Assembly: GCA_951406725.2 (NCBI GenBank)
Contig: OX597823.1
Coordinates: 39,990,001-40,054,000 of the forward strand
Source of the DNA: Octopus vulgaris
Taxonomy: Eukaryota
Direction of reading: 5' to 3'
Length of the DNA: 64,000 bases
The notes under the pieces are model-generated. The model did no database searches, had not been told where the DNA came from, and worked only from the letters and a program-made list of their open reading frames with translations. This document shows, one piece after another, positions 1 through 64,000 of the stretch. Position numbers and translations under genes: made by a program. How positions within the stretch are numbered: the first letter of the stretch is position 1; each line of letters begins with the position of its first letter.

Positions 1-205
1 ATGTGCATGTGTGTGTCTTTTAATTTATCCTCCTTTCCCCCTACATTATAAATGGAATTGGTTTGTTTACATCCCTGTAACTTAGCAGTTTGGCAAAAGA
101 GACCAACAAAATAAGCACCAGAGATGTTAAACAAAGTAAGTACTGGGTCAATTTGTTTGACAATTCTTCAGCATAGCCACAGTCCACTGACTGAAGCAAA
201 TAAAG
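1..205 (+). mobile_element. SINE family B, 3' part, CpG-decayed
   Basis: Matches the tail '...gtttacgtccccgtaacttagcggttcggcaaaagagaccgatag...' of intact copies at 43489-43890 and 58829-59235, with CpG changed to TpG/CpA. Confidence 0.8.
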
Positions 206-1190
206 TAAAACATTTTACTTTACTATTACCACAGGCAAGAATATCAAAATGTAATTTAAGAGAGCACCTGGACCTTGTTGAAGAAATGTTACAGGTGACA
301 CCGGTTAAATTGACTTCAATTACTGTTCAAATACATACTGAATAGACATTAGCCAGGTCTGAACTCTAGGTCTCTGAGTTGGTATTCTAAAACCAGCTAT
401 TTAAGTTCTCTGTCTATGAATAGGGGCACATGTAGAATAACATTAAATATACTTAAATAACTAATGTGTGTGTGGATATCTGAGTATGAGTGTGCGTGTG
501 TATGTGTATCTGAGTATGTGCGCATATGTATCTCTGAGTGCGTATATATTACCCTCTTGAGGTATGGACGACAATTCTTTTTGCTCCGCTCGTCGTTCAC
601 AAAAAAATCCGCGTTCGCAATACTTTTTTTCGTTCGGCGTTAACAGCCCTTCTTATCTTGTTCTTCCTTGTCCTGTCTTTTACTGTTTATAATTTGTACT
701 GTTGTTACTGTCCTGTTTTTGTTACCATTTTTTACCCTTCTGCGAAAAGATCTCAGAATTTTAATTAATTTGCTTTTCGCAGGAAGGAAAGTTTCTTGTC
801 GAAGATACATCTCACTTTCACCTTCGAAACGTAGAGTAGATGAAACCATAGCAACTGAAGAAGGGGTTTTTTTCTTTGTGTTAATTGTCCTCTACTCTAT
901 TTTTTTGTTGTTTAAAAAAATGTCCAGTTCCTTTGGTTTGTGTCTATGTTTTCGTTTCTCATTGTGTTCGACATCTTTTTGGTGTCCTGTACTCATATAT
1001 GCCTGTGTATATGTACATGTAGAGGTAGGTACGTACATATATGTTTATATATATGCATATTTTTAATTTTTATTTATTAATATATATATATGTATAGGGG
1101 GAGAATTCACAAAAAAGAAACAAAAGACGAAGACGGGTGGTGTAGACAGCAAACAGATGTATTAGTTTAACATCCGGGAAGTGAAAACGT

Positions 1191-1226
1191 CTTTAACATT
1201 TCGAGCCTACGCTCTTCCACAGAAAG
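1191..1226 (-). ncRNA. Minimal hammerhead-like motif, A6U core variant, inside a TA-flanked insert (~1096-1248)
   Basis: Minus strand: CUUU-CUGUGGA-A-GAGC(GUAG)GCUC-GAAA-UGU-U-AAAG; stem I CUUU/AAAG, stem II 4 bp. Confidence 0.55.
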
Positions 1227-1289
1227 GAACACAGAAAGAAACAAAGAGATATATATATATTTGAGTGCACATATGTTGAATCCATGTAT

Positions 1290-1505
1290 ATGAGCGATGG
1301 CTAGAAGTATATTGAGTTCTTCATAACCAGCTGATCTAGCAAGCGGAGCCTCATATCAGTGAGGGGGGCCGGTGCGCATTGATGCCGTTGAGAGGTAGGC
1401 CCCGAAACGGTGCGCATTCTCTCCTGATGACCCCATACACTTGCTAGCTTCCGATATACGGAGCTTTTAACTGGTAGCACTTGCATGTGCAAGTTGTTTG
1501 CAAGA
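1290..1505. repeat. Unclassified dispersed repeat, second copy at 45645-45862
   Basis: Colinear similarity (atgagcgatggctagaag...ctagcaagcgg...gaaacggt...ttgctagc...aagttgttt) between the two loci. Confidence 0.8.
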
Positions 1506-2812
1506 CATCTGAGCATGTGTATATGTGTGCATATGCACATGTGTTCATGCATCTATCTGTAAAAACAGATATAAACCCAATATATATGGATGTGTTTATC
1601 AATCAATGAAAACATACTAAAACTGGTGTCATGCATGCATGTATATTTCTCGCAGCTAGACCACAATGCCAACTGTACTGGAGATCAGTTAATTACTGCT
1701 TGAAATAATCCAAGTTTATGTTACCTATTTTGTTAGTCTTACAAGAATGGATTTCATCTTGGTACAGATGAAATCAAAACATTAGACACCAAACCAGAGG
1801 CTAGTAAACAACTGCGTCAGTTTTGCTACCATTTGTATGTATTTCACTAACCCACACACCTCTCACAAACAGATGAAGTAAACATCGCAGAAACTGCAGA
1901 GGCTACTCAGAAGTGTTTCAAGCTCTTCTAATTTCATCTCAATGTTGGAATCCCTTCTGTACTGTTGGCAGGTATCTCAGGGTCACAAGCAAAACTAGTA
2001 AACATCAACATAGTTTTACTATCACTATCCCACCCAATCAACTTGCAAGTATAAAGCATAACAAGCTACCAAGTACTCCAACAACAGGTCACTGAACATA
2101 TATTATAGCAGTTAGTGAGATCATTGTTCATAGAGATAGGGTTTCTAAGTACTCCTGCTAGAAGGTGCCACTCCTCAGATTGAAGATACAGCTTGTCTAA
2201 GTTCCACTAATGAAAATTTGCTTTATTATCAGCCTTCATTTACCAAAATTCTTGGCATTATATTTGCTACAGCAGACATGCACGCACACACAAACACATA
2301 CAGATCATCTGCTGGCTACTGTAGTAAAATGTTAACAACCTATTAAGAATGCCAGACATACATTTTTTGTTCTTCCACTTATTAAAAACTAACAATCTAC
2401 TTAATTATTAAACTCTACATTAGGCCATTTATAAAAACAAGCAGCAACAATAAGAGAAATTAAGGACAGTAGATCTAGTACCAAAATTCAATACACTAAA
2501 TCAATAAATTCTATATCTGTTCACCCACTGCATCACTTTCAAATCAGCATTCATAGAATTTATTCTTCAGGCAAATTTTGTAGTAAGTTATTGTGGCATT
2601 TTACTGGTTTATTTTCACTACAAGGCTTGCAGTTTGGCTCCAATTCTTAGTTGGAAATGCTTAATTTCAGTCTGTTAAGAAGGTCCCTCAATAACCATGT
2701 TGTGTATTCTTCTACAGTCCTGGGCTGACCAAAATCTCATAAGTGGATATTGGTAGATGGAAGCTAAAAGAAGCCCATGCATGTGTGTGTGTGTGTGTGT
2801 GTGTGTATCTAC

Positions 2813-2938
<126 letters not shown>

Positions 2939-3025
2939 TGTATGTATGTATAGACAGATAGATAGATATAGATAGATACATACACACACACACATATATA
3001 TATATAGATATACATACATACATAA

Positions 3026-3058
<33 letters not shown>

Positions 3059-3062
3059 CACG

Positions 3063-3937
3063 CAGGGTGTAATGGGTAAATTGTTGCCATTTTATATTTT
3101 TAATTTTGCACAATGTTTGTTTTTGATTTTGTTGACTAGACAATATAGTAGGGTTAGTGGGACACTGTCTGTGAGAAAAAAAACAGCACCATGATGCAGT
3201 TCACTCTGCCAGAAATTTGGAAAAGAAATGCTGTACTGCTTAGCATTTGCATTGAAAACTCCAATATGAACATTTTAGTGTTTGGGTGTCAATCTGAGGA
3301 CAGTGCAATCTGATGACATATACTGAGAGTGATACAAATCAAACATCCAGTCAACATCAGGGTGTTTGGAGTGATCACTTGTGATGGCAACGTTATACCT
3401 TGATTCATCTTCCCACACAGCCCCAGACTCAACACGGAGGCCTACATCAAGTGCCTGGAGGAGGTAGTGCTGCCCTGGATCAAGAGAGTGGTTGCTGGAA
3501 GACTCGATGTCTAGGAACAGGACTCTGCACCATGCCACACAAGGAGAACCCAGTCATGGCTGTCAGACAATATCTGTGACGACATCACCCCTAATATCTG
3601 GTCACATAACTCCCCAGATTGCAACCCTATTGATTATAATGTGTTGGGCGCAGTTGAGCAAAAGACCAACAAAACTCTTTGTAACATCAAAGGTGTACTA
3701 AAAGCAAAGATTATGGCAGCATTCACCAACTTAAACAAGGAGACTGTCCAGAAGAGCTGCAGGAGATTCGGAAGTTGTCTGGAGGCCATGGTTGGAGCCA
3801 ATGGCGATTTTATTGAATATATTTGCTCTTTAGTATTTCAAGATATTTTCATGTAATTTTGGTAAATATATGTTAAATGAGATGTCAGTGTTATTTTCAT
3901 TTATGCGTAATTTAGACAGTTTGTTCACCACACACTG
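3063..3937 (+). mobile_element. Internally deleted maT (DD37D, Tc1/mariner superfamily) transposon relic
   Basis: Translates to QDSAPCHT..WSHNSPDCNPIDY; D-D spacing is 37 in the consensus with copy 2; degenerate TIRs cagggtgt.../...cacacactg. Confidence 0.85.
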
Positions 3938-4008
3938 AATATGTATATATATATATATATATATATATGAAAGAAGGTTTGAAAATGCAATTTTAAAGAT
4001 GTTTATTC

Positions 4009-4050
4009 ACTTGACCGGTTTCACTTTTTTAGAAAAAGATTGTCAAAACT
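4009..4050 (-). ncRNA. Hammerhead ribozyme motif, U3:A8 variant (left arm)
   Basis: AGUU-UUGACAA-UCUUUUUCUAAAAAAGU-GAAA-CCGGU-C-AAGU; palindromic stem III ACCGGU, GUC site. Confidence 0.65.
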
Positions 4051-4209
4051 AAAATGTAAAGCTTTGTATGAGCTTTGTTGTGTTAAGTACTGGTTATCAC
4101 AAAAATATTAAAATACATATATACATTCTTTGATAATAATAGGAAAATGTTAGAAACATTTTACAAGAAAGTATTAACACAATAAAGCTCATACAAAGCT
4201 TTACATTTT

Positions 4210-4251
4210 ACTTTTGACAATCTTCTTCTAAAAAAGTGAAATTGGTCAAGT
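4210..4251 (+). ncRNA. Hammerhead ribozyme motif, U3:A8 variant (right arm)
   Basis: ACUU-UUGACAA-stem II-GAAA-UUGGU-C-AAGU; stem I ACUU/AAGU intact, stem III mutated. Confidence 0.6.
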
Positions 4252-4335
4252 GAATAAACATCTTTAAAATTGCATTTTCAAACCTTCTTTATATATATTT
4301 CCACTTATGCAGTACCTTACAACTTTACTTTGTTA

Positions 4336-4375
<40 letters not shown>

Positions 4376-4556
4376 CACACACACATGACCATCTTTATAC
4401 ACATACTTATACATCATCATCATTTAGCATCTGCTTTCCATACTGGCATGGGTTTAATAATGTGTGTATATATAGGTATGTATGTATGTATGTATGTATG
4501 TATGTATGTATGTATGTATGTGTGTATGTATGTATGTATGTATGTATGTGTGTGTG

Positions 4557-4599
<43 letters not shown>

Positions 4600-4600
<1 letters not shown>

Positions 4601-4991
4601 TAGCAGTATCGCCCGGCGTTGCTCGGGTTTGTAGGAAATAATTATATAAGCATTTTTAGAGATGTAAAGTATAATAGCCATCTCAATATGGCTAACCACA
4701 AAGGGGGAGGGTGTTACTGTAGCTTTTTACGTTCTGAGATTTAATAATAAATTTTAGAGAGTTACTTCCCTTATATATGTCAAAAATGGATTAAAAATGG
4801 GAAAAATTGATGGTAAATTTTTTTTTAAATCGTAGACTCATCGTAGACGCGCGCTAATACCCAGACGGTCTCGATATGAATCACGACTATAAGATACCCG
4901 GTTTTGGTTAAACTGCACCGCAAAATGTGGGAGTAGTTAGGAATCTAAATCGTAGGAGACAGACACACAACCTCACTTTTATATATAAAGA
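4600..4991 (-). mobile_element. Non-autonomous Helitron
   Basis: Minus strand starts 5'-TC and ends hairpin (cccgagcaacgccggg) + CTAG-3'; inserted between A and T with no TSD; 3' end shared with 36309-36689. Confidence 0.8.
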
Positions 4992-5090
4992 TTTCCTCTA
5001 TTTACATAATATTGAGGTCTCTTTCTTTCTTTTGTTATCTTACTGTTTTTACCAATATAAATATATATATATATATATAAATATATATAT

Positions 5091-5414
5091 AGTTACAGAG
5101 ATGTACTTGCATAGCAAGTGACTTGAGCTGAGATCGTGTGCTGGAACGAAAACAGTTGCAGCGTGGAAGGTGTTTGTAAGCCATTTAAGAAACACACAAA
5201 AACCGTTAGATTCACTTCAACATTTAAATTTAATTTGTGAAAATATTTTCGTCGCTTTGAGACAGCAACCTGTTAGCACGATATTTTTGTCAGTGAACAG
5301 GTCGCGGTCTGAAAGCGACGAAAATATTTTGGCAAATTAAATTTAAATGTTGAAGTGAATGTAACGGTTTTTGTGTGTTTCTTAAATGGCTTACAAACAC
5401 CTTCCACGCTGCAA
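5091..5414. mobile_element. Fold-back element (arms 5156-5274 and 5296-5414 plus tail), Penelope-like derivative
   Basis: ~119-bp inverted arms flanked by (TA)n; hammerhead motif spans the spacer and right arm. Confidence 0.8.
5286..5336 (+). ncRNA. Hammerhead ribozyme motif, G3:C8 variant
   Basis: UUUGUCA-GUGAACA-G-GUCGC(9 nt)GCGAC-GAAA-AUAUU-U-UGGCAAA; 7-bp stem I, 5-bp stem II, palindromic stem III AAUAUU. Confidence 0.7.
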
Positions 5415-5776
5415 TATATATATACACACATATATATATATGTATGTATGTATGTGTGTATATGTGTATGCATGTATGTGTGTGTGTGTGCGTGTCTGTG
5501 CTTGTGATTGTCCTCCACCACTGCTTGACAACGAATGTTGGTTTGTTTACATCCCTGTCACCTAGTGGTTTGACAAAGGAAACAGATAGAATAAGTACAA
5601 TGCTTACAAAAATAAAACTGGAGTTGATTCATTAAACTACAATTCTTCAAGGCATTGCCCCAGCATGGCCACAGACCAATGGCTGGAAAAAGCAGAAGAA
5701 TAAAAGAATACATTCTCTGCTTTGGTCATATGTTGAAGGCATGAGAAAGCTTGTGTTTACATGAGAAGGCCTAACA

Positions 5777-6146
5777 GACCTGGTAGAAACAGCAGCCAAA
5801 TCTCCCTCAAATCACACCTTACTGTCTTATGTATGTATATATATGAGCCAATGAGGGGGACCTCTACATGGTAGCTAGACCTGGTAGAAATAGCAGCCAA
5901 ATTTCCCCCAAATCACACCTTACTGTCTTATCTATGTATATATGTATGTATGAGCCTATGAGGGAGACCCCTACATGGCAGCTAGACCTGGTAGAAATAG
6001 CAGCCAAATTTCCCCCAAATCACACCTTACTGTCTTATCTATGTATATATGTATGTATGAACCTATGAGGGAGACCCCTACATGGCAGCTAGACATGGTA
6101 GAAATAGCAGCCAAATCTCCCTCAAATCACACCTTACTGTCTTATC
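5777..6146. repeat. Tandem repeat, ~107-bp unit, ~3.5 copies
   Basis: Repeated 'agacctggtagaaatagcagccaaat...aaatcacaccttactgtcttat'; diverged single copies near 24730 and 36230. Confidence 0.9.
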
Positions 6147-6674
6147 TTTCTGCTACTTGGATATAGGTGTTATATTCGTCGTAAAAAAACTTTCCTGTCA
6201 CACACTCACGCACACGCACACACACACACACACGCACCCTCACACACACACACACGCGCACACCCACACACACCCACTGACACACACGCACGTTAGCTTA
6301 CAATTTTATTTATATATTTGCGTGCTGTGTGGAAAGAGGAAGTGGGAGGCAGAGTGAAAGAATCACTCACTACAGTAAGTCAATTACTTTCATTTTATTC
6401 GTTGCCCACTGTGTGTGTGCGTTTGCGTGTGCTGTAAACCAGACTAAGAAAAGCATTTGACACACACACCAGAATGTGAGTTTTCTGTAAATTTTGCTTA
6501 ACTGGAGTTTAAATTTTAAAAACTGGACCTGGCATGACGCGATGCATTGTACTCTCAAAAATGCAAGGTAAATTGTAATTGAAGAAATCCTAGAAAACAA
6601 AAAAACACAACAATGCAAGGACGTGGAACAAATAAAGTATTATTGGATGCTCAGGAAAGAAGGGAAGAAGGAGG

Positions 6675-6709
6675 GTTTAACGTTTCGAGTGGAGCTCTTC
6701 ATCAGAAAC
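6675..6709 (-). ncRNA. Minimal hammerhead ribozyme motif (canonical core) in insert ~6590-6780
   Basis: GUUU-CUGAUGA-A-GAG(CUCCA)CUC-GAAA-CGU-U-AAAC; loopless palindromic ACGU stem III. Confidence 0.75.
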
Positions 6710-7175
6710 ATAGGAGAAGGAAAGATCCCGAGAAGGGAAGTCAGAGGAAAAAAAATCGCCAGTGGTACTCACGAGGTCATGCATACATATAAATATATAC
6801 ATATACACAAATACATAATACATAATGAAGGAGTGAAACAGAGCTTGTGTGTATGTGTGTGTGTGTGTGTTTATTAGCAAAATGACCCATCTAGGATACA
6901 ATAAAATTTATTTCAACATGTGTTCACAACAAGAATCTTGTAAACAAAATACAAAAATGAAATAGTAAAACTGTATTTTCTACTTTAGTGCCACACTTTC
7001 TCAATATAAAATAATAATTCAAAGAAGGTAAAAGGAAAACTAGTCTTAATTTATGAGATAACTTGGACTAACTTTCCTGAAAGCAGTCTATGAATTTCAT
7101 CATGTGTTTTGGGCTTCTTTAGTTCAATATCCATTATATATTTTTCAAATGAGATTATTCTGGAAAATAGTGAAG

Positions 7176-7426
7176 TGTTTCCTTCTGGAGCTATGCCAGA
7201 CTCATAAGGGCCAGTTTCCCGGTTTCAGTGGTGTATAAATTCCCTCACCTGGACGGGACACTGATCTGTCTCAGGATTACTCATTTTTGCCAGCTAAGTG
7301 GACTGGAGCAATGTGAAATGAAGTGTTTTGCTCAAGAACACAATGTATCACCCGGTCCAGGAATCGAAACCACACACTTACGATCATGAGTCTAACACCC
7401 TAACCATTAAGCAACGTGCCTCCACA
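7176..7426 (-). mobile_element. tRNA-derived SINE family C
   Basis: Head gtggaggcac...tggttaggg with B box ggtttcgattcc; 13-bp TSD gaaaatagtgaag. Confidence 0.85.
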
Positions 7427-8624
7427 GAAAATAGTGAAGCTTGAGGTAAATTAGGCAAGTCTGCAATACAGCAATGTTAAAATAAAGCTAAACTATGCTG
7501 ATGTGTGCATTAAAATGAACCAATCTACACTGATTTTTAAAATATAAACAATTTTTAGAAGTAAATCAGTAAACAAAAAAAGTACATGACAAAACAGCAA
7601 TGAGAATAAGGTCATATAAAATGGAAGCAACAGAAAAGAATTTCAAGAAGCTAGCAATTAGGAAATAAGCTGACAAGATAGTAAGGTTCGTAAATTACTA
7701 GAGTTAAATAATCTAGATAACACCACTTTTATGAATAAGGAATCTAGAGGAAATAATTTTCAAGCAAATATTCCCATGAAAGAATTTTTAGATTTTTAAA
7801 GATAAAGAAAGAAAAAAAAAACAAATGAAGTAAAACAGAAAAATAATATCAACATCATTATTATTAATTAGTTTTATACTAATTACTGTTGGTAGAAAAT
7901 TATCTCACAACACTGCTAGATGAGTAACTGATACCTTTCTGCATTGGCCAAACTCACAACCCCTAAATCCTCAGTAGTTTATTCACGATTGCACTGCAGC
8001 TGTACAAGGGAGGAACACTGCACCCACGTATACTAAGAGGAAAGGAGACTTCTCTACCTTTGTGAATCATATGGCCTGCAAGCTGTCTCACCTTTCAAAT
8101 TGCAACCAGCCCTTCTGAGCCCTTGCCAAGATATCTCTTCTTACTTGGTAAAATATTCATACTTACCAATCCTCAACCAAAATGACTATGTAAATAACAC
8201 CCAAATAGATAAAAAAAAAAAAATAGTTTGCATCCCATTTTATTTTCAATTCTACATTGCACACACAATGCCCCTCCCAAATTCCTCATCTCCAATATTG
8301 GATAATTATTTCAGTCAATGGATAATTATTTCAGTATGTTACCACACACCTAATTTTTCTTTCTTGAATATCTCCCAAAAGATAAATTGAATTGTCACTA
8401 AAAGAAATGCTAGATTTGACTGAGTTGTCCTCAAAGGATTTCTACCCATTTAAAGAAGCCACAAATATTCACATAAAAAAAATATAGTATCACAATGCCT
8501 TTTATATCATTGTCATTTTAATGTCACCTTTTTTCATGTCTTCATTGGTCAGAGAGAATTTGTTGAGACAGGTTTTTACTGTGACCAGCTGCCCTTCTTG
8601 TTGCTGTTACGAAGTAAGGTAAGT

Positions 8625-8762
8625 GGAAGTGCAAAGAATTGGGGATGAAATATGTATCGTTCTGCTTTCAAGTGCTTATACAGCAGCCTAGATGGAAGAG
8701 TGATAGAGAGATGGGCATTAAGGGGGATGAGATGTAGGGAATGCTTGATGGGGCAGATTCCT
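8625..8762. repeat. Unclassified dispersed repeat, inverted copy at ~13583-13727
   Basis: gatgggcattaaggggatgagatgt...ggaatgcttgatg is reverse-complemented at ~13590-13630. Confidence 0.75.
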
Positions 8763-9191
8763 TTCATGCTGAACTTTTCTTTCAATGCATTAGCACTGTC
8801 GCATATGCAAACTAATCAGCATACTAGCTTCATTCCTCCCTAATCTTCGCATGTCCGCTACACACACACACACACACACCCACACATATATATTACCCAA
8901 TAACCATATTTCTTCAAGAACTTAGTTTTGATGTTTTAACAATCCTAAATTCCTGTTACCTGGAGTTTTTCTAGCATTGCCATTTTATGAGTCATCAGAA
9001 TCAACACTCCATGTTTGTATGGGATGGGTGCAGTTTGAAGTTGGTCGTCTATGACTAGATGCTCTTCCTGTCACCAACCTTCGTCCATTTCCAGGCAAGA
9101 TAATATTTCCCCTTGACCAGACATGTTTTGCAGAATATTGTTATCAAGCGGTGGTGGAGGACAAACACAGACACAAAGACACACACACACA

Positions 9192-9398
9192 TATTTCTTT
9201 ATTGCCCACAAGGGGCTAAACATAGAGGGGACAAACAAGGACAGACAAAGGGATTAAATTGATTACTTTATTTATTGACCCCGAAAGGATGAAAGGCAAA
9301 GTCGACCTCGGCGGAATTTGAACTCAGAACGTAACGGCAGACAAAATACCGCTAAGCATTTCGCCCGGCGTGTTAATGTTTCTGCCAGCTCGCTGCCT
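9192..9398 (-). mobile_element. tRNA-derived SINE family A
   Basis: Head ggcagcgagctggcagaaac, B box gagttcaaattcc, central gcctttcatcctttcggggtc domain; inserted in a (CA)n tract. Confidence 0.9.
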
Positions 9399-9416
9399 TA
9401 CACACACACATATATA

Positions 9417-9998
9417 GTAACAAACTAAGGAAAGGAATTCTTTCAAAGGGGTACATAAAACATCCAATTCACTGGTATATCAGTTGAATACCACATGAAT
9501 ATGGGTATAATGCAAATTACAAACAAATTAAATAGAAAGATTTCATTAATTGACAATCCAATAATTCATTTTTATTATAACATAATATACTATGAATACG
9601 ATATAATATAAGATAACATAAAAAAGAATCATTAAAAAACCAAAATAGCCAAAAGTTTGTTTCGACTTATATACAGTATTTGATTTATAAACAATATGTA
9701 TCCACTTCTAAGTCTCTTCAGAGCTCTGGTTTATAGACAGACTAAATTATGTGTGAAAGGACAGCCGGACTATAAAAAAAATTAATTCAAATGCCTATGT
9801 ATTATGAGCGTGAGCGTTAATCTTTCAACTACATGACAATTAGAATTAAAAAACAGCAAAATTATAATGGACAAAATAATTAAGTAAATAGAATCTACAA
9901 CTATTGAAATATTTTTCTATATATCTCAAATAGTATATTATGTTATATTATAATATGAATAAATTATTAGATTGTCAATTCAATCTCTATTTAATTTA
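9417..9998. mobile_element. Old fold-back element with degenerate hammerhead core (~9648-9730, minus strand)
   Basis: Imperfect inverted arms ~9525-9600 and ~9925-9997; CUGAAGA-GACUUA...UAAGUC-GAAAC present but no clean cleavage triplet. Confidence 0.55.
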
Positions 9999-10016
9999 TA
10001 TATAGATATGTATATA

Positions 10017-10357
10017 TCATCATCATTTAATGTCTGTTTTCCATACTGGCATGGGTTGGACAGTTTGACTGAGGTTTGGAGAGCCAGTGGCTACACCAGG
10101 CTCCAATCTGATCTGGCAATGTTTCTACAGCTGGATGCCCTTCCTAACTAACGCTAACCACTCCAAGAGTGTAGTGGGTGCTTTTTACATGCCACCGGCA
10201 CAGGAGCCAGTCAGCAGGGCCTGGCATCGATCACAGCCAGATAAAGCTTTTTACATGCCACTGGCATGGGAGCCAGTCAGGGGTTATTGGCATCAGCCAT
10301 GCTCGGTTGGTGCTTTTTACATGCCACCGGCATGAGAGCCAGTCAGTGGGTACTGGC

Positions 10358-10358
<1 letters not shown>
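10017..10358 (-). mobile_element. (CAT)n-tailed retroposon fragment (family D) with internal ~65-bp tandem units
   Basis: catcatcatttaatgtc..ttttccat..tggcatgggttggac tail also at ~4412, ~19876 and ~54960; three 'gctttttacatgccac' repeats. Confidence 0.7.
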
Positions 10359-10390
<32 letters not shown>

Positions 10391-11219
10391 AGGGGCTTTT
10401 TCAGTTTCCATCTACCAGATCCACTCACAAGGCTTTGATTTGCCTGAGGCTATAGTACAAGGCACTTGCTCAATGCGTCAAAAGGTAGGACTTAACCTGG
10501 AACCATGTGGTTGGGAAGCAAGCTTCTTACCACACAGCTGCCCCTGCACCTATACATGGTTAATTCAAAACTATGTGAATAAACAAGTATTATATTTGAC
10601 AGAGGAATCTGAATGTTATAGGGTTTATCAACATCATTTTCAGTAACAGCATCAGCTCTGTATCCATCATCCTCCTCCTCCTCATCATCATCATCATCTA
10701 CATCAACACTTTGACATCCAACCACAGGAAAGTTTAGAATTTATTCTTCCAACATAGGAAACAGAAAAGAAAATGTTTACATTAAATTCAAATTCCACTC
10801 AACAGAAATTATGAAACTGTAATTAAAGATGGTTGTTTTTAGATTACATAACTCTTGATGAGTGATATTACTGAGTGATATGTGTGTGTGTGTGTGTATA
10901 AATTATTATTATTATTATTTACATATGATATAATCTTTCTCTCTCTCTCATATTCACACACTTAAGTACACAGAAATAATGTAAAAGATTTTTTTACGTA
11001 TACGTGAATATTGTGATGTCTATTTATTACATTTCATATTTACACATATTCTTTTGCGTGCGCGTGTATACCTACATCTATATATATGCATACAGACATA
11101 ATAAGCTTTCCTAACACACACACACACACATTTTTATATACACACCTATTAGCTCTATTGGTTAAAAAGTATCTATCTACTAAAGCAGAATTCACCACCA
11201 CAGACTTTTTTTTTAATCA

Positions 11220-11550
11220 CAGGTGTGGCTGTGTGGTAAGAAGCTTGCTTCCCACCACATGGTTCTGGATTCAGTCCCACTGCATGGCACCTTGGGCAAA
11301 TGTCTTCTACTATAGCCTTGGGCTGACCAAATCCTTGTGAATGGATTTGGTAGAGAAAAACTGAAAGAAGCCCGTCAGATATTTAAGTGTGAGTGTGTGT
11401 GTGTGTGTTTGTGTGTGTATGTGTGTGTGTGTGTCTTTGTGTCAGTGTTTGTCCCCCCCCACCACTGCTTGACAACTGGTGTTAGTGTGTTTATGTCCCT
11501 GTAACTTAGCAGTTCAGCAAAAACGGACAAATACAATAAGTACTAGGCTT
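11220..11550 (+). mobile_element. SINE family B, CpG-decayed
   Basis: gtggctgtgtggtaag head, ccttgggcaa, internal (TG)n and tail. Confidence 0.85.
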
Positions 11551-11600
11551 ATCTATACATACATACATATATACATACACACACACACATATATATATAT

Positions 11601-12176
11601 ATACACAAATATGAGAGATAGATCCGCAAGGATCCCAGCCACTAAGAATTGTTCTCAAGAAAAATTTAGCACACTATGAACGTAAGTGAGCAGGACAAAT
11701 GAAATTAGGGAATTTGGCGCGCTAGAACGAGGGCATTTGAATATAACTGTGAATATAATAGGCCGAACTGCTCGTGATTTTGACCTCATGTTAATATATA
11801 GCATGCAGTTCGACAAATTATATTTTATGACGACCCTCACCGATGATCTGAGGATTAATTATGTAAGTAAAATTGCATAATTTATTAACAGTGAAACAAT
11901 TGTATGGGGTTAATCTATATTTTTGTTATTTTTAATTTGTACTGCTCGCTTACGTTCATAGTGTGCTAAATTTTTCTTGAGAACAATTCATAGTGGTTGG
12001 GACCCTTGCAGATCTATCTCTAGCGTAAGAGCGTCCACATAGTGGATTCTCTCTCATATTTGTGTATTAATAATATTTACTGAATCTCAGTCCTTTATGC
12101 GCTAGACCACTGGTGTTTAAATTGATGTTGTTAAATTAATATCCAATTTTTTCACCCTCATTTTTGACTTTAATTA
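11601..12176. mobile_element. Fold-back element (arms ~11614-11700 and ~11935-12021 plus tail), Penelope-like derivative
   Basis: Inverted arms between (TA)n tracts; hammerhead motif in the spacer. Confidence 0.75.
11835..11909 (+). ncRNA. Hammerhead motif, U4C core variant with extended stem II
   Basis: CCUCA-CCGAUGA-UCUG...aauuauguaa/uugcauaauu...CAGU-GAAA-CAAUUGU-A-UGGGG; palindromic stem III ACAAUUGU, GUA site. Confidence 0.65.
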
Positions 12177-12189
12177 TATATATATATTA

Positions 12190-12410
12190 TCTTTTTACTC
12201 TTTTACTCTTTTACTTGTTTCAGTCATTTGACTGTGGCCATGCTGGAGCATCGCCTTTAGTCGAGCAAATCGACCCAAGGACTTGTTCTTTGTAAGCCCA
12301 GTACTTATTCTATCGGTCTCTTTTGCCGACCCGCTAAGTGACGGCGACGTAAACACACCAGCATCGGTTGTCAAGCAATGCTAGGGGGACAAACACAGAC
12401 ACACAAACAC

Positions 12411-12450
<40 letters not shown>

Positions 12451-12507
12451 GACAGGCTTCTTTCAGTTTCCGTCTACCAAATCCACTCACAAGGTATTGG
12501 TCTGCCC
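12190..12507 (-). mobile_element. SINE family B (young, lacking head)
   Basis: Reverse complement of the family B body and tail; CpGs largely intact. Confidence 0.85.
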
Positions 12508-13239
12508 AATCTGAGAAAAACCAAAACATTTTCAGTTGAGAAAAAATTCTACCAGGATCAAATGGGGAACATACAGAACACTCGTTAGCTTGCTGTGTCC
12601 CCAAAACATGTAATGAGAGTGATAAAAATCAAACATCTAGTTAACATCATGGTGTTTGGAATGATCACAAGTGATGGCAATGTTATGCCTCCATTCATCT
12701 TCCCACACAGCCTCAGACTCAACATGGAGGCCTGCATCAAGTGCCTGGAGGATGTGGTGCTGCTCTGGGTCAAAAGAGTGGCTGTTGGAAGACCCTATGT
12801 TTGGCAACAGGACTCTGCACCATGCCACACAAGCAGAAGAACCCAGTCATGGCTGTCAATTTCTGCAACCATATCACCCCTAACATTTGGCCACCTAACT
12901 CCCCAGACTGCAACCCCATTGATTATTGTGTAGGGGCACAGTTGAGTGAGAGACCAACAAAACTCCTTGTAACTCCAAGATGAACTGAAGGCAAGGATTA
13001 TGGCAGCATTCACCAACTTAAACAAGGAGACCATCCAGAAGAGTTGCAGGAGATTCCGAAGTTGTCTGGAGGCCATAGTTGAAGCCAATGGCGATTTTAT
13101 TGAATAAATTTACTCTTTATTTATTCTTTGTATTTTAAGATATTTTATGTAATTTTGGTAAACACATTTGTTAAAATGAGATGTCAGTGTTATTTTCATT
13201 TTTGCATAATTTATATGACAATTTATTCATCGCAGCCTG
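12508..13239 (+). mobile_element. maT (DD37D) transposase relic, copy 2
   Basis: MVFGMITSDGNVMPPFIF...YVWQQDSAPCHT..., frameshift, WPPNSPDCNPIDY; 3' end ...cagcctg followed by TA. Confidence 0.9.
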
Positions 13240-13952
13240 TATATACGATGGGCTTCTTTCAGTTTCCGTCTACCTAATCCACTCACAAGGCCTTGGTGAG
13301 CCTGAGGCCATAGTAGAAGACACTTGCCCAAGATGCCACACAGTATGACTGAACCCGAAACAATGTGGTTGGGAAGCAAGCCTCTTACCACACAACCATA
13401 CCTGTGCCTATAGAGATAATACAAGGCTATGATAGACACAAATAGGCAAAGATTCACAGAGGTTATGACAAAAAGCTGAGACGACTGGCAATTTTCTGTG
13501 CTTGAGAAGGCCCATTCATCGCTACGAAAATGAGGCCCTCAAAGCATTTTTTATGCTTGTATGTGCTGGGCCCTGCTCTGTAAAATTCTGCATCAAGCAT
13601 TCCTACACATCTCATCCCCTTAATGCCCATCCCTCCATCACTCTTCTATCTAAGGCACTGGGCTGCTGTACTCAGCTGAGAGCAGAATCAGTACATGTCA
13701 CCCCCATCCCATTCTTTGCACTACCAATTACAGATTCAAATGAAAAAAACAAATAAATAAATAAATAAATGATGCCAGTGAGTCAGACAGGTGAGAATTA
13801 ATTTTTCGGAATCTGGCCAAATGATTTCACCAGAAACTTTTACCGAACATTTTTTGTTTCTATTTCTCTAAGTGGTTTACGATGACCTTCAAGGCTCATA
13901 CATGTGTAGTCAACTATATCAACCATATTTTACTTAATATATTAGTTTTTCC

Positions 13953-14249
<297 letters not shown>

Positions 14250-14947
14250 TAAATACATTCTGGCTGAAGTAAATGATTTCAAATATAAGTGAAAGGTAGT
14301 AAAAAGATGAAGGAATAATAAAAAATAATACAGTAAAACAGATTTATATTTTTGCAACACGTTTGCTATTTGTAATTAGAGTTCATTTGAATCATATTAA
14401 CATATGGGAGAACTTATTTGGATGTAAAGCTTTTAACATGAAATAGATCGAGTAACATATATTTTTGTAGAATCTAGTTTAAGTAGTCTGTTTTGGAACT
14501 ACCAAAAATAAGGTTAATACAGTCTTTTTGCTTTCTTTAGCAGAGGAATCTAATGAATAAAAAGATTAATGATTAATAAATAGAAAAAAAAAATTCAGTT
14601 AGGTGTTAATAATTATTTGTAATTTAGGCGCAGGGCCAACAATATTGAGGGTTGGTGGGGATTTGTTGATTACACGGACCCTAGTACTGCACCCTAGTAC
14701 TTTATTTTATCAATACCAGAGAGGTGAAAGGAACGTAAGTGGACTAGTGGCATTCAAGACCACAAGATCATGGTTTTAATTCTTGGACCAGGTGGTGTGT
14801 TGTGTTCTTGAGTAAGAAATTTCATTTCACGTTGCTCCAGTACACACGGCTGTAAAACGAATAATCCTGCAATGGACTGGCATCCTGTTCAAAGGTGATT
14901 ATGTTGTGATTTCAGTTACTGATACACTCTGGAACCTGGGTAACCAC

Positions 14948-15180
14948 CTATTTCTTTATTACCCACAAGGGGCTAAACATAGAGGGGACAAACAAGGACA
15001 GACATAGGTATTAAGTCGATTACATCGACCCCAGTGCGTAACTGGTACTTAATTTATCGACCCTGAAAGGATGAAAGGCAAAGTCGACCTCGGCGGAATT
15101 TGAACTCAGAATGTAGTGGCAGACAAAATACCGCTAAGCATTTCGTCCGGTGCGCTAACGTTTCTGCCAGCTCACCGCCT
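14948..15180 (-). mobile_element. SINE family A inserted into an old family C copy
   Basis: Full length; TSD gaacctgggtaaccacc on both sides. Confidence 0.9.
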
Positions 15181-15615
15181 AGAACCTGGGTAACCACCCC
15201 TATGTCCTAGGACTCAAGACAGTAATAATGTCCAGGAGTTGATGAGGATGATGAAGAGAGAGATAAATGACAAAGCTAACCCTGGTGAGATTTGAACTCA
15301 GAACATAAACAACTGGAACCAAAATTGCAATGCATTTTGTCTGATGCTTTAAAAGACTCTGCCAAATTATTGGTTTCATTTTGAAATGGTAATAATAGAA
15401 ATAGATAAGGTGGCAGAATTGTTAGCATGTTGGGCAAAATGCTTAGCGGCATTTCATCCCATCTTCATGTTATGAGTTCAAATGCCACTGAGGTTGATTT
15501 TGCCTTTCATCCTCTCAGGATCAATAAAATAAATATCAGTTGAGAACTAGGGTCAACATAATTGACTTACCTACTCCCTTGAAATTGCTGGCCTTCTTTA
15601 AAAATTTGAAACTAA

Positions 15616-15649
<34 letters not shown>

Positions 15650-15703
15650 AAGGGCTGCTTTCAGTTTCTGTCTACCAAATTTCGCTTATAATGTGTTGGT
15701 CAG

Positions 15704-15934
15704 AGGCGGCGAGCTGGCAGAAACGTTAGCACGCCGGGCGAAATGCTTAGCGGTATTTTGTCTGTCGTTACGTTCTGAGTTCAAATTCCGCCGAGGTTGA
15801 CTTTGCCTTTCATCCTCTCTGGGTTGATAAATAAAGTACCAGTTTCGCACTGGGTCGATGTAATCAACTTAATCCCTTTGTCTATCCTTGTTTGTCTCCT
15901 CTATATTTAGCCCCCTGTGGGCAGTAAAGAAATA
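15704..15934 (+). mobile_element. SINE family A inserted into an old family B copy
   Basis: Full length; 15-bp TSD ataatgtgttggtca. Confidence 0.92.
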
Positions 15935-15944
15935 TATAATGTGT

Positions 15945-16198
15945 TGGTCACCCTGCAACTATAGTAGAAAACAATAGACAGCTGACAGTGTTCAAGCAGC
16001 GGGATTGAACCCCTAACCACATGGCTCTAAAGTAAACATCTTAACCATGCAGCTATGCCCTGCACGCCTACTGGTCACCCTGCAACTATAGTAGAAAACA
16101 ATAGACAGCTGACAGTGTTCAGGCAGTGGGACTGAACCCCTAACCACATGGCTCTAAAGTAAACATCTTAACCATGCAGCTATGCCCTGCACGCCTAC
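15945..16198. repeat. Tandem duplication, 127-bp unit x2 (old SINE B head)
   Basis: 15945-16071 and 16072-16198 are nearly identical. Confidence 0.92.
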
Positions 16199-16610
16199 AT
16201 GACTGAAAAATCTTATTTGCTAGTTTGTTGTGGAGTTGTACATGATAGCACATAGGTTGGTGGAGAAAGAGAGAGAGAGAGAGAGGGAGAGAGAGAGAGA
16301 GATGAGGAGAGAGAGAGAGGGAGAGAGAGAGAGAGATGAGGAGAGAGAGAAAGGGAGAAGTAGGTCTTAATTTTCATATGTTAAGGAAAACAGCAAGCTG
16401 ATTACATCTGTAACCATTAGAGTGAATGTTAGGAAGGCCAGGACGGGGTGGGACATATTTTGTGTTAGATTGTTAAGTAGTACTAGGTGAATGAATATTT
16501 CTGTATGTGTTTGTTTATTTTGTAGTTGTTTATGTGAATCAAGGTTTTTGTTTTTTTATATTTTCATATGGCTCTGGGATGTAAATTTTCAAGCCTATCT
16601 AACAATTACT

Positions 16611-16680
<70 letters not shown>

Positions 16681-18127
16681 TGTGTGTTTGTGCACAACAT
16701 ACACACAGATACAGGTTATCTCTACTCGCCTTATCTCTTATTTATTTATATGATTCCTTTCTTCTTCTTCTCCCCTCTCACATAATGTGGTTGATTTACC
16801 AGTCTTCATTTTGGGGATCTGATGTTTAAATATTCGTAGAGCTCAGTGTATTTTGCCTACATTTAAATAAATTAGCCACCTAGGTCAGATTTCAGTATTT
16901 ACTATAATGTAATTTGACATGAGCCTGAGTTATTTCTCAGGATGAAAACCTATCCCACTGTTTTCCTTTATCCTTCTCTCTCTTCTTTTCACTCAAGTTT
17001 CTCACCTTCCTATCTCTGATCACAAGATATGAACATTTTTACATCATAGTCAAAGAAATCTATAAATGATAATATATATCTCAGATGTCTGGAAAGGGTA
17101 GGGCAGACGGTTTCCCTAGTAATGGTACCCTGATGAACACACCCAACCTTCTGTCATACTGTATGGTAATAAATAGAAAAGAATAAGCAGCTGTAAAAAT
17201 CTTAGCAAAACCCTCTGTGCAATGCAGCAGACTCTGAACTAACGGCTCTGTTAGTTAATAAAGCTAGCACATGTTCTGTTTCTCTGTTGTGTATAATAGG
17301 AGTGGTGTGTACACTCCCTGACTGTCTATTTTTGTTTTATTTTATGGCTTGTGTTTCTTTCTCAGGTATATTGTTTGCTATGTTGAGATTAATTAAGTCC
17401 AATAAGAGGTAAAGATAAGGAGGAAGTATTAGAAATATTAGAAGATAGGTGGTGATGAATGCCGCATGCAGGAACTATGATGGAGAGGTGCATCAGCAAT
17501 TATAACAACAGGAAACATGAGTAAAAGGTTTAGGGAAAGGTAGGTGGATTACTCTGGTACCAGGAGGGTGGGGTGCGTAGGTGTACTATTTGTAGGAGAG
17601 GTAGATAAGAGGTGGGTAGTGTTGGGTGTGATAATTATAAGTGTTAAGCTAAGTTGATAGAGAAAGTAACCGTGAATGTAATGTTGTAAAGATACCCTAC
17701 AAAGACAATTACCAAGCTAGCAAAATATCTATTTTCATGAAGCCCCAAAGAGAATTTCATCAAACATAGCTGAGAGAGAACATTTTTAACAAGTGATGTC
17801 GGGAAATATCAACATGGATTACATTGGCTAAAAGCCATCAGACAAAGATATGGGGATAAATAGGTACAACTGTTGGTTCTTAACCAAGAGAATATCAGAG
17901 GAATATAGAAGAAATATAAGATATAAAATCTGTGGTGATGTACAGTCATTTTTGTCATGTCCTTTGTACATTAGGACAAGAAAAGACCTTTATGCTACAA
18001 GTTATCTCAAGAGAAGAAATTCTCCTTACAAATAATATGGGTGTAAACAGACCACTATGCCATGATTGATATCGCCAGACTGTAGGACAGATGCTTTTTT
18101 ACATTAATACACTTCATCAGCTATACT

Positions 18128-18370
18128 ATTTTACTCTTTTATTTGTTTCAGTTATTTGACTGTGACCATGCTGGAGCACCGCCTATAGTCATGCAAATCG
18201 ACCCCAGGACTTATTCTTTGTAGTACTTAAGCCTAGTACTTATTCTATCAGTCTCAAGATTTTGCTGAACCGCTAAGAATAAATCAAATTACGGGGACGT
18301 AAACACACCACTATCGGTTGTCAAGTGATGTTGGGGGTACAAACAGAGACACACAAAATATACACACATA

Positions 18371-18411
<41 letters not shown>

Positions 18412-18569
18412 TACGATGGGCTTCTTTCAGTTTCCCTCTACCAAATCCACTCACAAGGCTTTGGTCGGCCCGAGGCTATAGTAGAAGACACTTGCCCAAG
18501 GTGCCATGCAGTGGGACTGAACCCGGAACCATGTGGTTCGTAAGCAAGCTACTTACCACACAGCCACTC
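18128..18569 (-). mobile_element. SINE family B, near full length
   Basis: Reverse complement of the 43489-43890 copy. Confidence 0.9.
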
Positions 18570-18967
18570 ATACTAAGACATTGTTCATGGCCACTAAGAG
18601 CTGGCTGCTCTCATATTAGAATAGCAAATTGTACATTTGCTGAAGTACAAAATGCTTTGTCAAGCTCTTAAACTAAAAACTGATCTGACCACTTCTCATG
18701 TCTTTCTTGTTTTCCCTCTCTGCTAACACTGACAACTTATACCATAGTTTTCACCCAGTGGGAGTCATTCCCAAGTCCATTATCAGTGCAAACCTGCATC
18801 TTGTATATATTAGGTGATGCTTTTTATCGCTCAGCCATAATCTCACTTCTCTCCACTACATAACTAGACACACGTACACACACTAATGCATATTTATGTA
18901 TACATTCACACATAAATTTATACACATACACTAAAAGTTTGTATATAGATGTATGCATATCTATCTA

Positions 18968-19323
<356 letters not shown>

Positions 19324-19324
19324 C

Positions 19325-19454
19325 ATATATACATAATGTGTTTGTATGTATGTAGCCAGATGCAATACACATAGATATACTTTCCAGTTAGAAGTAAATT
19401 ATACATACCTCTTAAATTTCCATTTATCTTCCTTCCTCCCATTTCTCAATAGCA
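19325..19454. repeat. 130-bp direct duplication (second copy 20560-20689)
   Basis: Identical by eye: atatatacataatgtgtttg...cccatttctcaatagca. Confidence 0.92.
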
Positions 19455-19837
19455 AGGCACCTGTTCTTGTCCCTCTGTCATATCTCAGGTGTTCAACACC
19501 TGGCATAAAGTAATCTACCTTCTCTCAAATATTTTTCCTGTCTTATAAGGTATTTGGTGACCTCACTAGTTAGTGTGGCATGGAAAAAAGCACGTTGTAA
19601 AGTGGTTGGCATTAGGAAGCACACCCAGCCATAGAAACCACACCAAAGCTGACATTGGGGCACAAAACAGTTCAGATGAAATTCCCTGAAATAGATTTTG
19701 TGCAACTAGAAATTCTTATAGCAGTGACAGAAATGACAGAGATAGGAGACAGCTTGCTTATGCACTTGTCTGGAGTGTGTCAGTGATAGGATAGAGTATC
19801 AATGAGTTGCATCACAGTCCATTTTATTGTTCTTCTG

Positions 19838-20282
19838 GGATCGTTTCGGTTTGAACGGCAGTTTTTTCTAGCGGTCATCATCATCATCATCATTTAACGT
19901 CTATTTTCTGTGCCAGCACAGGTTGTCACCCATAATTATGACCCTAGTATCGATCTATTGCATTTCAATCTGTTTTAGGGTTAGGGTTAGGGGTGGGGGG
20001 AAGGGTATCTTTTTTTCTTCACAAATGTAAATAAACCCAATCTGTTTCTTAAAGGAGGGACATATTCATACGGCATAGAATGTTTTCACTTCAATAGACA
20101 TCATTGATTGGTTGAAATTGCAGAAAAAAACCCAACAAATATCTTACAAACTATAGAATTTTCTCAATAAAGCCAAGAGAAAAAGATGTTTTATAAACAC
20201 ATTCTACCAGTATACGAAGTTTAAAAGTGTTTAGTTACGTGGAAATTATTTTTAAAAACTGCTGATCAAACTGAAAAGATCC
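19838..20282. mobile_element. MITE with GG-starting TIRs and 8-bp TSD (Merlin-like), internal TTAGGG repeats
   Basis: TIR ggatcgtttcggtttgaacggcagtttt / aaaactgctgatcaaactgaaaagatcc; TSD ttcttctg. Confidence 0.85.
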
Positions 20283-20518
20283 TTCTTCTGTGCTTAACAG
20301 CAGCACTAACCTAGATGTGGGAGCAATACTCCACTGCTGGCTTCACATAAGCCACACAAAGTAACAGCAACTGTTGAAGGCAAAAATATCCTTTGGTCCT
20401 AGCTGTGTTAAGGGTGTGCTTTCACCAGGACAGATTCTGTGATAGTGAGACTCAGTAATTGGAGTGACTGTGAGGGTTTTAGCTGAGTGTTGCTGCTGTT
20501 TAGAGAGGTGAGGTAGTG

Positions 20519-20570
<52 letters not shown>

Positions 20571-20689
20571 ATGTGTTTGTATGTATGTAGCCAGATGCAA
20601 TACACATAGATATACTTTCCAGTTAGAAGTAAATTATACATACCTCTTAAATTTCCATTTATCTTCCTTCCTCCCATTTCTCAATAGCA

Positions 20690-21315
20690 GGCAAAGCTCC
20701 TTGGTAGCACTGCTAGGCTAGAGATTTTTGAAAATCATCCATTGGTTCTGGGTCGAAAGCTCTCCGGAAGAGTGGCTAATTAATCTTTGACACCCGAAGT
20801 CTCACCAAGAAATATGTGTCTGGTGAACGGTGACCACAGCACGCTCAGGCTACCATGCAGCTGGTGTTGACAGCAGATAGACCGCCTGACCATTGGTCAC
20901 CCTGCTCATTACCTCGTCTCAGTTTTTGTCCATCTATAGGTCCAGACTGAACTAGACCCCGAACAATTTAACCAGTCCGTCCATCCAGTGCCCAACGATG
21001 CAGCTGAACAGCATGGACTTGCTTCTCCAGGTGCTGAACCAAAAGTCCACTGATTTTTCCTGGTTAATTTTCGCTCCTGAAACTGCCTTGTAGTCCCTAA
21101 GAGCAGTGCTGATCATTTCTATGTGTTTATGATCTGACACCACAAAGGTGATGTCATCGGTATATGCCGACACACATCTCCCACGTCCTAGGTCATGCGG
21201 GATGCCTCTCAATGCCTCCAGTTTATGTAGTAGTGGCTTGAGAGTCAGTACATACAAGAGAGACAAGAGGGGGGGGCAACCTTGCCGAACCGAATGCATG
21301 ATGTAGAATGGCTCT
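20690..21315 (-). mobile_element. L1/Tx1-clade LINE reverse transcriptase relic
   Basis: ORF 20952-21299: SVRQGCP.LSLLYVL.L.PLL, AYTDD (YADD box), SGAKINQEKS. Confidence 0.85.
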
Positions 21316-22062
21316 AATAATGATAATAATAATCCTTTCTACTATAGGCACAAGGCCTGCAATTTGGGGGAGGGGGATAGTCAGTTTCGATTGATCCAGT
21401 GCGCAACTTGTACTTATTTCGATGACCTCAAAAGGACAAAAGGCAAAGTTGACCTCAGTGACATTTGAGCTCTAAACAAGAAGATGGACAGGACATCGTT
21501 AAGCATTTCGCCTGGATTGCTAACGATTCTGTCAACTTGTCGCCATTGCCAGCAATATAAACCCTTCAAGGCAGTGCACCAGTATTGCTACAGTTCAATG
21601 ACTGAAACGTGTAAAAGTTAAAGATTCCTGTGGTATGTAGGAGCAACTGGACAAGTTAAAGGATATATATATATGTGTATATATATATATATATGTATAT
21701 ATAGAGAGAAAGAAAGAGAGAGAGAGGGGGGATAGAGATAAGACTAATGAACCCAAACAAATAAAAACGAGATAAGCAAATAACATACATCTCCACAGAG
21801 ACAAGTGAAAGATAAATGGACAGAAAGTCAAATAAGGCAGAGACTAAAGTATGTAGACAAATAATTAAACAGGAAGAAAAATTTACAAAATAAAGTAAAA
21901 ACAGAATAAAGACAGGTATACAGAAAGAAAAATAAAAGAAAGTCAAGCAGAAAGTTAAAAATAAAATCGACAGAAACCAAGAGCGAGAGGAGAGAGAGAG
22001 GGAGAGATTAAAATGGCAGCAGAGAGAACAATAAAACGGACATTTTTGGACAGAGAACAAAC

Positions 22063-22167
22063 CTCGTGGAATTTCGACCACCAGACGATGAAATAATACA
22101 AAAGAAGAACAAAAAATGTTTTGGCTGAGAAATATTGGAAAAGCGATTTTACTGGGTATCTCTTCAT
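22063..22167 (-). CDS. Candidate first coding exon of an unidentified secreted or type II membrane protein (MKRYPVKSLFQYFSAKTFFVLLLYYFIVWWSKFHE)
   Basis: CAAAATG start context; basic N-region plus hydrophobic core; phase-0 donor GAG|GTTTGT followed by T-rich intron-like sequence; possible acceptor tgtag| at 22216; lies at the CpG-depletion boundary. Confidence 0.45.
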
Positions 22168-22720
22168 TTTGTAGCCAAGAAAGTGAAAAACTGATCAGAA
22201 TCGCCGTTTGATATTTCTACAGCAGACACGGCTTTCTTTTATGTTGCTTTTAGTTATGTTGCTGGGGAGAAGCAGACGTCATTTGTTTATGTGTGAGAGT
22301 GTGTACGCACCCAGTTGTTTAGAGTGTGCGTGTGGGAGGTGTTTGAATAAACGTTTGAGTAAAAGTGAGGTATTTGTGAGTACATGTGTGTTTGAGTATG
22401 CGCGTGGCGTTGTAATTGAGAAAACGCGTGTCTATATGTATATGTGTGTGTAATTATGTCAGGTTACACATTTGCTTGGGTACGCGCATACGTCACTGTG
22501 TGTGTGTTTAAAATGCGTGTATGGTATTGTGTTTGAATATACATGTATATGCGTTTGTGTGTATTTGAGTGTGTATATATGAGTGCGAGCGTACGTTTGC
22601 TAAAAGAAACAGATGATCTTTATATTGGCTGTATATATACGTTCGTAAATCAGAACGTATGTATGAACGTACGTACGTATGTTGGTATGTGCGTACGTAT
22701 GTATATATGTAATATATATA

Positions 22721-22962
22721 AAAATATATTTGCCTTTCTGTACGCGTTTGTTCAGCCGAAGGTCCCGCAACTTCCAAACGAACATTAGTGAACAAATATA
22801 AATTCAAAATTCAAATAAGTTATCATTATCCTTTAAAAAACAATGATAAAGTGGCTTAGCAAACATATCCATTTTGAATTTATATTTGCTCACTAATGTT
22901 CGTTTAGAAGTCGAGGGGCCTTCAGCTGAAAAAAACGCGCACGGAAAGATAAATATATTTTT
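22721..22962. repeat. Imperfect fold-back (arms ~22721-22810 and 22871-22962)
   Basis: aaacgaacattagtgaacaaatataaattcaaaat / attttgaatttatatttgctcactaatgttcgttt; no convincing ribozyme core. Confidence 0.8.
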
Positions 22963-23113
22963 AAAGATAGTTTAAGCAGTAAGTGTAGCTGATGAACAGA
23001 AAGCGAAATTGAATTGATACGGGAATATCTACTCTCCTGTTTGTAGATTTACAAAAAAAGGAAAAAGACAGTTTTTCTAAATGTATTTACTACATTCTTA
23101 GTGTATGTAGTAT

Positions 23114-23499
23114 AGGGAAGCACTCCGTCAGTTACGACGATGAGGGTTCCGGTTGATCCGAATCAACGGAACAGCCTGCTCGTGAAATTAACGTGTAAGT
23201 GGCTGAGCACTCCACAGACACGTGTACCCTTAACGTAGTTCTCGGGGATATTCAGCGTGACACAGAGTGTGACAAGGCTGGCCCTTTGAAATACAGGTAC
23301 AACAGAAACAGGAAGTAAGAGTGAGAGAAAGTTGTGGTGAAAGAGTACAGCAGGGATCACCACCATCCCCTGCCGGAGCCTCGTGAAGCTTTAGGTGTTT
23401 TCGCTCAATAAACACTCACAACGCCCGGTCTGGGAATCGAAACCGCGATCCTATGACCGCGAGTCCGCTGCCCTAACCACTGGGCCATTGCGCCTCCAC
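23114..23499 (-). mobile_element. tRNA-derived SINE family C (long-tail variant), young
   Basis: Head gtggaggcgcaatggcccagtggttaggg, B box ggtttcgattccc; tail partly repeated at ~60995-61125. Confidence 0.88.
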
Positions 23500-23860
23500 A
23501 CCTCTTCGCACTAATCGGTGTAACAAATCCTTCTTTCTCAGAGCATCGATGCTCTGGAATCTCTTCTCCGCTTTTGCAAATGTTGACTGACTTGCATCTT
23601 CTTAATCTTCTTGACAATCTCGCTGGTCTTGGAGGGTCTGCAAAAGTCACTGACTATGGCCCCTTCCTCCAGAATAAATAAATAAAACAACTTTGATAAA
23701 GTCAAGCTGTGGGTGCGTTGAATAAAAGGAATTATAAAGTAGCCATCTTTAGCTCCAGAATGACTTTAGGTAAAAGATTATAAATATCATAAAAACCTGT
23801 TGGATATTTTGTAGAGTACCTAATGAATTTGTTGAAAAAAAGTACAAACCTCAAGAGTAT

Positions 23861-24631
23861 GGCATACGTACACAAATGTGTCCCCCCCCCCACCTACTGT
23901 GTTTCCTTATAACTTCTAGAAAAAAAAAAGAATTTTTTTAATGTAATTTTCTACAAATACGTATCAGATTCCGATTATATTAGAATTTGTGAAAAAAATA
24001 CAAAAAATTATTCCGATAGTTGGGAGAGGAATTTCGGAAAATTCAAACGAGTCAGCTTTGTTTCCGCGTAACTTTCAGCAAAATGGGTATTTTTTAATGA
24101 AATTTTCAGTAAATACCTTTCAGAGTGTGTAGATCAGGATTATTTCGGAATTTATATGAAAAATAACACCCCACCCTTCACCAATAAATAAATAAATAAA
24201 TGATAATAAAAAAAAATTAAAAAATTGTGGGCTCGCACACATACGCATTGACATGTCACATTTTTTTCCCCGAAATTTCAAGTTTCATTTATAGATTACG
24301 TGATATATGGCCAGCCAACCATTTTTCTTTTTATTGTTTTCTTTTCGCAATAAATTCCAATATAATCTTAAATTTGTGCCTTCTAATGAGGTATTTATGG
24401 AAAATTTTACAAAAATTCTCATTTTGTTGAAAGTTGCGAGAAAACAAAGCTGACTCGTGTGAATTTTCCGGAACATTCTCCGCACGCTCGGAAAATTTTT
24501 TTACAACTTCCGATATAATCGGAATTTACACTATCTGAAGCGTATTTGTAAACAATTTCAATAAAATTTTTTTTTTTTTTCTGGAAGTTATGAGGAAACA
24601 AAGTCAGAAGGTAAACTTGTGTAGGTATGTC
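23861..24631. mobile_element. Old MITE with long imperfect inverted arms (Merlin-like ends)
   Basis: Ends ggcatacgtacacaa / ttgtgtaggtatgtc; internal arms (cgagtcagctttgttt / aaacaaagctgactcg); degenerate 8-bp TSD aagagtat/aagaatgt. Confidence 0.7.
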
Positions 24632-25644
24632 AAGAATGTTTTTATTTAGTTTTAAGAGAAAACAGGAAATGGCTTTTCATTTCGTTTACCTAAAAGGAAA
24701 ACTATCTAAAAATCGTGTTGACGAGAAAATCTCTACGTGGTTACCCGATCTGCTAGAAAGAACAACTAAACCTTCCTTAAATCATCATCCAAACATCTTT
24801 AAAAAAAATAAGAAACACAGTGGACAATTTAACCCCTGACATACAAAAAGGTGAGATAGTTACGGACAGGTGGAATGTTTTTGAACGTAGGACCGACTTG
24901 GGGTTAAGCAATTACAAAATAACTTCTGAAGAAATATCAATGCTTTTGTTTGTTAATATTTTCTAATTTCCTTCATCGTACATTATAGTCGCTAATATAT
25001 TATAGTTATATTAATCCATACAATTAATGATGCTTTTAGTACTACAGTGTTATCTGGTGATTATGCGAACGCTCTGGTTGTATATTAGCTGGACGAAATA
25101 ATTATTTCCGATAGATAACGACATATTAAACTTCGCCGATTTCCTCTCATATTACGAAGGAGCTAGTCTGCGATAAATCACTCTATTTTGGTTAATCAAC
25201 AGTTCCTTGCTTTAAAACTGTGTGGCCTTTTATCTACAGTAGGAATCTTTAATAAACGTATTGAAAATCTAATATATCACACGGAACGCATAAAGCCACA
25301 GCAATATAATAGAAGGAAGAAAAAGAAAACAAAACAAAAGCCGCCATATTGATTGGGCGAAATTATGATAATCGTCATTATAGCCAGAATCGGCCAGTCA
25401 ACAAGTTACGGGTACTAAAATTTTCAAAAATAATTTTTAAATTATGTGACTACGATTGAATAGATCCAAATATGGGTGTGTCATACAAATTCTGAATAGG
25501 TTAGGCAGAGTTTTTTAATCTAAAAATCTCAAAAACTTTACAACATGTAGTGTAGGCGAGGTCACTCTCAGAACAAAAGAGGATACAGGATAGAGCGGGG
25601 AAAGACCTCTGTTTATAACCCACCCATAAAATTTTTAAAACAAA

Positions 25645-26002
25645 CTAGCACAGTGCTAGTGCATGCATATACAGCTGCGTGCGTGCGCACATACACGCGA
25701 GTACTGTCCAAATCTCCGACCAATCACATACAGCTAGCTGGCATTCGATTGGCGTATCACGTTTCGGGCATTTTGATTGGGTTTTGGATAGAAAATTCAC
25801 AAAAAAGTCACTTCTATTGATTTTTTTAATGGCTTTGCGGGGTGACTGGGGAAATGTAAAGATGTGCACGACCACCCTGTGCACGACCACCCTTGGACGG
25901 TTTTCAATGACCATAGAAAGTGCGAGCCCTCTAACTGAAAAATTGTGGATTTGTATAAAGGACACACACAGACAGACATTTTGCCGTTTATATATAGAGA
26001 GA
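25645..26002 (-). mobile_element. Non-autonomous Helitron-like element
   Basis: 5'-TC end (tctctctatatataaacggca) shared with 36309-36689; 3' CTAG; A|T target. Confidence 0.65.
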
Positions 26003-27785
26003 TATCAGACATCGTGGGAAGGGAGTCAAAGGAATCGAGTGATGCCTTGACTTATTACATAATTTGGTGTTAAACATAAAGTGACGGTTGAGGACACATT
26101 GAAAGACTGGAAGAAGAGAGAACATATTGTAGTGCTGCTCTAGGGTACTGTATGTCTTGGCGCTGGTTTGGGTTCTAATAATGACAATTCCATCATTTTG
26201 TATATCAGGTATTATAGTCTAATGTGGACCCTCAGCTGTTTGATTTGAGGACTATTTTGCTGTTATTTCTTGTTCGTTGAATGACGATTAGAGGAGGATC
26301 TCTATGGTCTCAAAAGCCATGTTGTAGTAGAACACGAAAGACAAAAATTATAAATTAGAAAAACATTAAAGAACCTTCCAAAAACGTACAGTGAAAACAA
26401 CTGAATACACGAAGGGGTTGGGTTGATGGGTGGGTGCATTGTTACAAACAGGGGACTGGAATCAGTAAAAGCACAAAAATACAAGTGTATCTTTTTTTTT
26501 TTAGTTGTTTCAGTTATTGGACTGTGGCCATGCTGGGGCACCACCTTGAGAGGCTTCTATTCGAGCAAATAGTGGACAGCACGTGATACCTTCAGTACCT
26601 TTAACGGAATTCACTCTGTTTCAAGCATACAGGTCAGATCTCTGCTTTGACAATTACCTCTCTTCATCGCTCCCATTAATTTCCGACATCCCGAAACCAG
26701 TCAATATACTATGCCTTACTCTCCTAACTAAAAGCCAGAAAAAAAAAATTCAATAAACAGATTGATACTCTGTCTTTCTCACATTATTTGTTTTATAGCG
26801 AGATCAATGTTAATTCTCATTTTCATCCCATCACTTCGACATTTTGTGATTGGAAAAAAAAATCTCAATAGCTTTGACCAACAACCCCACTTTTCGTAAT
26901 TGAATCGAGCGATACACAGGAGCTTGGGGTGAACATTTCATCTTATAGCAAGTTTGATTGATGGAAACCATAAAGATTCTCTGGAGTTTTATACCTTCGG
27001 AGAAGCTAGTGACGAGATATAGAGACTGGTGTTATCTAATGCAGGTCTCATGACACCTTGAGCGTTTCATCTAAATGGACAAGAAAAAAAAAAAAAACCT
27101 TCGCAGATTCAATTATGAGATAAAGAAGTGGAATATCACAGCCAAAATTTTCAGGTTCAATGCAACTGGGAGATAAAAAATAAAGTATGAAAAACACACA
27201 CACACACACAAAACGATAATCCAGCAATGCAGTGTCAAACACAAACTCACAACACAATTTCCATCTTCGAAATTCCGTCACAAAGTATTGGTCGGGCTAA
27301 AACTATAGTGGAAGACACTTGTCTCAAGTGCTGCCCAGTAGGACTGCCTGCATCTTCTTAACCACACGGCCATGCCTGCGCCTTCATAACCAATTAACCA
27401 TACCTACTACATTTGTTTTAGCCGACTTAGAAGAGACGAACGGTAAAACTGACCTCAGCGGAATTTGAACTCAAAACATAAAGTGACATAAAATACTACG
27501 AGGCATTTTCTCGACGCTTTAATCATTCTGCTGAACCAACGCCCTCCCCCACCTTTTTATAAATAGGAAAACAAATTATAGCTTTTCATTCGTGTAATTC
27601 TTATATCTTCACCAAGGTGCTTGGCAAGTTTTAAGTGGTCAAACCCCTTTCTTTGTACTAAATCTAATCTTTTGAACAACCGCAGAACCTCGCTGTCCGT
27701 TAAGAAAAACTGCAATTAGTGTGAAACGAACTTATGTGTGTGAATATCCTCGTGCACTTTTGGGGTGCACAAAGCAATCACTCAC

Positions 27786-28200
27786 TAGCCGTTGCTTTAA
27801 TAATCCAGATTCTCTACAAGTCAGAAACAACAAGACGCAGACGTGAAATATATATAACTACTTTATTCTCTTTCTTGGTAACAATAACAATAAGTGTGTT
27901 ATCTGATGTCCTTGATTCTGGGCGCGCACCGCTATAAGTTAATAGATTGTAATATTTACAATCTTCAGCCCAAAAACAGAAAGGATTCAAGATGGCGTCG
28001 AACAATGGAGACGATGTTGGTCTGCAACAATTTTGGTTAAAAGTCTTCGGCCAAAGGACTGCTAGAATCAGTTCAGACGGAGAGAATATATGCGTGACTG
28101 CCGCCTTCAATCGCTGGGTCCCAAGTCCTCGATGACTGCTGCTAGTGGTCAAACGTTCTACGACCCCCTTGCCTCGCTAACCACCACGATAGGCAAGCGG
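27786..28200 (-). other. Candidate non-coding first exon of the minus-strand gene
   Basis: Unique CpG-rich sequence next to the promoter motifs, containing CGCCATCTTG (YY1); GTGAGT donor at 27780-27785. TSS position is approximate. Confidence 0.35.
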
Positions 28201-28310
28201 GTCGTGCTTCCGGTGGTTCGCGCATGCGCGAGAGGGCCCTTCCTTTCTCTTGGTGAAGGCACCAACACGCGCGAAATACAAATGGACAGTGCGCGAGCGC
28301 GCGCCGTTGT
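27985..28310. promoter_or_regulatory. CpG-rich housekeeping-type promoter region
   Basis: YY1 caagatggcg 27988-27997, ETS cttccggt 28207-28214, NRF1 palindrome tcgcgcatgcgcga 28218-28231, further gcgc runs at 28289-28304. Confidence 0.7.
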
Positions 28311-28397
28311 AGGTTCACTACAAGTGCAAACTTAATGGGAAACGGAAAGAAATGCAAGGAGGGGTTACCGTATTTCATAGCATATAAAATGGACCTT

Positions 28398-28818
28398 GGA
28401 TCTTTTCGGTTTGAATGGCAGTTTTTTCTAGCGGTGTCATATGAAATTGTCACCCATAATTATGACCCTAGAATCGATCTGTTGCATTTCAATCTGTTTT
28501 AGGATTAGGGTTAGGGTTAGGGGTGGGGGAAGGGTATCTTTTTTTCTTCACAAATGTAAATAAACCCTATCTGTTTCTTAAATGAGGGACATATTCATAC
28601 GACACAGAATGCTTTTTAACTCAATAGACGTCACTGATTGGTTGAAATTGCAGAAATTGAAGAAAAAAACAACAAATATCTTACAAACTATAGAATTTTC
28701 TCAATAAAGCCAAGAGAAAAAGATGTTTTATAAACGCATTCTACCAGTATACGAAGTTTAAAATTTTTTAGTTACCTAGAAATTATGTTAAAAACTGCCG
28801 TTTAAACCGAAAAGATCC
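28398..28818. mobile_element. MITE with GG-starting TIRs and 8-bp TSD (Merlin-like), copy 2
   Basis: TIR ggatcttttcggtttgaatggcagtttt / aaaactgccgtttaaaccgaaaagatcc; TSD tggacctt; colinear with 19838-20282. Confidence 0.88.
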
Positions 28819-29005
28819 TGGACCTTTTCTCCTTTAAATATCTTGAAAATAAAAGAAACAGAAAAAAATCATCCTGGGCCCTAAATGCGATGTTGGGCTT
28901 ATATTACGTGATTCAACGTTTAAACGGCGGGAAAGGGTTGCGTGAATGTTTTTTGCAAACGGGCAAAAAACAAAAATCCTTTTTTTAAATAGTTATTTTC
29001 ACTAT

Positions 29006-29305
29006 GTGGAGACACATAGCCTAGTGGTTAGAGCAGCGGACTCGTGGTCGAGAGATCGCGGGTTCGAATCTCAGACCGGGCGATGTGTGTGTTTATGAGC
29101 GAAACACTTAAGCTCCACGATGCTCCGGCAGAAGGTAATGGCGAACTTCTGACTCTTTCGCCGCAACTTTCTCGCACCCTTTCCTCCTGTATCTAGCAAC
29201 TCACCTGCGATGGACCGGCGTCCCGTCCAAGTGGGGAAACTATACGCCAAGGAAACCGGGAAACCGGCCCTTATGAGCCAGGCATGGCTCGAGAAGGAAC
29301 AAATA
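29006..29305 (+). mobile_element. tRNA-derived SINE family C
   Basis: A box tagcctagtggttag, B box ggttcgaatc; 11-bp TSD attttcactat. Confidence 0.88.
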
Positions 29306-30701
29306 ATTTTCACTATAAACGAGTACAAAACCTATAAAAATCGTTATTATCTCGCACAATAAAATTTACAATCTCATTATCGAAGAGTACCGTTAAAATA
29401 TTCTCTTTCGTTTGCTGATAGCCGTATCCATGTAAAATTTTTGAAACAATTGATGATATCCGCTGTTTAAGGGTTTTGTTTTTCCTAAAATATGCATTGC
29501 CGAAATTGGGGTGCCTCTAATATGCCCATGCATCTTTTATGCCATCAACTACGGAATTTGAAAAATTATGGTGGTATGATTTATGATAGAGCGTTGAATA
29601 AAAATAAAAAAGCTACCACTATACATAAGTGTAGACATGACACCTGAAAATTATAAAACTACTGGAAAATTGTAGATAAAAAGAAAAAAAGTTTAATAGT
29701 TCCCGTCGTCTATAATTTCGTTAGATATTAAATATTTTGTTATGAAAGATCAAATTTATAAAAATATCAATAACCTGAATATTTAATCAATGTATGCTCT
29801 TGAAACGGCATTAGATATGAAAATAACTATGCGTACACACATACACACACTAAGCTGTATCATTTATAATGTATACACAAACGTAGAACATCACTCTGAG
29901 AAACTTCAATCAGCACTACTGAAAAATGTTTAGAAATGTATATAACATTATTTCGAATTAGCATATGTTATTATTCATACACAGATTATTCTATGTTGAG
30001 TATTTTCAATATATCGAACAAAACATAATTTTGTCCAAGTAAAATGTCGTAGATGACAGAGAAGAATCAAAAGATCAAATGAAGAAAATATTCTTTCCTT
30101 AGTGTCAATTGAAGTCAGGAGTAAACAATAATCATTTACAAAGATATTCTTATATCTTTTGAAAACGTCTGACTTTTCAGTACAGAGAGGAATAATGAAA
30201 GATATATATTTTTTTCCCCGGTTGGGTTTCAATTTGCTAGTTATTTCTCTCAAGAGCATACTGAATGAATGAGTGAATGAATGAATGAGTGAATGAATGA
30301 ATAACTAAACAGTCTTTGTTGTATCTATGGAGGGTCATTATGCCAAAAAAAAAACCAAACAAAAAAAAACAACGTAAAAAAAGAAGTATTTCTTTTCCTC
30401 CACAGTTGTTAATAGATGCAATGAAGATTGCTTAAGTGCATGACTAGGTGTATTAGTGAGGACGCCATGATGCTTCACTTCCTTTTTACTCGTGTTGTGA
30501 ATGAAACCTTTGTCAAAAAGGCCACATTATGGTGATTTGAACCGAAGAAAAGAAAACAAAAACAAAACAAAACCTAGTATTTTTGGAAGTTAAAGTAACT
30601 AGAAAAAGCCTAAGACAGTAATTTCCAGCCTTTTCAGTGGTTCCCAACCCTTTAAAAGGGTTTAAATGAATTTTCCCACGGACTCCCTTTAATATGCTTA
30701 T

Positions 30702-30777
<76 letters not shown>

Positions 30778-30788
30778 ATGTATGTATT

Positions 30789-30990
30789 GTTCCTGCCGTA
30801 AGGTTTTACTTCCACACACGCCAGCTTAATTTCATTCGTCCTTAGTCGAAAGACACCAGTTGTTACGTCCTGTTATTTGTATTTGTGTGCCAATTCTCCG
30901 GTTTTCCCCGTCCTTGTTTTCGTGTACATTCGCTGCTTTCTTCCAAGGAATCTAGTGCTAGTTTTTTTCCTTGGGGCTGGCCAGAATTTT
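30789..30990. repeat. Microsatellite-associated dispersed repeat; longer copy at ~53915-54280
   Basis: Shared ctgccgtaa...gtcgaaagac...ttccaag.aatcta.tgct...ttttccttggggctggccaga. Confidence 0.8.
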
Positions 30991-31033
30991 GATATATATG
31001 AATGAGAATACACACACACAAAAAGAGAGAGAA

Positions 31034-31074
<41 letters not shown>

Positions 31075-31237
31075 ATGAAAGTAAGGTAAACGAATAAGGG
31101 AGTAAAATGTTTGGACGGTTTTCAAAAATTGCTACACAGTAGGGTTAAGGGAATAAAGATTTTAAAAGCAATGAATTTACTGATGAATTATCTACCTACC
31201 TATCTATCTATAAATCTATTTATATACCTACCTACAG

Positions 31238-31350
<113 letters not shown>

Positions 31351-32021
31351 TTGTCTGTCCGTCCGTCTGTCTGCATGTCTGTCTGCTCTCTTTTCCTGTG
31401 TGTACGCGCGCACACGCGTACGTAAGCATACAAACAGTTGTGAGGTTAAGAAGTTTCATTCCCAATCATATGGTTTCGGTTTCGAATCCCACTGCGCGAC
31501 ATTTTGAACAAGTGCCTTCAATTATAGTCCCCGGACTAACCCAAACCTTGTGATTGACTGGATTTGGTAGACGGAATCTGAAAGAAGCCCATCGTATACA
31601 CGTATTTGTATGTGGGGATGGTTGTATGAGTTAGTGTATCTGAGAGTTAGTTTGCATTTTTACGGTGACCCTGTTGTCATTTCTCTTGTCAACAGGACGC
31701 CTACTGGCTTTACGTGATCGAAGACGAGCGAAATAACACACCCCTTACTTGAAAAACAAGTAAGTGTTAACGACAGGACAGGCACAAAAGGCTATAAAAC
31801 ATTAATACGAGCCAAGAAAACCGGACGTTAAATGAACAATACACATGTATATGTTATACATGGGCACGCACGCACGCCCTCCCTCCACGCACGCACGCAT
31901 ACAAAAATGCTCGGGGTAAGCTCTTATGTGTTGAGAATGCTGCTTGTTCTCCGTCTTCAAATGCAGGAGTCGATGGCTCATCAAGAAGTGAGGTAGCTCT
32001 GAAGGTATTTTGGCCCCTTTA

Positions 32022-32436
32022 AGGCGGCGAGCTGGCAGAAACGTTAGCACGTCGGGCGAAATGCTTAGCGGTATTTCGGCTGCCGTTACGTTCTGAGTTC
32101 AAATTCCGCCGAGGTCGACTTTGCCTTTCATCCTTTTGGGGTCGATAAATTAAGTACCAGTTACGCACTGGGGCCGATGTAATCGACTTAATCCCTTTGT
32201 CTGTCCTTGTTTGTCCTCTCTGTGTTTAGCCCCTTGTGGATAGTAAAGAAATAGGTATTTCGGCTGCCGTTACGTTGTGAGTTCAAATTCCGCTGAGATC
32301 GACTTTGCCTTTCATCCTTTCGGGGTTGATTAAATAAGTACCAGTTACGCACTGGGGTCGATGTAATCGACTTAATACCTATGTCTGTCCTTGTTTGTCC
32401 CCTCTATGTTTAACCGCTTGTGGATAATAAAGAAAT
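32022..32436 (+). mobile_element. SINE family A, 1.8-mer (full copy plus headless copy)
   Basis: Second unit restarts at the internal ggtatttcggctgccg; flanked by aggtattttggcc on both sides. Confidence 0.92.
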
Positions 32437-32887
32437 AGGTATTTTGGCCTCTTCTATTGTGACACCAAAGCTACCGGAGACCAGCTACCGATGTAGGTAC
32501 CGAGACGCGAGCACAACAGCACTAAATAGGTCGAGTCAGATGTTTATGACTCTGAGTCAGATATTTCTATCATCCTCAACGCTTGAATACTCGATCTGGC
32601 GGAGCAGAAATTCCCCACTGTACTTCAAGCACTGTTTTTCTTCCTTTCAGTAGCGCTCACTTTCTTTGCAGTTTCTGACGATTTCTTCGAAAAGTGCTTT
32701 CATATCTTTGTTGCTCTTGGCACTCCACTAATTCTGAAGGTTTATGTCAATTGGATGGATCAATTCGGATAAACCAGTCGTAGTTTGGTAGCTAATTTGA
32801 TTAATAAAGTGCTGGTGGATTAACAGTGGTTTGTTGCAGTGCTACATTGTACTTCAGAATATATTCATAGATTTCAGCCAGAACTGT

Positions 32888-32945
<58 letters not shown>

Positions 32946-33801
32946 ACTAACAGTCTTTCATTTCATTAATTTATGAATCAAAATAGCTATATATAACAAT
33001 TTGTTACATATGCTATACGGTTTATTCTGTTTACTTCAGTCCTTATCGATAAATTGGGCAGTTGAGATTTCGTCGAGAAAGGACTCCCTATTTGTCGACG
33101 AAATCATAAAGCAATATTAAAAGCTGATGCCTCAATAAAGAGTGTATATGCAGACAAGGTGTTTACACGTCTATACACATTGTTGGCTAAAAAACATCTA
33201 TGCAAAGATTCTGTTGTACAGTTAAACTTTTTAAATTTTTAAAAATTTATTTAAGACGACAGGTGCCATCTGAGGACGATGTGGCTACTGTTTCAAGCGG
33301 GTCGAGCGACCATGTACAGTCTGAAATGGCTGGGTAATCTAGCTAACATTTTGAACATCTTGTTGATAACACAACTCAGTAACTATTAGTTTCTTGTTTT
33401 TTTTTTTTTGTTGTATATCTATCAGGACTGTAATGCATCAACGATTATATAGGTTGCCATGCTTTCGAGAAACTATATCTGATGTAAGTTAGCAGGAGCT
33501 GGTAAGAGGTAAGTGGTGTGGGCGGTGGCAGTGATAGTAGTAGTAGTAGTAGTAGCAGCAGCAGCAGCAGCCCTTAGTGAGTATTTATAGCTTAAAGTTA
33601 CTGTTCACTACACTAAACCGTTTTACTATAATGGATCTTTTGGGTTAAACGCACAGGGGCCGACTTTAGGCGGAAGCATGACTGTGCTAAGAAGCTCGCT
33701 TTACAACAACGTGGTTCCAGGTTCAGCCTTGGCCCGACCAAGGACTTGTGAATGAATTTCATAACCGGAGGCCATAAAAAAGCCTGTCGTCCGTCCCTCA
33801 G

Positions 33802-33882
<81 letters not shown>

Positions 33883-34210
33883 TTGACTGTCAATCTGTCT
33901 GTTTATGGTTGTTTGTATGCATGTATACATATGTGCGTGTGTGTCTTTGCATTCGTCTCCTGACGCCGCTTGACAACAGGCGTTGGTTTGTTTACGTCCT
34001 CATAACTTAGCAGCTGATTTGTTTGGCCGCGGTCCAATGACTAAAATATGTAAAAGGCAAAAGATATGATGTAGGTTTTCATGCCAATTACCACAAATTA
34101 CAAACACTTTTTTCGAGAAATTAATATTACAAACTCCCGCTCCCTCTAAAGAAACTTTTTAATTTTTAAAGTTTTTTAAACTGTTTTATTACTATGTTGA
34201 ATCTAGGGAA

Positions 34211-34385
34211 GGCGGCGAGCTGGCAGAATCGTTACCGCGCCGGGCAAAATGCTTTACGGCATTTCGTCCGTCTTTACGTTCTGAGTTCAAAACCCGTGAG
34301 ATCGACTTTGCCTTTTATCCTTTCAGGATAAATTAAGTGCCATTTGAACACTGGGGTGGATGTGATCGACTTATCCCCTCCCCAA
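34211..34385 (+). mobile_element. SINE family A (short-tail variant)
   Basis: ggcggcgagctggcagaatcg head and central domain; similar copies near 21330-21545, 36695-36905, 49245-49450 and 51441-51640. Confidence 0.85.
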
Positions 34386-35087
34386 AAAACTGCCAGAAAA
34401 AATGCAGGAAACCAAACAATGAACAAAGGGTTAAAGATAATTGTGTTTTTCGTAAATGTCATGGAAACTACATCTCTTGTTTCAGTCATGGACTATGGTC
34501 ACGCTAGAGTACTAACTTGTAGGGTGAGTCGAACAAATCGACCAAAGTACATACACATATTAAGTCTGATATTTATAATTATTATTTTTTTTTTTGCCGA
34601 ACCGGTAGGTTATGTTAAGCAATTAGGAGCAGGGGAAGGCAGAAACGCGGCCACAAAAACACTTGCTCAAGATGCCACTCAGTGTTATCAAGCCTAAACC
34701 CAGTCAATGGTTGCAAACTGAACTTCTTAATCACACAACCACGCATGCACCTGTTATGGAAATCATATTTTATATTAACACTGCAACGCATTGCACTTAT
34801 AAAACCTGAGAACGTTCACCCAACAGAGCTGTTAAGAAATTAACCTGTTTCTGCTATCCTACAGAAAATATTACATATTTATACGGACCAGCAGAGTAGA
34901 AAATTGATAATTTCAACAAATTAGATTCTCATTATTTCTACAATATTAAAGTGCTTTGTTCTAACGACATAAAAGTCAGCAGTTTACTGCTTATCGGATT
35001 TTCCTATTTTTCAGTTGTATTAGTTGAATTTTTTAGTGTGTGTGTGTGTATAAGTGTCTATATTACACACACATATGCTTGTGAGTG

Positions 35088-35137
<50 letters not shown>

Positions 35138-35220
35138 ATGTACGCATGCATGTGTATGTATATACATACGTACGCGCGCGTGTGTGTGTAAACAAATAAC
35201 GACAGATAGAATGTGGTACT

Positions 35221-35307
35221 TTCACTACAACTGTTTCAGACGTGTTTTTCTTTTATTGCTGAATAGAATTATCCCATTATGCCATAAAACCGTTTTCATC
35301 GGGTGAA
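35221..35307 (-). ncRNA. Hammerhead motif, U4C core variant with long loop 2
   Basis: UUCAC-CCGAUGA-AAACG...CGUCU-GAAA-CAGUUGU-A-GUGAA; 5-bp stem I, self-complementary stem III, GUA site; insert lies between microsatellites. Confidence 0.65.
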
Positions 35308-35312
35308 TATGG

Positions 35313-35352
<40 letters not shown>

Positions 35353-36308
35353 AATTGAACATTTCAAAACACCTCAAAATTCCTAAGTAAGTGACTCCCT
35401 AACGAAAATCGGTCAGAGAGTCTTGCTTTATATGTGTATGTGTGTGTGCAAATGACTCCGAGGAAGCTAGAAGTTGTCACAAATACTCAACTCCAAGTAC
35501 AATGGTTCTTGTGGCAGAAACAGCAGTTAACTAATGAAAGTAATTACGTAGCTATTGTTCTTTTGTCATTATTTATTGATATTATGCTCTGTACTCATCT
35601 GACGCTTTACTCGTCAGTTTGGGCAGTCTTTTTTCAAAGAGACATGGTTCATCGTCAGGTGAGCTGCACTACTAAAAAAAATTGAAGGTAACTTTACGTT
35701 AGACGGGCCATTCAGAAAGTCACGCAGCTGTTGTTTGTCCATGACAGCTTATGTGTATTGCATTCTCACAACTGGTTATTAGCATCACCATACCTAAGCA
35801 AAATCAATACACGCGTACACATGTAATGATGCAACAATATATGCAACAATAAGCTTTGATGAAAGAGAGATTAAACAGAAAGATGTTCTATTATATGCAG
35901 TATTATATCATGCAGAGGATTCATTGCTTATATCTGGTTGCAAGCACTATGATCTGCTCAGTTGCAAAATCTTGAATTCTCAAAAGGTTTCTGTCACTGG
36001 AAGTAGTCGCAATTGGAATGACTTTGATCATAGATAGGTCTGTTAAACAGAGAACATCGATTTACTTAGCAGAAGATGTAGGCAACAATTTTATATAACA
36101 ACGAAGCTGTTGAAATAGATATTCACGAATTTGTGAAAGACGAAAACACTGTCATAGCACAAATTTTGACATTTAGTAGATTTTTCAGTATCGAAGTAAA
36201 GGACTAGAAGTATTTCTCTAAACGATGGAACCTCCACGCGGTCGCTCGACATGCTAGAAGCGGTAGCCAAGTCTCCCTCATATTGCATCCTACTGTTTTA
36301 ATTAATAA

Positions 36309-36689
36309 CTAGCAGTATCGCCCGGCGTTGCTCAGGTTTGTAAGGGAAATAACTATAAAGCATTTTTAGAGAGTTATAGCCAAAAAATAGCAAAAAAATG
36401 GAAAAAAATGATGGTAAATTTTTTTTTTAGTTAAAAAAGGTGGAGTTGCGTCCCCTAGAAAGTTTGCGGTTTGTGTTTCTAATTCTCGACCCCATGTCGA
36501 ATTTATCGATTTTTTCAGAACTGGGGGGACTTTTCAAAATTTTCGCTGCGTTAGTTTTGAATTATGACATTGGGCTATGTGTGTGTCAAGTTTCATCAGA
36601 ATCGGTTGAAAGCCGTGGTCAGGGTGAGGGTACAAGCAAACAGACACACAGAAAACGCACAGACAAACTGCCGTTTATATATAGAGAGA
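36309..36689 (-). mobile_element. Non-autonomous Helitron
   Basis: 5'-TC ... hairpin + CTAG-3'; A|T target; 3' end shared with 4600-4991. Confidence 0.8.
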
Positions 36690-37077
36690 TAATTTCAAAC
36701 TTTTGATATAAGGTCAGCAATTTCAGGGGAGAGAGTAAGTCAATTACATCCACCCCTTATGCTCATCTGGTACTTATTTTATCAATCCCGAAAGGATGAA
36801 AGGTGAAGTCGACCTCGGCGGAATTTGAACTCAGAACGTAAAGACGGACAAAATGTCGCTTCGCATTTCGCCTAGCATGCTAACGATTCTGCCAGCTCGC
36901 CGCCTTATTCTGTCTTATTTAATAATAAAAAGTAATCGATTTATTAAACGCATTTAATCATAGAACTATTACTTGTGTAGAAATGACACTCGTGTATAAG
37001 TCGCACTCATTATTTCGTGTTAAAACTTAAAACAAGAGTTTTACCCTTCATAATTCATATGAGCTTTACCTCATATA

Positions 37078-37306
37078 CAGAGTGGCCCAAAAGTAGGTTA
37101 TTCAACTCTCTCTTTCGCATTCATATATTAACAGTTTAAATCTTAATTATAAAAATTATGAAACCAGTATTCTATGCTAATTTAGTTAATTTTGTCAAGC
37201 TCCTTTATTAGTTTGTAAGATAGAAATCTAAATGTAATAAAATATTTTTTAAAAGAAATTTAAAGTGCCTACGTGATAACTGTAAACCTACTTTTGGGTC
37301 ACCCTG
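37078..37306. mobile_element. Tc1/mariner-type MITE nested in an older pogo/Tigger-like MITE (~36985-37396)
   Basis: TIR cagagtggcccaaaagtaggtt / aacctacttttgggtcaccctg with TA duplication; outer ctcgtgtataagtcgcac / gtgtgacttatacgagag. Confidence 0.8.
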
Positions 37307-37451
37307 TATAAGTCGGCTCACCCTGTATAAGTCGCTAAGGTTTTTTCAGATAAAATCAGGAATAAAAGTGTGACTTATACGAGAGTTAATAGGGTATTCG
37401 ACCAAAGATAGCCTGGAGCCAAACAAGAACTTAAATTAAGCACGGTATTTA

Positions 37452-37682
37452 GGCGGCGAGCTGGCAGAAACGTTAGCACGCCGGGCGAAATGCGTAGCCG
37501 TATTTCGTCTGTCGTTAACGTTCTGAGTTCAAATTCCGCCGAGGTCGACTTTGCCTTTCATCCTTTCGGGGTCGATAAATTAAGTACCAGTTACGTACTG
37601 GGGTCGATGTAATCGACCTAATACCTATGTTTGTCCTTGTTTGTCCCCTCTGTCTTTAGCCCCTTGTGGGTAATAAAGAAAT
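37452..37682 (+). mobile_element. SINE family A, full length, young
   Basis: Intact head, B box and tail; duplicated target ggtattta(g). Confidence 0.93.
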
Positions 37683-38259
37683 AGGTATTTAGTTTTTTTC
37701 TCTCCCTACGTCCTAGTTTCAAATCCAACCAGGGGGTCTGTTTTTGGCTTTTATACCTTGAAATCGTTGAAATAAGTACCATACAATGGGATCGATCTGA
37801 TCGAATATATCCCCTTCCCTAAAATTTTGTGGTTATGATGTGACAATCAGTCATTCAGTTTGTAAGTGTTTACATATATAAGTAACAGCCCTGCATCTAT
37901 GAATGATAATTGAAGTAGTAAATGCAAATCGTGTGTTTAAGGGAGGGTGTTTGATAAAAAGACAATATCTTTCCAACGAAATCAGCAGACGACAACAAAC
38001 ACAACCCACTTACTTGATATCAATCAATTCTCCGCTATTCACATGACACCCACTTTCGATTTCAATTAATTAATTACTTTCTGTTTACAGCCAAATGATA
38101 TACTAGAATCTCTGATAGCCACACGATACCGTTTTTCAAAGGTATAAAACTCCATACTCAATATCGCATAGCATCACATTATAACAGCTTTTTCGCCTAT
38201 CAATAGAATACATATGTGGTTTCTCCCACGTCTATTCTCATCATCATCATTATCATCAC

Positions 38260-38343
<84 letters not shown>

Positions 38344-38494
38344 TAGTATTTATTCTATTTAATATTGATTGAAAACATTAAATTTTAGTTTTGCTTGTTA
38401 TTCTATATTGCTGTCAATTGTATATGTAAACAGGGATACAAAGAAAAAAGGATGGAAAGAAGGACAGAAACAATGAGTGGGTGAGTGAGTGAGT

Positions 38495-38563
<69 letters not shown>

Positions 38564-39409
38564 TAATCTATTCAGTTTGTCTTTGCTGGTTACATTAAAT
38601 GTACTATGTTTAATCAAGGGAGTCACTAATGATTATAGTTCATAATTCTTCTGCAAATGCTATTAGTTAGATACAAACACACACACACACACAAAAATGA
38701 CAGCCATGTTTGCCACTGTCACATCACAATATGTCCCGCTTGCTGTATCAAATGGCCTACACTCAGAAATGTGTGTTTTTGTCTTCCTGTTGGTGTCTCT
38801 ACATCATCTACATTTAAGTAAGACTCATTCTATTGCGGAGTTCCATTCACATTTGTCGCTTAGGATTAAAGCTGGTCGTTGTTAAGGAACCTCTCACGAG
38901 GACGCTGACGTGGACAATAGCATCGTTCCTATTGGTTGAAATGCATTACAATACTAGAAAAGGGAAACCATTACCATAGTGTTATAACAATAACAATGAT
39001 AATGTGTACAGATTATGTCCTTTATTGCAATCCCTTCTCCATTATCTAGATACATCGACATAGCTACTTTTACGACTGTGATGACGGCCTACAAAATCAA
39101 TATTATTAGGACCTTTTTCATTAGCATGAAGGCGTCCATTCCCAACACAATAACGAACATGGCCACCTACAAAGATAACACGTCACCACACGCTTCAAAA
39201 TGATTAGGAAATTGCAATCGATCTTACCACCTCTCCTCCGCAAACACTAAATAGTTTTAAAGCTGATCGGAGGATCATCTATTGAGAGATTTTGTCTGAA
39301 TTTCCGAGACAGTGAATTACTATTGTTATACGCTGATATATTCGGACTTGTGCCCTCATCTTGGTTGTTACAGTCACGACAATTCGGTTGTTGTACTTTT
39401 TGGCCGTCT

Positions 39410-39670
39410 TCAGGAGTCAGTCGAATTTAATAATTGTAGAAGATCAACAACCGCAGGTAAGACACGAGCAGAGTAAAGATTCCAAGAGAAAAGTATTATG
39501 GGGCAGAAGGACAGGTTAGAATGATTAGTAGGGAACAGGATACGCAATAAAGGTGAAGAGATGACTAGGTAAGGATGCCTGAATGCAGGGGTACGAGAAT
39601 AGCTAAGTTCCAAGGAGCAAAGACCGATAAATAATTGTTTAAGCTACATCTGAGATTAGGCAGAGCTGTA
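39410..39670 (-). mobile_element. Old LINE ORF2 C-terminal relic (CR1/Jockey-group-like)
   Basis: TNHSNLSFCP..FSWNLYSARVLPAVVDL resembles the SFFPRT..WN.LP..VFP...DL..FK ending. Confidence 0.45.
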
Positions 39671-40494
39671 TGTTTCACAAGTTCACTTCACAATAACTAA
39701 GTCCCATCGCGTGGCACCTTGGGCAAGTAAATTCTACCACAGTTTTGAATCCACTACAGCCTTGTGACAACATTTTGGTAGACAGAAACACTGTCAAAAC
39801 CTGTCGGATTGACCGTTCCTGCAGTCGGGTGGTAGACACAACCAATTGTCCAGGTGAAACCCAACATACAGTCTTCGGATATTTACATAACGAAGTATCT
39901 AAATAAAGGACTTCCGTGGCGAAAATTCCGATAGAAGAAAAGATGTCATTGTTAAGTCGTTTATATTTTAAGTTTTTCATGGTCTTAGTGGTATCTTTAG
40001 TGGCATCTACTATATAACAAGCATTCAGGCCATGTCTCTGGACCGATTATAACTTCCATTCCATTTCTTCTCACCGATTTTAGATGCTTTAAAACAAATC
40101 TCGAATGCTGTTCTTTCTTGTTTGACGAGACGATAAATGTACGTTAATAGAATATAACGGAGATCTAGCCTGTTAAAAACAATAAAAAGTAAATCGATCA
40201 ACTAGAGTTTATTTTATGTTTAAATTATAGTTTTGCAATAAAACTGTGATTTAAACATAAAAGTTTTACTTTCAATGTTGTGTTCCTGACATTTTAAGTT
40301 GTCAGACTAAATCCAAACTCTCATCAGCTCATAAACCTTCATACAAGATAAATATAATTATAAGTAAGATAAATATAATTATCAATACAGCTAAATATAA
40401 AACTATGACCTTCTCCTCAGAACGGTGGGGTTATTATGGAAACCTTTTACATTACCATATATGTAAAGACTACGTACATAAATACATATTTATA

Positions 40495-40562
<68 letters not shown>

Positions 40563-40593
40563 GGTACGTACGTATGCACACACACACACGCAC

Positions 40594-40619
<26 letters not shown>

Positions 40620-40624
<5 letters not shown>

Positions 40625-40906
40625 TTAGAGACAAAACCACTATTATGCAAATCAAAGAAAGAAAGACTCAATCCAATACATAAAAAATTTTATATAAATT
40701 AAATAAAATTAATTTTATTTAATTTATATAAAATTTTTATGTATTGGATTAAGTCTTTCTTTGTTTGATTTGCATAATAGTGGTTTTGTCTCTAATTAAT
40801 ATTAATATTAATATTAATATTATATTATATTTTACTATAAAATTGGATTCAATCCTAAATCTGATTTTTCCCTGTAAATTTGGATTTATTCCCTAATATT
40901 TATTAT

Positions 40907-40910
<4 letters not shown>
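40620..40910. mobile_element. Spacerless fold-back (40620-40800) plus tail; same family as 62642-63632 but truncated before the ribozyme
   Basis: ttagagacaaaaccactat...atagtggttttgtctctaa palindrome centred near 40710; tail 40830-40905 is the reverse complement of 62645-62722; embedded in (TA)n. Confidence 0.88.
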
Positions 40911-40987
<77 letters not shown>

Positions 40988-41210
40988 CAGTACCGTGCAA
41001 AAGTCTTCTGTCACTTTAAACTATTGTAAATTTCTACTAATTGCCAACTTATAAGTGGATGTTTCGCATTGCATTTTTTACAGATGAAACATTGGTTCTG
41101 TTAGAGTCATTTCCATACCTAATCTTTATATTTTGAAGTAGGGGTTCTGAAAAAGTGGGGAAAATGTGAGACGACCACCAAAAATGGCTGTGCAAAAGTT
41201 TTTGGTCACC
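40988..41210 (+). mobile_element. Tc1-like transposon end with internal direct repeats
   Basis: Starts cagtaccgtgcaaaagt..gtcac; the motif gtgcaaaagt..gtcac recurs at ~41190 (IR/DR-type). Confidence 0.5.
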
Positions 41211-41346
41211 TCACATAAACCAATCAAGATACAGTGTTTAAAAACAGAAAAAAGAAAGAAAGAAAGAGGATGTGAAAAATACAGATACACTAATTCACAC
41301 TGTCATTCTTTTGTACATACTTACATACACACACATACATGCACAC

Positions 41347-41379
<33 letters not shown>

Positions 41380-41409
41380 TTTATGTATGTATGTATGTAT
41401 GTATTTATG

Positions 41410-41443
<34 letters not shown>

Positions 41444-42114
41444 TGTATGTATGTATGTATGTATGTATGTATGTATGTACGTACGTACGTACGAGTTAAA
41501 AGAAGCCCCTTCATGAAATAGTCAAACGTACGTACATATGAAAGCATACATAATATTTTAAAGCAGCTGTTCCCAGCCGTTTTTTTTTTGGGGGGGGCAT
41601 GGCTTTCTCGGGAACTTTCCTCGAGTTTGTACTCCACCTATCCCCAACGAAATTCATCTCTGCAATACAAAACGATAGTCTCTAGATCCGTTCGAACATA
41701 CCTCGCAGGCTGGCAATATGGCTGCCATTACGAATGACTGGGTTAGAGTAATGTTACTGGGAGAATAATACACCGAGTACTGAGCTGACTTTAGACTGAT
41801 TGAGAGAGATCAAGAGAAAGGTGTTTCGTACAATGTATAAATCTATTTAGTGGTTTTTATCGTATTTTTAATGTTTGTCTTTTTTGCTTAGCTACACAAA
41901 AACATATTTTCCGGTTCTTAGAATAAAAGCATTTTAAAATATTGATATACTGGAATTAAAAGGATAAAATATAGTCAGTTCAAAGGAATTTAATGCTTAA
42001 AATTTTTTAAGCGGACAGAATGTTTGTGTCTGTACAAGCACACACGTACGTACGTACGTACGTACGTACGTACGTACGTATGTATGTATGTATGTATGTA
42101 TGTATGTATGTATG

Positions 42115-42145
<31 letters not shown>

Positions 42146-42164
42146 GTATGTATGTATGTATGTT

Positions 42165-42197
<33 letters not shown>

Positions 42198-42202
42198 ATG
42201 TT

Positions 42203-42241
<39 letters not shown>

Positions 42242-42300
42242 GTGTGTATGTATGTATGTTTGTTTGTGTGTGTATGTATGTATGTATGTATGTATGTATG

Positions 42301-42338
<38 letters not shown>

Positions 42339-42369
42339 AAGAAACTATATATAGACTCTATATTAGAGT

Positions 42370-42405
<36 letters not shown>

Positions 42406-42597
42406 AAGGTACATGCATATATTCCCTCCCCAACATATACAAAATATATATAGATGTATATAGATATGTATTTATGTAAGTATAAGCTTACACTCTTATA
42501 AATGCTCTCAATATTTCTTACAATCGATGTATTTTCATAAATTATTCATTGATCTCATATTTATTTATTTTTTCTGCAAGGCTTTATATGACCGTTA

Positions 42598-42671
<74 letters not shown>

Positions 42672-42689
42672 CAATAACAACAATAATAA

Positions 42690-43086
42690 TTTCTTCATAA
42701 GGCACAAGGCCTGAAATTTGTGGGGAGGGGACTACTCGATTTCATTCGATCCCAGTGTTTCACTGGTACTTAATTTATCGACCCCTGAAAGGATGAAAGG
42801 TGAAATGACCTGGGCGGAATTTGAATTCAGTACGTAGCAGCAGACGAAATACCTATTTCTTAACTACCCACAAGGGGCTAAAACACAGAAAGGACAAACA
42901 AGGACAGACATAGGTATTAAGTCGATTACATCGACCCCAGTTCGTAATTGGCACTTATTTAATCGACCCCGAAAGGATGAAAGGCAAAGTCTACCTCGGC
43001 GGAATTTGAACTCAGAACGTAGCGGCAGACGAAATACCGCTAAGCATTTCGCCCGGCGTGCTTAACGTTTCTGCCAGCTCGCCGCC
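42690..43086 (-). mobile_element. SINE family A, full copy joined to a headless short-tail copy
   Basis: Junction aaagaaata|ggtatttcgtctgc on the minus strand at ~42853. Confidence 0.9.
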
Positions 43087-43417
43087 TTTATGTCAACAAC
43101 AACAACAACAACAATTAAAAATTTTGGCACAGGGCCAGCAGACTTATAGGGAGGAATTTAGTCGATATAATCGACTTCAGTACTTGACTGGTACATTATT
43201 TTGTCGAGCTCCAAAAGGACGAAAGGCCAAGTTGACCGCGGATGGATTTGAACTCTCAATATAAAGAGTTGGAAGAAATACAAGGCATTTTTGCTCGACG
43301 TTCCAACTATATATATATAGTTAGATAGATAGATATACTGTTGTGTCTTTTTCTTTTTGTGCCTTATAATATAACACATACACCGGTAAAATTTTCCACT
43401 TATTTCTTTTTATTTTC

Positions 43418-43454
43418 CTAAAATTTTCGTTCCGTCTTGCAACCTTTTCAATAG
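43418..43454 (-). ncRNA. Minimal hammerhead motif, U3:A8 variant, in a TA-adjacent insert (~43383-43470)
   Basis: CUA-UUGAAAA-G-GUUGC(AAGAC)GGAAC-GAAA-AUU-U-UAG; palindromic AAUU stem III. Confidence 0.55.
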
Positions 43455-43488
43455 TCTTGAGTCAAGATTTTATATATATATATATATA

Positions 43489-43890
43489 GGCGTAGGAGTG
43501 GCTGTGTGAAGTACGTAGCTTGCTTACCAACCACATGGCTCGGGGTTCAGTCCCACTGCGTGGCACCTTGGGCAAGTGTCTTCTACTATAGCCTCGGGCC
43601 CACCATAGCCTTGTGAGTGGATTTGGTAGACGGAAACTGAAAGAAGCCCGTCGTATATAATGTATATGTGTGTGTGTGTTTGTGTATCGGTGTTTGTCCC
43701 CCCAACATCGCTTGGCAACCGATGCTGGTGTGTTTACGTCCCCGTAACCTAGCGGTTCAGCAAAAGAGACCGATAGAATAAATACTAGGCTCGCGCAAAG
43801 AATAAGACCTGGTGTCGATTTGCTCGACTAAAGGCGGTGCTCCAGCATGGCCTCGGTCAAATGACTTAAACCAGTAAAAGAGAGTTGAAG
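43489..43890 (+). mobile_element. SINE family B, full length
   Basis: ggcgtaggagtggctgtgtg head, gggttcagtccc B-box-like, internal (TG)n, gtaaaagag tail; other copies near 49930-50300, 54670-54875, 55325-55460 and 56917-57255. Confidence 0.92.
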
Positions 43891-45644
43891 CGTAAAGAGT
43901 ATATATTAATTATATATATATATACACATATAAATATGCACTATATACACGGATTTAAGACAAGATCATAAACGCGATGTGATTTGTTCGTGATCGATAT
44001 GCTCGGTTTAGCTATCCTGCCGAACTAGATCTGATGATTAGTCAGCATCGTAGATAGTGTGAGTCAGTTGGTTTTCCACTCCAAAGTAGCTATACATATA
44101 ATAATAAGGTGAAACACCTAATTTTGTATCCACACAATATCTGTTTCCGATATATTGCAAACAATGGAGCGAACAACTCCTATCTAGCGGCGACAAGACC
44201 AGTGGACTAGTTGGTTTTAGTGTCTTACCCTTCCTCAGTACTGGTACACTTGTCTCCTAGAAATGGCAGTTGTTCAAACGAAATTGATAAAAAAAAAAAA
44301 AAAACACTATAAAAATCCAGTCATATTTTATTGATATGTGATATCAAATAAAGATTTGGTGAATACTAGTTAATATTGCGTCGATGTTTGGCGGGATATT
44401 AATGAGTTTTAGCCTTAAATTATCCACGCTCTTCCAGATTCAGTTCGTTAATAATTCAGCGCACTTAAAGAGCCAAATCGCTTCAGATGTCTATCGACCT
44501 TGGGGTCAATCTTGACTACTTTACCAAACTCTGATTTATACAGACATAGTCGATCACGTGACAAAAGCAACAAATGTTTCTCCATATTCATAGACCAGCA
44601 ATTAAGTGAGCAGAACTAATTAGCTAATGATACTGGTGTATAAGGTGGGGAATTTGACAGAGTCGTTAGAGCATCGGATAGAATGCTTCGCGCTATTTAC
44701 GCCAATGCTTTCAAGTCTGAGTTCAAATCCTATAGAGGCTAATTTTACTTTTTCATCTATTCCGAGGTCGATAAATAAAGTACGATTCGAGGGCAGTGAA
44801 TTGGTGGAATTGGTAGATCATCAGCTAGGATTCCTCGCAATATATGTTCCATCTCTTTGAGTTCTGACAGCAAGGTATGGACTGGGACGGAACTGGTTCC
44901 AAACTGTATTAATGTTGCCTTTCACTTGGGCAACTTGATCAACACCTGTGGCGTGGAGAAGGGGACATTTATGCGAACGGTTAACTGCTGGTCTTCTCCA
45001 AACACCACAAAATTTTGCCCAGACCTGCACCTAGGGGAGGGACTATCAAAGTGGAGGTACCCATGTCGTCTCTAATAGAAGATAATGACCATTGAGGGTT
45101 GATAAGATTAAACATCAAAGAAACTAAATATGTATAAAGACCATCTAATATATAAGAAGAGTCAAGTGCTTTTAGCCGTTGAGTTATGATGGAAGTGTAG
45201 AGCCCATGACCTTTTTAGCCCCCCCCCCCCCCGAGACCTGATGAGCTTTATACTGATAAGGTTCCACTTAAAGTATTTTGGGTAAACACTTGCAAGAAAG
45301 ATATGAGTAGGGATCAGATTCCAGAGGGATGATATTCAGGGGAGAAAAGAGAGGGGTTAATGATAAATGTGAGATTGAGGAGGCTAGATGCAAATAAGAC
45401 TGATGGTTGTCATATGACGTTGGAGAGGACAAACACTGATACACACACACATATGTGCGTGGTTCTCATACGGTGGGCTCGCATGCAGTTTCCTTTAACC
45501 AAATTCACTCTCAAGGCATTGTCTGAGGTTATAGTAAAAGATACTTATTCATGATGTCCTTAACTGCACAGTCATGCCTACACCTATACAAATGCGAAAA
45601 TAGAGTGGAAAAGGCAAGCCACCGGATTTGGTTAAAAAGAGACG

Positions 45645-45862
45645 ATGAGCAATGGCTAGAAGAGTATTGAGCGAAACTTAGTAACCAGTTGATCTAGCAA
45701 GCGGGGTCTCATCTCAGTGAAGGGAGCTGGCGTGCAATAATGCTGTCGAGAGGAAGGCCCTGAAACGGTATAGATTCTCTCTTGATGATCCCATAACCTT
45801 GCTAGCATCCGGTATATTGAATCTTCAACAGGTAGCGCTTGCACTAGTAAGTTGTTTACCAA
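45645..45862. repeat. Second copy of the 1290-1505 repeat
   Basis: Colinear similarity. Confidence 0.8.
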
Positions 45863-46134
45863 AACAAAGCTAATATAATATAATTCCTAGCACGTATGTT
45901 TCTTGGCTCAATTTGGATTCCGAATGGCTCAGACTCAAATTAAATTCCTATGCTACAAACTTAAGTTAAGAAGAACTAGTTTGAGAATAATATTTTTGGG
46001 GTGGAACTTACATCGTCCCTCAAACTGTGTGAATACCGTTTTGTGAAATACCACAGAAACATCCCAGAAAATCTTGAATAATCTTGTGTTATTTGATGTA
46101 TTTAAAAGCCTCATTAATCGGAGGTCATGGGATG

Positions 46135-46194
46135 GTCACCTTCCTGATGTATGTCACCTTCCTGATGTATGTCACCTTCCTGATGTATGTCACC
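46135..46194. repeat. 18-bp minisatellite, 3.3 copies
   Basis: gtcaccttcctgatgtat repeated exactly. Confidence 0.95.
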
Positions 46195-48397
46195 AGGATG
46201 TATATTTGTATATTTATAGTGGCAAGTTTAATTCTTGTGATCATTTAATAACTTAATTCAAAATTAAATGGTCACACATAATCCTCATGGGTTATTCGAC
46301 GATTCTAGATTGACTCTCAGAAATTCTATTTTAGCCTGTTCATGTCACATCAATCTAACACGTGTGTTAATTAGTTTAATAAAGCAAGCTAAGCCGACAG
46401 CAACAGGCTGACAGAGTTGTTAGAAAGTCCGATGGAATGTCTCACAGTATTTTCTCTGAATTTTTGGACTCGGAGTTCAAATCCCGTGGGGCTAACTTTT
46501 TTTCTCTTTCTTTTGAGATCGATAAAGAGGACCCCTTCAAAGCAGTGAGTTGGAGGAATCACAAGGAGTAGGGTAGGGGTCGAGATGCCTTGCAGTATCT
46601 GTTTCAGTTATTTTGCAATCTGACTGTAACAACTGCGACCACGCTGGCACCAAGCTGTATCAGTGTAAGTTGGTGGCCTTTCCCTGGGATAAACAGTGTA
46701 ATGGAGAGAGTAGTCTTGTACATATGGGCAACTGCCAGACTATCTAGCAAAAAACAAGTAAACAAAAAAAACCCAAGTGAGCTCTGCACATAGATGAACA
46801 GATGTACTGCCACTCTTGATCGATGGAGGTACCACCTACCCACCAACCCGTCCGTCCGTCCGTCCATCCATCCAACCATGTATACATGCATGCATAATAG
46901 TGTTATTCGTCATATGACGGGTAACTTTAAAAGTATACTTATAAGACACAAGAAATCCGCTATTCTCACCAATACAAATTCCTAAAAAATAAATAAATAA
47001 AAGCTGCCTGATGAGTTTAATGTATTTACCTCTATTTATGTCATGCTGACGATTTTCAATAAGAATGAAATGGCGTTACACATGATTACCCAAGAGAAAA
47101 ATTTTAAGACATTTTTAATGACTAAGCAAAAGTAAATAAATATGTCTACTCTACGCATCTTCTTCCTAGTTCTTCGATTTAAAATCCAAACTTCCAGTCC
47201 TGCCAAGATTTATCTAGAAATGATATCTCCCTTAAAATAACTGGCCACCGGAGCACACCACGCTAGTAATGTTGCTATACCATAAACGAGATAATAAACT
47301 GTACATACTGAACTCCGGTTATTGGATCCGGAAGACAATAGTCCAACTGGGTACTTAATGTCCGTCTGAGTAAAGTGAATACATTTATTAGCAATCAGTT
47401 CTCCGGATGAGTTTCATCCATGATGATTTAATTTTTTACAAGCCTCCATTTTTAGTTAGTCCGCTACATTCAGAATACTTCACTTCCGGAAGGTAATACA
47501 AATATGTCGGCTACATCTAAAGTTTATAACGGTTACTAAAATCCTTATGATCTAAAATAGAATATGGTATTGGAATTGAGACAAAAAGTATTTGCATAAT
47601 TTTTTTTAAAACACCAAACCTTTCAGCATCACATTTATACAGAATTGATTGGCTAATTGCTGCATTTTTTTTTTTTTCGATTTTGACTAAAACAAATAAT
47701 GTAGCATAAAAATTGGCCATTGATTCAATTCGATCTGAATAAAGTGATTTCTGAAAGCTTCCGTTTCCACGATGAGTTAAAATGACAATCAGTCAGTAAC
47801 TTGATGTTTACAAACAAACCAATGGTAAAAGAGCCAAATATTTTCACTTAACTGTTATCATTCCGATCAATGAAACAAAAGTTCAAATCCGAAAGTATCT
47901 TTATTTTATTTTTAATTTGTGGAAATTACATTTTTTTTCTAATTTTATAATAATTCTGCTTGTCACCCCTTTACTTAGCCCGTCCACAATGCTTCCACGT
48001 GATTAATTGAAGGGGGAGGGGAGGTAGAGGAGTGTGAAATGTGTAAATTTTTTGCTTTTAATTATGTTTTTCCGTTACATAGGCCATCTGTAACGCTTTC
48101 ACGTGATAAGTTGAAGAGGAAGTTGAAGAGCAAAAAAAAAAAAAAAAAAAGAGGGTAAGGCGAAGAGTAAGAGAGAAAGAGGGAGAGTGGTGTGTATTAA
48201 GTCTATAAAATTGTGCATAAAGTATATAAAGTGTATACATAAAGTGCATTAAGTAATCATTGTATTCCAATTTCCCTCACTTTTCAATGATTAGCAGATG
48301 GACGACTATCTTATGATACAGACACAACACAAGTAAGCTACGCTCAGGTTTATTTGTATAAGGTTTTCAGAAATAACCAATAAATTTACCATCAATT

Positions 48398-48424
48398 CCG
48401 TGAAATATTCACGGGTCCCGCTAG
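48398..48424 (+). mobile_element. Helitron-type 3' end (related end at 60087-60113, minus strand)
   Basis: Hairpin ccgtgaa-atat-tcacgg followed by CTAG|T. Confidence 0.55.
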
Positions 48425-51400
48425 TAAATGCGATTTCATTCTATAGAAAGTATATAAAGAAAGACAATTTTGAACCAAAATTGTATATATAGTTTGTTTT
48501 CATTGACGATTATATTTAAGTAGGAAATTAACAGAAGCGTTAGAGCGTCGAGCAAAATGCTTTGTGATATTTATTCCGGCTCTTTATAGTCTCACTTCAA
48601 ATCGTATTAGCGTCAACTTTGTTTTTTCTACTTTCGAGGTTAAAAAAATAAACTACCATCCAAGTACTGGGTTGATGGTACCGACCGTTCCCAGCCCTCA
48701 AAATTGTTAGCCTTGTGCCTAAATTGGAAGCAATTATCGAGTATATTAATTAGAACGGGAGATTCAGAGCAGGATTTGTTCCGATTCTTTATGCTCTTGA
48801 GTTCTTCCTAATCCTGCCGATGTCAGTATCGAAGAGTAGTGAAAAAATGTATAGGTGGAGGAAGAGGGGAGAATAAGTCAAACAATTTTCATTCTTTCAG
48901 GGTCAATAGAATGAAATACCAGTCAACTACTGGGTATCAGCATAAGCGACTTACTCTTTCCTTACTTTAGAAACAATCACTGTCTGTCTTGGACTCAATT
49001 ACAGTTTCTTTTTTTGAACTTAATAATTCTTTCTGATTTAGGCACAGGGCCAGATATTTTGAGGGAAAGGGGTTCAGTTGATTATATTAACTCTAATACT
49101 TGACTGGTACTTCACTGTTTTTTACGCCAGAGGGATGAAAGGCTTAGCAGACCTCGGCGGGATTTGAAACTAGAATGTAAAGAGCTGGTTCACATAATGT
49201 AAGGCATTTTGTCCGAAGATCCGATCAGCCTAACGTCCTAATGGTTCTTGATTTAAGCAGAAGACCAGCAACTTTAAAGAGAGGCGGAGTTCGTCGATTA
49301 CATCGATCCCAGTACTCAAGTAGTACATGTTTCATCGACCCCGAAAGGATGAAAGGCAAAATCGACCTCGGCGGAATTTGAACCCTAAACGCCAAGACGG
49401 ACGAAACACCACTAAGCATTTTGTCCGGTGCGATAACAATTCTGCTAGCTTTGTTGCTGTATGGATTTCTCAACAATAACAACTTACTGGCCCCTAAATT
49501 CTAATCAATATCTAACTCCAAGTGTATGGAAGTCATTAATAGGGTTTACATCAATGTGGCTAATTTAAGATTATCAAAGACCATATGGAGAAGCAGCAAG
49601 TGAAACAATAACAACGCTGATGATAATAGTGCAAAAAAAAAAAAAGCAACGTTTGAGTGGGAGGCACATGTGTATTGTGTCTACACTAAATTACTAATTA
49701 AATAGAAGCGCTTTGATATTTAGTTTCATTACATAATCCGTCTATATTTAACAAGATCATAATAACTTACAGCAGAGTTGTCGAATAGCAATAGCTGTCT
49801 TTAACCGCGTGGAGAAAGAAAACGACAAGGAATTGAGTGGGTTTTTATGTATTTTTAACTATTAGCGTGTTTCGTGTACCGAGAATCATTATTTTCTATA
49901 TTCTGTTAACTTCTTTTATCTAATTCAGACAATCTATGCTGGGGCACTTCCTTGAAGGGTTTTGGTCGAACAATTCGACCCCAGTACTTTCTTTTTCTAG
50001 AACTCATATAGAACTTTTAAAGAACTTACACTATAGGGTCTCTTTTGTCGAACCGTCAAGTTACGGGGACATAAACAAACAAACAAAGTTTGTCAAGCAA
50101 TGGGTAAAGCAAATACAGACACACATACACTTATAAACGACGGGCTTCCACATAATTTCCGTTTACCAAATTCACTCACAAGGCATTGATCAGCCTGGGG
50201 CTATATTAAAAGGCAATTACCCAGGGTGCTGCGCTGTGGGACAGAACCCCAAACCACATAATTGCAAAGCGAGCTTCTTAACCGCACAGCCATTCCTGTG
50301 CCCACAAAATTCTTAGTTTCCGCTTTGTTAAATTTTTGCACCTCTGTGCCGTTTCCTTCTCCACGAGGTAATAAATAACTGCCTTTCCCCCAAAATCCGA
50401 CTCACTAATTAACGACAAATATATTGGAATTTTGTAATTTATCGCTTGCTCTGCGAATTCGATTAATTGCATAAAAAGTTCGATTGCCGAGGCTATGCAC
50501 TTATACAGCAACAACTGAAAAATTACATTCAAGCAAGATCACATCTGATCTGCAGATAATCTCACCACCTCAAATTAATTATCTTTCTTTAACTCCTATC
50601 TCTTTATTCAACTGACGTATCTCCCTCCTTTTCTATTCCCTTCTCCCCCCCTCTCTCTCTCTCACCTATCCTTTACATCTGAAGTAAAGAATTAAATCAA
50701 GCAAAAATTTTCCTGACTCACTTTATTACACAGAAACGAACCAGGTTTTTCCTTCATCGAAAGGCTCCTAACAAATGTAATTATATATTGCATAATTTAC
50801 TTACATATTTACGCACAAGTGCAAACGCACCAAGCATCCGTCCCAACAGACATGTACGCGTGCGTACGTGGGTGTGATAGCGTGTGAGTTTGCAGGCACG
50901 AACCATTCCCCGAATGACTGACTGACTCTACACTATCATTTCTCTGAGACACCCCGTTTTTATCTCCCTACCCCTCTCTGTTCCTAACGACCCGTGGTTC
51001 ACTATTAGCTATCCTCTACGCCAATGACAACAACATAACGCTTCATATCCCTTATCTTTTCCATCCCAGATTTCTGATACGATAATCAGATAATAATTTA
51101 ATAACTCTAAAATGTTAAATATTACAGATTTCGAAGATCGTGCTGTACCGTTCCCTCGTTTCCTCATTTTTTTTACAATCTGACCCATTATCCTAGCCCG
51201 AAGAATTTGATTATTTTTAGAATGAAAAAATACTTTTAGGACCGTCAGGGATTTAGAGTGGGTCCCAAGACAACTGAAAACAGCGAGGTCGTTAAATAAT
51301 ATATCGGTGTTGCGGGAGAATTGAGGGAATCGGCCAGACGAGATGCTTTGCGGTATGTGCTCCGATTCTTCACACACCGGTAGAAACACACACGGTGTTC

Positions 51401-51999
51401 AAACCCCACCGTGGTTTACGTAGGTGGTAGACTTAATTTAAGGTGGCGAACTGGTAGGATCGTTAGCACGTCGGACAAAGTGCTTCGCGGCATTTCTTCC
51501 AGTTTTTCACCTCCTGAGTTCAATTGTAGCCGATTTCAAAATTGTCTATCATCACTTCGGGGTCGATAAAATAAGGTACCAGTCAAGCACTGGAGTCGAT
51601 GTAATCGACTTGTCCCCACTCTTCTAAACTGCAGGCCTTGAACCCTGTAACGAACCGGTCTCCTCTTCAGGAATAAAGTTGAGATCTCGGTCACATATAC
51701 ATACATCATACATACATACAAAACCGGGTTATTGGCACTATGAGTCTCGAGAAAAAAAAAAAGAAAAAAGAAAAAAAGGGGTTTAATCTGTCGCTTAGTT
51801 TAACACCGCCAACTCGTTCTCTGGTAACTCTAGCAGAATCTCCTCAACTGGATGCTTTCAGGCGAGGATTCTAGTTTGAGGATACTTCTTTGTTCCCATC
51901 AATGGCTTCAGAAAACTTATAAACAACCATGCACACTGCATTTCCCTCATAGCTTAGCATTAATAAATATCTAAATAAATAAATAATAAATTCTTTTCT

Positions 52000-52375
52000 T
52001 TTTTCTACTCTACACACAAGGTCCACAATTTCGGGGGAGGGGACAGTCGATTAGATCGCAACTGGTATTTAATTTAGCGATCTCGAAAGGATGAAAGGCA
52101 AAGTCGACCTCGACGGAATTTGAACTCAGAACGTAACGGCAGACGAAATACCTATTTCTTTACAAGGGGCTAAACACAGAGAGGACAAACGAGGACAGAC
52201 AAACGGATCAAGTCGATTACATCGACCCAGTGCGCAACTGGTACTTAATTTATCGACCCCAAAAGGATGAAAGGCAAAGTCGACCTCGGTGGAATTTGAA
52301 CTCAGAACGTAACGGCAGACGAAATACGGCTACGCATTTCGCCCGGCGTGCTAACGTTTCTACCAGCTCGCCGCC
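52000..52375 (-). mobile_element. SINE family A, full copy joined to a headless short-tail copy
   Basis: Junction aaagaaata|ggtatttcgtctgccg at ~52152. Confidence 0.9.
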
Positions 52376-52668
52376 ATAAATAATAAATTCTAGGATAGCG
52401 GTACCGTCTTTTGATCGAAGACAATACGTGGGGTGCAAAACATATATCCCGTTGATATCCTTCGAAACAATAACACCGAAACTGTGCAGTCTACACCGGC
52501 TGGCTTTTCATCAGTCACTCCAAAACTATTTTGCCACAGAATTCTTATACGATTGGCCTAAATCGTGGAGCCTATTCCTGTATTTTCTGGACCATCATCA
52601 CCTTCGACTTAATTCTAATAAGACAAGTTAAATCAAACAAAACTTGTTTTTGAGAGTGAATTTATTCA

Positions 52669-52755
<87 letters not shown>

Positions 52756-52774
52756 ACTTACACACAAATATGAC

Positions 52775-52861
<87 letters not shown>

Positions 52862-52905
52862 TATATATATAAATAATATATATATATATAAATAATATAT
52901 ATATA

Positions 52906-52978
<73 letters not shown>

Positions 52979-53113
52979 TAAGAGAGTGGTCACTATATGG
53001 CTCACTCTAGCACTAGTAAATCCAAAAGGTTTCAACCACAAAAATACATGTTTCCACTTGGTGTTGAATAGATATACTATTAAATTAGTATCTAATTCTC
53101 TCACCCTTATTAA

Positions 53114-53168
<55 letters not shown>

Positions 53169-53191
53169 CACCTGTAAAAATATTATTTATA

Positions 53192-53600
53192 TACCTGTAA
53201 AAATAATTATTCGGTAGCCATGATAAAACTCCGAGTTTTGGATGTCGGGGCGGAAACCCGGACCGGCATCCCTTCAGTTATCGGGCCATCAAAAAATGCA
53301 ATGAAAATGACCGTTAAACAGGGGGAAATTACTATGTGATTGACCGTTATTAAGACATAAGAGCTATTAGAATGACCGCTAAATAGGGGAAAGGGAGTAA
53401 AAATGCTCACAGCAATCGCGTAAGTGCGCTTGTATGGACAGGCGCGCTTACGCAATTGAAGAGATGCCGATGCGGCTTTCTGCCCCGATATCCGAAACTC
53501 GGAGTTTTATCATGGCTACCGAATAATTCTCACGTTATTTTTACAGATAAATTCCTCTATTTACATAATATCGAGGTCTCTTTCATTCTTTTGTTGTCAT
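53192..53600. mobile_element. Fold-back element (arms ~53205-53277 and 53457-53528 plus tail) with hammerhead-like arms
   Basis: Inverted arms beside (TA)n; tail ttcctctatttacataata..gaggtctctttc also at 4993-5040. Confidence 0.8.
53222..53282 (-). ncRNA. Degenerate hammerhead motif (mirror copy 53456-53511, plus strand)
   Basis: GAUAA-CUGAAG-GGAUG...CAUCC-AAAA(GAAA in the other arm)-CUCGGAGU-U-UUAUC; 5-bp stem I; the two arms carry different lesions. Confidence 0.55.
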
Positions 53601-54386
53601 TGATTCTTCGGTCTACTCCTCCCCACTCTCTCACATTTCTTTGCCTTTCTTACTTTGCACTTCACTGTCCCTGTCTTTCTTTTTTCTCGCCAATCCTTGA
53701 CACGCTCTCTTTCTTCTCCTCCTCTTTAATTCCTTGTTCCTCTTTTCTCTCTCTTCTCCACCCTCCTTAATACCTTTGTTCCTCTTGTTCTCTCTCTTCT
53801 CCCCCTCTTTAATTCCTTTGCCCCTCTTTTTCTCTCTCTTCTCTTCTCACGTGACCGCTGGCCAACTATAGCCCTTTCGCTTCGGACCAACCGTCACGAT
53901 AACACCGCTTTCTTCGTCTGCCGTAAAGGCCTTATATTTCAAATACGCTAGCTGAATTCAATTCGTCTCTGGTCGAAAGACGCCTGTTGTTATGTCCTTT
54001 TTTTTATTATTATTATTATTGTTTTTTGTATTTATATTCGTGTAAGATCGTACGTTTTTCTGTCCTTGTTTCGTATACATTCGATCCCTTTTCCAAGAAA
54101 TCTAATGCTCGTAGCTTAGTTTTTCCTTGGGGCTGGCCAGATTGGAGCAATCTCAAGATCAATCAGCCGAAATTGCGAGGATGATCCGGTTCTTGACTGA
54201 AGATTAGAGGCTTCGAATGACCCGTCCGTGTTTTTTGTATCGTCTATTTGAATGTTTTGCGTTCTTGTCCCATTTTGTATATATATATACATTACACACA
54301 TATACACATACACACACATATATACATATATGTGTGTGTATATATATATGTATATATATATATATATAAACACAAATATATATAGA

Positions 54387-54448
<62 letters not shown>

Positions 54449-54486
54449 CGTATAATAAGGGATGAGCTCATTATTTATATCAATCA

Positions 54487-54528
<42 letters not shown>

Positions 54529-55474
54529 ATATCTATCTATCTATCTATCTATATATATATATATATATATATACATACGCACATACATATATACACACAT
54601 ACATGTGTACATTATTATTAATTTAATGTATAAATTACGTATATACAGATATAGACATAAATTCATATATTTTTTATTCTTTTAATTGTTTCAGTCATTT
54701 GACTGCGGCCATGCTGGAGCGCCGGCTTTTAGTCGAACAAATCGACCCCAGGACTTATTCTTTGTAAGCGTAGTACTTATTCTATCGTTCTCTTTTGCCG
54801 AACCGCTAGGTTACGGATACGTAAACACCAACATCAGCTGTCAAGTGATGGTGGGGTGACAAACACATATACACAAGCATACCCACTACACTCACGGAGT
54901 GGTTGGCGTTAGGAAGGGCATCCAGCCGTAGAAACACTGCCAGATCAGACTGAACCGTCCAACCCATGCTTGCATGGAAAGTGGACGCTAAATGATGATG
55001 ATGACGATATTGATGATAAAAATCACGCCAATGAGTTTTATCAAGTAGCCAGCATGCTATAAACATTTATACGTAATTTATACATTAAGTTAATAATAAT
55101 GTACACATGTGTATAATTATGTCAAGAGACTAGGGTGAAAACAACCCACCTCCAGCTTGCTTGAAGTGCCGTTACCTTAAAAAAACTACCAAAAATTCCA
55201 GATAAATATACAAATGCCTGAAAGCGCGTTAGTGAGAGAAAATTAAAAAGATCTCACGTTAATTGGGTTCAATTTCTGGATTAAAGCATAAATAAGCCTT
55301 CTTCCTTCGCCATATATATATATGCGACGGGCTTCTTTCAGTTTCCGTCTACCAAATCCACTCACAAGGCTTTGGTCGGCCCGGGTAGACACTTGCAGTA
55401 GGACTGAAACCGGAACCAAGTGGTTAGAAAGCAAGCGGCTTACCACACAGCCGCACCTATAATGTCTGTATGTA

Positions 55475-55608
<134 letters not shown>

Positions 55609-56009
55609 CGTGTGTGTGTGTGTGTATGTATGTGTGTGTGTGTATAGTAGAAGACTATATATATATGCATACATTATATGTTTGTATATCATTGTTCAGT
55701 TTTATTTCAAGATTTCTTGCCAATACAGAAAGAGCCGGTTTCTAACCTAGATCCAAGGCTCCTTCATAGGAATTTCATCAACAGGGTATTTTTGTTTGTT
55801 TTTACGAATGTATGTATGTATGCATGTGTATACCGATATGTATGTATATAGCACCTGTGTGTTCGTATATTTTATTGCTCAAGGCAATCTAACGTTGTTA
55901 CACCATAAAACATGTCTAAATGCAACAGATGAGTTTCTGAGAGAGACGGAAAGAAATGAGGCTCTCCGTGTTAGAACGAAGAATTGAAAGATATGTATTG
56001 TGATATAGA

Positions 56010-56290
56010 TAACCCCTGGAAGGTATGACACCTAACTTTGGGAGTGAAAGCTATGCCGAACTCTGAACTGGACACCTCTATGTAGGGCCAAAAGCTCCAC
56101 CGTTTCCATCTATAATGAGCATCCAACACTGTAACACCGGTGCCGAAACACCTCAGATAGTTGCGTGGTATTGATGCTGATGCATTAAAAATTTAAAAAA
56201 AAAGCACTTAGACAAATTTCGATCTAGGGTACGAGATGAAACTTCATCACGGCAAAAAGAGCTATTAAGGGCTGCCCTATCCAAGAAAGT
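56010..56290 (+). mobile_element. LINE ORF2 C-terminal relic (CR1-like)
   Basis: Across a frameshift: GIDADA..K / KHLDKFRSRVRDETSSRQ...RAA, like the FK..LD.FLS.VPDEP ending. Confidence 0.6.
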
Positions 56291-57044
56291 TACCAAAACT
56301 AAAGAGAAGGGACTGTGGAAATGAAAGAAATAAACATACATACATACATACATACATACATACATACATACATACATACATACATACATACATACATGCA
56401 TACATACATACATACATTCATGCATGCATACATACATACATACATACACACACACATATATACATACACACATACAAACATATACATATATATATACATA
56501 CACATATGCACATATATGTATGTGTGTCTGGTTGTGTATATATATGTGTGTGAGTGTGTGTGTACGTGTGTGTGTGTATGTATACAAAGATATCTACACA
56601 CGTATACATAACCCAAACAGATGCACATACGTATGGACTACACACACACATACACACACACACACACACTCATACACACACACACACAAACACACATATA
56701 TATAATTGGTAAAGGGGACAACGAACGTTAAGGCAAGACAAACATCTCACGATATATACATTATTATTGGAAAACTTACAGGTATATGGAATATTCCGTT
56801 ATCGGAGAGAAATAGGGTAAACGTAAAGGGTATAGGTTAATGAAATGACGACACAGAGGACAGGAGATGAAGAAAGAGATCATCTGTGAACTAAACTCCC
56901 ATACTTTGTATACATATGTGTGGTAAATAGCTTGCTTACCAACCATATGGTTCCGGGTTCAGTCCCACTGCATGGCATCTTGGGCACGTGTTTTCTACTA
57001 TAGCCTCGGACCAACCAAAGCCTTGTGAATGGATTTGGTATATA

Positions 57045-57093
<49 letters not shown>

Positions 57094-57407
57094 ACGTTTG
57101 TCCCCGCAACTTAGAGGATCGGCATAAGAGACCGATAGAATAAGTACTAAGCTTACAAAGAGTAAGTCCTGGAGTCGATTTGCTCGACTAAAGGCGGTGC
57201 TCCAGCATGGCCACAGTCAAACGACTGAAACAAAATAAAAGAGTAAAAGAGCAAAAGAATATATGTATATATAATATATATATATATACACACATACTTA
57301 CACATATACACACACATATACACATACACACATATATACATATATATGTGTGTACCTTACAAACACACACACATAACCCATACGGATGTATATTCGCAGT
57401 TTATACA

Positions 57408-57414
57408 GTTCGCG

Positions 57415-57462
<48 letters not shown>

Positions 57463-57472
57463 AAGAGAGAGA

Positions 57473-57503
<31 letters not shown>

Positions 57504-58041
57504 GTATATATATTATGCATATATATATATGCATATTATATAAAGAGAGAGATACATACATACATACATATGTATATATATTATGCATATATATATATGC
57601 ATAATATATAAAGAGAGAGATACATACATACATACATACATATGTATATATATTATGCATATATATATATATATATGCATAATATATAAAGAGAGAGATA
57701 CATACATACATACATATGTATATATATTATGCATATATATATATGCATAATATATAAAGAGAGAGATACATACATACATACATACATATGTATATATATT
57801 ATATATATATATATATATGCATAATATATAAAGAGAGAGATACATACATACATACATATGTATATATATTATGCATATATATATATGCATAATATATAAA
57901 GAGAGAGATACATACATACATACATACATATGTATATATATTATGCATATATATATATATATGCATAATATATAAAGAGAGAGATACATACATACATATG
58001 TATATATATTATGCATATATATATATGCATAATATATATAC

Positions 58042-58072
<31 letters not shown>

Positions 58073-58151
58073 TGCATGTATGTATGTATGTATGTATCTC
58101 TCTCTTTATACACACACACACACACACACACACGCAGACAGAGGCGCGAAC
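57408..58151. repeat. Palindromic compound minisatellite (~60-bp unit, ~9 copies, inside an inverted repeat)
   Basis: Unit ataaagagagagat(acat)n-atgtatatatattatgc(at)n-gcataatat; outer arms gttcgcgcct(gt)n / (ac)n..aggcgcgaac. Confidence 0.9.
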
Positions 58152-58336
58152 ACAACTGTTGGGCCCAAACAATCATGACACTTGTATTAAGACGTGAATG
58201 ACGATGGTGGGGGTTGGTAGGCAGGGAAGTGAATTCTATTTGGGTCGAATTGTGTGTAGTCGGTTACCTTTCGTTGCCAATCTTCTTACCTGTAGGGAGA
58301 AAGCTATTATCCTTACTCTCTCCCTCTCTCTCAACG

Positions 58337-58424
<88 letters not shown>

Positions 58425-58690
58425 GAAGGTGGGGAAAACAGACAGACAGACAGAGCTCAACACCGACACGAGCTGAAAAACAAACCCACATCAGAACGTC
58501 TTGCCAACGTTTCGCCCGACCCCTTCCTCTCGCTACCATAATGCGCCCACACTTACACAACTGTTCTTTTCAAGCAAGGTTACATATCTGTAGACAAAAT
58601 AAATAAGTAAACAACCAGCCAGCCAGCCAGGCAACCAAGCAACTAACCAACCAACCAACCAACCAACCAGACATATAAACAAAATACATG

Positions 58691-58825
<135 letters not shown>

Positions 58826-58828
58826 ATA

Positions 58829-58995
58829 GGCGCAGGAGTGGCTATGTGGTAAGTAGCTTGCTTATCATCCACATGGTTCCGGGTTCAGTCCCACTGCGTG
58901 GCACCTTGGGCAGGTAGGTGTCTTCTACTGTAGCCTCGGGCCCACCAAAGCCTTGTGAGTGGATTTGTTAGACGAAAACTGAAAGAAGCCCGTCG

Positions 58996-59026
<31 letters not shown>

Positions 59027-59235
59027 TTGTCGCCTCCCCCCCCCAACCAACATCACTTGTCATGCGATGCTGGTGTGCTTACGTTCCCGTAACTTAGCGG
59101 TTCGGCAAAAAGATTCCGATGGAGTAAGTGCAAGGTTTACAAAAAAATAAGTCTTGGGGTCGATTTGCTCGACTAAAAGGTGCTCCAACATGGCCGCAGT
59201 CAAATGACTGACACAAGTAAAAGAATAAAAGAAAA
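58829..59235 (+). mobile_element. SINE family B, full length
   Basis: As 43489-43890. Confidence 0.92.
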
Positions 59236-59497
59236 GAATATATATATATAAATTAAATAGAAATGTATATAATATACACAAAAAAATTTATATTGTATAC
59301 AATATATCTTATACACTATATAGTATATATAAATATATATCAAATACAATATATTTTATATATAATATACAATATATAATATAGTATAATATATATATAA
59401 TTTTATATATATATATATACACACACAAGCATAAACACACGCACACGCACACACATATATATAATAAAATATAACATAATAATACGTATGTATGATT

Positions 59498-59566
<69 letters not shown>

Positions 59567-60033
59567 ATGTGTGTGTGTGTGTGATGCCCTGCTCGTGAAC
59601 CGCTCTTTCTATTTACCTTACCTACAATTGATACATTCACTCAAAAGTGCACCCTCCCTCCCCCCATACACATACACATACAGCACACAGAGACTTGCGC
59701 AGAACCTGACAGCTAACTAGACTGGCGTGTGTAATTACTAACAGGTAAAAAGTTTTGTGAAATAAAATAACAAGGGTAGGCACAATCAACAACAGCAACA
59801 GTTGCAGTAGTAGTAGTAGTAGTAGTAGTAATGGTGGTGATGGTATTAGAAGGGAAAGAAAGAAAGGTGAACAATTAAAAGGAAACGTAATAACATTATT
59901 TATAGTTTACAAGCAAAATCGACAGAGAACAATTGTATTTTAACAAGTTATAAGTGGTTTCTTTGTTTGTTATTTAACGATTGTTTGTTTGTTTGTATGT
60001 ATGTATGCATGTATGCATGCATGAAAGAATGCC

Positions 60034-60079
<46 letters not shown>

Positions 60080-60601
60080 TTAATAACTAGCTGGACCCGT
60101 GAAAAATTCACGAGAAACATAAAAAATGTAAGCACCTGTGTAAACCGTGTACTGGTGCCATGAGAAATGTTTGTCTTTACGTTCTGAGTTCAAATTCTGC
60201 CGAGATCGACTTTGCCTTTCGTCCTTTCGGGGGTCAATAAATTAAGTATCAGTTGTTGTGGGGGTCGATCTAATCAACTGGCTCCCTCCCCACCAAAAAT
60301 TCAGGTCTAGAAAAGTTATATTGTGACAGTTTCAGAATATAGAAAGTAATGTAACATCAATGACTATATAATCCAATCAAAATATCTCAGTTAACACAAA
60401 CGTAAACGGAATTACTATTTAACCTTAAAATACATCGTACATATTCAAAGAACCTTAATGTACAAATTGAAATGCAACAGAACAAAATAATAAATGGATT
60501 TATGAATGAAAGTTTGGTAACTGCATTTATTTCCACCAAGCGACAGTAATTATTGCAAACATGTTTTAAGTAACTTAAACTATACACACACACAAATACA
60601 G

Positions 60602-60647
<46 letters not shown>

Positions 60648-60656
60648 TTATTTGTG

Positions 60657-60701
<45 letters not shown>

Positions 60702-60716
60702 ATATGTATATATGTA

Positions 60717-60789
<73 letters not shown>

Positions 60790-60792
60790 ATA

Positions 60793-60871
<79 letters not shown>

Positions 60872-60878
60872 ATATGTA

Positions 60879-60994
<116 letters not shown>

Positions 60995-62416
60995 TCGTGT
61001 TGTAGCTGTAATTCAAAGGGGGGGGGCCAACCTTGTCATATTCTGTGTGAAGCTGAATCTCACTGAGAACTATGTTAATGTTAAGCATGTCTGCGGAGTA
61101 CTCAGCCATCTGTGAGTTAATTTTAACGCCGCGTGGTAATGGAAAGTGAAATTGGCATCCAATATTTGAGCGTGTATGTTTCTATGTATGAAGTTTTCTT
61201 TGGTTTTATGTATCTGCTGTCTCTCTCACTCTCTCTCATTCTCTTTCACTTCCTTTCTGTCCCTCTTCTCTCCCGCTTTTGATTTAACAATGTGTATATG
61301 TGTATATATATCTACTTCTCTTGCGATGTGATAAACATTTAAAAATACAAAATAAACGCCGTCACCAATCACTGTCTCCTTCACTCTCTCACCCTCTCTC
61401 TCTGTTACTTCCTCTCTGTCCCCCTCTCTCTCGCTTAGCCACTTTGAAGTGTGAGGCACACAACAGGTACGCACAAAAACTAAAAGTTAGCGTATTAGTA
61501 TTATTGATGGTAATGATAATGATAATAATTCTTTCTACTATAGGCACAAGGCCAGGAATTTAGGGGAGGGGGCCAGTCGATTAGATCGACACCAGTACTT
61601 GACTGGTACTTAATTTATCGACTCCGAAGGATGAAAGGCTAAGTCGACCTCGGCGGAATTTTTTACCTTTCATCATCCTTTCGGCATCGATAAATTAAGT
61701 ACCAGTCTAGTACTTTATTAAGAAAAACATTATGGACAATACCAAATCTGAGGGGACAGGACCAAAAGCGGTTACATCGACTCTAGTACCTGATTAATAC
61801 TTTATTTTATCGACCCCAAGACAATGAAAAGCAAAGCTGAACACGGAGGGATTTGAACCCAGAATATTAAATTAAAACCCCACCGACATCAGCTCTTGTC
61901 TTTTCATCGATCGGCGGGTGGGGGAAGCAACAGCAACAATAGCAACAATAATATTCAGGAAAAGGGAAAAGAAACAGGTTACAATATTTCTCGTTTTCTC
62001 AATAATCTAACGAGTGTTTCCTGTAAAAGTGAAAATGTTTTGAAAGTGGTCAAACGATAAAAACATTAAAAAAATTTAAAAAATTATTTCTATGATCCAA
62101 TGTGCTTAGTTCAAGGGGACAATTAATTGAATGAGTGAGGCATTTGCGACATTCGCAAAATTGTGATTGTGTTAGAGAAAACGAGCGAGCGAGAGAGAGA
62201 GAGAGAGCGAGCGTGGGACAGAGGAAGCGAGAGGTTTTTAGCAAGGTTTATAGTATTAGATATCAGATGAAAAGAGACGACTTGTAGTTGAAGATGTAGT
62301 TCGATGCAATATAATAAATTAAAACAAACAACAACAAAAAAAAATGTGCGCATGGGGGTGGGATACAAGAGGAAATCTTGCCTCATCTTCATTCATAAAG
62401 AATGTTTAATTACTGG

Positions 62417-62511
<95 letters not shown>

Positions 62512-62610
62512 CCTACCTACCTACCTATCTATCTATTTATCTATCTATCTCTATACATGCACAAATACATACTTGTGTATCTACCCATACCATCTCTCTC
62601 TCTCTGTATG

Positions 62611-62647
<37 letters not shown>

Positions 62648-62822
62648 TAAATATTAGGGAATAAATCCAAATTTACAGGGAAAAAAATCAGATTTAGGAT
62701 TAAATCCAATTTTATAGTAAAATATTATAAAATATTATTAGAGACAAAACCACTATTTTGCAAAACAAACAAGGAAAGACTTAATCAATACATAAAATTT
62801 TAATAAATAGTCAAAAAAACCG

Positions 62823-62865
62823 CCACTACAATCGTTTCTTGTCTTGATCGACAATCTTCAGGTGG
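62823..62865 (-). ncRNA. Type I hammerhead ribozyme (left arm)
   Basis: Mirror of 63493-63535. Confidence 0.8.
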
Positions 62866-62900
62866 ACTTCCAATCGTGGAATATCTGTAAATCCTTCAGG

Positions 62901-62999
62901 CTATATATCGTGGATACTCATATCATCATGGATTTCTGATGGAGTCATGCCTTCCAAATGAAGGTACATTATGACAGCAAGATACTCAGTTTTCTCCAT
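62901..62999 (-). pseudogene. Mariner transposase N-terminal fragment (left arm)
   Basis: Mirror of 63359-63457. Confidence 0.7.
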
Positions 63000-63358
63000 T
63001 TTCCTTGTAATCTCGACACTTGTTTATTGAAAAATCTTATGACCATTGCCAGGAAAACTTTCAGCGACGCTATCCTTCCACTTGTATAGTTATGATCTAT
63101 TCTCTCCCTCTGTGATGTGCGCGTGTGTTTATTTTGGGTAGAAAAGGAAACAAATGACCATCAGATCATGTAGAAGTCTGTAAGTCCTTGCGTGTAATCC
63201 TGAGTATATTCATTTTCTACCCAAAATAAACACACGCGCACATCACAGAGGGAGAGAATAGATCATAACTATACAAGTGGAAGGATAGCGTCGCTGAAAG
63301 TTTTCCTGGCAATGGTCATAAGATTTTTCAATAAACAAGTGTCGAGATTACAAGGAAA

Positions 63359-63457
63359 ATGGAGAAAACTGAGTATCTTGCTGTCATAATGTACCTTCAT
63401 TTGGAAGGCATGACTCCATCAGAAATCCATGATGATATGAGTATCCACGATATATAG
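63359..63457 (+). pseudogene. Mariner transposase N-terminal fragment (right arm)
   Basis: MEKTEYLAVIMYLHLEGMTPSEIHDDM(SIHDI*) matches the MEK.E.RAVIK(Y/F)L.LKG.TP.EIH..M start of the first HTH of mariner transposases. Confidence 0.7.
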
Positions 63458-63492
63458 CCTGAAGGATTTACAGATATTCCACGATTGGAAGT

Positions 63493-63535
63493 CCACCTGA
63501 AGATTGTCGATCAAGACAAGAAACGATTGTAGTGG
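63493..63535 (+). ncRNA. Type I hammerhead ribozyme (right arm)
   Basis: CCAC-CUGAAGA-UUGUC(GAUCAA)GACAA-GAAA-CGAUUGU-A-GUGG; GUA site, predicted cut after 63531. Confidence 0.8.
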
Positions 63536-63622
63536 CGGTTTTTTTGACTATTTATTAAAATTTTATGTATTGATTAAGTCTTTCCTTGTTTGTTTTGCAA
63601 AATAGTGGTTTTGTCTCTAATA

Positions 63623-63662
<40 letters not shown>

Positions 63663-63697
63663 CATACACACACACATATATAATCAACCAATCTTCA

Positions 63698-63739
<42 letters not shown>

Positions 63740-63740
63740 A

Positions 63741-63775
<35 letters not shown>

Positions 63776-64000
63776 AGGTAGTGATATTGAGTTAGACATG
63801 GCCTGGGCCTATACTGGCCGAAACCTATCAAAGTTATGCCCACTTATATATATATCTACCTTATATCTTTGCCAAACTACTACATCAATTATCTGCCTTA
63901 TCTATATACATATTTTACACGTCTAGGTTAGCAATGTGAGTTATCTTAGATGTCTTACCTGTGGCCGTGCAATGGCTGGGACCTTGTGATATTTCATTTA

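Follow-up and report, generated by a model that had tools for sequence, protein, structure and literature searches.

Spliced host exons joined at the intron acceptor of a Penelope-like element in a palindromic insertion of Octopus vulgaris

Exon trapping in cis has been described for SVA retroelements, with SVA_F1-MAST2 and pt_SVA_D6-STK40 as examples in the available sections of two reports (PMC6139936, PMC9148063). Penelope elements are also known to move host sequences. In the rotifer case of Adineta vaga the accessible text describes an intron-retaining gene, for which an antisense or unspliced template was proposed, and the choice between a sense and an antisense Penelope template was left open in that text (Arkhipova et al. 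2013, PMC3846280). In vitro, the Poseidon element PAc uses two internal starts of reverse transcription, extends both strands of the target and takes uncut RNA as substrate, according to the available part of the study (Frangieh et al. 2024, PMC11167929). A search of the open-licence PMC and bioRxiv literature found no report of capture by splicing by a Penelope element.

The locus described here lies on contig C10 of the octopus assembly, in a stretch of 64,000 nucleotides (G000:C10:39990001-40054000, called the window; positions without a contig refer to it). A sequence-only reading had noticed a perfect palindrome there, and indeed the arms 62726-63145 and 63213-63632 are exact reverse complements of 420 nt, with no mismatch and a 67-nt spacer; in a second repeat computation the complementarity reached 424 nt. 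The insertion almost certainly consists of four spliced host exons joined at the acceptor of a Penelope-like element, arranged as follows.

62615-62641, no strand: left flank, (TA)n target repeat
62642-62725, minus strand: one-sided tail of the Penelope-like element, 84 nt, absent on the right
62726-62874, minus strand: left terminal module of the element, with the acceptor-side end, the hammerhead and an AT-rich end
62823-62865, minus strand: minimal type I hammerhead motif, mirror of 63493-63535
62875-62918, minus strand: host exon 4, 44 nt; source G000:C3:28857159-28857202
62919-63035, minus strand: host exon 3, derived from a mariner 5' piece by exonisation; source G000:C3:28852542-28852659
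63036-63162, minus strand: host exon 2, complete, 127 nt; source G000:C3:28793182-28793308
63163-63212, minus strand: 3' part of host exon 1, filling the rest of the spacer; source about G000:C3:28767673-28767722
63212/63213: inversion junction, with 1-3 shared bases
63213-63322, plus strand: host exon 2 of the right arm, 5'-truncated
63323-63439, plus strand: right copy of host exon 3, mariner-derived, with an ATG at 63359 and 27 mariner codons
63440-63483, plus strand: right copy of host exon 4, stopping at its splice donor
63484-63632, plus strand: right terminal module, beginning at the first base past the intron acceptor; 0/149 mismatches to the native copy L082
63493-63535, plus strand: minimal type I hammerhead motif, predicted to cut after 63531
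63633-63657, no strand: right flank, (TA)n target repeat

The tailed left arm extends to exon 1, with the first 17 nt of its exon 2 inside the spacer, and the untailed arm ends within exon 2. No target-site duplication could be read within the flanking (TA)n, and the palindrome has no 3' poly(A), its ends being element module and (TA)n. The pair of marks that defines an L1-type processed pseudogene, poly(A) and target-site duplication, was thus not found.

The cargo of the left arm and spacer (339 nt) corresponds to four exons in collinear order within 90 kb of contig C3, with 334 of 340 positions identical to the assembled source and five of the six differences in exon 3. The exon 1 part matches its source at 100% and GTAAGT follows there; exon 2 is identical at 126 of 127 positions, with AG before and GTAAAA after it; exon 3 matches at 96% (AG before, GTGAGA after) and exon 4 at 100% (AG before, GTATGT after). 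The donor GT is present at the source for all four exons and the acceptor AG for exons 2-4. As in a processed retrocopy, the introns are gone at exact GT-AG borders and the copy is unlinked to its source. The donor end of exon 4 is joined directly to the first base past the intron acceptor of the element. Among the ORFs listed over 300 kb of the C3 source, all of them repeat-derived or low-complexity, no gene was recognised; the source may be a 5' UTR or a non-coding RNA. Within the first intron of this locus there is another, different ORF of Penelope-like type (G000:C3:28782807-28784303).

The outer 149 nt of the arms and the tail match a large young family, for which a 35-mer gave 233 exact matches. 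One full-length native copy, L082, is a tandem unit of about 6 kb, and 62642-62874 (minus strand) shows 0 mismatches in 233 nt to the part of L082 downstream of the acceptor, in agreement with the earlier proposal of a very recent ribozyme-bearing retroelement. In the comparison of family copies that had been advised, other copies carry other cargo, and the cargo is specific to this locus. The end that the palindrome was said to share with 40620-40910 is 82-87% identical there, in a copy that has no hammerhead core. This copy belongs to an older palindromic stub of the same family at 40594-40945, which keeps the tail and also sits in (TA)n. The window further contains a SINE-like repeat, family D19, in at least 14 copies (9193-61864), and a tandem array with a period of 68-76 bp (D13, 57402-58171).

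The ORF of L082 encodes 839 aa and starts 283 nt downstream of the join point. It has YRDD at residue 360, assigned to the reverse transcriptase, and a C-terminal VYIG at 731, assigned to a GIY-YIG domain. Its nearest Atlas clusters carry the families GIY-YIG, RVT_1 and HTH_animal, at scores of 0.95-0.98; a direct scan gave no significant Pfam family and there was no PDB match. The motifs DKT, CxCX5C, CxxC and CxH are present, DKG, GxKF/Y and CX2-5CxxC are absent, KWK is found at residue 44 with no exact RWK, and the target is (TA)n. Because a single ORF with reverse transcriptase and GIY-YIG, tailed inverted repeats, a hammerhead and an intron beside the hammerhead occur together, the partner can be placed among the endonuclease-bearing Penelope-like elements. 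Judged by motifs as given in the available text of PMC8557442, and not by a tree, it fits a Hydra-type Penelope-like element. The ORF includes a long asparagine-rich stretch (L082, about 2200-2510).

The hammerheads had been called intact. By a hand-made pattern each is a minimal type I motif, but no Rfam hammerhead family backs them: no family reached the gathering score in the window, and no hammerhead appeared at E values up to 10 in 63440-63640. In the predicted centroid fold stems I and II form and the monomer lacks stem III, and the monomer fold is not more stable than those of shuffled sequences (z 0.1-0.4). The stem III octamer is predicted to be able to self-pair, as in dimeric forms; such self-pairing of stem III has been described for dimeric hammerheads of Penelope-like elements, in the accessible part of PMC4209133. 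The predicted cut falls 48 nt past the acceptor, between the cargo and the presumed start sites of reverse transcription. The suggestion that full hairpin formation would sequester the ribozyme was borne out in a folding run, and it would matter only if the locus is transcribed. A non-LTR retrozyme was considered and rejected, since the locus has one inverted pair whose module is identical to the end of an autonomous element; non-LTR retrozymes are tandem head-to-tail non-coding units with a hammerhead in each, as far as the available text describes them (10.64898/2026.07.22.740005). A separate hammerhead-like pattern match at 19258-19296, unrelated in sequence to the element family, may be due to chance.

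In native copies of the element TTTTAG stands directly before the module. The intron of L082 (1,816 bp, GTAAGT..TTTTAG) ends exactly at the join point, upstream of the ORF. A pattern for other joins gave 475 matches, and of the 100 listed the majority terminate in CTT, as element exon 1 does; the 27 spliced native arms, from 30 loci fetched, retain 5-23 nt of this exon. Since genomic copies of the spliced native form exist, the acceptor must be one that is really used, and the copies indicate that the element intron is truly spliced and that spliced and unspliced RNAs have both been copied into the genome. The limit of 23 nt of exon 1 (L131-L160; L082 4583-4605) suggests that transcription begins some 23 nt upstream of the donor, which could explain the intron retention of Penelope elements without an antisense template. 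All the long native copies seen were unspliced. In a second spliced-looking class (L145, L160, L170) exon 1 is separated from the module by four additional bases; it is possibly a subfamily with a shifted donor; L145 retains about 110 nt upstream.

The join of host donor to element acceptor is recurrent. A pattern search for non-native joins ending in G, which fixes the element side of the join and so counts captures at this one element point, gave 11 matches at eight loci, seven of them with host cargo. The eighth (C28:23.18 Mb) was left out of the chimera count, being a variant of the spliced native form. Besides the C10 palindrome the chimeras are the following.

C21: cargo of four exons from 267 kb of C17, joined at the exact donor
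C34: a single exon from a C27/C29 family, with the join on the exact donor in 8 of 9 paralogues, 88-96% identical
C6:121.2 Mb: one exon, source 100% identical, exact donor
C15: seven pieces of an Ig-like receptor, join 4 nt before the donor with 5 shared bases, in 4 of 4 paralogues
C6:133.36 Mb: first approximately 238 codons of Vps54, first intron removed at its donor
C11:64.43 Mb: two C26 exons and a repeat-derived last piece, which in other copies of the repeat continues with GT

The label of Ig-like receptor, with a membrane segment, is our own reading of the translation. Four of the five testable joins fall exactly on the host donor (C10, C21, C34 and C6:121.2 Mb), and C15 lies 4 nt before it. 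Exon 1 of the element (5-23 nt) is retained in none of the seven chimeras. The last exons of Vps54 were not found in the assembly, and the final join of the C6:133.36 Mb chimera is not comparable with its source; about 430 nt of Vps54 coding sequence were seen in the retrocopy only (L090; G000:C11:56349603-56350047), which reflects an assembly gap or a search miss. The Atlas search with this piece gave no informative name, and its identity as Vps54 comes from a separate search. A palindrome of another family adjoins the C6:121.2 Mb chimera (L286, 1702-2075). At L133 (G000:C1:18107572) non-element sequence is followed by 59 nt of the module through a join that does not end in G, possibly a further chimera outside the pattern. 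None of the seven was seen to have been amplified into a subfamily.

From the position of these joins, splicing of some kind very probably made them. The route that we rank first, and to which we give somewhat better than an even chance, is in cis: a host transcript would be spliced into a copy of the element situated downstream in that gene, and retrotransposition of the hybrid RNA would follow. Head-to-head element copies offer an acceptor on either strand. The trap would be an intronic copy off the assembled haplotype; as the cargo differs from that haplotype at 6 of 340 positions, it came from another C3 allele, which could carry the trap. No young copy with acceptor and hammerhead was found downstream of the sources in any of five intervals of 120-200 kb in the one assembled haplotype (C3, 193 kb after exon 4; C6 and C11, 200 kb each; C17, 150 kb; C26, 120 kb). 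Beside nine paralogues (10-50 kb) there was likewise no young copy, only older pieces of 75-92% identity. A diverged copy 83 kb downstream of C3 exon 4 (approximately 72-83% identical) was not accepted as the trap, since the captured module matches the young family at 100%. It also counts against trapping in cis that the assembled allele equals the cargo at 100% in the C6 case (97 nt) and in the last C17 exon (136 nt), and that no hybrid RNA was observed, with no RNA record among those listed.

Trans-splicing, ranked second, is a possible but rather unlikely origin. Here the element RNA would act as acceptor for the 5' exons of an unlinked host pre-mRNA and the product would be retrotransposed. 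The same exact joins of donor and acceptor are expected, the absence of a donor copy from all five long intervals and from the surroundings of the paralogues would be explained, and the seven sources are unrelated and lie on different contigs; moreover, the element RNA has a long AT-rich intron end and a strong acceptor. However, one haplotype was examined and young copies are likely to be rare alleles, a retrocopy and its source allele part by segregation when they lie on different chromosomes, and with introns of 25-110 kb the trap could lie outside the intervals read. Nor did a search of the open-licence PMC and bioRxiv literature find a precedent for a retroelement as acceptor in trans. 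In humans, sources were found for 84% of transductions, though with 35 genomes, which counts against a missing trap in cis; in its favour, SVA sources can be lost or rare, in the sections available of PMC12593883. The missing source copies make the choice between trapping in cis and trans-splicing directly testable. If trans-splicing were true, poly(A)-less palindromic retrocopies could arise with no element copy in or near the source gene.

A third origin, a template switch of the reverse transcriptase (or microhomology repair) from element RNA to an already spliced host mRNA, with no splice at the join, appears improbable. Such switches are known for LTR elements and L1 (PMC5131818, PMC11838501, in the parts available), exon ends and acceptors often have G or AG in common, and at C6:133 Mb and C34 the second arm carries template jumps. 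The C15 join, with its 5 shared bases and a donor missed by 4 nt, would suit it, but this join also fits a splice followed by a 4-nt loss in a short repeat. The other four testable joins are on the donor to the base with only 1-2 shared bases, and nothing would steer a switch to internal exon ends. Furthermore, a switch from spliced element RNA should leave some of the 5-23 nt of exon 1, of which all seven chimeras are free.

The mirror arms were compared with those of native insertions. Head-to-head native pairs (within 12 kb) comprised 23 with both arms unspliced and 28 with both spliced, and none of the 51 was mixed, while approximately half would be expected if the arms drew their RNAs independently. 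This census covers C1-C4, with 82 of 233 matches of the 35-mer and 100 of 475 of the join pattern, up to C4:160 Mb, and the classes were set by search pattern and in part inspected by eye. In the three chimeras in which both arms reach the join (C10, C21 and C6:133 Mb) the host join is the same in both. The lack of mixed pairs and these matching joins point to one sense RNA, or its cDNA, as the template of both arms. Of 7 true spliced pairs, 6 have their longer arm on the tailed side (L139 consists of two separate inserts), which fits fold-back copying but does not prove it. Gene conversion, which had been offered to explain the identity of the arms, is unnecessary, since mirror arms are the normal insertion form of the family and one template would serve both. 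Rare hybrids can be used as barcodes showing that both arms come from one molecule. Spliced joints in both head-to-head arms require a sense template, which bears on the question left open in the accessible text of PMC3846280.

The mariner piece had been central to the sequence-only reading, in which the element picked up a fragment of an unrelated DNA transposon. The captured sequence is instead a spliced host transcript of four exons, one of which is mariner. An open frame of 32 codons does run from 63359, but only 27 are mariner and the last five belong to the next host exon; what was taken as a leader of about 145 bp comprises 110 nt from host exon 2 and 36 nt from the mariner 5' UTR. The short peptide had no HTH_48 match, and Pfam gave HTH_23 only, under the cut-off (E 0.084), and nothing for the 27-aa form. 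One family copy did match HTH_48 (E 4.6e-9). This match, together with 38 other genomic places that resemble the DNA of the piece at 92-96% identity, upholds the mariner origin. The similarity is confined to 63321-63439 and its mirror, no mariner terminal inverted repeats stand at the element ends as they would in a mariner or MITE, and genomic mariners run on upstream into their own intron and end. In the mariner family an intron acceptor lies in the 5' UTR and a donor-like site follows codon 27: in the 26 copies compared, from 27 loci, GT follows codon 27 in 24 and AG is shown in 22. From these splice-like sites and the AG and GT that bound exon 3 at the source, the mariner piece is taken to be exonised at the C3 locus and inherited by the palindrome. 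This abundant family (L034-L060) thereby offers a ready-made cassette exon of 117-118 nt, perhaps exonised in many host genes.

Direct capture of a mariner end, with the hairpin as a source of anti-mariner small RNA, is therefore most improbable: 117 bp per arm are mariner and a transcript across the palindrome would fold as a long duplex, but splice sites bound the piece, three non-mariner exons of one locus flank it, six other chimeras carry unrelated cargo, and the contigs of two other runs have the genomic exon only, a weak hint that the insertion is unfixed. A role in anti-mariner silencing or as an ADAR substrate would rest on these 117 bp of incidental cargo and finds no support.

A fold-back read chimera or assembly artefact is scarcely credible either. 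The arms are 100% identical and none of the listed sequence records spans the whole structure, but its asymmetry is typical of the family (a tail on one side, exon 1 confined to the spacer) and its layout is common to the 51 native pairs. Moreover, a contig of run X1 bridges the joint of exons 2 and 3 with 52 and 51 letters and no mismatch; this run is labelled "DNA?", is possibly the sample of the assembly itself, and run types were guessed. The joint of exons 3 and 4 is crossed by X1 and X2 contigs, X2 being from a second study, and the inversion junction by one of X2, with 29 letters on the short side, where a joint was counted as bridged at 31 or more. In runs X4 and X7 exon 2 was seen within genomic contigs only; such contigs are no proof of absence and give a weak hint that the insertion is polymorphic rather than fixed.

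Under trapping in cis, the donor of a host pre-mRNA would be spliced to the acceptor of the Penelope-like element to give a hybrid RNA. This RNA would keep the hammerhead and the downstream sequence, a presumed binding site for the protein of the element. It may have escaped hammerhead cutting, since the predicted cut lies between the cargo and the start sites and the copied RNA would have to be uncut. Two internal start sites of reverse transcription would yield one end with the tail and one without, and no poly(A) tail would then be needed. At a TA repeat the enzymes of the element would write the hybrid RNA into the genome as two mirror-image copies, with both arms probably made from one RNA molecule or its cDNA.

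These observations suggest an added retrocopy route, in which 5' portions of host mRNAs without poly(A) are capped by a ribozyme module and often inverted and doubled. Standard retrocopy screens, based on L1 or LTR marks, would likely miss or misfile such copies, and it is likely that a way to duplicate gene fragments has been overlooked. Seven cases occur in one young family of one genome, and there may be a large number across all Penelope-like families. Host exons in palindromic copies could also yield dsRNA against the source gene if they are transcribed.

As in SVA trapping, in the available parts of the reports, host exons were probably spliced to an acceptor in a retroelement and the hybrid RNA retrotransposed, and the cargo stops at an exon end. 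The octopus acceptor, however, is the authentic intron acceptor of the element, whereas that of SVA is cryptic, and the enzyme is a Penelope-type reverse transcriptase with GIY-YIG and not that of L1. Also unlike SVA, the octopus insertion has no poly(A), keeps 149-233 nt of the element and forms a palindrome in (TA)n. The palindrome is not an SVA or L1 product but a genuine Penelope-like insertion. Within the Penelope-like elements, the resemblance to the Hydra clade is close in the text available (Craig et al. [quoted passage not shown] The octopus element is larger, about 6 kb with a 1.8-kb intron, whereas those of Hydra are described as mostly under 3 kb, and it has KWK instead of RWK and a tail of 84 nt instead of 30-40 (PMC8557442).

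The two internal starts of reverse transcription of PAc (PMC11167929) would explain the tail here too, and in Penelope of D. virilis the 3' end of an intron likewise abuts helix I of the hammerhead (Cervera and de la Pena 2014, PMC4209133); the available portions of both accounts report no host exons at the acceptor. The mobilisation by Penelope in Adineta vaga, as far as the accessible text of PMC3846280 describes it, shares with the octopus the movement of host sequence in trans between terminal repeats, the inverted repeat with a one-sided tail and an asparagine-rich insert in the ORF. The octopus copy, in contrast, has lost the host introns and is joined at the acceptor, a structure that requires a sense, spliced RNA. 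Thus, with regard to these sources, Penelope-driven movement of host genes with their introns kept was already known, and capture by splicing at the element's own acceptor, very probable here, was not reported in the open-licence literature searched.
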